Shown piece after piece: positions 1 through 64,000 of a stretch of DNA of 64,000 nt. The translations under genes were made by a program, and so were the position numbers. The notes beneath the pieces are model-generated. The model saw only the letters and a list, made by a program, of their open reading frames with translations. It had not been told where the DNA came from and did not search any database. The stretch is taken from NCBI GenBank assembly GCA_963703315.1, contig OY969811.1, positions 3,680,001 through 3,744,000 of the forward strand. The letters are read 5' to 3'. Every line of letters starts with the position of its first letter. The stretch's first letter is position 1. Origin of the DNA: an uncultured cyanobacterium. GTDB taxonomy: Bacteria > Cyanobacteriota > Cyanobacteriia > Pseudanabaenales > Pseudanabaenaceae.

Positions 1-2240
1 ATTAATGAGTCTTCCCATGCTGGTAATTCTGAACTATCTGAATTTTTATTATAAAGTAAGATCAGCGATTCTTCAGAATCAGATGCTTGATCATTAAAAG
101 AGTTATTAAAGAACTGTTCGATTTGATCTTCCATCCCATTGTCTTGAATCTCTTTAGCTGCATCTAATGTATCTAAATTAATTTCTTCAGATGAGATAGA
201 ATTAAGTTGAGAAGCATTAAAAATCTCTAGTTCGGGTATCGAACTATTGGTCATTGGTGATTGAGTTTTTTCATGGTTAGGCAATTTCGCCATATCGAGG
301 GCTTCATTTCCTAACCATGACAATAAATCTTCATCAGGAGAAACATCAGCAATATTAGTAGCGGGGGGGCGATTATTACTCTCTTCTAACCATTGTAAAA
401 GCTGAGGATCATCGATTGACTGACCAGACTCACTCACTAATTCTAGAGGAGAAGAGAATGATGGTGAATTTAGATCACGGCTTTCTACTCTATACTCTTC
501 TATTTGATTTCTGTCGATATCGTATTCTGCAACTATTTGAGTTGCTGCTTCTACATCAAAGTCAGGATCGAGTTCCTGAGAGTCTATAATATTTTGATGT
601 TCTTGGAGATCAAGATGATCTGGTTTAAAGTCATCTAATTCATTAAAAGGATTAGCATTGCTACTTATCTCACTGGCATCTTCAAATAGAGTGTCAGAGG
701 ATGCACCTAAGATACTTTCAATTTCAGGAACATCAATTTGAATATTTTCACTATTACTTATAGAATCCTGATCGTCTTCTAACTCTAAAGATAACAAATC
801 ATTTTGAAAAGGTTCAGCTTCAAGGAAGGATTCTTCAATATCTGGAACTGTTTCAATAATGGGCGGAGCGATCGCTTCTCCAAACTCATTTCCAGCGAGT
901 AATGCATTAATCAGATTCTCATCCGCAGGTTCAGTAAACTCTTCTAGATACCGTGACGGAATCTCATCTGGCAACTCAGGCAAGATATTGGCTACTTCTG
1001 ATGATATTCCAGTCGAACTCGGAGGCTGATATTCAGACTGTTGGCTAATCCGATCAACTAAGGCACTAATTAAGGCTTCCCCTTTTTGTTCAAGGGTCTC
1101 CATGTGACCCAGCTTAGCTTGGATCGATGTTTGATAACCTTGAATTTCCTGCTCTAGGGATTGAAATGTCGAATTAAACATTTCGTCTAGATGTAGCAAA
1201 AAGCGATCGGTTTGCTCCTGTACCTTGTTAACGAATTCTTCTTCGCGTGGAGGCTCTATAGGGTTAGGGTTAGGGTTAGCAGCTACCAAGTTAGCGGCTG
1301 AGTTAACGGCTGATAGGTTAGCTAAATTATCTTGCAGAGTCTGTGCAACAGTTTGATTAACGCTGTCAGCAACACTTACCGCTACGGTTTGCTGCACTGT
1401 TTGCTGCACCGTTTGCTGCACTGTTTGCTGTAATGTATCGGAAATTTGATCACGGACATAGTTGTCAACTGATCGGAGCGATCTATCTAATGATTCCTGT
1501 TGAGCAGCTTGAAAGTCTTGAAACTGCTGCATCCAATTAGCACGATCAGATTCTAGCTGCGAGATTTCAGCGTTTAACTTTTGTTTGTGCTGATTTAAAG
1601 TGATTAATTCTTGACTTATTTGCGATCGCTGTTGAGTCTCGACAATTTTATGTAAGTTCGCCGAAATTTCACCCACCATGAGCGCTCTTTCTACGGCAAG
1701 GGTTTGACTGACTACCTGCTGCACCGATTGCTGGACTGACTCTTTGACAACTTGTTGCAATGTTTGTTGAATTGCTTGCTGGAGTGCAACAATCATGCGA
1801 TCGTTGACAAATGTAGAATTTGGCTCAGGGATGCCATTCGTCATTGTGCTAGTCTCCTGTGTCAAGTTAAAGTCAGGGTCAAATATGTTGCTAGTTGCTG
1901 GGATAACTAATGAGGGCGTTAATGCTTCTAGTGTATCTGTTTTAAATTTACCTGTCTTCACTTCTTTGGCGGTTACTACATTGTTAGGGTCAGCGTCACT
2001 ATCTAAATCTGGATTTGCAAAAAGGTGTTCTTGCAAATGAAAAACTAAAGCTTGATATTGCTCATCTAAATTACTCAAGTGTGCGTCATCTGTCAGACCT
2101 TCTAGGTGCGATCGCAACTGTTTTAGCTTCTCTCTATGCTGAATCGTATCTGAAGATGCTTTCCTAGATACTGAGCCAACTGGACGACTCAGCGATAAGT
2201 TGATTTCATCGATCAAACTATTAATCAGGACTTTTGACAT
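1..2240 (-). CDS. Large coiled-coil/acidic low-complexity protein with a SepJ-like coiled-coil segment (3' end runs off the window)
   Basis: Not in the ORF track (no stop in window). ATG at 2240 (MSKVLINSLIDEIN...); frame open where I spot-checked. Q-rich heptads, then LDEMFNSTFQSLEQEIQGYQTSIQAKLGHMETLEQKGEALISALVDRI, then a D/E/S-rich tail. Confidence 0.7.
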   Translation of the reverse strand, partial: MSKVLINSLIDEINLSLSRPVGSVSRKASSDTIQHREKLKQLRSHLEGLTDDAHLSNLDEQYQALVFHLQEHLFANPDLDSDADPNNVVTAKEVKTGKFKTDTLEALTPSLVIPATSNIFDPDFNLTQETSTMTNGIPEPNSTFVNDRMIVALQQAIQQTLQQVVKESVQQSVQQVVSQTLAVERALMVGEISANLHKIVETQQRSQISQELITLNQHKQKLNAEISQLESDRANWMQQFQDFQAAQQESLDRSLRSVDNYVRDQISDTLQQTVQQTVQQTVQQTVAVSVADSVNQTVAQTLQDNLANLSAVNSAANLVAANPNPNPIEPPREEEFVNKVQEQTDRFLLHLDEMFNSTFQSLEQEIQGYQTSIQAKLGHMETLEQKGEALISALVDRISQQSEYQPPSSTGISSEVANILPELPDEIPSRYLEEFTEPADENLINALLAGNEFGEAIAPPIIETVPDIEESFLEAEPFQNDLLSLELEDDQDSISNSENIQIDVPEIESILGASSDTLFEDASEISSNANPFNELDDFKPDHLDLQEHQNIIDSQELDPDFDVEAATQIVAEYDIDRNQIEEYRVESRDLNSPSFSSPLELVSESGQSIDDPQLLQWLEESNNRPPATNIADVSPDEDLLSWLGNEALDMAKLPNHEKTQSPMTNSSIPELEIFNASQLNSISSEEINLDTLDAAKEIQDNGMEDQIEQFFNNSFNDQASDSEESLILLYNKNSDSSELPAWEDSL
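1385..1432 (-). repeat. 12-nt tandem repeat encoding (QQTV)n
   Basis: GTTTGCTGCAC(T/C) units repeated about 4 times inside the CDS. Confidence 0.7.
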
Positions 2241-2272
2241 AACACCCCCTACAAGACCTCCATAACGACAGA

Positions 2273-2391
2273 TAAGGGATTTCCTCAAATTTATAGCTTA
2301 GAATTCTGCGATTTAATAAAGAACTAGATTTTTTGTGGTGCGGTGAAGCCACTCCACAAAAAATCGATTCTTTTTTACTGCACGTCCCTTA
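2273..2391. repeat. Degenerate MITE/REP-like palindromic element
   Basis: Ends TAAGGGA...TCCCTTA; central imperfect hairpin GATTTTTTGTGG...CCACAAAAAATC. Confidence 0.5.
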
Positions 2392-2557
2392 AAGATCCAT
2401 AAATCCGAAGATTACTAAAATTGACCAACAAATTTACGGTTAAATGAGCTAAACTCTAAAGCCAAATTTGTTAGCAGACAATAGCACACATCTTTCCCAG
2501 TTTTTTGCTAATGTCTTAGCGATTTTCTATAAATTTTTTTGTGAGTTTCTGGCGAAG

Positions 2558-3073
2558 ATGACTATGAAAACCAAATCGCAGGTTTCTCCGATTTTGACTA
2601 CCCTTATAGCGTTTTTCAGTCTAGTGAAGTACGGGTTTGTTTCCCCGCCTTCGGCGGGGAAACAAACCTATGTAACTCGCTTACTTGAAAAGCGCTATAA
2701 GCAAGTTCATAAATTAAGCAACTACTTACTGATCTACGCGATCGCCACCTTATCAACTATGGCGATCGCTAGTAGTGCCTTAGCTGAGCGCCGTGAGGTC
2801 GATATTAGGTTATTGGTAAATCAAGATGAAGGATTTACAGTAATGACCCGCAAAGCCGAAATTCTAGCGCGATCGGCAGCTCAGAATGCTTTTGATCGTG
2901 ATGTGCTTATATCTGATGTCTCGGTCAAAGTAACGGCTCAAAATCCCAATCGTGATCAAGCCGCAATTATTTTACAACTGATCGTTTCCCGCCGCGATTG
3001 GGCAAGCCGTCCCGATCCTAAAATATGGGCAACTTACTTTCCAATGGCAAAAACATTGATTGGGATTCAATAA
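2558..3073 (+). CDS. Secreted cyanobacterial hypothetical protein carrying an in-frame MITE in its N-terminus
   Basis: ORF 2468..3073; ATG at 2558 (MTMKTKSQ) preferred over upstream TTG. Signal-like segment LLIYAIATLSTMAIASSALA; C-terminal WASRPDPKIWATYF. Confidence 0.65.
   Translation: MTMKTKSQVSPILTTLIAFFSLVKYGFVSPPSAGKQTYVTRLLEKRYKQVHKLSNYLLIYAIATLSTMAIASSALAERREVDIRLLVNQDEGFTVMTRKAEILARSAAQNAFDRDVLISDVSVKVTAQNPNRDQAAIILQLIVSRRDWASRPDPKIWATYFPMAKTLIGIQ
2605..2699. mobile_element. MITE family A, copy 1 (TA target duplication)
   Basis: TIRs TTATAGCGTTTTTCA / TGAAAAGCGCTATAA (1 mismatch); central hairpin GGTTTGTTTCCCCGCC-TTC-GGCGGGGAAACAAACC; second copy at 18361-18446. Confidence 0.85.
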
Positions 3074-3075
3074 AA

Positions 3076-3138
3076 ATAAGGGCAGTGCTTTGCACTGCCC
3101 TTATAAAAAAGAGGTAACGCATAGCGTTGCCTCTTTTT
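3076..3138. terminator. Two tandem hairpins between convergent genes (bidirectional terminator)
   Basis: ATAAGGGCAGTGC-TTT-GCACTGCCCTTAT and AAAAAGAGGTAACGC-ATA-GCGTTGCCTCTTTTT. Confidence 0.75.
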
Positions 3139-3145
3139 CTTGAGA

Positions 3146-4756
3146 TTAGAACGAGAATACAGTTCTCAAAGTACCAACAAAGATGGTGCTGTTGGTGGTG
3201 CTGTTGTTAGGATTGAAGATGAATTGAACGTCAGGGGTAATTCTGATGTTGTTGGTGATTGGCAAGTTATAGAACAACTCTACGTTGGTCTGAGATGCGT
3301 TGCCAATTTTGCTTTCGATGAAAGGTTGACCAACAGCAATACCAGCCAAAGCGCCTTCCTTGAACAAGTCAGGGAATGCAAAACCAACTGCCCAAGTTTG
3401 AGGATTCAAGTTATTGGTAGCAACGCTAGGTGTAAAACCAGCAGTATAGCCAGTACCAATAGCAGCAGTACGAGCATCTAATGTACCGAAGCCATAGCGA
3501 CCAAAGAGGGCAATTCCCTTAGAGAATTTCCACTCAACGTTGACACCACCACTGTTGACACTAGTATTGTTGACAGATCCGTTGGTGTAGAGCAGTTTAA
3601 TCGCAAAAGTCTTATCGCCAGCTTCGTTCTTAGGAGCAAACTCTAGCTCACCACTAAGTTGGTAAGCATCACCGAATAAGCCTTGGTTGGTTGCGGCGAA
3701 TGTAGGGCTGCTACCATTGCCAGCTAGGTAAAGACCACGCAAGCTGAAAGCACTCTTACCGATGTTCCAGTCGAAAGCAGCACCTGCGCCACCATTTTGA
3801 CCATTAATCAAAATGTGGAGAGGATTGTTGATGAAGAATGTCGAAGCAAAATCGTAGGCTTCATTGTTAGCATAGCTATTGGTGTCGATGTGATCATAGG
3901 CGTGCATCACAGGTCCAATAGAGAGACGAGCATCTCCAACAGTGAAATCATAGCGGAGCTTACCAAGGGTGAAAGTTGAACCACTAGTTAGACCTGTGTA
4001 GTCTTGACCATACGTACCAAAGCCAATATTGCTAGTCACTCCCGTAGTACCAGTAGTACTCAAAGCGCCCAGTGTTCCAGGAATATTAGCCGTACCATTG
4101 CCAACTTCGAGTCTGGTCTTCAACAGGTCGCTGCCAGTGAAGCTAGTGTTGAGGTCTAAACGAACCCGACTAGATACGAAAACGTTAGTGCTGGTGGGGA
4201 AGGTTGCTAGATTGTTTCCGCTAGCTGCTTGTGCTGAGAAGATTGCTTCGCCAGATAGCTTAGTGGTGGTGGAGAACTGTTGAGCTTCGAGCTTAGCGGT
4301 CTTAGCATCAAGAGCATCGACACGACCACGAAGGGTGGCGAGTTCAGCAGCAAATTCTTCTTGAAGCTTTTGTAAGGTGGCGAGGTCTTCTTTGCTAACT
4401 TTGTCAGCAAGCCCTGCGGAGATGATTTCGTTGATCTTGTCTAAGCAAGCATTCAAACCAGCAGCGAATTCATAACGACTGGTTGCTTGTTTGCCACGAA
4501 ACGTGCGATCGGGATAGCCAGCGATACAACCGTAGCGCTCGACCAAGGATTGCAATGCGGTGAAAGCCCAGTCAGTAGGCTTAACATCGCTAAGTTGAGA
4601 TACTGAAGTTACATTTTGGGCAACAGGATCATTGGTAATAGCTTGACTAACTTGTGAAACACCTGTTGTTTCTGCAAGTGCGGGAGTTGCAGCGACTGCA
4701 CCAATAACGCCCAACAAGCTGAGACTACCAACTAAATTTAAAGATACTTTTTTCAT
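3146..4756 (-). CDS. Cyanobacterial outer-membrane porin (SLH domain + OprB-type barrel; Som/iron-uptake porin family)
   Basis: VTSVSQLSDVKPTDWAFTALQSLVERYGCIAGYPD SLH motif, QFSTTTKLSGE, C-terminal GTLRTVFSF. ATG at 4756 has a GAGGAG RBS (the ORF track starts at 4828). Confidence 0.95.
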   Translation of the reverse strand: MKKVSLNLVGSLSLLGVIGAVAATPALAETTGVSQVSQAITNDPVAQNVTSVSQLSDVKPTDWAFTALQSLVERYGCIAGYPDRTFRGKQATSRYEFAAGLNACLDKINEIISAGLADKVSKEDLATLQKLQEEFAAELATLRGRVDALDAKTAKLEAQQFSTTTKLSGEAIFSAQAASGNNLATFPTSTNVFVSSRVRLDLNTSFTGSDLLKTRLEVGNGTANIPGTLGALSTTGTTGVTSNIGFGTYGQDYTGLTSGSTFTLGKLRYDFTVGDARLSIGPVMHAYDHIDTNSYANNEAYDFASTFFINNPLHILINGQNGGAGAAFDWNIGKSAFSLRGLYLAGNGSSPTFAATNQGLFGDAYQLSGELEFAPKNEAGDKTFAIKLLYTNGSVNNTSVNSGGVNVEWKFSKGIALFGRYGFGTLDARTAAIGTGYTAGFTPSVATNNLNPQTWAVGFAFPDLFKEGALAGIAVGQPFIESKIGNASQTNVELFYNLPITNNIRITPDVQFIFNPNNSTTNSTIFVGTLRTVFSF

Positions 4757-4934
4757 GATTCCACTCCTCACGAGAGTCAATTTTGGACTTATATGTTTAT
4801 GTAGTTTGTCAGAATACTTTTTGATCATGATTTATGTCACCGACATAATTTAATCAACCCTTGTAAGTCTGCAATAGATATACAAAGTAGCTTTTTACCA
4901 TCATTAAGTACTGTTAACTTAGATACATAAATTC

Positions 4935-4968
4935 TAAGATGTATGTATCGTAGCATACTTACATCTTA
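4935..4968. promoter_or_regulatory. Palindromic operator containing an NtcA-type GTA-N8-TAC box
   Basis: TAAGATGTATGTAT-CGTAGC-ATACTTACATCTTA (14-bp arms, 1 mismatch); GTATCGTAGCATAC at 4945-4958. Confidence 0.45.
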
Positions 4969-5000
4969 TGATAAATCATCCAATTGGGTTATCCCGAAGC

Positions 5001-5065
5001 TATAGTAGCAGCCAGTTATGTCAACCCCAAAAGAGAGTGGCGGCGCAACTCTCTTTTGGGATTTC
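5001..5065. repeat. MITE family B, degenerate copy
   Basis: TATAGTAGCAGCCAGTTATGTC...CCCAAAAGAGAGTGGCGGCGCAACTCTCTTTTGGG resembles the reverse complement of 60876-60984. Confidence 0.65.
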
Positions 5066-5158
5066 AGAAAACTAATTTGCCTAATTTATTGATTGGGCTT
5101 GCTAAGCATTAGCTTTGGGAGGATGCCACAGTAATCGTTTTAGACTTAAAATTCACAA

Positions 5159-5246
5159 TAAGTAGCTAAGCATAAATAAATTTAAAACCTAAAAACTTAT
5201 GCCTTCCACATAGCGAGCGGCATAAGTTCTGGTTCTTAGCTACTTA
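5159..5246. mobile_element. MITE family C, copy 1
   Basis: TIRs TAAGTAGCT...AGCTACTTA; aligns to the reverse complement of 55799-55902. Confidence 0.75.
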
Positions 5247-5274
5247 GCTAAATTTGCCCCATAAAATATTTTTT

Positions 5275-5955
5275 ATGTCTCTTCCCAATCAAAATTTAGA
5301 TTTGAGTGATATCTCCCAACAGTTAGAGAGTGAAAACTCACGCGATCGCCTCCGAGCCTTAGTCTCTCTTAGGGATTTATCTCCTGATGATGCTGTCCCT
5401 TTAATTTTGAAGGTAATTGATGATGACAATTTACAGATTCGCTCAATGGCAGTATTTGCACTAGGGCTGAAGCATACGGAAGATTGCTTTCCTGTCTTAG
5501 CAAGAATATTAGAAACTGAAAACGATTATGGAATTCGTGCCGATGCCGCAGGAGCTTTGGGGTATTTACAAGATAATCGAGCAGTTGAGCTTTTATTAAG
5601 AGCATTTTATGAAGATACGGAATGGTTGGTGCGATTTAGCGCGGCGGTATCTTTAGGGAATTTGGGGGATGTGCGAGCCTACGATGCATTAATCCAAGCA
5701 TTAGATAGTCATGAAACCATGTTGCATCAGGCAGCGATCGCCGCTTTAGGTGAAGTTGGAGACTTGCGTTGTGTCGATAAGATTTTACGATTTGTGCAGT
5801 CTGAAGATTGGTTGACTAGACAGCGCTTAGCTGAAGCTTTAGGGAATTTAAACTGTGAGAAAACTCTGTCGGCTTTGAATTATCTAGTTAAAGATGTGCA
5901 TCCACAGGTTGCATCGGCGGCAAAATACTCCCTTGATCGACTTGTGGCTGAATAG
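5275..5955 (+). CDS. nblB: PBS-lyase HEAT-repeat protein, NblB-like
   Basis: Tandem HEAT repeats (IRSMAVFALG, IRADAAGALGYL, FYEDTEWLVRFSAAVSLGNL). ATG at 5275. Confidence 0.8.
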   Translation: MSLPNQNLDLSDISQQLESENSRDRLRALVSLRDLSPDDAVPLILKVIDDDNLQIRSMAVFALGLKHTEDCFPVLARILETENDYGIRADAAGALGYLQDNRAVELLLRAFYEDTEWLVRFSAAVSLGNLGDVRAYDALIQALDSHETMLHQAAIAALGEVGDLRCVDKILRFVQSEDWLTRQRLAEALGNLNCEKTLSALNYLVKDVHPQVASAAKYSLDRLVAE

Positions 5956-6024
5956 ATTTCTCTACTTCTGCTCAGTAAAGTTTTAACAAATTTACAGGAG
6001 ATTCTCTTAGAGGATTTTAAAGAT

Positions 6025-7071
6025 ATGCCAATAATTTTGGCTGGTGATATTGGTGGGACTAAGACGCTTTTACGTCTAGCACATAAGCATTCTGACAAGC
6101 TTGAGGCATTGTATGAACAACGCTTTGCTAGTGCTAGTTATGCGAGTTTTACAGATGTTTTACGCGAATTTCTAGAGACAGCCAAAATACATCTAGGAGA
6201 TTTGCCAAATTTATCGGGAGCTTGTTTGGGGATTGCAGGACCTGTGCGCGATCGCCGATCGCAATTAACTAATTTAGGTTGGTCGTTTGATAGCGATCGC
6301 CTTGCCGAAGAGTTTAATATCGCTCATGTGAGTTTGATTAATGATTTTGTGGCGGTTGGTTATGGTGTGTTGGGATTACAGCCTAATGATTTATATACTT
6401 TGCAAAAGGGGAATGTAAAGGAGCGATCGCCTATTGGTGTTATCGGTGCAGGTACAGGTTTGGGAGAGGCATATTTAGGATGGAATGGTGATCGCTATGA
6501 AGTTTATGCCACAGAAGGGGGACATACGGATTTTGCCCCAAGGAATGAGCTAGAAATCGAGTTATTGCAATATTTGCAGAAGCGCCATGATCGCGTGTCG
6601 GTGGAGCGCGTAGTTTCAGGAATGGGGATTGTGGCGATTTATCAGTTTTTGCGCGATCGCCAATTTGCCCCTGAGTCAGCAGAAGTTGCTGAAAAAGTAC
6701 GGCTTTGGGAATCAGGTGATCTAAATGCTGATGTAGCAGCAGCGATCGCCAATGCTGCATTAAACAACTATGGAATTAATAGTGAAACTAATGTTGATCA
6801 TCTAGCTACGCAGACAATGCAAATGTTTGTAGAGGCTTATGCTGTCGAAGTTGGCAATTTAGCTTTGAAATTAATTCCTAATGGTGGCTTATATATCGCG
6901 GGTGGCATTGCTCCTAAAATATTGCCCTTGTTCCAAGACGGAAAGTTTTTGCAGATTCTCAAAAACAAAGGAAGAGTTAACTCTGTTCTAGAAGATATTC
7001 CGATTCACATAGTTCTTAATCCTGAAGTTGGGCTAATTGGAGCGATGCTTTACGCAGCCAACTTTATTTGA
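6025..7071 (+). CDS. glk: Glucokinase
   Basis: LAGDIGGT, LINDF, GAGTGLG, EGGHTDF, GGLYIAGGIAPK motifs. Confidence 0.95.
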   Translation: MPIILAGDIGGTKTLLRLAHKHSDKLEALYEQRFASASYASFTDVLREFLETAKIHLGDLPNLSGACLGIAGPVRDRRSQLTNLGWSFDSDRLAEEFNIAHVSLINDFVAVGYGVLGLQPNDLYTLQKGNVKERSPIGVIGAGTGLGEAYLGWNGDRYEVYATEGGHTDFAPRNELEIELLQYLQKRHDRVSVERVVSGMGIVAIYQFLRDRQFAPESAEVAEKVRLWESGDLNADVAAAIANAALNNYGINSETNVDHLATQTMQMFVEAYAVEVGNLALKLIPNGGLYIAGGIAPKILPLFQDGKFLQILKNKGRVNSVLEDIPIHIVLNPEVGLIGAMLYAANFI

Positions 7072-7501
7072 GGCGCGATCGGATGTTATCGCCTACAGGT
7101 AATGGAAATACTTGATTGATTCTTTCTGGCGATTTTTTTAAATCAGCGATCGCCAAGAAATTCAATACCGTAAAGTGAGTTTTTTCTACGGCGGCAACTT
7201 TAACTGCGCCTTCGTCAAGTAGTGTTTTGTTACTATATATTTTTACCCAGATGTAATATTTGGGCAAAGCAACACCCACTTGGGTTGGTATGTCTCGCAA
7301 TAGTTCATACTCAACAGTTACAACTTCTTTGTAGATGTCCCGAAAATAGATTGTGAGATCGCGTTTAAGAAGTTTGTGAAACTGTTTAGGCACATTGCCC
7401 TGAATGTGTGAACCTTGAACGATCGCTAATGGATGTAATAGCTTTAATGGGGGATATCCAAAGCTAGCAATTCCCATAAATACGATCAAGCTATAGGTCA
7501 T
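7064..7501 (-). CDS. Hypothetical protein with N-terminal hydrophobic segment
   Basis: 145-aa ORF downstream of pdxH; no family recognised. Confidence 0.6.
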   Translation of the reverse strand: MTYSLIVFMGIASFGYPPLKLLHPLAIVQGSHIQGNVPKQFHKLLKRDLTIYFRDIYKEVVTVEYELLRDIPTQVGVALPKYYIWVKIYSNKTLLDEGAVKVAAVEKTHFTVLNFLAIADLKKSPERINQVFPLPVGDNIRSRLK

Positions 7502-7537
7502 AGTTAGCCTCTAGATAGAGAGAGAAACATTATAAGT

Positions 7538-8176
7538 TTAAGGAGCTAGTCTTTGAATTTGCCATGATTGATCTTCTTGTATTGTATATAAGAAGCGATC
7601 GTGCAGGCGATTCGGACAACCTTGCCAAAACTCAAAACTATTAGGAACAACTCGATATCCTCCCCAAAAATCAGGTAATGGAATCTCTCCGTCTAAAAAT
7701 TTGTGCTTAATCTGTTCAAATTGCATTAGTAGAAGCTGTCGTGAAGAAATAACAGAACTTTGTTGAGAAGTCCATGCTCCTAACTGGCTACCTCTAGGAC
7801 GAGAGGTAAAGTATTCCCAAGATTCAGCAGTAGTAACTTTCTCGGCATTGCCTGTAATGTGGACTTGTCGCTGTAGTGGCAACCAAGTAAATAAAATCGA
7901 AACATGGGGATTAGATCCAATTTGTTGAGCTTTGCGACTTTCATAATTGGTGAAAAACACAAACCCATTAACATCAAAATATTTTAGTAATACTGTCCGC
8001 ATGAAGGGCTGACCTTGCTCGGAAACGGTCGATAGCGTCATGGCATTAGGTTCGAGTAAATCAGCATTACAAGCTTGCTGAAACCAAGTCTCAAATTGCT
8101 TAAAGGGATCATCTTGCAGGTCTTTGCGTCTTAGTTGTCCTTTTTTATATTCTTCTCTTAGTGCGTGAATATCCAT
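7538..8176 (-). CDS. pdxH: Pyridoxamine 5'-phosphate oxidase
   Basis: EPNAMTLST, RTVLLK, FFTNYESRK, SRPRGSQLGAW, EFWQG..RLHDR. Confidence 0.97.
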   Translation of the reverse strand: MDIHALREEYKKGQLRRKDLQDDPFKQFETWFQQACNADLLEPNAMTLSTVSEQGQPFMRTVLLKYFDVNGFVFFTNYESRKAQQIGSNPHVSILFTWLPLQRQVHITGNAEKVTTAESWEYFTSRPRGSQLGAWTSQQSSVISSRQLLLMQFEQIKHKFLDGEIPLPDFWGGYRVVPNSFEFWQGCPNRLHDRFLYTIQEDQSWQIQRLAP

Positions 8177-8316
8177 TTTGTGATTGCTTGAGGTTAACTT
8201 CAGGACTTCAGTATATAGCGATTTCCCATCGTGTGAGATATCAGGGATTTAGAAAATTGATAAATTTAGGGGTAGAGCATTTGCGCTGATATTTGTAAAT
8301 CATCACCGAAATCTCT

Positions 8317-9609
8317 TAGGGCAACCGCACACGTTTCTTAACAAACTAGCGAACATTTCTTAACGAGGAAAAAAGGGAGAAACGGGAGAATTGAGGATAT
8401 TTAGAAAGATAAGTCCAAAATGCTAGCAACAGTCAGTCCCGTCGGATTAATCGAAACCCACTTTGGGAACTTGCAAGATCCCAGAGCAGCACACAGTATC
8501 CTGCATAAGCTACTCGACATATTGATAATCACGATTTGTGCAGTGATCTGTGGAGCCGATAACTTCGTAGCAATCGCCGAATATGGCAAAGAGAAAGAAG
8601 AATGGTTAAAGACATTTTTGGAATTAGCAAACGGCATACCGTCAGTAGATACATTCGAGAGATTATTTGCGAGACTGAAGCCAGAAGCATTGCAAAAAAG
8701 CTTTATTAGCTGGATGGAAGCAGTCCATGAATCCACCGACGGAGAATTGATAAACATAGATGGCAAAACCCTGAGAGGAGCAAAGGAAGCAGGAAATTCG
8801 CGTAGTCTGATTCATATGGTGAGTGTGTGGTCAGCATCACAACATTTGGTATTGGGACAGCAAAAAGTGGACGAGAAATCCAATGAAATAACAGCGATTC
8901 CATCATTGCTAAAAATGTTAGCGATACGAGGTTGTGTGGTGAGCATAGATGCAATGGGATGTCAGACCGAAATCGCGAAAACAATCATCGAAGAGGGAGC
9001 AGATTATGTGTTAGCACTGAAAGGCAATCAAGGTAATCTCCATAAAGATGTGCGTGAACTATTTACCTCTGCACGAGAACAGAACTTCAAAAATATTGAA
9101 CATCAGTTCTATGAAACGGTTGAGAAAGGACATGGGCGCATTGAAACTCGTCGCTATTGGACAATGGGTAATACCGAATACTTAATCGGTGCAGAGAAAT
9201 GGATAGGTTTGAAAAGTATTGGTATGGTTGAATCAGAGCGCATTATAAATGGAATTATTTCTACTGAGCAGCGATACTATCTGCTTAGTCTTGAGAGTGA
9301 TGTCCACAGATTTTCCCAATCTGTCAGAAATCACTGGAGTATTGAAAATCAACTACATTGGATTCTTGATGTTGGTTTTGGTGAAGATGCTTCGCAATCC
9401 TGCCGAGGCTATATTGCCGAAAACTTGGCTGTTATACGTCATATCAGTTTAAATTTGTTGTCAAGAGATAAAAACAGTAAGGTCGGTGTCAAGACAAAAC
9501 GTCTTAAAGCTGGCTGGAACAACAACTATCTTAAGGATATCCTGAGTACCTTAAACATAGTCGCTGTCTAAATCTCGTTAATTGTTAAGAAACGTGTGCG
9601 GTTGCCCTA
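8317..9609 (+). mobile_element. ISAs1-family insertion sequence, 1293 bp, intact
   Basis: Perfect 28-bp TIRs TAGGGCAACCGCACACGTTTCTTAACAA (8317-8344 and 9582-9609); 9-bp TSD GAAATCTCT (8308-8316 and 9610-9618). Confidence 0.97.
8420..9571 (+). CDS. ISAs1-family DDE transposase
   Basis: DPR..H, IDGKTLRG, KSNEITAIP, DAMGCQ, LKGNQG, HGRIETR, RNHWSIENQLHWILDV. Confidence 0.97.
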   Translation: MLATVSPVGLIETHFGNLQDPRAAHSILHKLLDILIITICAVICGADNFVAIAEYGKEKEEWLKTFLELANGIPSVDTFERLFARLKPEALQKSFISWMEAVHESTDGELINIDGKTLRGAKEAGNSRSLIHMVSVWSASQHLVLGQQKVDEKSNEITAIPSLLKMLAIRGCVVSIDAMGCQTEIAKTIIEEGADYVLALKGNQGNLHKDVRELFTSAREQNFKNIEHQFYETVEKGHGRIETRRYWTMGNTEYLIGAEKWIGLKSIGMVESERIINGIISTEQRYYLLSLESDVHRFSQSVRNHWSIENQLHWILDVGFGEDASQSCRGYIAENLAVIRHISLNLLSRDKNSKVGVKTKRLKAGWNNNYLKDILSTLNIVAV

Positions 9610-9857
9610 GAAATCTCTAAACGCAGTTGACTATTCATTAGCTATTCTCGCTTTAACACTCTAGGGAACTGGTTTAAAGTTGGAAATAAATCATGAGAGA
9701 TCGGTAACTCGATATACGAACCAACCTGATAAGTCCTCTCAATTTATTCGGCTGAGGTGCTTTATAAATAATAACTGTCACAATAATCTAATGTAAGAAT
9801 GAAAGCTAATCAGATTTTTATACTAAAATAGAGAAGATAAAATTACTGAGAATCCTC

Positions 9858-10601
9858 ATGATTTCTCAAACTGGGCGCATTCATTCAATTGAAACTTTTG
9901 GGACAGTAGACGGACCGGGGATCAGGTTTATTGTATTTACACAGGGCTGTCCCCTGCGTTGTCTCTATTGCCATAACCCCGACTGTCGTAATGCCCATGA
10001 TGGCAAAGAAGTTACCGTTGATTATTTAATTGACGAGATTAAAAAATGTAAATCCTTCATTCGCAAAGGGGGCGTAACTGTAAGCGGCGGTGAACCCTTG
10101 ATGCAACCCGAATTTACCAGAGAAATATTTCGGCGTTGCCATGAGCTTGGCTTACATACTGCCCTTGATACATCGGGTTACTGTGCGATCGAGGTGGCGC
10201 AACCCGTTCTCGAAGAAACTGACTTGGTGCTGCTGGATATCAAATCCTACATTCCCGAACTCTATTACCAAGTTACCAGCGTTTCCATCGAGCCAACACT
10301 TTCAATGGCAAGGTATCTCAGTGACATTGGCAAGCCTGTTTGGATCAGATTTGTGTTAGTCCCGCACCTCACCGATAATCTCGACAATATCAATCAACTG
10401 GCTGACTTTATCGCCACACTCAAAAATATAGAAAGATTAGAGGTTTTACCATTTCATAAAATGGGAGAATATAAGTGGGAACAGTTGGGCTTGCCCTATT
10501 CCCTCAAAGACACACCACCTGCACCGCCCGAACTTGTACAGCAGACCGTTGATATCTTTCGCGATCGCGGGATCAATGCCCTTGGTGCAGTTGGGATTTA
10601 A
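9858..10601 (+). CDS. pflA: Pyruvate formate-lyase activating enzyme (radical SAM)
   Basis: GTVDGPGIRF, QGCPLRCLYCHNPD, GGVTVSGGEP, LPFHKMGEYKW. Confidence 0.95.
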   Translation: MISQTGRIHSIETFGTVDGPGIRFIVFTQGCPLRCLYCHNPDCRNAHDGKEVTVDYLIDEIKKCKSFIRKGGVTVSGGEPLMQPEFTREIFRRCHELGLHTALDTSGYCAIEVAQPVLEETDLVLLDIKSYIPELYYQVTSVSIEPTLSMARYLSDIGKPVWIRFVLVPHLTDNLDNINQLADFIATLKNIERLEVLPFHKMGEYKWEQLGLPYSLKDTPPAPPELVQQTVDIFRDRGINALGAVGI

Positions 10602-10653
10602 TGACCTGCTCCCAATATCCGAATAAACCTAAATTATTAGGAGGTAAGGGGTT

Positions 10654-11103
10654 ATGCTACACAAACATCATGAACAATATCAAGAGAAAATCATTTCCCT
10701 TTGGGTTGTGTTTTTGCTAGGTTTACTCTTCCATACCCAGCTAGGATTAATGCCCTTATTTCACGGGCTAAACATCATCACATCCCAGTCTCAGAATATG
10801 GCAGAGATTGCTCCGATTATGTGGTTGATGCTAAGTTTCTTTGTGCTGCCAATGGCGGCAATCATCGGTACTGTTTTCACTAATTCAAGGGGCTATCGCA
10901 CGATCCACTTTGGTTTTACGGTACTTTACACCATGTTAAATTTTTCCCATCTCATTGCCGATATCATGGTGCGGACTGATTTATATCAAATCGCACTCAT
11001 GGCGATTCTATTCGCGATCGGGCTTTTGATTAATCTAGTTTCTTGGCAATGGATGCGCGATCGCTCCCACAGATCCACCCATCAACATCTACAGCATTCT
11101 TGA
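10654..11103 (+). CDS. Hypothetical 4-TM membrane protein with several His near or in helices
   Basis: Four hydrophobic segments; GGAGG RBS upstream. Confidence 0.75.
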   Translation: MLHKHHEQYQEKIISLWVVFLLGLLFHTQLGLMPLFHGLNIITSQSQNMAEIAPIMWLMLSFFVLPMAAIIGTVFTNSRGYRTIHFGFTVLYTMLNFSHLIADIMVRTDLYQIALMAILFAIGLLINLVSWQWMRDRSHRSTHQHLQHS

Positions 11104-11140
11104 CAATCTATTTGTTAGTAAATACAATGTAATTACTAAC
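11100..11140 (+). promoter_or_regulatory. Sigma70-type promoter and palindromic autoregulatory operator of the mazEF-like module
   Basis: TTGACA (11100-11105), 17-nt spacer, TACAAT (11123-11128); overlapping near-palindrome GTTAGTAAATACAATGTAATTACTAAC (11114-11140). Confidence 0.75.
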
Positions 11141-11153
11141 CGCAATCCACATT

Positions 11154-11414
11154 ATGAGTACAGCTATTAGAACTCGAATTGTTAAGATTGGAAATTCTCA
11201 AGGTGTGCGTATTCCTAAATTGCTCCTAGAGCAAAGTGGTATTCATACAGAAGTTGAGATCGAAGTTGAGGGAGATCATCTAACTATTCGCCAAGTCAGA
11301 CATCCCCGCGCAGGATGGGATCAAGCCTTTGCCCAGATGGCGCAAAACCATGATGATGTGCTTTTAGACGAAGTTAGTACAACTGAATGGGATCAAGTTG
11401 AATGGGAGTGGTAA
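11154..11414 (+). CDS. AbrB/MazE-family antitoxin
   Basis: IVKIGNSQGVRIPK swapped-hairpin motif; acidic C-terminal tail; overlaps the toxin gene. Confidence 0.9.
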   Translation: MSTAIRTRIVKIGNSQGVRIPKLLLEQSGIHTEVEIEVEGDHLTIRQVRHPRAGWDQAFAQMAQNHDDVLLDEVSTTEWDQVEWEW

Positions 11415-11731
11415 TTACAAGATTTGATGTTGTCTTAGTCAATCTTGATCCCACCATTGGTAGTGAAATTCAGAAGACACGCCCCTGTCTTGTCATTTCC
11501 CCTGATCAAATGAATCTCCATATTTCCACAGTCATAATTGCTCCAATGACGACAAAAGGGAAAGTATATCCTAGTCGGATCAATTGTCAGTTTCAAGGCA
11601 AAAATGGGCAAATAGTTCTAGATCAGATCCGTACTATTGATAAAACTCGATTGGTCAAGAAATTGGGGCGAATTAATCAAGATGAACAAAAATTAGTACT
11701 TGCCACCTTAGCTAAAATGTTTGCTGAGTAG
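11402..11731 (+). CDS. PemK/MazF-family endoribonuclease toxin
   Basis: LVNLDPTIGSEIQKTRPCLVISPD, IAPMTT, LDQIRTIDKTRL. Confidence 0.93.
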   Translation: MGVVITRFDVVLVNLDPTIGSEIQKTRPCLVISPDQMNLHISTVIIAPMTTKGKVYPSRINCQFQGKNGQIVLDQIRTIDKTRLVKKLGRINQDEQKLVLATLAKMFAE

Positions 11732-11848
11732 GCTTTTAAATCATTTAAGAATTGTACAGATCCCTCTCAAATGCAGACAGAATCCTTTTCAAGGGGGACT
11801 GGAGGGATCTCTTAGGGATTGCAACAAAAATATTAATGGGAACTGAGC

Positions 11849-14440
11849 ATGAAAGTTACGAATATCGAAGAATTGGAATCGCTGATTCAACGGGTGAAGA
11901 TTGCCCAAGCAAAATTTGCTGATTTTACCCAAGAGCAGGTCGATCGCATCTTTAAACAGGCAGCACTGGCGGCTAATGCAGCGCGGATTCCCCTAGCCAA
12001 GGCAGCAGTGAAAGAGTCGGGTATGGGCGTAATCGAAGACAAGGCGATTAAAAATCACTTTGCTTCGGAAATGATTTACAACAAGTATAAGAACGATAAA
12101 ACTTGTGGTGTAATTGAGTCGGACAAGCATTTTGGCTATGAGCGCATTGCTGAACCTGTGGGACTTTTAGCGGGGATCGTGCCTGTTACCAATCCCACAT
12201 CAACGACGATTTTCAAAGCGTTGATCTCGCTAAAAACCAGAAATGGAATTATTTTCTCGCCGCATCCCCATGCGAAGGAATGCACGATCGCCGCAGCGAA
12301 AATTGTCCTAGAGGCAGCCGTCGCCGCAGGTGCGCCCCCCGATATCATTGGCTGGATTGATGAGCCGACCGTGCCACTCTCTCAAGCCTTGATGCAGAAT
12401 CCGAACATTAAGTTGATTCTGGCAACAGGTGGACCGGGCATGGTCAAAGCCGCCTATTCTTCAGGACATCCTTCCATCGGTGTTGGTGCTGGCAATACTC
12501 CCGCGATCATTGATGAAACCGCCCATATTCAGATGGCGGTAAGTTCGATCATTCTCAGTAAGACCTTTGACAATGGCACGATTTGCGCCTCGGAACAATC
12601 GGTGGTGGTGGTTGATGCAATTTATGAAGAAGTAAGAGAGGAATTTATTAAGCGTGGGGCTTATTTCCTGAATGCAGAGGAACGCGATCTCATTCGTCAG
12701 GTGATTTTGACCGATGGGCGCTTGAATGCGGCGATTGTCGGTCAATCGGTGCAAAAAATTGCGGAAGTTGCGGGATTTACGATCGCTGACAATACTAGGG
12801 TTTTGATTGGGGAAGTTGAGGTGATCGATAAGGATGAACCCTTTGCCTATGAGAAATTGTCGCCAATTTTAGCGATGTATCGGGCGAAGGATTTCCATGA
12901 TGCAGTGGACAAAGCCGATGCCCTCGTTCTATTTGGCGGACATGGACATACTTCGGTACTGTATACGGCTCCTAATAATCAGGAACATATTCGTTATTTT
13001 GAGGCGAAGTTAGAAACATCACGGGTACTGATTAATACGCCATCGTCACAGGGGGCGATCGGTGATCTTTATAATTTCCGTCTTGATCCCTCGCTAACTC
13101 TTGGTTGTGGCTCTTGGGGTGGAAATTCCGTTTCTGCAAACGTCACGCCTCACCATTTGCTGAATGTGAAAACCGCCGCCGAACGCCGCGAGAATATGCT
13201 GTGGTTTCGCATTCCACCCAAAATTTACTTCAAATCTGGCTGCTTGCCTGTGGCATTGCGGGATCTCGCAGGCAAAAAACGCGCTTTAATTGTCACCGAT
13301 CGCCCTTTATTTGAACTTGGCTTAACTAAAGAAGTCACCGATAGCTTAGAAGAAGTCGGACTAGCTCACTACACCTTTTACGATGTCGAACCCGATCCTT
13401 CTTTGGCAACGGTGCGGAAAGGACTAGCGATCTGCAATAGTTTCCAGCCCGACGTGATCATTGCCTTTGGTGGGGGATCGCCGATGGATGCCGCCAAAAT
13501 CATGTGGCTGCTATACGAACATCCTGAAATCGAGTTTGAAGGCTTGGCGATGCGATTTATGGATATTCGCAAACGGGTCTATGAGTTGCCTCCTTTGGGC
13601 GCAAAAGCAATGCTGGTTGCTGTTCCCACCACATCGGGAACGGGTTCAGAAGTAACACCTTTTGCCGTAGTTACCGACGAAAAAACGGGGATCAAGTATC
13701 CTCTCGCTGATTATGCCTTGACTCCAAATATGGCGATCGTCGATCCCGAATTGACCGCTAATATTCCTAAACGCCTTACCGCTTACGGTGGTATTGATGC
13801 CCTCACCCATGCGATCGAGGCGTACGTTTCCGTATTGGCTTCAGAATATACCAATGGATTGTCTCTCGAAGCAATTCGTTTACTGTTCAAATATCTACCC
13901 AGTGCCTACAAGAATGGCGCAAATGATCCTAAAGCCAGAGAAAAAGTGCATTACGCCGCCACGATCGCAGGGTTAGCTTTTGCCAATGCCTTCTTAGGTG
14001 TGTGTCACTCGATCGCCCACCAATTGGGTGGTACTTGCCACATTGCTCACGGTTTGGCTAATGCCTTGATGATTAGTCATGTGATTCGTTACAACGCCAC
14101 CGATGTTCCCTTTAAGCAAGCGATCTTCTCACAGAATAAGTATCCCAATAGCAAATGGCGCTATGCAAGGATTGCCGACTATCTGAATTTAGGCGGTGCG
14201 AATGAAGAGGAAAAAGTGGTGAATCTGATTGCGGCGATCGAAGATCTCAAGCGGCAAGTGGATATTCCTGCCACGATTAAGGATGCACTGGCTGAGCAAG
14301 GTATCGGTGAAGAGTTCTTCATGGCTCATGTCGAAGATATGGCGGATCAAGCCTTTGATGATCAATGTACGGGTGCAAATCCCCGCTATCCATTGATTGC
14401 TGACCTTAAGCAGCTAATGCTACAGGCATACAGTGGTTAG
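11849..14440 (+). CDS. adhE: Bifunctional acetaldehyde-CoA/alcohol dehydrogenase
   Basis: ALDH half (PVTNPTST, ATGGPGMV, GTICASEQ, LTLGCGSWGGN) plus Fe-ADH half (GGGSPMDAAK, PTTSGTGSE, HSIAHQLG..HGLAN). Confidence 0.97.
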   Translation: MKVTNIEELESLIQRVKIAQAKFADFTQEQVDRIFKQAALAANAARIPLAKAAVKESGMGVIEDKAIKNHFASEMIYNKYKNDKTCGVIESDKHFGYERIAEPVGLLAGIVPVTNPTSTTIFKALISLKTRNGIIFSPHPHAKECTIAAAKIVLEAAVAAGAPPDIIGWIDEPTVPLSQALMQNPNIKLILATGGPGMVKAAYSSGHPSIGVGAGNTPAIIDETAHIQMAVSSIILSKTFDNGTICASEQSVVVVDAIYEEVREEFIKRGAYFLNAEERDLIRQVILTDGRLNAAIVGQSVQKIAEVAGFTIADNTRVLIGEVEVIDKDEPFAYEKLSPILAMYRAKDFHDAVDKADALVLFGGHGHTSVLYTAPNNQEHIRYFEAKLETSRVLINTPSSQGAIGDLYNFRLDPSLTLGCGSWGGNSVSANVTPHHLLNVKTAAERRENMLWFRIPPKIYFKSGCLPVALRDLAGKKRALIVTDRPLFELGLTKEVTDSLEEVGLAHYTFYDVEPDPSLATVRKGLAICNSFQPDVIIAFGGGSPMDAAKIMWLLYEHPEIEFEGLAMRFMDIRKRVYELPPLGAKAMLVAVPTTSGTGSEVTPFAVVTDEKTGIKYPLADYALTPNMAIVDPELTANIPKRLTAYGGIDALTHAIEAYVSVLASEYTNGLSLEAIRLLFKYLPSAYKNGANDPKAREKVHYAATIAGLAFANAFLGVCHSIAHQLGGTCHIAHGLANALMISHVIRYNATDVPFKQAIFSQNKYPNSKWRYARIADYLNLGGANEEEKVVNLIAAIEDLKRQVDIPATIKDALAEQGIGEEFFMAHVEDMADQAFDDQCTGANPRYPLIADLKQLMLQAYSG

Positions 14441-14441
14441 G

Positions 14442-14488
14442 TAAATAATGAGTGATGCGCGGCTAAGCCGCGCATCACTCATTATTTA
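14442..14488. repeat. Family F palindrome directly after adhE (likely also a terminator)
   Basis: TAAATAATGAGTGATGCGCGGC-TAA-GCCGCGCATCACTCATTATTTA; homologous hairpin at 58243-58293. Confidence 0.75.
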
Positions 14489-14538
14489 TTGGGAATAGAT
14501 TATTTTGGCGATCGCCAAAATCCTTAACATAACTTAGC

Positions 14539-14560
14539 TTGACATTATACATAGGTATAA
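14539..14560 (+). promoter_or_regulatory. TTGACA followed by palindromic operator upstream of ho2
   Basis: TTGACA (14539-14544) abutting TTATAC-ATAG-GTATAA (14545-14560). Confidence 0.45.
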
Positions 14561-14599
14561 ACTCTAGGATACTGCCACATAAGTTTTGTGGAAATGCCG

Positions 14600-15328
14600 A
14601 TGAGTCACCTAGCTACCCGTCTACGCGAAGGTACGCAAAAATCCCATACTGCTGCCGAGAATACTGCATTTATGAAGTGCTTTCTCAAAGGCATTGTCGA
14701 GATCGTTCCTTTTAGAAAATTATTAGCAAATCTCTATCTTGTTTACAGTACACTCGAAGCAGAATTAAAGTGTCATTCGCAACATCCCATAGTTGGGAAA
14801 ATGCATTTTCCAGAACTTGATCGCCAACAAAGTTTAGAACAGGATTTAGCTTTCTATTATGGCGATAATTGGCGATCGCAAATTGTGCCTTTAAACGCTG
14901 GACAGGCTTATGTTGATCGCCTCAAGGAAATTTCTAATACTTATCCTGAACTACTGATTGCCCATTCCTATACGCGCTATATGGGCGATCTTTCAGGTGG
15001 TCAAGCCTTGAAGCATATTGTGCGTTCGGCTCTGGATTTGCCTAGCGATCGCGGTACAACTTTTTATGAATTTGACCAATTGCCGACGGTAGAAGCAAAG
15101 CGGGACTTTAAAGAGAAATATCGTCAAGCTTTAGATTCTCTTTCTTTGGATGAAGCAACGATTTTAGCAATTGTAGAAGAAGCAAATTACGCTTTTACCC
15201 TCAATCGGAATGTGGTCGATGAGTTGGAAGCAGATGTTAAAGCCGTACTTGATCCCCATGTATTTGAATTGCTGACTAAGCAGGATCGGGCAGGTAGCAC
15301 TGAGCGCCATCATAGTCACGCTGCATAG
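14600..15328 (+). CDS. ho2: Heme oxygenase (biliverdin-producing), low-O2 HO2 type
   Basis: LREGTQKSHTAAENTAFMKCFLKG, AHSYTRYMGDLSGGQ; adjacent to hemN and acsF. Start could be 14588, 14594 or 14600. Confidence 0.9.
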   Translation: MSHLATRLREGTQKSHTAAENTAFMKCFLKGIVEIVPFRKLLANLYLVYSTLEAELKCHSQHPIVGKMHFPELDRQQSLEQDLAFYYGDNWRSQIVPLNAGQAYVDRLKEISNTYPELLIAHSYTRYMGDLSGGQALKHIVRSALDLPSDRGTTFYEFDQLPTVEAKRDFKEKYRQALDSLSLDEATILAIVEEANYAFTLNRNVVDELEADVKAVLDPHVFELLTKQDRAGSTERHHSHAA

Positions 15329-15334
15329 AAATCA

Positions 15335-15369
15335 TCAGAATAAACAGCGCTTCGCGCTGTTTATTCTGA
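15335..15369 (+). repeat. Intergenic hairpin with GCTTCGC/GCGAAGC loop
   Basis: TCAGAATAAACAGCGC-TTC-GCGCTGTTTATTCTGA. Confidence 0.65.
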
Positions 15370-15391
15370 AATATTTATAGGAATTGAATGA

Positions 15392-16792
15392 ATGACTACA
15401 ACCACACAGACAGTTAAATTTGATATTAATCTCTTACATAAATATAATCAGCCCGTCCCCAGATATACCAGTTATCCCCCCGCAACAGAGTTAAACGAAA
15501 ACTTTCAACAAATCGATTTTCGAGGCGCGATCACGGCAGGTAATTTGCAGAAAACGCCTTTATCTCTCTATGCTCACATTCCCTTTTGTGATACCCCCTG
15601 TTATTTCTGCGGTTGCAATACTGTAATTAGCACTCGCAAGGAAATTGCGGAACCTTATTTAGGTTATCTAATTCGCCATATTGAGCAGGTTGCGGCAACG
15701 GTAGATCGCGATCGCCTAGTCCAGCAAATGCACTGGGGCGGAGGCACTCCTAACTATTTCTCCTTTGATCAAGTGGAAAGATTATGGCAAAGTTTTCAAT
15801 CGCATTTTACTTTTGCCGCCGATGCGGAAATTTCCATTGAAGTAAACCCGCGATCGCTGACTAAGGAATATTTACAAGGTTTACGCAATCTCGGTTTTAA
15901 CCGCATCAGTTTTGGCATTCAGGATTTTAATCCACAGGTTCAAGAAGCAGTTAATCGCATTCAGCCCGAAGAGATGCTATTTGAAGGAATGCGTTGGATG
16001 CGTGAAGTGGGCTTTGAAGGTGTGAATGTCGATTTAATCTATGGCTTACCCTATCAAACCCTAGAGACATTCCGCGAAACCCTCGATAAAACCATTGCTC
16101 TTGATCCCGATCGCATTGCGGTATTTAATTTTGCTTATGTGCCTTGGCTAAAGCCATTGCAGAAAAAGAAGATCGATCCCAACACTTTGCCTTCCCCTGA
16201 AGAGAAGTTGCAAATTATGCAAATGACAATTGAGACTTTAACCAATCATGGTTATGTATTTATTGGCATGGATCACTTTGCTAAGCCCAATGATGAATTG
16301 GCGATCGCCCAACGTCAAGGCAACTTACATCGCAATTTCCAAGGCTATACCACCAAGCCCGAATCTGATCTTTTAGGCTTTGGCATGACTTCTATCAGTA
16401 TGCTCCAAAATGTCTATACCCAAAATCATAAAGGGATACAGGACTTTTACAAAGCGATCGATGCAGGGCAATTACCGATTGAGCGTGGTGTCACCCTCAA
16501 TGCCGATGATATTTTGCGGCGTTCGATCATTATGGAATTGATGTGTCAATTTGAACTATCCCAGCAAGAAATTGAAGCCAAATATCATTTAACCTGCGAT
16601 CGCGATTTTGGTAAATATTTTGAGCCAGAACGCTTGAAACTGCGTCAGTTGGAAGCTGATGGTTTGATCGAACTAGAACGCGATCGCATTGAAGTCACTC
16701 CTGCGGGAAGGTTACTAATTCGCAATATTGCCTCGGTCTTTGATAGCTATCTCGCCAAAAATGACATAGGAAGATTCTCGAAATCAATTTAA
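15392..16792 (+). CDS. hemN: Oxygen-independent coproporphyrinogen III oxidase
   Basis: PRYTSYPPA, HIPFCDTPCYFCGC, HWGGGTP, DLIYGLP, IGMDHFA, LHRNFQGY. Confidence 0.97.
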   Translation: MTTTTQTVKFDINLLHKYNQPVPRYTSYPPATELNENFQQIDFRGAITAGNLQKTPLSLYAHIPFCDTPCYFCGCNTVISTRKEIAEPYLGYLIRHIEQVAATVDRDRLVQQMHWGGGTPNYFSFDQVERLWQSFQSHFTFAADAEISIEVNPRSLTKEYLQGLRNLGFNRISFGIQDFNPQVQEAVNRIQPEEMLFEGMRWMREVGFEGVNVDLIYGLPYQTLETFRETLDKTIALDPDRIAVFNFAYVPWLKPLQKKKIDPNTLPSPEEKLQIMQMTIETLTNHGYVFIGMDHFAKPNDELAIAQRQGNLHRNFQGYTTKPESDLLGFGMTSISMLQNVYTQNHKGIQDFYKAIDAGQLPIERGVTLNADDILRRSIIMELMCQFELSQQEIEAKYHLTCDRDFGKYFEPERLKLRQLEADGLIELERDRIEVTPAGRLLIRNIASVFDSYLAKNDIGRFSKSI

Positions 16793-16796
16793 ATCT

Positions 16797-17216
16797 ATGA
16801 CCACTACTTTGACAAAACCGATCGCTTACTGGCAACAAGAATATGTAACTGGTAACTCACAGGTTGATGGACAACATCAGCAAATCTTTGAGATTGTCAA
16901 TGCCCTCCATGATGCTGTAATTACCAAGAAAAATGTTTATAGATTACAAGATCTTCTGGAATGTCTAGCCAATCACACCATCGAACATTTTCAAACGGAA
17001 GAGTCTTTGATGATGGCAGTGGACTATCCCGATTATGATCGCCACAAGCAAACCCACGATAACTTGGTAGCCAAAGTCGATAATTTACTTCTCAAATTTC
17101 GCGATCGGAATACAAAAGTCATCACCACAGAAATCACTCAATTTCTCACTGAATGGTTGGCTCACCATATCAAAGGCGAAGACCAGAAAATGATTCAGTT
17201 TTTGCAAAATAATTGA
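16797..17216 (+). CDS. Single-domain bacteriohemerythrin
   Basis: W...G...VDGQHQQI, EHFQTEE, YDRHKQTH, WLAHHIKGED: full H-HxxxE-HxxxH-HxxxxD di-iron ligand set. Confidence 0.93.
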   Translation: MTTTLTKPIAYWQQEYVTGNSQVDGQHQQIFEIVNALHDAVITKKNVYRLQDLLECLANHTIEHFQTEESLMMAVDYPDYDRHKQTHDNLVAKVDNLLLKFRDRNTKVITTEITQFLTEWLAHHIKGEDQKMIQFLQNN

Positions 17217-17249
17217 TCCCTCCTCCCAGCCCCTTAAATAATTACTACT

Positions 17250-18326
17250 ATGGTTTCCATTCAATCTCGCCCCGAACCTGAACTACTCCGTGATGGCATC
17301 AAAGTTCCTGTTAAAGAAACCCTCTTAACTCCCAGATTCTATACCACTGACTATGACAAGGTTGCAAAGATGGATACTTCTTTGCAGCAAGCGGAACTCG
17401 AAGCCGTTGTCGAAGAACTGCGTACCGACTACAATCGCAATCACTTCAAACGCGACCAAGAATTTGAACAATCTTGGGAGCATATTGATCAAGAAACCCG
17501 TGCTGCCTTCATTGACTTTTTAGAACGTTCTTGCACCTCTGAGTTTTCAGGTTTTTTGCTATTTAAGGAATTATCCCGTCAACTCAAAGATCGGAATCCT
17601 TTACTATCTGAAGCTTTTAACCTCATGGCAAGAGATGAAGCACGCCATGCAGGCTTCTTAAATAAAGCAATGAAGGATTTTCATTTGTCGCTAGATTTGG
17701 TCAATATGACTAAAAAACGTAGCTATACCTTCTTCAAGCCAGAATGGGTAATCTATTCCGTTTATCTGTCTGAGAAGATTGGTTACTGGCGCTATATTCT
17801 CGTGCATTATCATATGCAAAATCATCCTGAAAACCGCTTCTATCCTCTATTCAAATATTTTGAAAGCTGGTGTCAAGATGAGAACCGTCATGGTGATTTC
17901 TTTAAAGTACTATTGCGATCGCAGCCTGATTTATGGGGTACATGGCAAGCCAAACTCTGGGCGCGTTTCTTCCTCTTGACGGTATTTGCCACCCATACAA
18001 TCACCGTATTTGAACGGGCTGATTTCTATAAATCCATTGGTTTAGATGCTCGCCAATACAATAAAGAAGTCGTGGTCAATACCAATCACACCGCCATTAG
18101 TGCCTTCCCTGCGGTACTAGATACCAGTCATCCCGACTTTTTCCCTAGATTAGAGAAATGTGTTGATTATAATTTCAAGTTGATGGCAATTAATGAAAGC
18201 GATCGCCCTCAATTTGTGAAGACCTTACAGAAGTTACCTTTATTCTTGGCGATTGTCTGGCAGTTGCTATTGGTGTATTTAATCAAGCCCATTGATGCTG
18301 AAGCTCAACGTGGCAAAGTTCATTAA
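17250..18326 (+). CDS. acsF: Mg-protoporphyrin IX monomethyl ester oxidative cyclase, probably the low-O2 AcsFII/ChlAII paralog
   Basis: ETLLTPRFYTTD, ERSCTSEFSGFLL, DEARH, YLSEKIGYWRY, DENRH. Confidence 0.95.
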   Translation: MVSIQSRPEPELLRDGIKVPVKETLLTPRFYTTDYDKVAKMDTSLQQAELEAVVEELRTDYNRNHFKRDQEFEQSWEHIDQETRAAFIDFLERSCTSEFSGFLLFKELSRQLKDRNPLLSEAFNLMARDEARHAGFLNKAMKDFHLSLDLVNMTKKRSYTFFKPEWVIYSVYLSEKIGYWRYILVHYHMQNHPENRFYPLFKYFESWCQDENRHGDFFKVLLRSQPDLWGTWQAKLWARFFLLTVFATHTITVFERADFYKSIGLDARQYNKEVVVNTNHTAISAFPAVLDTSHPDFFPRLEKCVDYNFKLMAINESDRPQFVKTLQKLPLFLAIVWQLLLVYLIKPIDAEAQRGKVH

Positions 18327-18327
18327 C

Positions 18328-18359
18328 AAAAAAAGCGGTGCAATGCACCGCTTTTTTTT
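18328..18359. terminator. Bidirectional intrinsic terminator
   Basis: AAAAAAAGCGGTGC-AAT-GCACCGCTTTTTTTT between convergent genes. Confidence 0.8.
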
Positions 18360-18360
18360 G

Positions 18361-18446
18361 TTATAGCGCTTTTCAAGCAAGCGAGTTACACAGAATTGTT
18401 TCCCCGCCAAAGGTTGGGAAACAATTCTGTACTTCATAGCGTTATA
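18361..18446. mobile_element. MITE family A, copy 2 (inverted, small deletion near the right end)
   Basis: TTATAGCGCTTTTCAAGCAAGCGAGTTACA...GTACTTCA aligns to the reverse complement of 2605-2699. Confidence 0.8.
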
Positions 18447-19503
18447 CGCCAACAGGTGCAGGAATATTACTGAAAGCGCCAACAGAAGGCTTGTTAAATA
18501 CTTGAGCAAGTTGACGAGGAGCGCGATCGCACCAGTTCTTCTTACCATAGACATAACCAGCAATCAAAGGCAATGCCACAGTTGCTTCCGAGTAAACCAT
18601 TTGCTCTTGAACAATATCAACCTTGCCCCAAGAATGTGCTTCCTTCAAAGTCGAACCCGATAGAGCGCCATCGCGTTCATCAGCAACGGTGATTTGGACA
18701 GCATACTTGTGCATTGCTGCCTCAAAACCAAGCAACTCGGCAGCTACTACAGTATCTTGAGCAAAGTTCTTGGGAACACCACCACCGATCATAAATAGAC
18801 CAGTGTGAGGACTTGCCAACTTGCACTGAGTCAATTCACGGAAGTCACGAACGGAGTCAATGCTAACGTGTTCTTCAGGAGAGAACCACTGATGATGGAC
18901 TAAGCCAAAACCTGCGGAACAATCGCTGAAAGCGGGAACGAAGATAGGAACTTGATGCTCGTAAGCTGCCAATACGACAGAGTGACGGTTTTTAGCATTT
19001 TTGTCGAGATATGCACCCATCTCATGGATGAACTCGCGAGAAGAGTAAGGGCGAGGAGGAAGGGAATTAGCAATTTTAGCGATCGTCATGTCGCAAATAC
19101 GCAATTCATCTTCATCGATGTAGGTGTCATAGATGCGATCGATCGCATTTTCGCGGAGTACGGTATCGTCCGCAAAGGTGTCACCAACGTAGTGATTAAA
19201 ACCGAGGGCTTCAAAGAAATCTTGGTCAACGATGTTTGCGCCTGTAGAGACAATCATGTCTACCATGTTGTTGGCGATTAGGTCGTAGACAACACCCTTG
19301 AGTCCCGCACTAAATAAAGAACCTGCCAAGCACAAGATGATCGCGCAATCTTTGTCCTTGATCATATCGTCATAGATATGCGCTGCACGTCCAAGGTTAC
19401 GACCTTGAAAAGCAGTATTTGCCATTGCGTCAACCAATCCGACCACATCAAAGGATTTGATGTCAATGTGTTTTACAGTCTGCTTAAGTAGTTCGCGTTT
19501 CAT
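18442..19503 (-). CDS. speY: Deoxyhypusine synthase-like protein (cyanobacterial homospermidine pathway, SpeY type)
   Basis: AFQGRNLGRA, VSTGANIVDQD, IDRIYD, PAFSDCSAG, IGGGVPKNFAQD, DGALSGSTLKEAHSWGK (catalytic Lys). Confidence 0.85.
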   Translation of the reverse strand: MKRELLKQTVKHIDIKSFDVVGLVDAMANTAFQGRNLGRAAHIYDDMIKDKDCAIILCLAGSLFSAGLKGVVYDLIANNMVDMIVSTGANIVDQDFFEALGFNHYVGDTFADDTVLRENAIDRIYDTYIDEDELRICDMTIAKIANSLPPRPYSSREFIHEMGAYLDKNAKNRHSVVLAAYEHQVPIFVPAFSDCSAGFGLVHHQWFSPEEHVSIDSVRDFRELTQCKLASPHTGLFMIGGGVPKNFAQDTVVAAELLGFEAAMHKYAVQITVADERDGALSGSTLKEAHSWGKVDIVQEQMVYSEATVALPLIAGYVYGKKNWCDRAPRQLAQVFNKPSVGAFSNIPAPVGV

Positions 19504-19930
19504 GATTCTGTTTGTCCTAGATGCTGTGTGTTGTAAATGTATGCAGGAAAAAAATTTGAGCAGAATTCAATAACAAAACAAGCAGAATCACATACCTATG
19601 GGCTAGGAAATTTTCTCCGCGATAATGTTGGCTTTATGCTTGACAGTCACAATCATTTATCAGTAAAGATGTGATCAAGATAAAAACATTACACACAGAA
19701 ATTTCCTATCCCCAAAGGATTGATTTCTAATGCCTATTCAGTTTTGAAAAATATTTAGCCTTCTCTAAATAATGAGAAGCGATCGACCTAGGTTGTTAAC
19801 AGTGGTTACAACCCTAGCAGTTAGAAGGTCGATCGGAACATACTAGGTCCTTCACAGGCATCATCCCAAGAAAGAGTAGGGTCAGACTCACGTCTTTCAC
19901 CCAACTTTAAATTGAGGAGCCAGTCACATC
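19504..19930 (-). ncRNA. Candidate structured cis-regulatory leader RNA (riboswitch/attenuator-like) of speY
   Basis: Nested stems capped by AGAC-GUGA-GUCU, plus several mutually exclusive pairings; see findings. Confidence 0.45.
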
Positions 19931-20143
19931 CAAGCAATAAAACCAGTTTTTTCAATTTTTATCTAGCTAAGTGCAAAAAATCCTTATTTATAATAGCACT
20001 CTTTTTGATAAATACAAGCAAAATGGCGCTAGAGAATTTATGTGTAAATAAGTTTAACTTTGTATCAGGAGACTTGTAGAGACTTAAGCCTCCTTCTTGA
20101 AACAAAGATTGAAACAAAGACGTATTTTCATACAGGGACGATC

Positions 20144-23100
20144 ATGATGACAGCGCAGTATCAGGAGGCTCTACACTCTTATGCAGAGGGTCGGTATGAA
20201 GAGGCAATGCGACAGTTTTCAGAATTGTTGTATGAAGATCCTCGCAATCCAAAGCTTCATATCTGGTTAGGTGCAACCTTTCGTAAGGCGGGGAAAATTG
20301 AGTATGCTAAGGTGCAGTATCAACAGGTATTAACGCTCACAGACGATCCAGATTTACTTGATCTTGCGAGTACCTCGCTTGCTCAAATTCAAAACAAATT
20401 AGCAGCTAATAGCTCTCAAAGATCTGCTCCACAAGATGATACTCAGTTAAGCACACCCCAAAAAGCTCCGACAGCCGCAGATCACAAAACTTCAGATCAA
20501 CGTCATGATCTCAAAAAGACTCAGAAGCAAGGATCTATCCCAAATCCCAATAAGCCATTAGCGAATACTTCAAATCATACGGTCAACACCAATGAAGAAA
20601 CCGTTAACTTGAACTTATTAGCTCCTTCTTCTCAGCCGAAAGCTCCTATTCCTAAGAAGGCTAGTGCTGCTAATGGCACGGTTCCGCCACCACCTGCGAT
20701 CGCGGCTCTATTTAAGAATCAACAACCTCAAAACGATCAAGATCATCAGGATAAATCTGGAGTATCACAAAAGGATGAGCCACTAATTGAGGTGATGATA
20801 GCTGATCAGGATATGGAAGAAATAACTGAAAGAGCCACGACTTCTGTCCTCAATGATACGATCGCCAATATTCAAGAAGAGAAGAAAAAAGAGAGCCAGA
20901 AAACGAAAGATCTCAGACCTACGAAAAAGAATAAAAAGAGCAAGCCCCAAGTTGATTCTCCTGCGGTAGAATCAGTATTTTTGGAGATAGACAATCCAAA
21001 TAATGATTACAAAAATCATCGCAAATCTTCTGCCAGCAAGGGTTATACGGCAGTCTCTTTGGAAGATATATTTAAGTTCTCTAGTGTGGGTCAAAAAATC
21101 ACCCTATGGGGAGCTTTAGTTGCGACTATTCCTGCGATCGCTCTCGGATTAGCGACATATCATATCGGTGATAAATTACTACTCAATAAAGTCAGACAAA
21201 CACAGCAATCTGAGGCAACTGCTTTAGCAAGAGTAACGGAAACCTTCATCAAGCAGCAAACTTCAGATGTGGAAGTCTTACAAAAATTGCTAGCTTCAAC
21301 GGAGATGGGAGAAAATACATTACAAAAGCCTGTAAATCCCAATCTCATTAATCAATCTAAACCTCTATCATCCCTACCAACTGCTCAGCAACGTCAATAT
21401 AAGCAACTATTGACAAATCGTTTAAATCTGTACAGCCAAGCTTATCCTGAATACAATAGTATTGCTTTGTTTGACATCAATGGAGAGTTAATTGCTCAGT
21501 CCAGTAAATCTAATACTTTGCAAACGATCGCTCCGAACAAGTTAAGCAAAGCGATCACTACTGATAAGGTATTGCTGAGTAATCCCATATTTGGCAAAGG
21601 TGGAGCGCATTTCTATGCCATCAGAGCGCTTAAAAGCTCGGTTTCTCAAAAAGTAAGTCTGGTTTTACAGGTGGAGATGCCTGTGAAACCATTGATGAAT
21701 GGATTAAATAATATCGTCAGTAATTCTGATAATAGTGGAAATAAAAGTTTTTATCTAGTTGATAGCTTCAATAAATACATTGCTAGTTCCCAATCTGTCC
21801 CAATTGGAGACGATGCGTTAATAGATTTTGCCATGTTGCCTGATTTACGATCTTCACAGTCATCAGAACTCCGAGATTTAGTTAAAGGCGATCGCAACGT
21901 GCAGGTTTTAGCCTACGCACCTGTCCTCAATATGCAGCAGTATGACATATTACCTTGGGATGTACTAACGACTATAGACAAAGCTACAGCGATCGCGGGC
22001 AATCAAAATCTATTGCTAGTAGTTGGCATAGGCATTGCCGCTACACCGTTACTAGTAGCTGCGATCGCTTATATGTTGTCTCGAAAGTTAAGCACTAGAC
22101 TGAAGGATATTCGGGCAGCCTTATCGGATCTAAGACATGGGAACTTAGATGTTAGTTTTGCGGCTCTGAGTGTAGAAGGAAATGATGAACTATCAGATAT
22201 TTCCCTCAGTATTAATAGAATGTCTGAACAGTTCCGCACCATGATGCAAAAGCAGGAGCAGGAAAAGCAACGCTTGCAGTTGCAGGTAACCAAGTTATAT
22301 AAAGTGTTATCGAAGTTGGCAAGGGAAGAAAAACAGGAAATTCAAGATTCAGACCTATCTGATGAGAACATCCTACTACTAGGTAAAAAAGTTCGTTCTG
22401 AAATGGTACAACGCCATGCCGAAGTGGAGAGTTATCGTCATCAGAAAGAAGATCTCCAAGCGCAGTTGATGCAAATGCTGAAAGATGTCCAAACCTTGTC
22501 TGACGGTGATTTAACAGTTTCAACGCGGTCTATTGATGGCAGCCTCACTAATGTGGCGATATTTTTTGATGATGTGATGCGTGGCTTACAAAATATTGTC
22601 ACTCAAGTCAAGTCTTCAGCGAACCAAGTTAATTTTTCTTTGGGGCAGAATGAACAAGCGATCGCCAATTTAGCTAGTGTGTCACAAAGACAGGTCGATA
22701 CAGTCAGTCGATCGCTAACCACTGCCGAAATGTCCAAGCTCGCAGCCAGTAACATTATCAACCATAGTGAGCAAGTAGTTCAGTCATCGCAGCTAGTCAC
22801 CGAAAAGCTATCAGATAGCGATCGCTCGATTGATGCCGTCATGCAAAAAGTCGGTGAGTTACAGCAAACAGTGGCGACAACTGCTAAAAAAATCAAGCAT
22901 TTAGGCACGATATCCCAAAAAGTCGCTAAAGCAATTTCTGCCATCAACGAAATTGCGATTAAGACCAATTTCCTCGCGATTAATGCCACCCTTGAAGCTT
23001 CACGAACAGGAGAGGTGAATAGTGGATTTATGTTAGTTGCGGAAGAGGTCGGAGAATTAGCAGCTCGTTCTGTGGCTGCGACTAAAGAAGTTGAAAGCTT

Positions 23101-23440
23101 ACTGAGCAATATCCAAAGTGAGACTACAGCCGTAATGGCAGTGGTGGAGTCAGGTAGCAATCAAGTATCGGAAAGCAATACCTTAGCGATCGCAGCTAAG
23201 GATAGTCTGCAACAAATTGCTCAAATCTCCCAACAAATTGATGGATTGATGTTGTCGATTACGGAAGCAACAACTTCACAAGCCCAAACATCTGAGGGGG
23301 TTGCTAACCTGATGAATGATATTTCTCACATGGCAAAAAGAACACTTGCCTCTTCTTCAGAAGTATCGAAGTTCTTTAAAACAACTCGTCGATATTCTGG
23401 AGAATTGCAGCAATCCTTAACTAATTTTAAAACTCGGTAG
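20144..23440 (+). CDS. Methyl-accepting chemotaxis protein (TPR-linker-TM-Cache-like-TM-HAMP-MA), PilJ/HmpD-like architecture
   Basis: N-terminal TPR (YQEALHSY..HIWLGATF), two TM helices, HAMP (DELSDISLSINRM), signalling tip KTNFLAINATLEASRTGE..GFMLVAEEV. ATG at 20144 preferred over TTG at 20060. Confidence 0.9.
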   Translation: MMTAQYQEALHSYAEGRYEEAMRQFSELLYEDPRNPKLHIWLGATFRKAGKIEYAKVQYQQVLTLTDDPDLLDLASTSLAQIQNKLAANSSQRSAPQDDTQLSTPQKAPTAADHKTSDQRHDLKKTQKQGSIPNPNKPLANTSNHTVNTNEETVNLNLLAPSSQPKAPIPKKASAANGTVPPPPAIAALFKNQQPQNDQDHQDKSGVSQKDEPLIEVMIADQDMEEITERATTSVLNDTIANIQEEKKKESQKTKDLRPTKKNKKSKPQVDSPAVESVFLEIDNPNNDYKNHRKSSASKGYTAVSLEDIFKFSSVGQKITLWGALVATIPAIALGLATYHIGDKLLLNKVRQTQQSEATALARVTETFIKQQTSDVEVLQKLLASTEMGENTLQKPVNPNLINQSKPLSSLPTAQQRQYKQLLTNRLNLYSQAYPEYNSIALFDINGELIAQSSKSNTLQTIAPNKLSKAITTDKVLLSNPIFGKGGAHFYAIRALKSSVSQKVSLVLQVEMPVKPLMNGLNNIVSNSDNSGNKSFYLVDSFNKYIASSQSVPIGDDALIDFAMLPDLRSSQSSELRDLVKGDRNVQVLAYAPVLNMQQYDILPWDVLTTIDKATAIAGNQNLLLVVGIGIAATPLLVAAIAYMLSRKLSTRLKDIRAALSDLRHGNLDVSFAALSVEGNDELSDISLSINRMSEQFRTMMQKQEQEKQRLQLQVTKLYKVLSKLAREEKQEIQDSDLSDENILLLGKKVRSEMVQRHAEVESYRHQKEDLQAQLMQMLKDVQTLSDGDLTVSTRSIDGSLTNVAIFFDDVMRGLQNIVTQVKSSANQVNFSLGQNEQAIANLASVSQRQVDTVSRSLTTAEMSKLAASNIINHSEQVVQSSQLVTEKLSDSDRSIDAVMQKVGELQQTVATTAKKIKHLGTISQKVAKAISAINEIAIKTNFLAINATLEASRTGEVNSGFMLVAEEVGELAARSVAATKEVESLLSNIQSETTAVMAVVESGSNQVSESNTLAIAAKDSLQQIAQISQQIDGLMLSITEATTSQAQTSEGVANLMNDISHMAKRTLASSSEVSKFFKTTRRYSGELQQSLTNFKTR

Positions 23441-23475
23441 CGCCAGATAGCCAGCAGTCCACTAGACAAAATGTA

Positions 23476-26400
23476 ATGAATTCTCCAATGATCGAACCAA
23501 TGATCGAAATAGTGCCACCAACTAAAAAGATATTTTCTGAGGAAACTCAAGCTTATACGCATGAGTTCAAAAATAAAATTTTAGATTTAGATGCCGATCT
23601 CCCAAACTTCGGTGAACAACTAGATGGTCTAATTTCGACGAATAAGTTATTGCAAGAAATGGCGATCAAGGCTAATTTTGATGTGCCTAACTCTCCTTTT
23701 GGAGAAATAATTCACCGTTTTGAGGACTCAATTCAGCTACTACGCGATCGCCATTCTAAGGTTGACTGGATTATTAAAGGGTTATTTATTGAAGTGGTTA
23801 ATATGATCAATCACTTCAATAATGAATATTATCTAGAGACAACATCAGATGAAGATGTGATGGCATCAGTAAATCATTTGTTTACCCAAATCAATGATCA
23901 TCTGCTCCAATCCGAAGAATTTACACTTCTCAAAATCCCAGAGTCTAGCTACAAAGAGAGTGAGCCTTTTAATTTAGATGAGACAACAGAGGCTTTACAT
24001 CTATTTGATGTTGATGATGCTCCAGAAACGCCAACTGAGTTATATAGGAATACATCTGACGAAACAGAATCATTAGACGGTTTTTTGATGATTCAACTAG
24101 AGCAAGAAGATCAAATTGCAACACCCTCAGAAATCTTTAAAGATGTTACAGATAATGCTAGTGATGAGTTGACGACTTTATTTCCTAGTTTATTGATAGA
24201 GCCATTTACAGGGGATTTAGATGATTTCTTGGATAACGCACCTAGCAATAATGATCATGAAGAAAAGTTGCCAATGCCAGAATTACTCGTAGATATCTTT
24301 TCAGAATCATCTACTGATCAAATTTTAGGCAGTGACGATGAAACTGAATTGCAAGGGGTAATTTGGCATGATCAAGAAGAGGAATTAGGCTTTGTCGAAG
24401 AAGATTTTAGCCCTGCGGAAACTGCATTCACAATATCTAAGTCTTTGGATAATGTGGATGATTCTACTGATTCTGGAAAGAATGATGATTCTATATTAGA
24501 GCAAAGTGCTTGGCAAGAAATTGATTCTGTAGATAATGATTCTGTATTAGAGCAAAGTGCTTGGCAAGCAGCAGAAACTAGTTTTAGCTTATCGAATCAT
24601 GATCTTATCTCTGACAACATAACTTCTGATGAATTTTTTACGTCACTAGAAGAAGAAAATATATTTGAAAATCCATTAATAGCTAATCAAAATTTACCAT
24701 CAGAAACCTCTTCTATGCTCAGCTATGCAAGTTTAGATAGTGATTTAACACTAGCAGAGATGCTTGATGATTTTTCTCACTCAGATATTGATACAGAGCT
24801 AGAGGAATCACCAATCTATCAAAATAAGACTAGTGTAATTCCAGAAGATGCTTCGCATAATCCATCGATAAGTTTAGAGAATCAAGAAATTGATGATTTA
24901 GAACTCTCAGGTTTATCTTTAGATCCAAACTACAATCTGAATCTAAATTTAGGTGTAAATAATGTTGCTAAGCAATCAAGTTCACAGCTAGCAACAACAA
25001 CGGAGAATGATGCTATTATTCGCATTCCTGTAAACCATTTAGAGATGTTGGGGGATTTGTCAGAAGAATTATTGGTGCGTAAGGGAAGTTTAGATATTTA
25101 TTTAGGCGAATTAAAGCTTTTGTCGGGAGAAGCTTCCAAACACTTGCAACTACTAGAGCCAAACTCAGTTATCCAAAATCAAAATGCGATCGCCAATCTC
25201 CAAAATACAATTGAGCAGATGAATAATGTCCTTGAGCGCACTGAGCAGCATACCTATGCGATGAGTCAGGATGTTCGTCATTTAAGAACAAATCTACGTC
25301 AAGTCCTTAAACATCCAATCTCTAGTCTAGTGAGAAAGTTTCCTAGAATCTTACGCGATCTGTCGCTAAACTATGGCAAGCAGGTTGAGTTAATTGTGCA
25401 AGGGGCTGAAATTGAAGTTGAAAGATTAATCTCTGAAATCATTGCTGAACCGCTTGAGCTATTGCTGCGAAATGCATTTGAATATGGGATTGAAAATCTC
25501 GATACGCGCCAACAGCAGGGAAAAGTCTCACAGGGCAAAATTGAGTTTATTGCAACTCAGACCGAAGAAAATATCGTTATTAAGGTAATCGATGACGGGT
25601 GCGGCATTGATATTGAGAAGATTCGCAATCAGGTTGAACAATCGGCAGCGATCGCGGGGATGTCGGGTTTTTCAACGATGGATATGAGTGATGAGCAGTT
25701 GATTGGCTTAATTTTTGAGCCAAGTTACAGTATGTCAACCTCATTCTCAAAATCCAGCAATAGACTAAGTGATGTCAAAAAGAAGTTACGAGAAATTGGC
25801 GGTACAATTTCAGTACAGTCGAAGAGAGGTGAAGGCACTGAATTTACAATGGTTTTGCCGAATATACTCTCCTTGATGCGGGTATTACTAATCGACATTG
25901 AGCAGATGTGTTTAGCAATTCCTAGTAAGGTCATTATGGAAGTACTTCCGATAGATTCAAAGAATTTCCATCAAAATCAAGAGACTTTGGTCTGGCGCGA
26001 TCGCCTAATCCCCATTGTTCGACTTAATTCTTTGCTCAAGCTCAATTGTCGTCATAGTGTCAACCCAGAACCCGCACAGTCTAATCCATCGGTACAGTCC
26101 GCTAGTCAGTCAAAGAGCGATAAACCAACTAACACCATTCCCGCATTCTTGGTAATCAGTTATGAGAGTGATCTCTTCGCTTTAGAAACAGATGGTTGTT
26201 GGAATGATCAAGAAGCAACATTTCATCAAATCGAAGGAGATATTAGTCTTCCTCAAATTTTTCTTGGTACGGTGATCTTAGGTAGCAATCAGGCAGTTGC
26301 GCTGCTCAATCCGATGGAAATAGTTAATCAATGCCTACGCTCGACCGTGAGTAATCCCCTATTATTTACTCAGAATGTTCATACTAGTTTCGATAATCTC

Positions 26401-26943
26401 AGTAGTTTATCTGACTTTTTTGAGGCAGAAGATATATCACCAGATCTATCGCGCCCTACCTCATTAGTACCACCAACTGAGCGATCACCTGAGTCGAAAA
26501 ATCTGCAAAATGCTGGACAATTTCCAAGTAATTTGGGTAATAAACAAGCAGGGCGATCGCATCAATCCAGAATTTTAATCGTTGAGTCTTCGGCAAATGT
26601 ACGGCGCTATCTTGCGATGGCGCTTACAAAATCAGGCTTTTTGACTGAGCAAGTTCAAGATAGTAAAGAGGCGCTCTCTTTTCTTAAAGAATGTTTAGCG
26701 ATCAACCTCAATGTTGATGTAGTCATCACTGATTTAGAGATGCCTCAAATGGATGGGTTTAAGCTCTTATCAAGTATTCGTGCGGAAGTCGATCTCCAAA
26801 ATTTACCGATTGTCGTACTTACTGCGAAGAATAATGAAAATGATCAGAAGCTAGCCTTAGAACTCGGTGCAAATGCTTATTTTAGTAAGCCTTATCGAGA
26901 ACAAGAGCTAGTCAGTAAATTGCACCAAATTATTTCGGGATAG
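23476..26943 (+). CDS. CheA-like hybrid protein (degenerate Hpt, acidic linker, dimerisation, HATPase_c, CheW, REC)
   Basis: IRIPVNHLEMLGDLSEELLV, LLRNAFEYGIE, DDGCGID, GGTISVQSKRGEGTEF, CheW-like segment, REC ITDLEMPQMDG...KP. Confidence 0.88.
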   Translation: MNSPMIEPMIEIVPPTKKIFSEETQAYTHEFKNKILDLDADLPNFGEQLDGLISTNKLLQEMAIKANFDVPNSPFGEIIHRFEDSIQLLRDRHSKVDWIIKGLFIEVVNMINHFNNEYYLETTSDEDVMASVNHLFTQINDHLLQSEEFTLLKIPESSYKESEPFNLDETTEALHLFDVDDAPETPTELYRNTSDETESLDGFLMIQLEQEDQIATPSEIFKDVTDNASDELTTLFPSLLIEPFTGDLDDFLDNAPSNNDHEEKLPMPELLVDIFSESSTDQILGSDDETELQGVIWHDQEEELGFVEEDFSPAETAFTISKSLDNVDDSTDSGKNDDSILEQSAWQEIDSVDNDSVLEQSAWQAAETSFSLSNHDLISDNITSDEFFTSLEEENIFENPLIANQNLPSETSSMLSYASLDSDLTLAEMLDDFSHSDIDTELEESPIYQNKTSVIPEDASHNPSISLENQEIDDLELSGLSLDPNYNLNLNLGVNNVAKQSSSQLATTTENDAIIRIPVNHLEMLGDLSEELLVRKGSLDIYLGELKLLSGEASKHLQLLEPNSVIQNQNAIANLQNTIEQMNNVLERTEQHTYAMSQDVRHLRTNLRQVLKHPISSLVRKFPRILRDLSLNYGKQVELIVQGAEIEVERLISEIIAEPLELLLRNAFEYGIENLDTRQQQGKVSQGKIEFIATQTEENIVIKVIDDGCGIDIEKIRNQVEQSAAIAGMSGFSTMDMSDEQLIGLIFEPSYSMSTSFSKSSNRLSDVKKKLREIGGTISVQSKRGEGTEFTMVLPNILSLMRVLLIDIEQMCLAIPSKVIMEVLPIDSKNFHQNQETLVWRDRLIPIVRLNSLLKLNCRHSVNPEPAQSNPSVQSASQSKSDKPTNTIPAFLVISYESDLFALETDGCWNDQEATFHQIEGDISLPQIFLGTVILGSNQAVALLNPMEIVNQCLRSTVSNPLLFTQNVHTSFDNLSSLSDFFEAEDISPDLSRPTSLVPPTERSPESKNLQNAGQFPSNLGNKQAGRSHQSRILIVESSANVRRYLAMALTKSGFLTEQVQDSKEALSFLKECLAINLNVDVVITDLEMPQMDGFKLLSSIRAEVDLQNLPIVVLTAKNNENDQKLALELGANAYFSKPYREQELVSKLHQIISG

Positions 26944-26956
26944 ATCACACCAAAAC

Positions 26957-27045
26957 TATAGCTGTAGTCAGTTACGTTAGGACAAAAACAAAACCCAAAA
27001 GCGAGGGGCGGCGCTTTGTGCCGCCCCTTGCTTCTTAGGTTGCTA
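26957..27045. repeat. MITE family B copy with variant central hairpin
   Basis: TATAGCTGTAGTCAGTTACGTTAGGACAAAAACAAAACCCAAAA matches the reverse complement of 59216-59323; hairpin GCGAGGGGCGGCG...TGCCGCCCCTTGC. Confidence 0.75.
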
Positions 27046-27104
27046 GAGCGTAAAAAATAATTTTGTGTATTTGGTGATTTATGTAGTAACATAGTTATTC
27101 GCAA

Positions 27105-27178
27105 CGGGATGTAGCGCAGCTTGGTAGCGCGCCTGCTTTGGGAGCAGGATGCCGTAGGTTCGAATCCTATCATCCCGA
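27105..27178 (+). tRNA. trnP: tRNA-Pro(UGG)
   Basis: Acceptor stem CGGGATG/CATCCCG, D arm GCGC..GCGC, anticodon arm CCTGC-TTTGGGA-GCAGG, T arm GTAGG-TTCGAAT-CCTAT; CCA not encoded. Confidence 0.97.
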
Positions 27179-27218
27179 CTTAAAAAGAAAAAACTGAGAA
27201 GCGCTCTAGGGCGCTTTT

Positions 27219-27761
27219 TTATTTGGCAGCTAACACTTGTAAATCCTGCGATCGCGCAAATTGTTTGCGCCATGCTGTAATGCCACCTGTGAGCGTTACA
27301 GTTTGATAGCCGCGATCGCTCAGATACTTATTTGCTTTAATTGAGCGCATTCCCGAAGTACAGTACAAAACAACCGTTGGTTGGCTGTTTTGGATCTTTT
27401 GATAGCTCTGTACAATATTTTGCACTTGTACCATTCCGCCCCCAGACTCAATTTGTGGCAGTGGGACAAGCTGGCTATTACCAATATGATCATCTTGATA
27501 TTCTTCTAGCGATCGCACATCAATTAAAATCGCAGACTTTAACTTACCGTTAGATAACTCGGCAACTGAAATTTGTGGCGTACTCAAACTTTGTAAATAA
27601 ACGGGTAAACTCATTTGCTGTTGATAGGCAATGACACTCAAAGTCCCAGTACTAGCAACGATTACAGCACCAACCACGACTAAGGGAATTAAATATTTGC
27701 GTTTAGATATAAATTCTTTAAATTTATTTCCTGTTGGTGTTTTCTCAGTTAATGGATCCAT
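27219..27761 (-). CDS. Membrane-anchored rhodanese-like domain protein
   Basis: N-terminal TM; LIDVRSLEEY..HI, LYCTSGMRS, LTGGITAW. Confidence 0.88.
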   Translation of the reverse strand: MDPLTEKTPTGNKFKEFISKRKYLIPLVVVGAVIVASTGTLSVIAYQQQMSLPVYLQSLSTPQISVAELSNGKLKSAILIDVRSLEEYQDDHIGNSQLVPLPQIESGGGMVQVQNIVQSYQKIQNSQPTVVLYCTSGMRSIKANKYLSDRGYQTVTLTGGITAWRKQFARSQDLQVLAAK

Positions 27762-28536
27762 TAGATACTCTTTTTTTCAGTAGATGATTAAATGGGTAAA
27801 TTAAATGGCTAAAATAATTAGTCTGAATATTTAAATCCGTTCCATATTGATTTGGCATCTCTTGATTTGGCATATAGAAAGTACCGAATATATAATCAAG
27901 AATCGGTAACTGCACTGCTAAATTTTGAGCATATAGTTGAGGATGGCGATCATGATGCCAATGATGAAACTCTGGTGTCGCAATTATCCACTTTAAAATT
28001 GGAAACTTAATGCGAATATTGGCATGAATAAAAAAAGCGATCGCGCTAGAGAATATGGCATAAATTGCGAGAGTCTCAGTGGAAAACCCTAGCCAATAAA
28101 GAGGAATCATTTGACAAGCCTTTGTCACAATCTGCTCAAAAGGATGTACACGTACCGTTGCTAACCAATCAATATGAGTCGAACTATGGTGAATTGCATG
28201 AAACTGCCATAACCAAGGCACAGTATGGAATAAACGATGTAAAATATAAAAACTAAGGTCGCCAATCAATATTGCTGTAGGGACTTGGAATATAAGTGGT
28301 TGTTGACCTACAAAGCTAGATAATATCGGCATTGATCCTTGACTAAGCAAGGCAAAAACAACTAGTAGTTTTGTAGTGCCATGACCAATGAAGTAACCTG
28401 AAAAGTAATAAATAATATCTGTCAACCAACCGTCACGAAATATTTTTTGTTGATGAACTGCTAATAATTTTTCAAACGGTAAAAATATAAAGATTAAGAT
28501 CAATATTCCTTTAAGTACATCAGGCATTTCTAGCAT
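27745..28536 (-). CDS. Sterol desaturase/fatty-acid hydroxylase family protein
   Basis: His boxes YILHRLFH, FHAIHHS, FIHAN, FHHWHH; DYIFGTF. Confidence 0.9.
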   Translation of the reverse strand: MLEMPDVLKGILILIFIFLPFEKLLAVHQQKIFRDGWLTDIIYYFSGYFIGHGTTKLLVVFALLSQGSMPILSSFVGQQPLIFQVPTAILIGDLSFYILHRLFHTVPWLWQFHAIHHSSTHIDWLATVRVHPFEQIVTKACQMIPLYWLGFSTETLAIYAIFSSAIAFFIHANIRIKFPILKWIIATPEFHHWHHDRHPQLYAQNLAVQLPILDYIFGTFYMPNQEMPNQYGTDLNIQTNYFSHLIYPFNHLLKKRVSNGSIN

Positions 28537-28563
28537 TAGTCACATCACTAAATTTGTTGGCAG

Positions 28564-29493
28564 CTAATTGTTGACAGTTAACTTGGCGATCGATTGGGCA
28601 ATTTCAGGGATTCGAGCGATCGCTCTTTGCTGATCTCTAGAAAAATCTTTAGGAAACTTGCAATTTTCAAAAGTTGCTCCATTCCAGTCAATCCCCTTTA
28701 GATTGGCATTCCTAAAATCACAATTCTCCAAAACTGCATTTACAAACCGAGCATTCTCTAAATCTGCTCCGTAAAAAGAAGTCATCGCTGACATTTTGAC
28801 CTTTGCAAAATGGAGATTAAATGCCTTTGTTGCCAAAATAGCAGGAACAATCGTTAATATTGCAAACAAAATTGCATAGTAATGCTCATGCAGCTTAATC
28901 CAACTATAGCCAGCCGAGACTGCTGAAGATACTGCAACCGCCATCCAGACCATACCTACGGCGATCGAGCCTTTTCTATAACCGAGGTACATTCCAAAGA
29001 TAGATGTCGCAAATGCCATCACCATTAAGCCGACGGAGACAACAATCACAGCAGGATGACCAATCAAAGGTGTCAAAAGCAATAGGCTAATGAGTCCTAT
29101 GTACACATAAAACAACCGCCTCTTAGACATGGTTGCCGCCGTTGCAAAGGCAAACATCCAAACAAAAGGATTTGTCAACCATCCATAGGGATTTGACACT
29201 TCACCACCACAGCCTATAAACACTAATCGACCTGAGAACCAAGCAGCTAGTCCTAGAGGAACTCCCAAGATAATATGCAGAACCATTTGTCTAATCTGCG
29301 CTTGAAATGCTTCCGCATCTCTCCCAATCGACGTTTCTGAGAAATCAGCGCCCGTCAGATTTGTACCTCGAAAATCACAACTCCTTAATCTTGAACCTGT
29401 AAAGTCAGTATTATTGGCATTACCTGATCGAAATTCATTTTGAAATGATTGGTTTTTAAAATCGTGATAGCGATAACTTATATGATCATTCAT
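28564..29493 (-). CDS. Pentapeptide-repeat membrane protein
   Basis: N- and C-terminal pentapeptide runs (DFRGTNLTGADF; FYGADLENARF) flanking about 6 TM helices. Confidence 0.85.
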   Translation of the reverse strand: MNDHISYRYHDFKNQSFQNEFRSGNANNTDFTGSRLRSCDFRGTNLTGADFSETSIGRDAEAFQAQIRQMVLHIILGVPLGLAAWFSGRLVFIGCGGEVSNPYGWLTNPFVWMFAFATAATMSKRRLFYVYIGLISLLLLTPLIGHPAVIVVSVGLMVMAFATSIFGMYLGYRKGSIAVGMVWMAVAVSSAVSAGYSWIKLHEHYYAILFAILTIVPAILATKAFNLHFAKVKMSAMTSFYGADLENARFVNAVLENCDFRNANLKGIDWNGATFENCKFPKDFSRDQQRAIARIPEIAQSIAKLTVNN

Positions 29494-29533
29494 TGCCTAA
29501 CCTCCAATTAATTTCACACTAATTAATTTCGCA

Positions 29534-30241
29534 TTAATCTCGCAAGAGAGTTCCTTCAGCACAAGTTGGCTTACCATTTTGGAGAAAAGGTTTAGGCAAT
29601 CTTGTTGTTACTCCCATATCAGGTGACTCACAGAGAATTGTAAAAGTTGCCAGTTGTTGTTTGACCGCTTGGGTTTTAGCTTTATCTGCTGTTTGCAAAT
29701 CTTGAGAGGATTCAGGCAAAACAAATACTGCACCAACAAAACCTTTTGCCTTGTCATTCTTGGGAATAGCGTATTGATAAGAGACAAAATTAAAACTTTG
29801 CAACTCATACTTATAGTTATTGGTCTCTTCACTTATGCCCAGACCTAAAACAGGAATTGATTTGCCAAACGCTCCATTTTCTAACCAAAAGGCTTGTTGA
29901 CCTCGATTCATAGTCCCAACATAGGTTTTGCCCTCAGAACTCCTCACTTTATTGCCGCAACTATTTGTCTGATTGAGAAAATTAGGTAAAACTAGACCCA
30001 TTACACCCAAACCTAAAAGACTGTAGACAACCCAACGCCAAAGAGAGCGCCTAGATTTTTGTGGTTGATCCGATCTTACTGACTCTTGCGGCTCCTGATG
30101 TAAATCAGCGATCGCCTCTTGTTCAGTTTCTAAGACTAGTAAATCACTGCTTAGTTTATCTATTTGCAGAGCTTCTCCTTGAGAATTATCGTCATTTTGC
30201 AGCAATAAATCAGATGCTTTGGGTGGGGCTTGCCGAGTCAT
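29534..30241 (-). CDS. Type IV pilin-like G/H family protein
   Basis: TM followed by LPNFLNQ...SEGKTYVGTMNRGQQAFWLE, LGLGISEETNNY, C-terminal Cys pair. Confidence 0.85.
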   Translation of the reverse strand: MTRQAPPKASDLLLQNDDNSQGEALQIDKLSSDLLVLETEQEAIADLHQEPQESVRSDQPQKSRRSLWRWVVYSLLGLGVMGLVLPNFLNQTNSCGNKVRSSEGKTYVGTMNRGQQAFWLENGAFGKSIPVLGLGISEETNNYKYELQSFNFVSYQYAIPKNDKAKGFVGAVFVLPESSQDLQTADKAKTQAVKQQLATFTILCESPDMGVTTRLPKPFLQNGKPTCAEGTLLRD

Positions 30242-30352
30242 TTGGATTACCTCTTGAATAAATTACAGATAATTTCATTGTTTTTTAGGTTGCCTAGCCT
30301 TCTACAATCTGCAATCTCTGTTATAGGCTTTGATTAATATTGCCCTTAATCC

Positions 30353-30390
30353 AGAGGATAAGAAGCGATCGCGATCGCTTCTTATCCTCT
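30353..30390. repeat. Perfect 38-bp palindrome centred on two overlapping HIP1 sites
   Basis: AGAGGATAAGAAGCGATCGCGATCGCTTCTTATCCTCT. Confidence 0.85.
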
Positions 30391-30746
30391 AGAGTCTTCT
30401 ATCTTGCGTGCTAAACAAATAAGTACAAATACTTAGGAAACAAAAATCAGATTGGAAACCATCCTTGCCTCTTAGGTCATTTTAAAAACGACTTGATCTA
30501 GTACTGCTATATTGTTAACTAATGTATTAAATTATTGCTATTTACTCCTTTAGGAGTAGCTCAACATATCCTTAACACTTTTTTAAGATTTCTCGTCGAA
30601 TGCATATAATTTATAAATATAGTTAGACTCCTTATTCTGAGAGGGTTTGAGTATTATAAATATTTTGTCAGAAGGCAAACGTAAAGATGTGTTAAGCTAA
30701 TTTGAAATCCATATAAATACTCTTAGTTAAAGCAGGATTTAAGAAT

Positions 30747-31814
30747 ATGACCATTGCAATGGGCAGGTCGCAAGAAGTCGAAAGAGGATGGTTTGACATC
30801 ATCGACGACTGGCTAAAGCGCGACAGATTTGTATTTATTGGTTGGAGTGGTTTATTACTATTCCCCACCGCATTTTTATCTATTGGTGGTTGGTTTACAG
30901 GGATCACCTTCGTATCTTCTTGGTACACTCATGGTCTAGCTTCTAGCTTCCTTGAAGGATGCAATATCTTGACCGTAGCTGTATCTTCTCCCGCATTGAG
31001 CGTTGGTCACTCACTGCTTTTGCTATGGGGACCTGAAGCACAGGGCGACTTTACTCGCTGGTGTCAAATTGGTGGTTTGTGGACATTTCTTGCACTACAT
31101 GGCTCTTTTGCATTGATTGGCTTTATGCTGCGTCAATTTGAAATTGCTCGTCTAGTCGGTATCCGTCCTTATAATGCGATCGCCTTCTCTGGTCCTATCG
31201 CTGTATTTGTATCCGTATTCTTGATGTACCCCTTGGGTCAATCTGGTTGGTTCTTTGGACCTACCTTCGGTGTAGCTGGTATTTTCCGTTTCATCTTGTT
31301 CTTACAAGGTTTCCACAACTGGACTCTGAACCCATTCCACATGATGGGCGTAGCAGGCATCCTCGGTGGCGCATTGCTCTGTGCAATTCACGGTGCAACT
31401 GTTGAAAACACCTTGTTTGAAGATGGCGATGGTTCTAGCGCTAACACCTTTAAAGCTTTTAACCCTACCCAATCTGAAGAAACCTACTCCATGGTTACAG
31501 CTAACCGCTTCTGGAGCCAAATCTTCGGTATTGCTTTCTCCAACAAGCGTTGGTTACACTTCTTCATGCTATTCGTACCTGTAACTGGACTATGGTTCAG
31601 CAGCGTCGGTATCGTCGGTCTAGCATTAAACTTGCGTGCCTATGACTTCGTTTCTCAAGAAGTCCGCGCCGCAGAAGATCCTGAATTTGAAACCTTCTAC
31701 ACCAAGAACTTGCTCTTGAATGAAGGTATTCGTGCTTGGATGGCTCCTCAAGACCAACCTGCCGAAAAATTCATTTTCCCTGAAGAAGTATTGCCTCGCG
31801 GTAACGCACTATAA
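30747..31814 (+). CDS. psbD: Photosystem II D2 protein
   Basis: [26 protein letters not shown] (TyrD), [23 protein letters not shown]. Confidence 0.99.
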
Positions 31815-31826
31815 AATCCTCAAATA

Positions 31827-31972
31827 TTTTGGACGACGCGAAGCGTCGTCCAAAATGTCTTATTAATTTAGCTATCAGAGATCAGCGCAGTTCGACTAGT
31901 TTTTAGATTATGATGAATCTCATCAAACCTCTAGACGTTAGCAGCTACTAAAGCTGATTTCTGATAGCTAAA
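31827..31972 (+). other. Structured psbD-psbC spacer (two hairpins)
   Basis: TTTTGGACGACGC-GAA-GCGTCGTCCAAAA (31827-31855); long IR TTTAGCTATCAGAGATCAGC (from 31867) / GCTGATTTCTGATAGCTAAA (to 31972). Confidence 0.7.
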
Positions 31973-32022
31973 AAATTATTTGCAATTTAAACCTATAAAA
32001 AGTTTTCTGGAGATAACCTCTC

Positions 32023-33414
32023 GTGACGACGACCATTAACTTAAACTCGCTAGGAGTGGGCGGGCGTACACAGGATTCATCGGGCTTTGCTTGGTGGTCT
32101 GGCAACGCACGACTCATTAACCTTTCTGGCAAACTGCTGGGCGCTCACGTTGCTCACGCTGGATTGATCGTATTCTGGGCTGGTGCAATGACTTTGTTTG
32201 AAGTTGCACACTTTGTTCCTGAAAAGCCTCTCTATGAGCAAGGTTTTATCTTGCTACCTCACCTTGCTACTCAAGGTTGGGGTGTGGGTGCTGGTGGCGA
32301 AATTGTTGATATATTTCCCTACTTTGTAGTTGGTGTTTTACACCTGATTTCCTCCGCAGTACTTGGCTTTGGTGGTATCTACCATGCTTTGCGCGGACCT
32401 GAAGTACTTGAGAACTATTCTTCTTTCTTTGGCTACGACTGGAAAGATAAGAACCAAATGACCAATATCATTGGGTATCACCTAATTGTTTTGGGATTTG
32501 GGGCGCTTCTGCTTGTATTTAAAGCGATGTTCTTTGGTGGACTCTACGACACTTGGGCTCCTGGTGGTGGTGACGTACGGGTAATTACCAACCCAACCAT
32601 TAACCCTGTAATCATCTTCGGTTATCTCCTTAACTCACCCTTTGGTGGCGAAGGCAACATTGTTGGTGTTGATAACCTTGAAGATGTTGTTGGTGGTCAT
32701 ATCTGGATTGGCTTGATCTGCATCACTGGTGGTATTTGGCATATTGTCACTAAGCCTTTCGGTTGGGCGCGTCGTGCCTTGGTTTGGTCTGGTGAAGCAT
32801 ATCTTTCCTACAGCCTTGGCGCATTGAGCTTGATGGCATTTATCGCTACTTGCTTTGTATGGTTTAACAACACTGTTTATCCTAGTGAGTTCTTTGGTCC
32901 TACTGGTGCTGAAGCTTCTCAGTCTCAAGCATTTACTTACCTTGTACGTGACCAAAAGTTAGGTGCAAACATCGCAACTTCTCAAGGTCCTACTGGTCTT
33001 GGTAAATACCTGATGCGTTCTCCTTCGGGCGAAATCATCTTCGGTGGTGAAACCATGCGTTTCTGGGACTTCCGTGGTCCTTGGTTAGAGCCTCTGCGTG
33101 GTCCTAGCGGTTTGGATATTGACAAACTCAAGAATGATGTTCAGCCTTGGCAAGTACGTCGTGCTGCTGAGTACATGACCCATGCTCCTTTGGGTTCCTT
33201 GAACTCAGTTGGTGGTGTTATCACTGAAATTAACGCAGTTAACTTCGTATCTCCTCGTTCTTGGTTGTCTACTTCTCACTTCGTATTGTCCTTCATGTTC
33301 CTAGTTGGTCACCTATGGCACGCTGGTCGCGCTCGCGCGGCTGTTGCTGGCTTTGAAAAAGGTATTGACCGTAAGACTGAAGCTGTACTGTCTATGCCTG
33401 AGCTTGATAAATAG
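32023..33414 (+). CDS. psbC: Photosystem II CP43
   Basis: [55 protein letters not shown] start with GGAG RBS. Confidence 0.99.
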
Positions 33415-33429
33415 TCTCAAGTAAAGTTT

Positions 33430-33466
33430 CAATAAAAAAGGGGTGTCAGACACCCCTTTTTTATTG
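33430..33466 (+). terminator. psbC intrinsic terminator
   Basis: CAATAAAAAAGGGGTGTC-A-GACACCCCTTTTTTATTG. Confidence 0.8.
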
Positions 33467-33479
33467 CTAAAAACAAAAA

Positions 33480-33571
33480 TACAGCCTATTAAGGCTTTAA
33501 GATAAACTTTTGAAAGCGCCGCTTTGCGGCGCTTTCAAAAGTTTATCTGTTTTTTAGCGCAAAGCGCTGTA
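33480..33571. mobile_element. MITE family G, copy 1
   Basis: Ends TACAGC...GCTGTA; hairpin AGATAAACTTTTGAAAGCGCCGC-TTT-GCGGCGCTTTCAAAAGTTTATCT; related to 35142-35232 and a partial copy ending at 41781. Confidence 0.75.
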
Positions 33572-33572
33572 A

Positions 33573-33872
33573 CTAGTTACTACCCGTAAATATGACATCA
33601 GGGAATTTGCCTTGGGCTTCTGTCATCGGACGATTTTTGCCCTCTTGCTGCCAGTAATTAATTACTTCGGTTGCCTTATTTAAAATTTCAATCCGATCTT
33701 GATCGGCAATCCAAGGCTTGCTTTCCATTTCTGATTTAAGTTGATCCCAAGCATCATCACGGGGCCAAAAGAAATACTTGGTGAGAGGGCTGAAACCTTT
33801 GCCAACGACTTGATCGACGGCAAGAGCTACGTTATTCTCTAACCATAAGATTTTTAGAATAAACTGGGACAA
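33573..33872 (-). CDS. ycf65: 30S ribosomal protein PSRP-3 / Ycf65
   Basis: [35 protein letters not shown]. Confidence 0.95.
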
Positions 33873-33932
33873 TGCTACCTACCTCCAAGAAAAGTTAAAT
33901 TACATATTAAAGTAGCGATCTTCCAATATAAC

Positions 33933-34736
33933 ATGATTGAAACCTCTAAAGTTGGCTCCAAATTACTAAGCACAAGTATTTTTGTATTTGATATCGATGG
34001 TGTAATTCGCGATGTGTCGGGTTCGTATCGTCGTGCGCTCGCAGATACGGTCGAGTATTTTACTAATTCCGCATATCGCCCCACCTCAGAAGAGATTGAT
34101 GAGTTGAAGTCTGAGGGGATTTGGAATAATGACTGGGAAGCCTCGCAGGAGTTAATTAAGAGGCATTTTGATAGTTTAGGCAAGACAACCAAGGTATCCT
34201 ACGAAGAAATTGTGGCTTTTTTTCAGAGCCGCTATCGAGGTGTTGAGCCTGACTGGTCAGATGGCTATATTGCGACGGAGCCTTTGATTGCGACAACTAC
34301 ATATTTTCAAGACTTAACAGCATCGGGAATTGGTTGGGGCTTTTTTAGTGGGGCGACACGAGCTTCTGCTAGCTATGTATTGAGTCGTTTAGCGATCGCT
34401 GATCCTATATTAATCGCCATGGAGGATGCCGCAGGTAAGCCTGATCCTACAGGGCTTTTGCTAGCCGTCAAGCAAATTGAGACGCAACAAAATCAGTCGG
34501 CGAATTTGGTTGTATATGTGGGTGATACGGTGGCGGATATGCTGACTGTAGTAAAAGCGAGAACCTATGACACTAATTACAAATATTTGGCAGTTGGTGT
34601 GATCCCTCCCCATGTATCGGAGGATTTGCGCGATCACTATGCAGCTTTGCTGAAGGACAATGGCGCAGATATTGTTTTAAATAGCGTATTAGAGTTAACG
34701 CCCCAGCTTAATCTATTGCAAGATTTGGTAAGTTAA
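33933..34736 (+). CDS. HAD-superfamily hydrolase (cyanobacterial TIGR01548 type)
   Basis: FDIDGVIRDV, LKSEGIWNNDW, GKPDPTGL, YVGDTVADM. Confidence 0.9.
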   Translation: MIETSKVGSKLLSTSIFVFDIDGVIRDVSGSYRRALADTVEYFTNSAYRPTSEEIDELKSEGIWNNDWEASQELIKRHFDSLGKTTKVSYEEIVAFFQSRYRGVEPDWSDGYIATEPLIATTTYFQDLTASGIGWGFFSGATRASASYVLSRLAIADPILIAMEDAAGKPDPTGLLLAVKQIETQQNQSANLVVYVGDTVADMLTVVKARTYDTNYKYLAVGVIPPHVSEDLRDHYAALLKDNGADIVLNSVLELTPQLNLLQDLVS

Positions 34737-34795
34737 ATAAGCGTTAACATAGATCTGGCTTTACAAGCCACTATCTTGTTAAGTTAAAAAAATCT

Positions 34796-35137
34796 ATGTC
34801 AGATTCCCAACAGTATTATTTTGTCGCGGCTAGCCGTAAATATTTGTGTGAAGACGAAGGGAAACCTTTGGGTGAAACTTTATCCGAGCGTCGTCGTAAT
34901 TTCGAGGCGCGTAATTTAGAAGTTAACTTTTGGTTGATTGAAAATCCTGCTTTTTTGGAAGCCCCTGAATTAGCAAATATTAAAAAGCAAATTCCTCAAC
35001 CTGCGGCAGCGATTGTCACAACCGATCCGAATACTATGCGTTGGTTGAAGCTAAGACTGGAGTTTGTCGCGACGGGTGAGTTTACTGCGCCAAGTGCCTC
35101 AATTCCTGATCCTTTGGCATCATTGGCGATCGCCTAA
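34796..35137 (+). CDS. ycf54: Ycf54, MgPME cyclase accessory protein
   Basis: YYFVAASRKYL, FWLIENPAFLEAP, WLKLRLEFV. Confidence 0.92.
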   Translation: MSDSQQYYFVAASRKYLCEDEGKPLGETLSERRRNFEARNLEVNFWLIENPAFLEAPELANIKKQIPQPAAAIVTTDPNTMRWLKLRLEFVATGEFTAPSASIPDPLASLAIA

Positions 35138-35141
35138 TTGA

Positions 35142-35232
35142 TACAGCGCTTTGTGCTAAATGAAAAACCAAAGAAATTTTTGAAAGCGCTACGAAGTGGC
35201 GCTTTCAAAAATTTCTTTGTAGATAACTGCAA
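35142..35232. repeat. MITE family G, copy 2
   Basis: TACAGCGCTTTGTGCTAAA...AAAGAAATTTTTGAAAGCGC..GCGCTTTCAAAAATTTCTTT. Confidence 0.7.
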
Positions 35233-35261
35233 TTTGCCGATCGCTAAACATCACAAAAACT

Positions 35262-36164
35262 GTGTCTAGTTATTTTCGCAATCTTCCTTCAACTGGTTTG
35301 CATACTCAATATGGGTATGCAAATTTTGGCTTTAAGGCGATATCAAGTGCTAGTCGTAAATATAGCGATCGCAATTTATATAATTTGACGAATGTAGTTG
35401 AGTCAAAAACTTTAAAGCAAGAGCAACCTGATTGTCGGTTTCACCTGATCCAAAAATTTTCAGTGCAGAAGGCAGGCAATGAGATCGCGGAATGTGAAGA
35501 TATTTGGGAGCAATCAGAGCAAGATCTGCGGATCTTGATTGCTTTGTCTGATGGGGCAACCGAATCTTCATTTTCGCGGGAATGGGCTAAGGAGCTAGTG
35601 ACAGGCTTTGTCTATGGCAATTCAAATCAATCTTCAGATTATGCAAATCACCATTGGCTGTTACCACTGCAAGCAAATTGGAAGCAATGGCTAGCAAATC
35701 AAAACTTATCTTGGTTTGCAAAACGTAAGGCAGGGGAAGGGGCTTTTGCCACTTTTTTAAGTCTAGAAGTTTTGCCTGATCTAAGTTGGAAATCGCTGGC
35801 AGTCGGTGACTCATGTTTATTCGTCGTGCGCGATCGCTGCTTACAAACTAGTTTTCCTTTACAAAATAGTGATCAATTTAATCATCGTCCGAGACTGATT
35901 GGCACTAATGTACAGGCGCAAAATATTCATATTTCCCGAATGTATGGAGAGGCAAAACTCGGCGATCGCTTTTACCTGACTACGGATGCGATCGCCTGTT
36001 GGGTGTTTCAGCAACTAGAAGCAAATCAAGAGCCTTGGCTAAAATTAGAGCAGCTTAGTTCACAGGATTTGTTTGTAAAATGGGTGAGCGAATTACGCGA
36101 TCGGCGTGAGATTGCTAATGACGATACAACCTTGCTATGTCTAGAAATTCGCTGTGAATCATGA
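35262..36164 (+). CDS. PP2C-family protein phosphatase domain protein
   Basis: ECED, IALSDGATES, AVGDSCLF, LTTDAIA, NDDTTL; start codon uncertain. Confidence 0.85.
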   Translation: MSSYFRNLPSTGLHTQYGYANFGFKAISSASRKYSDRNLYNLTNVVESKTLKQEQPDCRFHLIQKFSVQKAGNEIAECEDIWEQSEQDLRILIALSDGATESSFSREWAKELVTGFVYGNSNQSSDYANHHWLLPLQANWKQWLANQNLSWFAKRKAGEGAFATFLSLEVLPDLSWKSLAVGDSCLFVVRDRCLQTSFPLQNSDQFNHRPRLIGTNVQAQNIHISRMYGEAKLGDRFYLTTDAIACWVFQQLEANQEPWLKLEQLSSQDLFVKWVSELRDRREIANDDTTLLCLEIRCES

Positions 36165-38083
36165 CCATTCAGACTTGGCCTTTAAATATTGATTTCACGA
36201 TCGCGGTGCAAAATCCCCAGCTTTGCTTTGCTGATCCTGATCTCAAACAAGCGAACGCTTCTAAAAATTCACGGGGCAGAGTTTTATTATGGTCGGGCAA
36301 TTTTGCCACTGTTTATAAGCTCACTAAGGGCGATCGCTCTTGGGCAGTGCGTTGCTTTACACGCACACCGCAATCAGATGTACAGCAACGCTATCGATTA
36401 ATCAGTGAATATCTGAGTCAGTATCCAATTGCTTATTTAGTGGATTTTGAATTTCTGACCCAAGGAATTTTAGTGAAAGGTGACTGGTATCCAGTTCTAA
36501 AGATGGATTGGATCGAAGGAGTTGAGCTAGATCGTTATATTGGTGAATATATTGATGACTCTCAAGTATTGTTGCGCCTAGAGCGACAATTGAAACAACT
36601 TCAGAAAGACTTGCAACAGATTGGTATTGCTCATGGGGATTTGCAGCATGGAAATATCATGGTGGACGATCAGGGCGAATTGAAGCTCGTTGACTACGAT
36701 GGTATGTATGTTCCTGCTTTGCGGGGAACGCCACCACTTGAGGTGGGGCATCCTAACTACCAACCACCAAAGCGATCGCCTAATGATTTTAGCGATCGCC
36801 TTGATGAATTCTCTTTTGAAGTAATTTCCCTATCACTACGGGCTTTGGCAACGGAGCCGAATCTCTGGGCAACCTTTCACGAAGACAACAAAAACTTAAT
36901 TTTCCGTCAAAATGATTTTCAAGAGCCTGAGCGATCTCCTGTATTTCAGGCGATCGCCAATATTCCTGACGATGAAACCCGTGAGTTATGCGATCGCTTA
37001 GTACGTCGATGTCAGGGTAAAGATGCTCAGCAACTGGAGTCAAAATCCCCGAAACTAGAATTTTCAATTAAACCATATCTGCCATTTTTAACGATCGCTA
37101 TATTTGCATTAGTTATTGTTGGTGTTTGGGGATTTTTAAAACAAAATCAATCACCATCAATTAGCCAATCTCCTCAAGCATTACCAACAGATAGCCCTCC
37201 CTCTCCTCTACCAATTAATACCAATAATCCCACTGTTTCCCTAACTCCAAAATTAACGCCGATTACAGGATCTAGCTTAATTACTAAGTATGCCGATGGA
37301 CAACGAGACTTTAGTAACGTAAAGCTTATAGGCTCTCAAGGTGAACAATTGCAGGGAAAAGACTTTAGCAATATTAATCTCAGTGGTTCAAGTTTAGAGC
37401 GTGTAGATTTACGTCAAGTCATCTTTAAAAATGCTAACTTGAATGGCATTAAAATTACTAAAGTAGATCTCAGGGGTGCAGATTTAAGTAATGCTAGTTT
37501 AATTGACGCAAACTTAGCCTTTTCTAATCTTACCGAAGCAAATTTATCGCAAGCAAATTTATTGCGAGCTAATTTATCGCAGTCAAAATTAGGCTCAGCA
37601 ATTTTGCAAAGAACAGAGCTAATGCGTGTCAATCTCAGTGAAGCAGATCTCAGTTCGGCAAATCTCAATGGTGCTAATTTAGTACTAGCCAATCTTCGCA
37701 AAACTAATCTTGCTCAAGCTAATCTGCGTGAAAGTAACTTAGCCGCCGCTAACCTCAGTGACGCGATCTTAGATGGAGCTGATTTATCTGTATCTGACTT
37801 GCGATCGGCTGAGTTACATTTGACTAATCTCTCCAATGCCAACCTGAGCTATGCCAATTTAACATCGGCAAAATTAGTTTTGATTGAGTTTGCCAGCACA
37901 AATCTAAGCGGTGCTAATTTTCGTAATGCGATCGTCGAAAACATTGGTAGCATCGAATCTGCCAACTTTACAAACAGCTTAAATCTTGCCCCTAATACCC
38001 GCAAATATTTCTGTTCTCTAGCCTCTGGTAACGTTGCAGAAACTGGTAATTCCACAAGATCAACCCTTAATTGTTCTCCATAA
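36161..38083 (+). CDS. Ser/Thr kinase-TM-pentapeptide repeat protein
   Basis: SGNFATVYK, WAVRCF, HGDLQHGNIMV, LVDYDG; one TM helix; long A(N/D)LxX pentapeptide run; ATGA overlap with the PP2C gene. Confidence 0.9.
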   Translation: MTIQTWPLNIDFTIAVQNPQLCFADPDLKQANASKNSRGRVLLWSGNFATVYKLTKGDRSWAVRCFTRTPQSDVQQRYRLISEYLSQYPIAYLVDFEFLTQGILVKGDWYPVLKMDWIEGVELDRYIGEYIDDSQVLLRLERQLKQLQKDLQQIGIAHGDLQHGNIMVDDQGELKLVDYDGMYVPALRGTPPLEVGHPNYQPPKRSPNDFSDRLDEFSFEVISLSLRALATEPNLWATFHEDNKNLIFRQNDFQEPERSPVFQAIANIPDDETRELCDRLVRRCQGKDAQQLESKSPKLEFSIKPYLPFLTIAIFALVIVGVWGFLKQNQSPSISQSPQALPTDSPPSPLPINTNNPTVSLTPKLTPITGSSLITKYADGQRDFSNVKLIGSQGEQLQGKDFSNINLSGSSLERVDLRQVIFKNANLNGIKITKVDLRGADLSNASLIDANLAFSNLTEANLSQANLLRANLSQSKLGSAILQRTELMRVNLSEADLSSANLNGANLVLANLRKTNLAQANLRESNLAAANLSDAILDGADLSVSDLRSAELHLTNLSNANLSYANLTSAKLVLIEFASTNLSGANFRNAIVENIGSIESANFTNSLNLAPNTRKYFCSLASGNVAETGNSTRSTLNCSP

Positions 38084-38117
38084 AAAAGATTGCATAGCAA
38101 TCTTTTTATTTGTTTTT

Positions 38118-38639
38118 TTACTCACATTCTTGGAACTCTAATCGATATTTTACAGTTCCGCTACAACCAGCCAATGTATTATTTTCTAGCTCTAAAACCA
38201 TAAACACATCATCTGGTACAAGGTACTCACACTTTAAGCCATACTCTTTTGCTGTCACAAATCCAAAACGTGAATAGTAAGCGGGATAGCCCAACACAAC
38301 CACAGCTTGACAACCTAACTGCCGACATTGCTCTAAACCATATTTGATCAGTAGTGAGCCAATACCCTGACGTTGGTACTGAGGTAATACCGCTAATGGC
38401 GCTAATCCCAGCATGACTAATCCTTCAGGACATTTTCCATCGATCGCTACAGGACTAAAGAAAATATGCCCCACAATTTGGTCAGAGGCTTGGTCAGAGG
38501 CGATCGCCACAAAGGTCAGCGTATTAGCCACGCCTCGCAACCGATCAACTAAGTCAGCCTCATTTTCGCGCCCAAAGGCTGCCACATTGACGGCATGAAT
38601 TGCACTTACATCTTCAGGTTGCTCGGCTCGAATTTGCAT
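38118..38639 (-). CDS. GNAT N-acetyltransferase (YhbS-like)
   Basis: EADLVDRLR, LAPLAVLPQYQRQGIGSLL, VVLGYPAYYSRFGF. Confidence 0.9.
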   Translation of the reverse strand: MQIRAEQPEDVSAIHAVNVAAFGRENEADLVDRLRGVANTLTFVAIASDQASDQIVGHIFFSPVAIDGKCPEGLVMLGLAPLAVLPQYQRQGIGSLLIKYGLEQCRQLGCQAVVVLGYPAYYSRFGFVTAKEYGLKCEYLVPDDVFMVLELENNTLAGCSGTVKYRLEFQECE

Positions 38640-38697
38640 AGACTTAGACTATTCACAGAACCATGCGTTAGATAATAGGCTACAGCGATCGCCAAAT

Positions 38698-38802
38698 AAA
38701 ACCAAAACTAAAAATGGCTACGCCATTTTTAGTTTTGAAAACCCTTACTGGATTTGGGTTTTAATTCACAAAAGTGTTGTCACACTTTCGTGAATTGGTA
38801 TA
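38698..38802. mobile_element. MITE family E, copy 1 (two hairpins)
   Basis: ACCAAAACTAAAAATGGC-TAC-GCCATTTTTAGTTTTG...AATTCACAAAAGTG..CACTTTCGTGAATTGGTAT; ends shared with 58187-58329. Confidence 0.7.
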
Positions 38803-38956
38803 AAACCCCAAAGTATAGTTGCGGAGCAGAGAGTCGCAACTATACTTTAAATAGTAGAATTATTCTGATTGGCAAAAATCGTCAAAACGAACCTTAAAAC
38901 GTTAACTCTTACCAATTAACTGCTAGTCTAAAAAGCGCGAAAAGAGTATTACTGCA

Positions 38957-39721
38957 ATGATTGAAGAAGAAAATACACTAAGTTCTGACGACCTCATCGA
39001 TGAAGATGATGATGTACTAGAGTCAAGACTGCAACAACTTGCAGCCGAAGAACTACATCAAACCGCCCAACCAGAAGAAGTAAAAGATGGTACTCAGCCA
39101 TCAGCAACTACAGCTAGCGAACCTACAACTGAAGTTAGCAAAGCAAGTGCTGCTGCTGCCGCCACCCTTGAAAAAATTAATGCTTTAATCGCGGAGTCCA
39201 CCTCTCTAAGAGAGCAGTTAGACGATCGCAAGCAACAATACTTACGCCTATATGCCGATTTCGAGAATTTTCGCAAACGCACAGAGCGTGATAAAGAGGA
39301 GCAAGAAGGCACAATTACATCCAAGATTCTCAAAAAAATCTTGCCAGTAGTCGATGACTTTGAGCGGGCGCAATTACAAATTTCACCGAAAACAGATGGT
39401 GAAGCTCTAATTCATAAAAGTTATCAGTCGGTGTATAAGCAATTGCTGAAATGCCTCAAAGAGACTGGGGTAGCAAGGATGGAATGTGTCGGACAAGAAT
39501 TTGATCCGAATTTCCATGAAGCAATTATGCAAGAACCTTCTACAGAATATGACGAAGGCATAATTACTGAAGAGTTACGCCCAGGCTATCTAGTTAGCGA
39601 CGATCGCGTATTACGTCATTCACTAGTCAAAGTATCTTCAGGTAAAATTGATGGTGATAATAGTGGCTCTTCTGATGTTGCATCAGAAGATTCGACTGAC
39701 AATAGCTCCAATGAATCCTAA
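38957..39721 (+). CDS. grpE: Nucleotide exchange factor GrpE
   Basis: YLRLYADFENFRKR, LPVVDDFERA, FDPNFHEAI, GY..RVLRHSLVKVS. Confidence 0.96.
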   Translation: MIEEENTLSSDDLIDEDDDVLESRLQQLAAEELHQTAQPEEVKDGTQPSATTASEPTTEVSKASAAAAATLEKINALIAESTSLREQLDDRKQQYLRLYADFENFRKRTERDKEEQEGTITSKILKKILPVVDDFERAQLQISPKTDGEALIHKSYQSVYKQLLKCLKETGVARMECVGQEFDPNFHEAIMQEPSTEYDEGIITEELRPGYLVSDDRVLRHSLVKVSSGKIDGDNSGSSDVASEDSTDNSSNES

Positions 39722-39846
39722 GCGTAATTATTGCTAAATGTTTCAAGATGCGATCAAGATTGCATCTTGAAATGCAATCTTAGGGTACATTATTCAGAAA
39801 TTCACCAAGCTAAACTTTTAAAAAGCTTTTAACGGAACTGGCGATT

Positions 39847-41706
39847 ATGTCGAAAGTAATTGGGATCGACCTTGGTACGACAAACAGTTGTGTTTCGGTA
39901 TTAGAGGGTGGCAAACCTGTTGTCATTTCTAGTGCAGAAGGAGGGCGAACCACTCCAAGTATTGTCGCGTTTGTCAAAGACAGCAACGAGCGAATTGTTG
40001 GGCAGGTTGCCAAGCGTCAATCCGTCACCAATTCAGTTAATACGATTTATAGTATTAAGCGTTTTATTGGACGTAGTTGGAGTGAAACTGAGTCGGAGCG
40101 TAGTCGCGTTCCTTACACTGCGGTCAAAGGCAAAGATGAAACCGTCGATGTACAGATTGCTGATAAAACCTACACGCCCCAAGAAATTTCGGCGATGATC
40201 TTGCAAAAGCTGAGACAAGATGCCGAAAACTATCTGGGCGAAGAAGTCACTCAAGCTGTCATCACCGTACCCGCCTATTTCACCGATACTCAGCGCCAAG
40301 CGACAAAGGATGCAGGCGCGATTTCGGGCATGGAAGTGCTGCGAATAGTTAACGAGCCAACGGCGGCGGCACTAGCTTATGGACTAGATAAACAGGATCA
40401 AGATCAGATCGTTTTAGTATTTGACCTCGGCGGCGGTACTTTTGATGTGTCAGTACTGCAACTAGGCGATGGCATTTTTGAGGTTAAGGCGACTTCGGGT
40501 AATAATCACCTCGGTGGTGATGACTTTGATGCCGCGATCGTTGATTGGCTGCTTGCTGACTTTAAGCAAAAAGAAAATATCGACCTAACTACCGATAAAA
40601 CGGCAATCCAACGTCTCAAAGAAGCGGCGGAAAAAGCAAAAATAGAGCTTTCTAGCGCTCCTTCGACCTTAATTAGCTTGCCATTTATTGCCTCGAATGA
40701 AACAGGTCCAAAAACTATTGAGCTAGACTTCACTCGTTCCAAGTTTGATGAGATTACGGCGCACTTGGTGAAGGCAACTCTTGAACCTACGGCTCAAGCC
40801 TTAAAAGACGCAGGATTATTACCAAAAGAAATTAATCGGATTATTTTGGTGGGTGGTTCGACTCGGATTCCTTCAGTTCAAGATGCGATCTCTAAATTTT
40901 TTGATGGTAAAAAGCCAGATCAATCAGTTAATCCCGATGAAGCTGTAGCGATCGGTGCTGCCGTCCAAGCAGGGATTTTAGGGGGAGAAGTTAAGGATTT
41001 ATTGCTGTTAGACGTAATTCCTCTGTCGATTGGGCTAGAAACCCAAGGCGGCGTATTTACCAAAAACTTAGAACGCAATACCACCATCCCTACTAGCAAA
41101 TCGCAAATTTTCTCCACTGCCGTTGATAATCAATCCGCCGTAGAAATCCATGTCCTACAGGGCGAACGGGCAATGGCAAAGGATAACAAAAGCCTTGGTA
41201 AGTTTGAGCTAGAGGGCATCCGTCCCGCACCCAGAGGCATTCCTCAAATCGAAGTTTCCTTTGACATTGATGCTAACGGTATTCTGAAGGTTTCAGCGCG
41301 AGATATTGATACTGGAGTCGAGCAGAGCATTAGTATTACCAATACAGGCGGCTTGAGTCCTAGTGAAATTGAGAGAATGCGGATGGAGGCTGAAGTATAT
41401 TCCGAGGAAGATACTGCCCGTCGTGAATTGGCAAATATGCGTAACCAAGCATCTAACCTAATTCGTACTGTCGAAGAAATTCTCCGAGACAATGGACCGA
41501 CGGTAATTAGTCAGAGTATGCGCGAAGAGCCTCTCAAAAATATGGAAGCTCTTAAAAATTTATACGAATCAGAGGAGGCAACCTACGAAGATCTACAAAT
41601 TGCGATCAAGCCCCTCCAACAGTCATTGTTTGAATTGACTCAAGCGGTGGAGAAATACTCTCAAGTTGAGCGTGTTAAACAAAAGCCTAGTGATACTTTG
41701 GGATAG
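39847..41706 (+). CDS. dnaK: Hsp70 chaperone DnaK (paralog not resolved)
   Basis: [44 protein letters not shown]. Confidence 0.97.
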
Positions 41707-41871
41707 TGAAAAGGAGCAAATCGCTCCTTTTTGCATCTGGGTTTAAACGCGATACCTTTATCTGAAGTGCAAAGCGCTGTATGATTACAGAGTCATACTT
41801 GTATTTTTAGCTACAGTTGTTGTCTGTCAACATTGACAACTGAAAGCTTATTCTGTAAACCGTGAGCCGCT

Positions 41872-42840
41872 ATGTCACTGTTTGATTGGTTTGCCGAAAA
41901 TCGCTCACGCGCTAGTGAAGCATATCGCCGCAAAACCCCTAATCTAAATCAAGAATCTCAAGAAAGGGAAATTCCTGATGGTCTATGGCACAAATGTTCT
42001 AGTTGTGGTGCTTTGACTTATGTCAAGGACTTAAAGACTAATTTGATGGTTTGCCCTGAATGCGGACATCATAATCAAGTAAATGCCTACGAGCGGATTG
42101 CTCAACTGATTGATGCAGGGACATGGCAAGAAATGGATGCAGATTTGACATCCTGCGATCCCTTGGGTTTTAAAGATCGTAAGCCCTACATCGATCGCAT
42201 CAAGGAATATAAACAAAAAACTGGCTTAAGTGATGGGGTGATCACTGGAACTGGCAAAATCGATGGTAGTGATGCTGCTCTGGCGGTGATGGATTTTCGG
42301 TTTATGGGTGGCAGTATGGGATCAGTAGTGGGTGAAAAAATTACCCGTATGCTGGAAACTGCTACTGCGAAACGTATTCCTGCATTAATCTTCTGTGCAT
42401 CAGGTGGAGCGCGGATGCAGGAAGGGATTTTGAGCTTAATGCAGATGGCAAAAACTTCCGCAGCTTTGGAGCGCCATCGTCAGGCTAATTTACTCTATAT
42501 TCCAGTTTTGACTAATCCCACAACGGGCGGTGTAACTGCTAGTTTTGCGATGCTTGGTGATCTGATTTTGGCTGAGCCTAAAGCTTTGATCGGTTTTACA
42601 GGTCGGCGCGTAATTGAGCAAACTCTCAAGCAAAAAATTCCTGAAGGTTTTCAGTCATCAGAATATTTGCTCGATCATGGTTTTGTGGATGCGGTTGTGC
42701 CACGTACCAAGCTGAAGCAAAATTTGTCGATGATCTTGAAAATGCATCAACCTGCGATCGCTGCTAATGCTCACCTGAATGGTGCTGCCAAATCAGTTGC
42801 CCCGATTTTGTCTGATACCACGCTAGCCTCTGAGGTGTAG
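41872..42840 (+). CDS. accD: Acetyl-CoA carboxylase carboxyltransferase beta subunit
   Basis: [15 protein letters not shown] zinc finger, [26 protein letters not shown]. Confidence 0.97.
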
Positions 42841-43780
42841 CATCATCTAAGTTAATTGCTTGGCGAGGAGCGGCGATCGCTAAGTTAATCGCTTGTTCTG
42901 GCTCGCAAACTTGCCATTTAACTAGGTTATTCACCGTATTGAGTAATGGAACTGTTGTACCTGAAAGCGTACCATCGGGTAGTCTAGCTGTGCCATCGGT
43001 GACCGTAATCGGGCGATCGTCCCAAGGATAAATGCCATCGGGTAAACCTAGTGGTGCAAGAGCATCACTAACGAGAAATATTTTGTTGGTCATCCGATAG
43101 AGCAGTTTCACCATTTGCGGCGAAACATGGACTCCATCAGCTATTAATCCACACCAGACGCGATCGCTTAATATTGCTTCGCCTAACAAACCCACATCGC
43201 GATGATGCAAACTCGGCATGGCATTAAAGGCATGAGTGACCATCGTTGCCCCTTGTGAGATCGCCATTCTCGTTTGTTCAGCATTAGCCGTGGAGTGACC
43301 AAGACTGACGATAATCTGGCGATCGCATAGATATTTAATAGTTACACCTGATGGATCGAGTTCAGGGGCAAGGGTGATCACTTTAATGATTTCGGTGTAG
43401 TCGCCTAATAATTGTTGAAGTGTATCGAGATTAAGCGGTAATAAATGTTGCTGAGGATGTGCGCCCCGCTTATCGGGATGTAAGCAAGAACCTTCGAGAT
43501 GGACACCTAAAATTTTGGCTGTGAGAGGATCAGGATTTTGCTTTTGATAGGCGATCGCTTCGGCTAGAAAAAATAGCGATCGATGGAATTGTTCGATAGA
43601 AGTAGTGACAAGGGTAGGCAGAAATCCATCAATACCCTGTTGATATAAAAAACGACAAATTTCTGGTAACTTGCTGGCGCGATCGCTGGTTAAATCATTA
43701 AAAGGAACTCCCAAAGCTCCATTAATCTGTAGGTCAATTGCCCCTTGGGTAAAGCAGATAAATTTGTGTGCGCCTGTCAT
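42764..43780 (-). CDS. nagA: N-acetylglucosamine-6-phosphate deacetylase
   Basis: IDLQING, PTLVT, GVHLEG, KRGAH, TLAPE, THAFNAM, IADGVHV, LVSDA. Confidence 0.93.
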
Positions 43781-43914
43781 GATTTCTAGCGATCGCTAAT
43801 TATTTTGATCGAATCTAGAGAGAGTAAGCCTCTTCGGGGCTTACTCTCTAGGATTGCTATAGATTGAGCTATTATGATTGGTAACATCACCCCAATTAAT
43901 CTAATTCTAATCTT

Positions 43915-44499
43915 ATGACAGTTCAATTGCTTACGCAAAACCAGAATAAGTTGGCGAATAAGTTCCTATTAACGACCCAGCAATATCATCTCATGCATGA
44001 AGCTGGTGTTTTCCAAGAGGGCGATCGCTACGAATTAATTAACGGAGAAATTACAAAAATGTCCCCAATTGGTAGAAAACACGCAGTCTGTGTGACTCGT
44101 TTACAAGAACTATTTATTAGTCGTTTATTAGGCAAAGTGCAGGTTTGGTCACAAAATCCGATTCTTCTGGATAATGGCTCAGAGCCACAGCCCGATCTCG
44201 CCATTCTCAAACGTCGTGAAGACTTCTATGCTGATAGATTGCCAACACCTGATGATATTTTGTTGATTATTGAGGTTGCTGATAGTTCCATTGATTACGA
44301 TCGCGATATCAAAGCGCCTCTATATGCGGCGGCAGGGATTCCTGAAATGTGGTTGTTTGATGTGAATAAAAAAGCGATCGAGGGATATTCGCAACCATCG
44401 GCAAATGGATATAAATTAATCAGACGTTACGATGAGAATGATACTTTATCAATGCTTGCTTTTCCTGATGTGACCTTCAATTGGAATGAACTTTTTTAA
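43915..44499 (+). CDS. Uma2-family (PD-D/ExK) endonuclease
   Basis: ELINGEI..MSPIG..H, SEPQPD, LIIEVADSS..YDR..K..LYA..GIPE. Confidence 0.92.
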   Translation: MTVQLLTQNQNKLANKFLLTTQQYHLMHEAGVFQEGDRYELINGEITKMSPIGRKHAVCVTRLQELFISRLLGKVQVWSQNPILLDNGSEPQPDLAILKRREDFYADRLPTPDDILLIIEVADSSIDYDRDIKAPLYAAAGIPEMWLFDVNKKAIEGYSQPSANGYKLIRRYDENDTLSMLAFPDVTFNWNELF

Positions 44500-44813
44500 A
44501 TAGTAGTTTTTTCGGTGTAGATGTTGATGCCAACGCGATCAATATGCTCCTTGAGCTTGGGTTCAGCGATCGCCTCATAATGCACGACATCAAAAAAGTA
44601 GGGTAATGGTTTTTCTTCATTAAGACAATCGGCAAATCGGGCTGTAATTTCGTAGGTAATGCGATCACCTTTTATCGCCAAATCCACATCAGAGCCTATT
44701 TTGTAATTCCCCTTTGCCCGCGAGCCAAACAAGATTACTTCGGCAATCTCAGGAAATTCTCGAATCGCTTCGTTGATATAAACAAAATCTCGCTCAATTA
44801 ATCCGTACTTCAT
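44496..44813 (-). CDS. Minimal nucleotidyltransferase (MNT antitoxin)
   Basis: LFGSRAKGNYKIGSDVDL (GS-x10-DxD). Confidence 0.9.
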   Translation of the reverse strand: MKYGLIERDFVYINEAIREFPEIAEVILFGSRAKGNYKIGSDVDLAIKGDRITYEITARFADCLNEEKPLPYFFDVVHYEAIAEPKLKEHIDRVGINIYTEKTTI

Positions 44814-45217
44814 AGAGTTGCTATTTTGTTCTGGAAATAGGCATACACTTCCGCCAGAAGTTGAAAATATTTATCTCTAATTTTGGCTTCGACTGCGATC
44901 GCGGTTTCTTCATTGTAAGTATGTGCAGTCAAGTTACGATCTTGAAAGGCATCGATCCAGTCATGTCCATTACTGATTAACCCTGACTGAAAAGCCTGTT
45001 TAATCGCTTCTCTAGGAGTTTTGACAATGAATCCTTCTGTTTCTTCATAGTCCTTGAGCAGTTTCCAAGCAAGTTCAAAGGTCATCTCAAAAAATTGAAT
45101 CAATCCTGCTCTTTCTAAAATGGAAAGTGGTTCTGTTTTGAGGGAGTCTTGCAATAAAAGGAATGCTCTCTCAAAGTTAGAAAATCTCTGTATCCATCGA
45201 ATATCTTCTTCTAGCAT
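44810..45217 (-). CDS. HEPN / HI0074-family protein (toxin partner of MNT)
   Basis: IQFFEMTFELAWK, DRNLTAHTY (R-x4-H-x-Y); 4-bp overlap with the MNT gene. Confidence 0.9.
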   Translation of the reverse strand: MLEEDIRWIQRFSNFERAFLLLQDSLKTEPLSILERAGLIQFFEMTFELAWKLLKDYEETEGFIVKTPREAIKQAFQSGLISNGHDWIDAFQDRNLTAHTYNEETAIAVEAKIRDKYFQLLAEVYAYFQNKIATL

Positions 45218-45414
45218 AATTAACTTTGCTGTAGCTTAATCAGGGCTTGAGTTTTGGCAAGGCACACTAGATGTTCGATAAATTCATAATGCTGCCATAG
45301 ATAGTTGATTGACAATGAGTACGGTAATTAATAATCTGTTTTTTGAAATTTTCTTAACTCTTCTTGAGTACTTAAAGCAATTTGCAAAGCTTTATCAGAT
45401 AAGCAACAGCAACA

Positions 45415-46767
45415 CTATAACCTTTTCAAGACTTTACCTGATTTATCAATTAATAATTCTTCTTGCCCTAAACGTATACCTAAAAGATATCGATTATTTT
45501 TTACTTTGGCTTTACCATTCGCGAACTTTCCTGCAATATCAAATTGAGGTGTAATAGCTTCCTGTCCATTTTTATTAACATATCCCCACTTGTCATTAAT
45601 TCTCACAGCAACCATATCATCACTAAATTCAGCAGTATGGGTAACCTGATAAGTATCAACCTCAGAATATCTTGGCTTAATCATCCATTTCCCACTCTTG
45701 TCAATGGTTCCCCACAATCCTTTGCTTTTTGCAAAATAGAATTTTCTATTATCCATAGAATCTGAATCACCTCCCTCAATCACATCAAACAGAAAGTTTC
45801 CATTATTGTCAATAAATGCTAGCCAAGAACAACTTAGCGATTTATATTTCTCACTCTCAAGGCAGTATTCAATCTGGGCTATTCTACTATTAAATTTACC
45901 AGCTTTGTGAACCCTGAGAATTTTTTCTTGCTGCCAATCAAATAACCCACTTACTTGGCGATCTCGAAAATCTATAACAGTTTTTCCAGTTTTATCTATA
46001 TAAATCCAACTATCCTTAGGAGCGACAGATGCTAATCCCTCAGAGAATGGAGATGCCCGTAAGAATTGTGGTCGAATTACTATATTTCCTGTTTTGTCAA
46101 TATATCCATAAGTGTGGACAGGAATTTCCTTATACTCATCATAAGTGCTATAAGATATGATTGCTAAACCTTCATTGAAGTTTGTTAAAGTCCAATCCTT
46201 TCTCTCAAACTGAGTATTCAAAACTATTTGGTATGACTGATTAACATAGCAATATTTTTCGTCAACAATTGCTAGTGACAATCCTTCAGAAGACTCTTTA
46301 CTTAAAAAACTACCTTTGGGAATTTGAGCGACGATTCCATAGTTCTCATTGAGGATCACTAAATTTCCTTTAATTGTTGTGCGTAAAAGTCCATCACGAA
46401 ATTTTTCTGGTTCACCGATAAACTGTGGGGTAATAACAATATTACCATTCTTATCAATACATCCCCATTGCTCTTTCCCCCATTGTTGTTGAGACAGCTC
46501 TGCTAAAAGTTTTACTAGCGCAATTCCTTTTTTAAAGTCACGGGATTCATAGATCTCAAAATTAGTCCTAATGGCTATATTACCTAATGCATCAATATAG
46601 ACCCATTTATTATTCAGTTTAGCTGCTGCCAGTCCCTCTGAGAATCTACGAACTTCATCAAACAATGGCTGAATAACAAGCCGACCATTCTGATCTTCAT
46701 AGCCCCACTTACTACCAAGTTTTGTAGGCTTTAAATTAGGTTGGTTAGACATTGGAAGACCTAACAT
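45415..46767 (-). CDS. WG-repeat (KWG) beta-repeat protein
   Basis: Repeated FSEGLA...K(W/Y)GYIDKxG..VIxPQF units; AT-rich. Confidence 0.9.
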   Translation of the reverse strand: MLGLPMSNQPNLKPTKLGSKWGYEDQNGRLVIQPLFDEVRRFSEGLAAAKLNNKWVYIDALGNIAIRTNFEIYESRDFKKGIALVKLLAELSQQQWGKEQWGCIDKNGNIVITPQFIGEPEKFRDGLLRTTIKGNLVILNENYGIVAQIPKGSFLSKESSEGLSLAIVDEKYCYVNQSYQIVLNTQFERKDWTLTNFNEGLAIISYSTYDEYKEIPVHTYGYIDKTGNIVIRPQFLRASPFSEGLASVAPKDSWIYIDKTGKTVIDFRDRQVSGLFDWQQEKILRVHKAGKFNSRIAQIEYCLESEKYKSLSCSWLAFIDNNGNFLFDVIEGGDSDSMDNRKFYFAKSKGLWGTIDKSGKWMIKPRYSEVDTYQVTHTAEFSDDMVAVRINDKWGYVNKNGQEAITPQFDIAGKFANGKAKVKNNRYLLGIRLGQEELLIDKSGKVLKRL

Positions 46768-46918
46768 TTGTGACCTCGATAGTTTACCTAAATCTAATAT
46801 GGTTGAGTTTGCGCTTGAGTAATTGCTTCTAGTTTAGCTTGTTTACACATTAACCAAACTCCTTTGTTCTTCAGAATATTCAGGGTGATCGCCTAAATTA
46901 CCCTGACCCTCAGCAAAA

Positions 46919-47137
46919 CTATGCAGCAACTTTGAGAACATTTGTAGATGATTTGACAAGGATTAAATCTTTAAGATCGACCTTACGACTAGCATTATCA
47001 ATATCAAATCCCACCAAATTTCCACTAGAATCATAATCTGCAACTACACCTTCAGAAATTTCAGAACTTTCTGCGCTAGGTTTATCTGATAAATGTATAT
47101 ACAAGGAATCAGTTTCAGGGTAGTAGCTTATCTTCAT
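46919..47137 (-). CDS. DUF2283-family putative antitoxin
   Basis: MKISYYPETDSLYIHL...EISEGVVADYDSSGNLVGFDI. Confidence 0.88.
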   Translation of the reverse strand: MKISYYPETDSLYIHLSDKPSAESSEISEGVVADYDSSGNLVGFDIDNASRKVDLKDLILVKSSTNVLKVAA

Positions 47138-47376
47138 GGTTTAAATCCTCGATCTGGGAAAGCATTATGGATTGTTACTTTATCTTCTAGCGTAATTACA
47201 CGCAAAATCCGATTGTTTATCTCCTCAATAGCTCCAAAAAATCGAAATCTATTGTTTTCTTGTTCTTCAACCCGTATCGGATTCTCAATTACACGAATAC
47301 ACCACTCCTTTTGTAAGTACGGTCGTTTTTTAAAAACCTCGTTCTAAAAATAATCAGTAAATTTATATTCACCCAT
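47134..47376 (-). pseudogene. Putative toxin partner of DUF2283 (RelE/BrnT-like fold), inactivated by an in-frame TAG at codon 11
   Basis: MGEYKFTDYF*NEVFKKRPYLQKEWCIRVIENP...LRVITLEDKVTIHNAFPDRGFKP; TAG at 47346-47344; its stop overlaps the DUF2283 ATG (ATGA). Confidence 0.75.
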
Positions 47377-47454
47377 TGTTACATTCGCGTTGGAGTTAGA
47401 GTATTCATAAGCAAATATGAAAAAGATACTCATCATATTTTAGCCGCAAGATTA

Positions 47455-47497
47455 GGCGATCGCGCTTTTGGTTAGCTGATTTTATGGGAAAGGCGAT
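47455..47497 (+). repeat. 43-bp HIP1-bounded direct repeat, copy 1
   Basis: GGCGATCGCGCTTTTGGTTAGCTGATTTTATGGGAAAGGCGAT, identical to 48208-48250. Confidence 0.9.
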
Positions 47498-47558
47498 TCA
47501 TGACTTTTGACGATGCCTTATACTGAATAAATCAACTTGCACTTAGTCCATTACTTTT

Positions 47559-47768
47559 ATGCCTGAAGTTGTAGAAATCCCCATCGAACTAACCAAATTT
47601 CAGCTTCCAGAAGCGGTTCATGCAAGGCTTCAGTTTTTACTCGATTGCCAAGATTCAGGACATACGCTATCACAGAACGAAACACAAGAAGCTCAAGGAC
47701 TCATCGATTTAGCAGAATTTCTGTCCTTGCTTTTTTTGCGATCGCAACGAGTGCAAAAGTTTAGTTAA
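47559..47768 (+). CDS. Small putative antitoxin upstream of HNH gene
   Basis: FQLPEAVHARLQFLLDCQDSG..LSQNETQEAQGLIDLAEFLSLL; abuts the HNH gene. Confidence 0.7.
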   Translation: MPEVVEIPIELTKFQLPEAVHARLQFLLDCQDSGHTLSQNETQEAQGLIDLAEFLSLLFLRSQRVQKFS

Positions 47769-48182
47769 ATGTCATCAATTCCCGCGTCCCTCCGCAGATT
47801 AGTCATCCAGAGATCTAGCGATCGCTGTGAATATTGCTGCATCTCACAAATAGGTCAAGTAGCCACCTTTTATATTGACCATGTTATCCCCGTCGTTGCT
47901 GGCGGTGAAACAACTCCTGACAATTTAGCCCTTGCCTGCGTATCCTGTTCACTCAGAAAAGGCGCACGTCAAGAAATTGAAGACGTAGAAACAGGTGCAA
48001 CTGTGAATATTTTCAATCCCCGCCAACAGTCATGGAACAAGCATTTCCATTGGGAAGGTGTAAAAGTTGTTGGATTAACACCTACAGGAAGGGCAACTAT
48101 CAAAGCCTTAGACTTAAATAGAGCAACAATGTTAGCAATTCGCACTGAAGAAGAGTTATTAGGTCGCCATCCTCCGAGCTAA
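47769..48182 (+). CDS. HNH endonuclease
   Basis: RCEYC, IDHVIP..GG, NLALACVSC, FNPRQQSW..HF, LTPTGRATI. Confidence 0.9.
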   Translation: MSSIPASLRRLVIQRSSDRCEYCCISQIGQVATFYIDHVIPVVAGGETTPDNLALACVSCSLRKGARQEIEDVETGATVNIFNPRQQSWNKHFHWEGVKVVGLTPTGRATIKALDLNRATMLAIRTEEELLGRHPPS

Positions 48183-48207
48183 AAGTTATATTTTTAGCTC
48201 GGAGGAT

Positions 48208-48250
48208 GGCGATCGCGCTTTTGGTTAGCTGATTTTATGGGAAAGGCGAT
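48208..48250 (+). repeat. 43-bp HIP1-bounded direct repeat, copy 2
   Basis: Identical to 47455-47497. Confidence 0.9.
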
Positions 48251-48311
48251 CGTAAAAGTTAAGTGGGCTAATATTAAAGTGTATGTACAGAGTTTAGATC
48301 CTTTAACAAAG

Positions 48312-48524
48312 ATGAAAACCTATAGCTTTGACAAAATCCTTGAATCCGTTGAAGAAATGTCTGATGAGGAACAACTTACCTTAGTTGAACTGATCGCCCA
48401 TCGCATCAGCGAAAGACGGAGAGATGCAATTGCTCTTAATATCATGCGTGCAAACGAAGACTACTCTCAGGGGAAAGTGTTTCGAGGCTCCGTAGCTGAT
48501 ATTATGGCGGAACTAGAGAGATGA
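48312..48524 (+). CDS. Small putative antitoxin
   Basis: ATG at 48312 (MKTYSFDKILESVEEM...GSVADIMAEL); ATGA overlap with the toxin. The ORF-track start at 48237 lies inside the repeat. Confidence 0.75.
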   Translation: MKTYSFDKILESVEEMSDEEQLTLVELIAHRISERRRDAIALNIMRANEDYSQGKVFRGSVADIMAELER

Positions 48525-48805
48525 GATCTCTTGTATCAACTTCTTCATTCAAGCGAGCCTTTAAAGCCTTAATTCGCCGCAATCCCGAAATGAAAAGCCA
48601 AATAGCTCAACGATTAGAAATGTTAGCAGTTGACCCATTTCAGCCTGCTCTGAAAACCCACAAATTGAAAGGTAAGCTATCTGGCGCGTGGGCTTGCACT
48701 GTAGAATATGACTGTCGAATAGTCTTCAATTTTAAGAAAAATCCAGATTCAGACTTAGAAGAAATTCTTCTTATTGATATTGGTAGTCACGATGAAGTTT
48801 ATTGA
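48521..48805 (+). CDS. RelE/YafQ-family mRNA interferase toxin
   Basis: FKRAFK, DPFQPALKTHKLKGKL, DCRIVF, LIDIGSHDEVY. Confidence 0.9.
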   Translation: MRSLVSTSSFKRAFKALIRRNPEMKSQIAQRLEMLAVDPFQPALKTHKLKGKLSGAWACTVEYDCRIVFNFKKNPDSDLEEILLIDIGSHDEVY

Positions 48806-48896
48806 TTCTAAAAGTTCAATGCGATCGCCTTGAACTTTTAGAAAATTCAAAGCGATCGCCTGTTTAGAAATTTAGGTAGTCAGAATTGAACGTTAA

Positions 48897-49661
48897 TTAC
48901 ACAACTACTTGGTTAGCAACAGTGCTATCGATCGCTTCTCTAAGAGAACGAACAGTTGCAATCATCGAAACCACGTCATTCAATTGGTTAACAGCCGAAC
49001 CAACACCAACACCTGATGCTCCCGCAGCGATCGCCATTGGAGCGGTGATATTGCTCAAGCCAGATGCACACATTACAGGGATGGAAACTGCGCGGCTGAT
49101 GGCGTGGGCAGCGGCGAGGGTAGGTGATGCCTTTTCGATCGCACCGAGGACACCTGCATGGGTTGGAGCCGAGCTTGTACCACCTTCGGTTTGAATGATG
49201 TCAGCACTGATCGCTTCGAGTTTCTCGGCGAGGGTGACTTGCTCATCGAGAGGCAAGGTGTGGGGAACAGTTACCGAGATGGCGGTATGGGGCAGTAAGG
49301 CTCTGGTTTCAGCAGTGAGGGCAATGATTTCATCGGCGGTAAATATACGACCTTGAGCGTAGAAGCTGTCGTAGTTACCGATTTCGACGAGATCTGCACC
49401 ATTGGCAACGGCTTCTGCTAATTTGTGAGCCTCGACTGCGGACACACAAATGGGCAAGGAACAGTTAGCCTTAGCGATCGCAATTAACTCAGCATCAGCA
49501 GCGATGTCAACAAAAGTCGCACCACCACGCTCGGCGGCTTGCACGACCATTTTCACGGAATTGCGATCAAAGTTGTGAAGACCACTAATAATCTTGAGAG
49601 CGCTGCGACGGCTAAATGCGGTTGCTAAGGTAAGAGGTAAACGAGACATAAGCTTTGTCAT
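48897..49661 (-). CDS. ycf23: DUF561 / Ycf23-family protein
   Basis: LKIISGLHNFD, GGATFVDIAAD, EIGNYDSFY, SVTVPH, IQTEGG. Start at 49661 or 49649; the ORF-track extension runs into a repeat. Confidence 0.88.
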   Translation of the reverse strand: MTKLMSRLPLTLATAFSRRSALKIISGLHNFDRNSVKMVVQAAERGGATFVDIAADAELIAIAKANCSLPICVSAVEAHKLAEAVANGADLVEIGNYDSFYAQGRIFTADEIIALTAETRALLPHTAISVTVPHTLPLDEQVTLAEKLEAISADIIQTEGGTSSAPTHAGVLGAIEKASPTLAAAHAISRAVSIPVMCASGLSNITAPMAIAAGASGVGVGSAVNQLNDVVSMIATVRSLREAIDSTVANQVVV

Positions 49662-49765
49662 CCTAATAGACTGAATATTTAGATGTAGGACTACTTTAAC
49701 GTGATTTTGCGTAAAACCCAAAGAGTGTGAGACGGCACGAAGCATCATCTCGCACTCTTTGGATT

Positions 49766-50326
49766 TTATATTTCAATACCAAAGAAATATTTCTGAATTA
49801 CCATACCTAATGTGGCATCTCCTAGAGGCAATTGACCGTTAAGCACATACTGATGATTCTGCCAAAGGGTTTGCAATTCCTGCTCTTTTAATTCCATTTC
49901 CGCAGCAGGAAGCAATTGTAAGTCCTGATCGTAGCGAATCATTTCTCTAGTACGTTCCAAATTAGACGATGAGAAGACCACTGTTTTCTCCCAATCTTCT
50001 ATCTCACCTTCTACGCACATCCAAGTTGATTGGCAACCATCAGAAAGCCAAGCTAATTTCCGCAAAATCACGCCATCTTGGGAATGTTCATAATCTAATT
50101 GATCATTGCTAGTATCGATCGCAATAAAAATCACTTCACCAAATTCTTCTGAAAGCTCTTGGGTCAAGTATCCCTCGCCCTCGAATACACCATCCATATA
50201 GCGATCGCCAAAATCGCAAACAATCCATTCCGTCTTCGGAATCCGTTCTAATTGTGAAAATCTCTCTTGTAATTGGGCGATCGGTTGCTGAGTTCTCACA
50301 AAGTAGGCATTATAAAATACGCTCAT
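49766..50326 (-). CDS. Hypothetical acidic protein
   Basis: 186-aa ORF co-oriented with neighbours; no family recognised. Confidence 0.65.
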   Translation of the reverse strand: MSVFYNAYFVRTQQPIAQLQERFSQLERIPKTEWIVCDFGDRYMDGVFEGEGYLTQELSEEFGEVIFIAIDTSNDQLDYEHSQDGVILRKLAWLSDGCQSTWMCVEGEIEDWEKTVVFSSSNLERTREMIRYDQDLQLLPAAEMELKEQELQTLWQNHQYVLNGQLPLGDATLGMVIQKYFFGIEI

Positions 50327-50408
50327 AGTTTATATATCCCAATCCTGACGTATTAAGCAATAATTCGGACATTAAAGGGTGGTGCTTTGCACCACCCTTT
50401 AATAATAT

Positions 50409-51995
50409 CTAGCTTGCTAAATCAAGTTCTCTTTCGGGAGCAGATTGGAGTTTTTTCAAGCGTTCTTCTTCTGCCCGATAGACAGTTAGCTGACCTTCAA
50501 TCTCTCTTCGCACGATATCGCGGTATTCCAAGAAATGTTCATTGTGAGCGCAGACAGTCAGATAATGATCCCATACCGCAGGATTGCGCTTAATCATGCT
50601 AAATAGATGATGCCAGAATTTCCAACGGGTGTTACGCTTAAAGCCTTGTCGCCATACCACGATCGCTAATGCTCTCAGATCAACTAAACTTGGTATTTTC
50701 GCAGGAGCCTCTACCCTTGGCTTACCGAGTTTGAGGAAGTAGCTGTAAATGCGATCGAGATAAGCATTGGGTTCATACAAAGCACAGAAGGCTTCGACAT
50801 ACTCATTCGCAATTTCTTCCACAGGTCTGGTCGGAATGAAATTCATCAGCGTTGTCTGATTGAGATTCCCATCTGGAGTTCGCAACCGTCCTTCTTTTTC
50901 CAGACGATGCCAAAGAGCCGTATGGGGTAAGGCTTGGAGCATCGCAAAGGTAGTAGTGGGAATGCCCGTAAGTTCGGCAAAACGCACAATGCGATCGCCT
51001 GCTCCCGACTTCTCTCCATCAAAACCAATAATGAATCCTGCCATGACTCGCAAACCAGTTCTGGTAATTGTCTCCACAGAATCTAAGAGAGAAGATCGAG
51101 TGTTCTGGAACTTCTTAGTTAGTTGCAAGCTATCTTCATCGGGTGTTTCAATACCAAGGAATACGGCTTTAAAGTTGCATTCCATCATCATATCCATCAG
51201 TTCTTGATCACCTGCCAGATCAATTGAGGCTTCAGTATCAAAAGCAAAAGGATAGTTATGTTCTTGTTGCCAAATCTTCAACTCTTGAAGCAGCAATCTC
51301 ACATTGCGCTTATTGCCAATGAAGTTGTCGTCCACCATGAAGACACCACGCCGCCAGCCCAGATTGTAGAGATATTCGAGTTCGGCTATTAGCTGAGCAG
51401 GGGTTTTCGTACGTGGTTTCCGTCCATACAATACGATAATGTCGCAGAATTCGCATTGGAAGGGACAGCCGCGTGAGAATTGCACCGACATCGAGTCGTA
51501 GGCTTCAAGCTCTAACAAGTCGTAGCGAGGCACTGGTGTACTGGTGACATCAGGTTTTTCACTAGTGCGGAAAATACCACTGGGTTCACCCTTAGCGATC
51601 GCCTCGACAAACATCGGCAAGGTAATTTCGCCCTCATCCAAAATCAGATAGTCTACACCTGCGGCAAGAGGCTCATCAGGTGTCGAAGTGGGATAGGGAC
51701 CGCCACAGGCAACTTTTTTACCCCGCCTTTTAGATTCCTTAATCAAGTCTAAAAGATCATTCTTCTGAACGATCATTGCCGAGATAATGACCATATCAGC
51801 CCATTGCCATTCTGCCTCGGTGATATCGCGCACATTGCGATCGACCAATTTAAAGTTCCATTCTTGGGGCAGAATTGCCGCAACCGTAATCAAACCTAGA
51901 GGCGGTAGTAACACTTTTCGGTTTACTAGCTCTAGGATTTTTTCGTAAGACCAAAATGTTTTTGGAAAAAGTGGGTAAACCAGTAGAACGTTCAT
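50409..51995 (-). CDS. B12-binding class B radical SAM protein (DUF4070)
   Basis: LPPLGLITVAA, GGPYPT, SRGCPFQCEFC, VDDNFIGN. Confidence 0.92.
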   Translation of the reverse strand: MNVLLVYPLFPKTFWSYEKILELVNRKVLLPPLGLITVAAILPQEWNFKLVDRNVRDITEAEWQWADMVIISAMIVQKNDLLDLIKESKRRGKKVACGGPYPTSTPDEPLAAGVDYLILDEGEITLPMFVEAIAKGEPSGIFRTSEKPDVTSTPVPRYDLLELEAYDSMSVQFSRGCPFQCEFCDIIVLYGRKPRTKTPAQLIAELEYLYNLGWRRGVFMVDDNFIGNKRNVRLLLQELKIWQQEHNYPFAFDTEASIDLAGDQELMDMMMECNFKAVFLGIETPDEDSLQLTKKFQNTRSSLLDSVETITRTGLRVMAGFIIGFDGEKSGAGDRIVRFAELTGIPTTTFAMLQALPHTALWHRLEKEGRLRTPDGNLNQTTLMNFIPTRPVEEIANEYVEAFCALYEPNAYLDRIYSYFLKLGKPRVEAPAKIPSLVDLRALAIVVWRQGFKRNTRWKFWHHLFSMIKRNPAVWDHYLTVCAHNEHFLEYRDIVRREIEGQLTVYRAEEERLKKLQSAPERELDLAS

Positions 51996-52028
51996 GCCTG
52001 TTTTGGGGTTAAGTGGGCGGATATTCTA

Positions 52029-52121
52029 CCCTCATCCCCCAATCCCTTTTCCCATAATAGGAGAAGGGGAGAAAGAAAATTTTCTTTCTCCCTCTCCTGC
52101 GGGAGAGGGCTGGGGTGAGGG
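52029..52121. repeat. REP-like CCCTCACCCC/CCCTCTCC palindromic element
   Basis: CCCTCATCCCC...CCCTCTCCTGCGGGAGAGGGCTGGGGTGAGGG. Confidence 0.65.
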
Positions 52122-52124
52122 CAT

Positions 52125-52586
52125 TTAGACAGCAGGAAAACCTGTACGGATGTCTTCGATGATGCCGTCACGAAGGACGATTTCTACACGCATTTGGGCG
52201 ATTAAGTTATCACCTTTAGCAGCAGGAAAATAGCTATCAAGTTGACCTTGCGAAACTTCTTGCTCTAGTTCTAGGTTCTGCACTTGGGTCAATTGAGTTA
52301 GCAATTGATTCTTTTGTTCTAGTAATTCGGCTTTCACCCGATTCATCTCTGCACGAATGCCTTCGATCGCATTGGCAACTTCCGCAGAAAATGGTTTGAT
52401 GCTTTGGCGTTCGATCTCATTGATTTGGCGAGAGCCTTGAGCATCGACTTGTTGTACTTGGGCATCAATTTGAGCAATTTGTTGTTGCAGTTGTTGCTGC
52501 ATTTCCTCTTTCCAGCGTTGCGTCACAATCACTTGAATATTGGCAGTGCGACGTAATAAAAGCTGATTAGAAAAATCGAAACTCAC
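52125..52586 (-). CDS. YlqD-family protein
   Basis: LLLRRTANIQVIVTQRWKEE, coiled coil, LELEQEVSQGQLDSYF..GDNL..VEIVLRDG. Confidence 0.88.
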   Translation of the reverse strand: MSFDFSNQLLLRRTANIQVIVTQRWKEEMQQQLQQQIAQIDAQVQQVDAQGSRQINEIERQSIKPFSAEVANAIEGIRAEMNRVKAELLEQKNQLLTQLTQVQNLELEQEVSQGQLDSYFPAAKGDNLIAQMRVEIVLRDGIIEDIRTGFPAV

Positions 52587-52626
52587 AATTATCTCCAGAT
52601 TAGTAAGGTTGTTTTAATGCGATGCA

Positions 52627-54510
52627 TTATGAAGTAAACATTTTGACAATAATATCTTGATAACGCTCAAATACGATGTTACGTCTGATCTTGAATGTTT
52701 GCGTGAGAAACCCATTGTCGATGGTAAAGGGTTCGGGCAAGAACTCAAAAACGCCAATGCGATCGTTGATGCTATAGCCTGGGCGGTTTTGAACTTCACG
52801 GTTAAGTTCTTCCCGATAAAGATTGCGAATCTTGGGCTGATTTAACTCTGGCAAAATACTCGCTAAGTCAGACTCGGCAGGAATCAAACCTGCGGCTTCG
52901 AGAGCAGAGAGATTGGGAACAATCAAAACACCTAGTTGTTTTTGATCTTGCCCCACTAGCACCACCTGATCAATGTAGGGGCTACGAATACAAGCATCTT
53001 CGATGGGTTGTGGCTCAATATTTTCGCCATTTGTTAAAACGATCGTATCTTTAGCGCGACCTGTAATGATTAAGTCATCCCATTTACTGACATAACCTAA
53101 ATCTCCTGTGTCAAACCAGCCCTGCGGATCGATCGCTTTGGCAGTGGCTTCAGAATTTTTGTAATAGCCCTGCATCACTTGTGGACCGCGAATCAGGACT
53201 AGACCATGCTGACCGATTGGCACATCCTTGCGCGTGGATAGATCCACAATGCGAGTTTCAGTTTTGATCAAGGGTTGTCCATCACCACCGCGAATATTGC
53301 GAGCGGGGCGGCGGACATGGGTAATTGGCGAAGTTTCGGTTAAGCCATAGCCACCCAAAATCTCGATACCAACAATTTCATAAAAGTCTTCCAGATGTTC
53401 GGCGATCGAGCCGCCACCACTAACGATGTATTTAAAGTTGCCTCCCGTTGCTTCGCGGACTTTTTGGTAAACCAATTTATCTCCCAGCTTGTGAAACGCC
53501 CATAGCCCGATCACTAGAGGTAAGGCAAGCAATTTCTCGCCTAAGGAAGGATACAGATTTTCCACATTTAATCCTTGAAAAACTCGCTTAGCGACAATAT
53601 ATTTCTGACTAGCATTAAAGAAAAATTTAACTAGCCCTTGTTTATTTGCAGGTTGTTCACGGAAGTTTTTCTGGACACCTTCATAGATTGATTCCCATAG
53701 GCGCGGTACTGCCACCATGTAATGCGGTTTATGCTCTTTTAAATCCTTTTTGATGGTGCGAAGATTGGTGTAAATCTGGGTGCATCCCTGAGAAAAAATA
53801 AAATATTCAAAGGTGCGCTCGTAAGAATGCCATGTCGGTAAGATACTTAATACTTTTTCGTTCACATTTAGTTGTAAAACCTGTTGCGCTGCTTCCACTT
53901 CATAGAGGAAATTGCCGTGAGTGAGCATGACCCCCTTCGGTCTTGCGGTTGTGCCTGAGGTATAGATCAAAGTCGCAAGGGTATCGCGTTGAATTTGCGG
54001 ATTGCCCAAGTCTTTGCCACTACCCAATGCTAATAATTGCTGGAAGTTATAGGCTCCTTCGGGGGCGGGTTCATCAGAAAGCAAAATAATTTGCTTGACT
54101 GGTAATGTATGTAGTTCAGGTTCGAGCTTTTGGAGAGTGGCGAGATTTTCAACAACGATCGCCACGCTATCACTATGCTCGATGATATAGAGCAGTTCGC
54201 TACGTTCGGCTTGGGAACTGCGCGTTGCATTCGCCGCCCCGATCGCTAAAATCCCTTGATCAGCAATTAACCAACGTGGTGAGTTATCGGCAATTAACGC
54301 CACTTTGTCGCCAAACTGGACACCTAGCGATCTCAGCCCTGCCCCGAAAGCATTTATTTGCTCAAAGGTATCTTTATAGGAAATGCGGACAGGCGGCTTA
54401 GCATGAGGATCATGGAGGGCGATCGCATCAGGATGTGCTTTTGCACCCTGTTCCCATACTTGCCAGAGGCTAGTTGCGGAGGAGATAGCAAAATTATTTT
54501 CAGTAGGCAT
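52627..54510 (-). CDS. aas: Long-chain acyl-ACP/CoA synthetase
   Basis: IYTSGTTARPKGVMLTH, GYGLTET, WFDTGDLG, GRAKDTIVL.NGENIEP; adjacent to ylqD. Confidence 0.88.
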   Translation of the reverse strand: MPTENNFAISSATSLWQVWEQGAKAHPDAIALHDPHAKPPVRISYKDTFEQINAFGAGLRSLGVQFGDKVALIADNSPRWLIADQGILAIGAANATRSSQAERSELLYIIEHSDSVAIVVENLATLQKLEPELHTLPVKQIILLSDEPAPEGAYNFQQLLALGSGKDLGNPQIQRDTLATLIYTSGTTARPKGVMLTHGNFLYEVEAAQQVLQLNVNEKVLSILPTWHSYERTFEYFIFSQGCTQIYTNLRTIKKDLKEHKPHYMVAVPRLWESIYEGVQKNFREQPANKQGLVKFFFNASQKYIVAKRVFQGLNVENLYPSLGEKLLALPLVIGLWAFHKLGDKLVYQKVREATGGNFKYIVSGGGSIAEHLEDFYEIVGIEILGGYGLTETSPITHVRRPARNIRGGDGQPLIKTETRIVDLSTRKDVPIGQHGLVLIRGPQVMQGYYKNSEATAKAIDPQGWFDTGDLGYVSKWDDLIITGRAKDTIVLTNGENIEPQPIEDACIRSPYIDQVVLVGQDQKQLGVLIVPNLSALEAAGLIPAESDLASILPELNQPKIRNLYREELNREVQNRPGYSINDRIGVFEFLPEPFTIDNGFLTQTFKIRRNIVFERYQDIIVKMFTS

Positions 54511-54587
54511 ATTTTTTTAAATTTAAACAATAAATGATTTTTATAATGTTATGGGTGGCTCAAAGAGTCGCCCATAACCTCTTTTAT

Positions 54588-55439
54588 TCACAATTCATCG
54601 GGATTAATTCCCTGCGATCGCAAATAGTTAGCTAATTTTTCAGCACGCTCATTGGCTTGTTCGGCACGTAAACGCTCCTGTTCAGCAATTTGATGCTCCT
54701 GTTCAGCACGTAAACGCTCTTGCTCGGCACGTAAGCGCTCTTGCTCGGCACGTAAGCGCTCTTGTCCAGCAATTTGACGCTCTTGCTCAACTAGCTCCAC
54801 CGCCCAAGGCAAAATCCTGCCTAGCTCATCCCACCAACGTAGCCAGTAACCATTGCGTTGTTCTTTTTCACCTTGCCATATTCCTAAGTAAAGCTTCATC
54901 GACTCAATCCAGAAATGCCCTTCAGGATTGGGCTGAGCAAGTTCATAGCGATCTGCTTGCAGATTATGGACTTCTAAGTTCCCTGTCACTGGCTCAAAAA
55001 TAACGTAAACAGGTACACGTAAAATTTGCTCGTAAAAGAACCATTTACCTAAAGGGAAAGTTCGTTTCATGGAATATTCGCCTCCATCAGTATGAGACAA
55101 AAATTCCATGACTACGCTCGGTGTCGCCCCCTCAAGGATTGGTGTATAGCTACGGCGATCGCGAATAGTTTCGAGTTTCTGTACTGATGGCACATATAAC
55201 CAATCGGGAGCTTTGATGGCTAGCTGTTCGTTAACGGTGGCACATAGTCCGAAGTTAGAGCCAATCAACATTTCTGGCTGAATAAAGCCCACCAATTCCA
55301 AACTTTCGCGTAAAGCTCCTGCTAAAAGTGGTTGACCTTCATTTTCCACAGGTTCCTCCTCTAGCACTACATCATCTGGTAATTTTTCCCACTTAATTAT
55401 GAGGGGAGATTTCAAAATAGAAGGGGGTGTTGCAACCAT
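54588..55439 (-). CDS. Uma2-family endonuclease with coiled-coil tail
   Basis: KAPDW, VMEFLS, GKWFFYEQIL, WLRWWD; C-terminal (AEQERLR)n encoded by 21-nt repeats at about 54658-54790. Confidence 0.9.
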   Translation of the reverse strand: MVATPPSILKSPLIIKWEKLPDDVVLEEEPVENEGQPLLAGALRESLELVGFIQPEMLIGSNFGLCATVNEQLAIKAPDWLYVPSVQKLETIRDRRSYTPILEGATPSVVMEFLSHTDGGEYSMKRTFPLGKWFFYEQILRVPVYVIFEPVTGNLEVHNLQADRYELAQPNPEGHFWIESMKLYLGIWQGEKEQRNGYWLRWWDELGRILPWAVELVEQERQIAGQERLRAEQERLRAEQERLRAEQEHQIAEQERLRAEQANERAEKLANYLRSQGINPDEL

Positions 55440-55522
55440 ATATCCTCCAAAAACCTAGCCAAAAACCTAGTGAGCTAAAGCAGAATTTTGGGTAGCGCGG
55501 CTTTGCTGTGCTACCCAAAAAA

Positions 55523-55747
55523 TCAACTTTTAACAAAGGCGATCGCGTGTTGCCAAATCACAATCTTGTGACCAGAGACATCAATCCCTATGCACTGATC
55601 ATCAATCCACAGAATTTTGCCGCGCAGTTGGTCGCCTGTCATTAATTTTACTTCGATTTCACTTTTATCGCGAATCAGACCATGAATGCGGCGAATACTT
55701 GGCAGAGAGGTATTGAGTCCGATTTTGGTAGGTGTTGGGGCGCTCAT
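55523..55747 (-). CDS. hfq: Cyanobacterial Hfq
   Basis: LPSIRRIH.LIRDK.EIEVKLMTGD.L.GKILWID..CI, IWQHAIAFV. Confidence 0.88.
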   Translation of the reverse strand: MSAPTPTKIGLNTSLPSIRRIHGLIRDKSEIEVKLMTGDQLRGKILWIDDQCIGIDVSGHKIVIWQHAIAFVKS

Positions 55748-55798
55748 CTTCTTAACCTATGGCAGTTTTACGAATATTATCATTTTTAAGGAAAGTAA

Positions 55799-55902
55799 TA
55801 AGTAGCTCAGCATAGTTAAAAAACAAAACCAGAGCTTGTGCCGCCCGCTACGCGGGCGGCACAAGCTTCTAGGTTTTAAGTTTACTTATGCCTAGCTACT
55901 TA
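55799..55902. mobile_element. MITE family C, copy 2 (better preserved)
   Basis: TIRs TAAGTAGCT...AGCTACTTA; hairpin AGCTTGTGCCGCCCGC-TAC-GCGGGCGGCACAAGCT. Confidence 0.8.
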
Positions 55903-55963
55903 GTCTATTAAAATCTCCAAAAGATAAAGGCAGGGCAAAGCCCTGCCTTTATCTTTTGGATGG

Positions 55964-56818
55964 TTAAGTCTGAAAAAGATTGTTAAAATTAAGCGATCTT
56001 TGTCGCTCTGATAAAAAACGTTGGGTTTCGTCATCTATCTGTAGCGCAATTTCTGCGTCACTCTTAACAGGGGGCGGTGACGACTGCATTGCATTGAGTT
56101 TGAAGGTTACTTGCTGCACCATCAGTTGCCGAGCATTAAGGTCAACATTAACTTCTAGAGCTTGACTACCAAGAATTTCTGCGAGTTTTTTATTGACGAA
56201 GGATTCGGTTATGTTTTCGAGGGGCTGATTGAGTAACTGTCGATCGCCCAAAATGCTCTTTGTCAATAACTCTTCGATATTCCCAAATTGCAATAATTGT
56301 GACAACTTCTGTGCGATCGCTACGGACTCAGCGCCGATTACTTGCTCTAGGGCAGTTGATACATCAAATTTTGAAGTTACTTTTTGAATTAGCGATTCGA
56401 CTTCGGCTTTGCGGAGTTGGGTATTTTCAATTAGAGGAATAATCGATAAAACTGTCTTTGGTACATCTAATTCCTGATCTGGTTGAAAATTTTGGATGTA
56501 GGCGGTGAGGGTATTGAGTACCTGATTTTCTAGTGTTTGCCGCCATTGAGCGACATCTTGAATCAAGGTTGCGGTAGTTGAGTCCACAATGGAATTAACA
56601 GTATCTTTGGCGTTAAATTGTTGGACTGCCTGTTGAACCAAATGTTCATACTGTTCAGGAGCGATCGCGATATTTCCTTGTTTTTGTTGAAACCTTAAAA
56701 TCGAACTGGAGATGGCAGCGAGTTCTTCGGGGGTATTAGCTGTCTCAAAACGGCTCACATAGGCTTGGAGATTATTTGTCAGATTTTTGAATAGAGATTG
56801 GGCAGCACTATCAATCAT
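55964..56818 (-). CDS. Hypothetical helical Q/L-rich protein
   Basis: 284-aa ORF with AGAGGG RBS; no family recognised. Confidence 0.7.
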   Translation of the reverse strand: MIDSAAQSLFKNLTNNLQAYVSRFETANTPEELAAISSSILRFQQKQGNIAIAPEQYEHLVQQAVQQFNAKDTVNSIVDSTTATLIQDVAQWRQTLENQVLNTLTAYIQNFQPDQELDVPKTVLSIIPLIENTQLRKAEVESLIQKVTSKFDVSTALEQVIGAESVAIAQKLSQLLQFGNIEELLTKSILGDRQLLNQPLENITESFVNKKLAEILGSQALEVNVDLNARQLMVQQVTFKLNAMQSSPPPVKSDAEIALQIDDETQRFLSERQRSLNFNNLFQT

Positions 56819-56881
56819 GGAACCCTCTTTACATTAAATATAAAACTCTAAAACCTGTGGCGATCGCCACAGGTTTTAGAA

Positions 56882-58102
56882 CTAGAAACTACCTCGCATG
56901 ACTTGATTGAGCATAGCCTCAACCTGCGTGCCAAGTTGCGTATTACTCATACCCAGTTGATCTAAAACACTCAGTGATAATTCTAGCGATCGCAAAGATT
57001 TACCTTGATATTGGTATTGAAAATGTGAATTACTACATAACTGATAGAGACAAGCCAAGTCGTATAGAGCTTTGGCATAGTCAAACATCATTCCCAACTG
57101 TTCAAAAATAAATGAAGCATCGAGTAATGAGTCTTGTGCGGTTTCGATCGCCTCTTCATTGAGGACATCTAGTCCTTCGAGCAAACGGTAAGTATAGATC
57201 CGACCTCGAATATGTTTGGCGATCGCCATGCCCCTTTGATATTCAAAGTTACGGAAACGAGCCAAAGCATTAGTTTTAATGCAGATTAGACTTTCTTCAA
57301 TTTGGAGATCGCCTAGTAATGCTTCAGCCAAATCACAATATAAGTAACCTAGTTCAATCGAATCAACAGGTTCTTTGAGTAAGACGATCGCATCTTTAAG
57401 TAAGGCGATCGCGGTTTGCCATTGACTCTCAGTGATGGCGACTTTTGCTAATCCTTTGAGAGCTTGGAGTCGCAAAAAGTTATCGGACGTAGTTAAAGAA
57501 ATGTCGAGTGTATTTTGAAAAAGACTTGTCGCTTGATTAATATCCCCCGAAGCTAAATATACTTGCCCCAGATAAGCATAGCTTTTACCTATAGCTGAAT
57601 CATTGGCGGTGGAGTCAAGTCGGATTGACAAAGCTCGTTCAAAACTCATTAAGGCAGATTGCAGATCATTGATGCGTAGATAATATTGACCGATCGCATC
57701 ATCAGTGAGGGCTTTTCCTTCAAACTGATTACCATACGCAGTATAGGCAGCTTGCAGAAGCGTGACAACGTCACTCAATTTCCCTAGTTCGAGTGCCAAA
57801 ATTGCCTTTACATAAAACAGATAAGCTTGCTGCTCATCATTTTCTGAGCCTTGATTGAAGGTATTATCTGCACGTTGAACAAGATCTGCTGCCCTTTGTA
57901 ATGATTCAGGTTGTTTAGTGGCAATTAACTCCACTGCTAAGTCAAGTAAAATTCTTACCTTCGTACTGGAATCAGATTCTGAACTTTTGCTAGTTGTGTT
58001 TTGTAGACATTGTTCAAAATAGGCGATCGCTAAAGTCCGATCTTGTTGCCGCAACTGCTGTCCTTGGATCAGAAATTCAGCTAACTTCATGGGAATCTCC
58101 AA
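56882..58102 (-). CDS. Tetratricopeptide-repeat protein
   Basis: Multiple TPR units (AIGQYY..ALMSFERAL, SYAYLGQVY). Confidence 0.85.
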   Translation of the reverse strand: MEIPMKLAEFLIQGQQLRQQDRTLAIAYFEQCLQNTTSKSSESDSSTKVRILLDLAVELIATKQPESLQRAADLVQRADNTFNQGSENDEQQAYLFYVKAILALELGKLSDVVTLLQAAYTAYGNQFEGKALTDDAIGQYYLRINDLQSALMSFERALSIRLDSTANDSAIGKSYAYLGQVYLASGDINQATSLFQNTLDISLTTSDNFLRLQALKGLAKVAITESQWQTAIALLKDAIVLLKEPVDSIELGYLYCDLAEALLGDLQIEESLICIKTNALARFRNFEYQRGMAIAKHIRGRIYTYRLLEGLDVLNEEAIETAQDSLLDASFIFEQLGMMFDYAKALYDLACLYQLCSNSHFQYQYQGKSLRSLELSLSVLDQLGMSNTQLGTQVEAMLNQVMRGSF

Positions 58103-58186
58103 AATTATGTATGCAAATCACCTATGCTGTAGGCTTTACAAGGCATATTTACTATCGTACCCAAAATCTTCTATGGAATTGTCAAC

Positions 58187-58329
58187 TAATACCAAAACAC
58201 AAAATGGCTACGCCATTTCCACTGAAAGAATAGGTGTTGTAAAGTGAATAATTAGTGGTGCGCGGCTCCGCCGCGCACCACTAATTATTCACTGGGAAGG
58301 GATTAGCACATTTTCGTGAATTGGTATTA
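58187..58329. mobile_element. MITE family E, copy 2, with a family F hairpin in its interior
   Basis: Ends TAATACCAA...TTGGTATTA; flanks match 38698-38802; interior AGTGAATAATTAGTGGTGCGCGGC-TCC-GCCGCGCACCACTAATTATTCACT. Confidence 0.75.
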
Positions 58330-59091
58330 TCTATTCTGGACTTTATGCTTGATAGAAGTAGCATGATTTGTAAGTTCTAAAGAATTCCAAAAAGAACGTA
58401 TTTGCTTGCTCAAGGGTTGCCATTGAAAGTAATGAAAAAAGTGCTTGCCCTGCTCACTTAACCAAAGGCGATCGCTTTCCTTAAGATGTGATTTCCATTT
58501 GTGATAAGCATTTTCGCCGCCACCAATTACATAATCATCCGATGCGCCACAGACTAGCATTGGCACTGAGATCGTTGTGGGGGCGATATAGGTGGGCGCA
58601 TAGAGAGAATGGGGAATCAAAGAATTGTCAAGATCTTGCTGGAGTAAGTTAGCTAGCCAATGCAGCATTTCTTTGTCACGATAGCCGAATAGATAGAAAG
58701 CATTTCGCATCAACATCGTTTCGCGACTGCAACTGAGTAACTGACGCTGCTCGTAATAGTGACTATGCCAACTAGTTGCCAAATTTACGCCTACCGACAA
58801 TAAAGTTAGCGATCGCACCTGTTCAGGATATTGACGTGCGTAAAGCCAACTGACTAAACCAGCAATGCCATGCCCCACTAAATGCACAGCCCCTTGAGTT
58901 TGTAAGTATTCATGGAGGGCGGCGATCGCCAAATTCAGATCAATTGGTTCATCGGGGTTTTGGCAATATTCCCATTGAGCGATCGCATATTGACGGGATA
59001 GCGATCGCAGCAAGGGCAAATCAAAACGTCGTAAAGATTGACTAGTACAAATTCCGACAACTTGAGGCTGGCTTGACTGTCTAAAGGACAT
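58327..59091 (-). CDS. isiC: Alpha/beta hydrolase, IsiC-like (iron stress)
   Basis: SLRRFDLPLLR.LS, QWEYCQNPDEP, VHLVGHGIAG, YARQYPEQVRSLTLL; Fur-like boxes upstream. Confidence 0.7.
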   Translation of the reverse strand: MSFRQSSQPQVVGICTSQSLRRFDLPLLRSLSRQYAIAQWEYCQNPDEPIDLNLAIAALHEYLQTQGAVHLVGHGIAGLVSWLYARQYPEQVRSLTLLSVGVNLATSWHSHYYEQRQLLSCSRETMLMRNAFYLFGYRDKEMLHWLANLLQQDLDNSLIPHSLYAPTYIAPTTISVPMLVCGASDDYVIGGGENAYHKWKSHLKESDRLWLSEQGKHFFHYFQWQPLSKQIRSFWNSLELTNHATSIKHKVQNR

Positions 59092-59097
59092 AGATTT

Positions 59098-59116
59098 ATT
59101 GATAAATATTATTAAT
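59098..59116. promoter_or_regulatory. Fur-like box 1
   Basis: ATTGATAAATATTATTAAT, 7 nt from the start codon. Confidence 0.55.
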
Positions 59117-59215
59117 AATTTACTGGCGAAGATCTATAGAGATAAAGGTAATTCGTGAATTTATATCCTGACCGTAGTTGTCTCTAAATGCTCTCGAATA
59201 ATTGATGATTGCTTT

Positions 59216-59323
59216 TATAGCCAAGCAAGTTAAGACATAAACCCAAAAGAGAGTTGCGGCGCTTCGCGCCGCAACTCTCTTTTGGGTTTTGGTTTTGTCC
59301 TGACATAACCGACTACAGCTATA
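59216..59323. mobile_element. MITE family B copy
   Basis: Ends TATAGC...GCTATA; hairpin AAACCCAAAAGAGAGTTGCGGCGC-TTC-GCGCCGCAACTCTCTTTTGGGTTT. Confidence 0.85.
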
Positions 59324-59476
59324 AAAAAAGAAATGAGTGACAAATACTTATTTAAAAGCTGTTTCAGCAATCTTGGTAAAAAAGGCATCTGGTCACTCAT
59401 TCCTGTCAACGCATTTGAACTACAAAAAATAATGAGATGGACTTGAGTCAAATATCCATTTCAGAACTTGACTGCT

Positions 59477-59506
59477 ATCTTAACCTTATTGATTATATTT
59501 ATCAAT
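59477..59506 (-). promoter_or_regulatory. Promoter TTGATA-17-TAAGAT overlapped by Fur-like box 2
   Basis: Minus strand: TTGATA (59505-59500), 17 nt, TAAGAT (59482-59477); box ATTGATAAATATAATCAAT at 59506-59488. Confidence 0.6.
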
Positions 59507-59583
59507 AGTAATTTAAAAATCAAGTAGAGAGTTGCGGTGCAACTCTCTACTTTGTCCCACATCAGACGACGCTTTGAGCCGTC

Positions 59584-60810
59584 TTATTTAGCAGTCTGGT
59601 GTAAACCCATCATGAAATACATTAAAATGCGCTTTAGGGGTGAAATTTGCAGAATTAGCAACCCAAAACGGCGCAATATCTTCAAAAACCAATTATGGTT
59701 AGAAAAAAGACGGTTAGAAATATCAGTGACCCAAATTACGCCCAAATTATCCCATTTACGTTTTGATTGGTAGCGCTTTAAAACGGCGATCGCCCCTAGA
59801 TCCTCATGATTTTGATGGGCAGCTTTCAACACATTGGCTAAGGCATTAACATCACGGATACCAAGATTCATCCCCTGACCTGCGATCGGATGTGTAGTAT
59901 GAGCAGCATCACCAATGAGGGCTAAACGGGGCTGAATATAGGTTTGGCTATGCATCCAACGGGGGACATAGTTAGCCCGTTCACGGGAAATTACTTTAAT
60001 ATTACCCAGCCTGTCCATCAGAGGCTTACCAAAGCGTTGTGCTAACTCTTGCAAAAATGTTGGTTCATCAAGGGCTAGCAACTGCGGTGTTTCCTCGGTG
60101 GTTGCTGTCCAGACGATACAAGCGCGATCGCTACCTAAGGGCAAAATCGCAAAAGGTCCACTAGCTTGAAAGCGTTCATAGGCAAAATTTTGATGGGGCT
60201 GATCGGATTGAATCGTAGTGACAATACAGGTTTGTGGGTAGAGGCGTTGATCAATTTCAATATTTGCTAATTGCCGCACTAGCGATCGCCCACCGTCAGC
60301 ACCGACTAATAATTTCGTTTCTAGATACTGCTCACCGATTTCAGAGCTTATTTTCACCCGCATGACATCGCGATCGCTTAGATGTTCGATATCTAAGATT
60401 TTGGCAGGGCAGATTAATTCAAGGTTGGAGCATTCCCGCGCAAATTCCCATAATGAAGCAAGCGTTACCGCATTTTCGACAATATAGCCTAATGCCTCCT
60501 GCCCCATGTCCTCGCGGCGCAATTGGACTTGATAGGGCAGATCTCCCTCAGAAACTTGGATCGTATGCATGGGCGTAACGCCTCGGCGCTGCATTCCACC
60601 CCAGACCCCGATATGTTGCCAAATTTGACTAGATCCCAAGGCGATCGCACTAGCACGACCATCAGACGTAAATTCTCCGCGCCAGAAATTACCATTACCT
60701 TCAATAATACCGACCTTAAGATCACGGTTTGAAGGGCAATTTTTGTCGCCTAGCGCACAGGCTAAACTTGCGCCCACCATTCCTGCACCGACAATAAGCA
60801 CATCAAACAT
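59584..60810 (-). CDS. ubiH: UbiH/UbiF/Coq6-family FAD-dependent hydroxylase
   Basis: DVLIVGAGMVG, DGRASA, LVGADGGRS, GPFAILP, IGDAAH..HPIAGQGMNLG. Confidence 0.85.
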   Translation of the reverse strand: MFDVLIVGAGMVGASLACALGDKNCPSNRDLKVGIIEGNGNFWRGEFTSDGRASAIALGSSQIWQHIGVWGGMQRRGVTPMHTIQVSEGDLPYQVQLRREDMGQEALGYIVENAVTLASLWEFARECSNLELICPAKILDIEHLSDRDVMRVKISSEIGEQYLETKLLVGADGGRSLVRQLANIEIDQRLYPQTCIVTTIQSDQPHQNFAYERFQASGPFAILPLGSDRACIVWTATTEETPQLLALDEPTFLQELAQRFGKPLMDRLGNIKVISRERANYVPRWMHSQTYIQPRLALIGDAAHTTHPIAGQGMNLGIRDVNALANVLKAAHQNHEDLGAIAVLKRYQSKRKWDNLGVIWVTDISNRLFSNHNWFLKILRRFGLLILQISPLKRILMYFMMGLHQTAK

Positions 60811-60875
60811 TGTTTAAATCACTTTTGAGGTTATTTTTTATGGCTATTGACAGCACCCTGCACCGCCAATATAGC

Positions 60876-60984
60876 TATAGCCATTTTAGTTAAGACATAA
60901 AACCCAAAAGAGAGTTGCGGCGCTCCGCGCCGCAACTCTCTTTTGGGTTTTGGTTTTGTCCTAACATAACTGGCTACCGCTATA
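60876..60984. mobile_element. MITE family B copy
   Basis: Near-identical to 59216-59323 in the same orientation; loop TCC. Confidence 0.85.
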
Positions 60985-61344
60985 AATCTTTGTATTTACT
61001 CATTATCGCTATTTTGTAAAGAAATATTGCAGAAACAAAGATATTTTTAACTATGGCGATAGTTAATGGCTCTAGGTCTGTAAAAAACAAATTCCAAATT
61101 TAAAGCAGAAATCATGCTCATAACTAGCAAAAACAGCTACAACTAACTAGTAAGTGGACTGGTATGGTATAGAAAACTATAGAGATTTTATGCTTGCCTC
61201 CTACTTAAGATTTCTGACTCTGTAACGACATTGCCTCAATACAATACAAATACAACCTTTGTTAACTGATAGTTGGGCAACAGAAGAGGACATCTTAAAA
61301 GTGGGAAAATTTTGGACTAGAAAGAAAATTTTGGAGAAAGTTGG

Positions 61345-64000
61345 ATGAGTTCCCCAGCAGCACTGTCAGCGTCATTAGTACAGATAGTCAATATAGAGAG
61401 CGATCTGCGTGCCGCTAATTCTCGTTTACGATATCGTCTCAAGCTAGTCGAGGATTTGTGGGAATCAGTCCTATTCAGAGAAAGTGGGCAAGAATTAGTC
61501 GATCTATTGCGCCAACTACGCGCCATGTGTTCCCCAGAAGGACAGGCTCCTGAATATCCTGCCCAAGAAGTTTTAAAAGTTGTCGAAAGCCTTGACTTAC
61601 ATCAAGCAACTACCGCCGCCCGCGCCTTTGCTCTGTTTTTTCAATTGATCAACATTGTTGAACAAGACCATGAGCAGGAGCAAACCAGCATTCATCGGAT
61701 TAGCCCTATTAATAGCGAAGCGGAATATCCCGTTGGCACATTTCGTTGGCTATTTCCTGAACTCAAGAAGCTGAATGTGCCACCACGTCAGATCCAAAAG
61801 GTGATCGATAATCTTGATATTCGACTCGTATTTACGGCTCACCCTACGGAAATTGTGCGGCATACTATCCGTGAGAAGCAACGGACGATCGCTAAGATGC
61901 TCAAGGAGCTAGATCGGATTATTGGCTTTAAGGGGGATGAACTCGCCACTCAAGCGATCGCCCTGAACTGGGAAGCCGCCTCATTGCAAGAGCAAATTGC
62001 TGAGGAAATTCGGCTCTGGTGGCGTACTGACGAGCTAAATCAAATCAAGCCCACAGTTCTAGACGAAGCTGACTATACCCTGCACTATTTTGAGGAAGTC
62101 CTATTTGATGCGATTCCTGTGCTTTACGATCGCATCGCTTCTGCAATTTCCGTCACGTTTCCTAAGCTGAAAATGCCGCGCTATGACTTTTGTAAATTTG
62201 GCTCATGGGTCGGCAGCGATCGCGATGGCAACCCTTATGTCACGCCCGAAGTCACATGGCAGACTGCCTGCTATCAGCGCAATCTCGTCCTGAATAAATA
62301 TATTAAGTCCGTTGATCGCCTCAGTCGATTACTATCCCTATCGCAAAGCCTCAGTGATGTTTCTGAAGATCTGCTTAACTCCCTTGGTGACGATCAAATT
62401 CATCTACCTGAAGTCTACGAAAAACATTCGATCAAGTTTCGGCAAGAGCCTTATCGTCTGAAGCTAGCCTATGTCAAGGCGCGTCTCGAAAGTACTCGCG
62501 ATCGCAACCAAAAGTTACGCCATAGTGGTTGGCAAGCCTCCGAAATGGAGCTATCCACTAAGGGACAAGAGCATCAGATCTATACCAATGTTTCGGAATT
62601 TCTGGCTGAGCTAAAACTGATCCAAGCAAGTTTAATCGAAACCAAACTCAATCCTAAGCCCCTTGAAAACCTGATCCGTCAAGTTGATGTCTATGGCTTT
62701 CATCTAGCCCATCTAGATATTCGGCAGGAAAGTACGCAGCATAGCAATACGATCGCCGAAATTGCAGCATCGCTCCAGCTTTTAGATAAACCTTATGATG
62801 ACCTCACTGAACCTGAAAAGGTGGTTTGGTTAACTCAGGAGTTAAAAACACGCCGCCCGATGATTCCTGCCAAGCTCCACTTCAGCCCCAAAACCAACGA
62901 AATTATCGAAACTTTTCGGATGGTGGCGAATGTGCAGCAAGAATTTTCAGTGGCAATTTGCAATAACTACGTGATCAGCATGAACCGTAGTGTCAGCGAT
63001 ATTCTGGAAGTATTACTACTTGCCAAAGAAGCAGGGCTTTACGATCCTGCAACGGGTAAAGGTACTCTCAGCATTGCGCCTTTATTTGAAACGGTGGAAG
63101 ATTTGCAGAGCGCCCCACCGATTATGACGGAGTTATTTGAGTTGCCACTTTATCGTGACTATCTCGAAAGCCATGAACATCTGCAAGAGGTGATGCTGGG
63201 ATATTCTGATAGCAATAAGGATTCGGGCTTTTTAAGCAGCAATTGGGAAATTTATAAAGCTCAGCGTGCCTTGCAAGATGTTTGTCAAAAATATCAAGTC
63301 GATCTGCGGATGTTTCATGGACGCGGTGGATCGGTCGGACGCGGTGGTGGTCCTACTTATGAAGCAATCTTGGCACAACCCGGACGGAGCATTGAAGGGC
63401 GCATCAAAATTACGGAACAGGGGGAAGTACTTGCTTCTAAGTATTCTTTGCCTGAGATTGCGCTGTACAACCTTGAGACGATTACCACTGCTGTCATCCA
63501 AGCAGCGCTATTACCTAGTAGTACCGATACGCTCGACTGTTGGTTAGATACGATGGAAAACATTTCCACGCGATCGCGCCAAGTTTATCGTCAGTTAATT
63601 TACGAGCAACCCAATTTGGTGGAATTTTTTCATCAAGTCACGCCGATTGAAGAAATCAGTCAGTTACAAATTAGCTCCCGTCCTGCCCGCCGTGCAGGAA
63701 AACGCGATCTAGCAAGCTTAAGGGCAATTCCTTGGGTCTTTAGCTGGACACAGAGCCGATTTTTATTGCCATCTTGGTATGGCATCGGTGCAGCCCTTGA
63801 AGAGTTTCTCCAAGAAAATCCTGCTGGTCATTTATCATTGCTGCAATATTTCTACAGCAAGTGGCCATTCTTTAAAACGGTGATCTCGCGGGTAGAGATG
63901 ACGATCGCTAAGACCGACTTGCAGATCGCGCATCATTATATGCGGGAGTTGACTAAAGAGGGCTATGAAGAAGCTTTTGTGGATATTTTTGCGGAAATTC
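61345..64000 (+). CDS. ppc: Phosphoenolpyruvate carboxylase (3' end runs off the window)
   Basis: Not in the ORF track. ATG at 61345 ([18 protein letters not shown]); [61 protein letters not shown]. Confidence 0.97.

Follow-up and report, generated by a model that had tools for sequence, protein, structure and literature searches.

A conserved upstream open reading frame within cyanobacterial speY leaders: a candidate arrest peptide of the polyamine pathway

Judged by its substitution pattern in relatives, the leader of the cyanobacterial gene speY harbours a conserved upstream open reading frame (uORF) that is under selection at the peptide level. This regulatory leader is real and peptide-based, and it is apparently undescribed. 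We infer from the sequences that the peptide is translated and stalls the ribosome, as well as its ligand and direction of action, and we consider that it probably controls speY as a cis-acting arrest (leader) peptide. In the window, by which we mean the whole analysed stretch of 64,000 nucleotides from an uncultured member of the Pseudanabaenaceae, the locus comprises the following features:

19990-19998, minus strand: extended -10-like promoter element (TGnTAnnnT), recognised as a motif in relatives
19821-19955, minus strand: uORF of 44 aa that starts with UUG and encodes the leader peptide (M)KKLVLLLGCDWLLNLKLGERRESDPTLSWDDACEGPSMFRSTF, from translation and coding signature; unannotated
19842-19847, minus strand: Pro-Ser codons CCU AGU, putative arrest site, from AGU invariance and the variable tail and stop beyond
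19780-19835, minus strand: long stem consisting of P1 (19835-19826/19789-19780), an 11-nt bulge and P2 (19815-19805/19800-19790), from covariation
19746-19779, minus strand: small hairpin P3 (19779-19760) and, behind it, a U-rich run (19753-19746), weakly terminator-like, from pairing in relatives
19603-19708, minus strand: variable spacer, containing in this genome a long hairpin and, at 19608-19603, an anti-Shine-Dalgarno (anti-SD) segment, from folding and a family test
19515-19520, minus strand: Shine-Dalgarno (SD)-like site of speY, from sequence, with an equivalent site in most of 41 family loci
18442-19503, minus strand: speY, deoxyhypusine-synthase (DHS)-like G44G (1,9-bis(guanidino)-5-aza-nonane) synthase, 353 aa (NCBIfam PRK02492, Pfam DS)

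The window locus is the leader of speY, and its divergent neighbour is a methyl-accepting chemotaxis gene, whose promoter region probably accounts for a conserved block at 20040-20000, 5' of the extended -10 element in Pseudanabaenaceae. An earlier, sequence-only reading of this DNA had assigned the downstream gene to the homospermidine pathway, which is borne out by a score of 591 bits against the PRK02492 profile (cut-off 500), placing the protein in the PRK02492 clade (clade A). Both speA and a gene of the agmatine-iminohydrolase family were found in the genome, which has no match to the arginase/agmatinase family and no spermidine synthase above cut-off. Furthermore, no rho gene exceeds the cut-off in this complete genome (best score 33.9 bits, cut-off 509), and a Rae1 family gene is present. 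The closest named relatives, among the matches listed in our GTDB scan, belong to Pseudanabaena. Elsewhere in the window, the Rfam scan located an IsrR antisense RNA (32440-32626, minus strand, 173.7 bits), and a profile search confirmed acsF within a plus-strand cluster at 11849-18326, the rest of which presumably encodes adhE, heme oxygenase, hemN and hemerythrin and would form, with acsF, a low-oxygen tetrapyrrole set. SpeY homologues convert two agmatines to G44G, which afterwards becomes homospermidine, a route whose chemistry was settled only recently, as given in PMC13625781.

The coding signature was measured on 87 distinct 28-codon cores, 41 from Pseudanabaenaceae and 46 from others. 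Entropy at codon positions 1, 2 and 3 was 0.58, 0.40 and 1.27, and the in-frame pN/pS amounted to 0.12 in Pseudanabaenaceae and 0.19 in the others, as opposed to 1.5-2.3 in the other two sense frames; the antisense frame that has its third positions in common gave 0.20-0.38, as expected. Stop codons interrupt none of the 87 cores in the uORF frame versus 79 and 83 of them in the other sense frames. The peptide ends in the motif W-x-L-x3-L-x3-R-x3-P-x-L-S-W-x-D-x-C-E-x-P-S, and W-x-D-x-C-E-x-P-S-M closes an open frame in 29 of 30 loci, the thirtieth being devoid of upstream DNA. Conservation covers the last 27 residues, the N-terminus and the tail being variable, and the search pattern itself accounts in part for the invariance of several residues. 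An in-frame UUG, GUG or AUG is located 11-14 codons ahead of the first Trp in 120 of the 124 leaders (UUG alone in 110), and this distance shifts by whole codons only (11-14, once 19), unlike the distance to the extended -10-like motif, which shifts by single bases. The peptide has no Pfam or NCBIfam match (Pfam to E 10). Searching 1.84 billion representatives with it returned 22 matches, 21 of which belong to the uORF family, and the named matches among the ten looked up are cyanobacterial hypothetical proteins; existing annotation either omits the ORF or gives it as a hypothetical protein with wrong starts.

In 90 of 95 distinct loci the TGnTAnnnT motif lies no more than 120 nt 5' of the codon for the first Trp; here it would place the transcription start near 19983, and a consensus promoter scan listed no minus-strand promoter. 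As weak evidence, RNA assembled into contigs from relatives (shares up to 0.21) extends into the 19939-19995 bin, with no contig lying above 19995. On RNA contigs from two studies of relatives the leader is joined to the speY start, a weak hint as these contigs may be DNA.

How tightly is the leader linked to speY? A GTDB scan with the peptide pattern gave 165 matches, 164 of them confirmed, and all of the 80 listed among these 164 carry cyanobacterial titles. The upstream DNA of the window matches 23 of 23 same-genus loci and four distant ones, which precede another DHS-like clade that is only about 32% identical (clade B, PRK00770). Of 401 cyanobacterial genomes, 176 yielded the leader and 246 a DHS-family gene; the two co-occur in 175, the leader stands alone in 1, the gene alone in 71, and 154 have neither, with the reservation that kin are not independent. 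Among 124 distinct leaders, 73 lie before clade B, 48 before clade A, 2 at a contig or locus end, and 1 is an orphan. Overall, 134 of 138 leaders (121/124 and 13/14) directly precede a speY of either of the two 32%-identical clades, which upholds the initial view of a conserved cis-regulatory leader tied to this gene, and the leader probably responds to the polyamine pathway. Where a genome has two speY paralogues, it has two leaders as well (verified in G292; by coordinates in G491), and in G292 both SpeY clades are present, each with a leader of its own.

The 71 DHS-family-positive genomes lacking a leader match count against an arrest leader, as do two orphan leaders without speY within 1.5 kb (L171 in genome G589, L179 in G636). 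In L171 an otherwise conserved Asp is replaced by Val, and its genome has no DHS-family match, both of which fit decay after gene loss. Upstream of four DHS-family genes (L125-L128) no leader match was found, and at G033:C111:17454-18476 the speY match falls into two pieces behind an intact leader, possibly owing to a frameshift. A family containing Nostoc and Fischerella (its peptides being identical to entries so named) has the leader in just 13 of 251 genomes; 12 of these 13 and one metagenome locus combine a clade A speY with a short spacer and no long stem. Within this family a minority (L174-L187) has leader plus clade A speY, and two other members that were checked have a clade B speY and no leader, a pattern that suggests a transferred cassette.

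Several other explanations of the conserved stretch were discarded. It is not a repeat or mobile element, being single copy (best other match E 0.17), and viral contigs gave one match, spurious on inspection. A fusion of uORF and speY was dismissed as the long cluster members P0030 and P0031 are unrelated proteins, and the spacers of 63-1095 nt argue against a frameshift product of the two. The peptide is an improbable substrate of the DHS-like enzyme, given that no more than 103 of 124 leaders retain the candidate Lys.

Conservation stops at Pro-Ser. The tail beyond comprises 3 to more than 60 residues, a range that short-spacer loci span as well, and the stop position is variable: of 124 leaders, 73 have UGA as the codon that opens P1, and 45 have CGA there, which lengthens the ORF by four codons. 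The window locus has CGA at this point, so that its uORF stop falls in the P1-P2 bulge. Because conservation ends at Pro-Ser and the stop moves freely, arrest would take place during elongation at these codons rather than at a stop. All 138 leaders (124/124 and 14/14) use AGU for this Ser, a codon that makes up 24% of Ser codons in this genome; this invariance is not built into the search pattern and lacks an explanation under an arrest leader. Pairing of the Pro-Ser codons with the P1 3' strand was rejected by eye, as the third base of the Pro codon does not track the junction base.

P1 begins 9 nt past the first base of the Ser codon, coinciding with the UGA stop in most lineages, and its partner was located by best-complement search in 92 of 95 loci, three of them weak. 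On 34 diverse rows picked from these 92, the 16 pairs of P1 and P2 are 98.5% paired with two-sided change at 10; none of 500 shuffles did as well and slid controls reached 16-48%, relatedness being uncontrolled. In 32 Pseudanabaena rows, 96% are paired and four pairs show two-sided change. The sequence-only reading had proposed three competing partners for a segment within this stem. Mostly they do not compete: CGAUCGACCU and AGGGUUGU pair simultaneously with adjacent parts of 19800-19780 and form with it one long covarying stem, and pairing of the third, GACCUAG (19849-19843), is not kept in relatives. The bulge between P1 and P2 (window 19826-19816; L025-L124) keeps a U-A-A-C-U-like sequence across families, possibly a protein or nuclease site. 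The long stem is absent from three of 95 loci and from 14 short-spacer loci, which counts against an arrest leader. P3 is 99% paired in 32 rows without two-sided change, and TTTT follows within 45 nt of P1 in 76 of 92 loci; P3 and the U-run are both weak here and were not called by a terminator scan, which likewise speaks against such a leader.

The leader-speY spacer measures 63-1095 nt (median 362). An anti-SD opposing the SD of speY, also part of the original proposal, lies about 100 nt ahead of the speY ATG and is partly conserved, as 20 of 41 loci (kin not independent) beat at least 48 of 50 shuffles, but folding models over 40 loci predict no switch, SD pairing being insensitive to the ribosome footprint (0.79, 0.77, 0.79). 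Two loci, L008 and L024, bear an inserted palindromic repeat (about 90 nt); in one of them it lies upstream of the promoter, in the other it sits in the spacer close to the SD, and neither insertion touches the uORF.

The initial interpretation had been a metabolite-binding riboswitch, with an aptamer at 19924-19854 and a downstream expression platform. All motifs quoted for it are found where they were placed, the gene association is real, and the GC-richer core exists (0.48 at 19800-19899 versus 0.32-0.36 in flanking non-coding bins), with a GC content matching that of the speY coding region (0.42-0.49). In this genome the segment also folds better than shuffles (z-score -2.5 for 19935-19770, -5.5 for the whole leader), and the conserved P1-P2 bulge and the AGU constraint indicate some nucleotide-level selection. 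However, the ACUGGC/GCCUGU stem, which offers five pairs and one U-U mismatch, is missing from the minimum-energy fold of 19935-19770. Among 41 Pseudanabaenaceae cores the five helices of the nested fold have 66-97% of cells paired, and one pair out of 23 shows two-sided change; among 48 cores from outside that family only 27-64% of cells are paired. The GNRA cap loop occurs in 37 of the 41 and in 2 of the 48. An Rfam check found no gathering-score match and only chance matches at E up to 10, in line with the earlier remark that the element belongs to no named RNA family. Since variation in the conserved core falls on third codon positions, with an open frame preserved rather than base pairs, and since the peptide persists where the long stem is lost (in one sub-lineage), the sensor is most likely the nascent peptide in the ribosome rather than an aptamer; the aptamer interpretation is largely refuted and has in our view a very slim chance. 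The stretch proposed as an aptamer is coding sequence of the uORF, which had been missed along with the element's 5' end (position 19955, and the promoter at 19998).

Two other readings accept the peptide and give it a different task. The uORF might encode a small trans-acting protein, for example one binding or activating SpeY, with the stem merely protecting or ending the transcript; 27 residues conserved at peptide level and the annotation of some copies as hypothetical proteins agree with this. Against it, the leader is always directly upstream, one per paralogue, and is kept with enzymes only 32% identical; moreover, the weak UUG start, the tail running freely past Pro-Ser, the codon-level constraint on AGU and the fixed distance of the stem from that codon are features that make a trans-acting protein improbable. 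A classical amino-acid attenuator, whose Arg/Lys-rich patch would sense arginine, the precursor of agmatine, through uncharged tRNA, could draw on one invariant Arg with neighbouring Arg/Lys and on an arginine-derived SpeY substrate in a genome with speA. Yet the patch has only two Arg codons here, at least 16 codons before Pro-Ser and beyond footprint reach of P1, and attenuation would not account for W, D, P, L, S, W, D, C, E, P and S being conserved, so that we hold it for highly improbable.

For the arrest peptide, we propose that the transcript begins near 19983 and that ribosomes start weakly at the UUG. The conserved last 27 residues would then fill the exit tunnel, and stalling of the ribosome at Pro-Ser would depend on a cationic metabolite of the pathway, either agmatine (the substrate) or the level of homospermidine or polyamine. 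A cationic ligand is suggested by the function of speY and by the conserved Asp, Asp and Glu, which would fit a polycation site. Footprint folding, in which ribosome-covered bases were masked with Pro, Ser or Met in the P site, predicts that P1 stays intact with Pro and that its probability drops from 0.9-1.0 to 0.3-0.5 with Ser and to 0 with Met; the P1 5' strand lies under the ribosome once Ser or Met occupies the P site, and hence stalling and P1 would be mutually exclusive. P3 forms in the free and stalled states alike in these models, so that no classical antiterminator is predicted, nor does an SD switch emerge from folding with the footprint, both of which count against the arrest model. 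With Rho not found and Rae1 present, intrinsic termination, decay or SD access remain as outputs. As the most probable output, a stalled ribosome would keep the P1-P3-U-rich unit from causing early, Rho-independent termination or decay and so permit speY expression; in short-spacer lineages, which have no long stem, this peptide would probably act directly on speY initiation.

Given an arrest leader, stalling that switches speY on has about an even chance, and we slightly favour it over stalling that switches it off. The opposite sign with the same sensor, in which high polyamine causes stalling followed by mRNA cleavage (e.g. by Rae1) or blocked speY initiation, is rather unlikely and is counted as the main alternative branch within the probability assigned to the arrest leader. 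Repression is favoured by the Rae1 family gene in the genome, the B. subtilis Rae1 being described to cleave behind stalled ribosomes in short ORFs (PMC12407103), by eukaryotic Pro-Ser uORFs, which according to PMC2811004 repress at high polyamine, and by the lack of a predicted antiterminator. Conversely, arrest leaders of bacteria, SpeFL and TnaC among them, turn downstream genes on, as given in bioRxiv 10.1101/604074, and in most loci the stem is succeeded by a terminator-like hairpin with a U-rich run.

Several traits of the speY leader fit the class of arrest peptides: the uORF is conserved, upstream of and co-oriented with speY; amino-acid conservation is concentrated in a C-terminal stretch of tunnel length, partly as a result of the search pattern; and a stem lies within footprint reach of Pro-Ser, save in short-spacer lineages. 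With TnaC and other metabolite-sensing arrest peptides it has in common conserved Trp, Asp and Pro over a tunnel-length stretch. TnaC arrests the ribosome at a fixed stop, blocking Rho, whereas here the stop moves and Rho was not found. SpeFL (orf34, DUF2618), the leader of speF in gamma-proteobacteria, is likewise a short conserved uORF before a polyamine-synthesis gene, with a hairpin over the uORF 3' end that includes its stop and is unwound by the ribosome, as described in bioRxiv 10.1101/604074; similar are also the spacer of a few hundred nt (257, against a median of 362 here) and a basic residue pair in mid-peptide. In contrast, SpeFL senses ornithine and acts through Rho according to the same source, an output that cannot apply in a genome where no Rho was found, and it differs in gene, phylum, start codon and a stop position that is not fixed here. 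Furthermore, none of 17 uORF family members matched DUF2618, and the HIRRXXH motif given for SpeFL is absent from the family alignment. The odc1 motif of alpha-proteobacteria (uORF-25-1) also places a conserved UUG-start uORF and RNA structure before a polyamine-synthesis gene, but as described in PMC8632094 it specifies an 11-aa peptide overlapping the main ORF start, with a pseudoknot upstream of the uORF, in another gene and phylum.

The eukaryotic AZIN1/ODC uCC and the small uORF of plant AdoMetDC, as presented in PMC2811004, resemble our peptide in their non-AUG start, their conserved C-terminal part closed by Pro-Ser, and their position before polyamine-pathway genes. Unlike them, the speY leader is bacterial, has no Pro-Pro pair, and continues after Pro-Ser for at least two more codons instead of a stop; and as there is no scanning here, termination, decay or SD access must be the output. 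This likeness is meant as an analogy only, and we claim no homology.

Only a few bacterial arrest peptides are known to sense metabolites. The literature we searched describes neither a speY leader element nor an arrest peptide for cyanobacteria or the agmatine-SpeY route to homospermidine, motif-survey supplements, which could list it as an unnamed motif, and subscription papers lying outside its scope; the main text of PMC11109978 mentions neither cyanobacteria nor polyamines. Tentatively, and with somewhat less than even confidence, we propose that this is the first bacterial arrest peptide sensing agmatine or homospermidine: an old cyanobacterial family with an elongation stall at Pro-Ser(AGU), a stem at the mRNA entry channel and Rho-free control, a portable module kept with or moved between two distant SpeY clades, and convergent on the non-AUG/Pro-Ser design of eukaryotic polyamine uORFs. 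The present analysis corrects the annotation of an ORF that was missed or mis-started as a hypothetical protein, and offers a defined candidate of 40-44 residues with more than 130 natural variants, among which stop-moved and stem-less forms serve as natural controls. If true, the model would show how Rho-less bacteria couple ribosome stalling to gene control, and it would bear on whether the polyamine sensitivity of Pro-Ser is common to bacterial and eukaryotic ribosomes.
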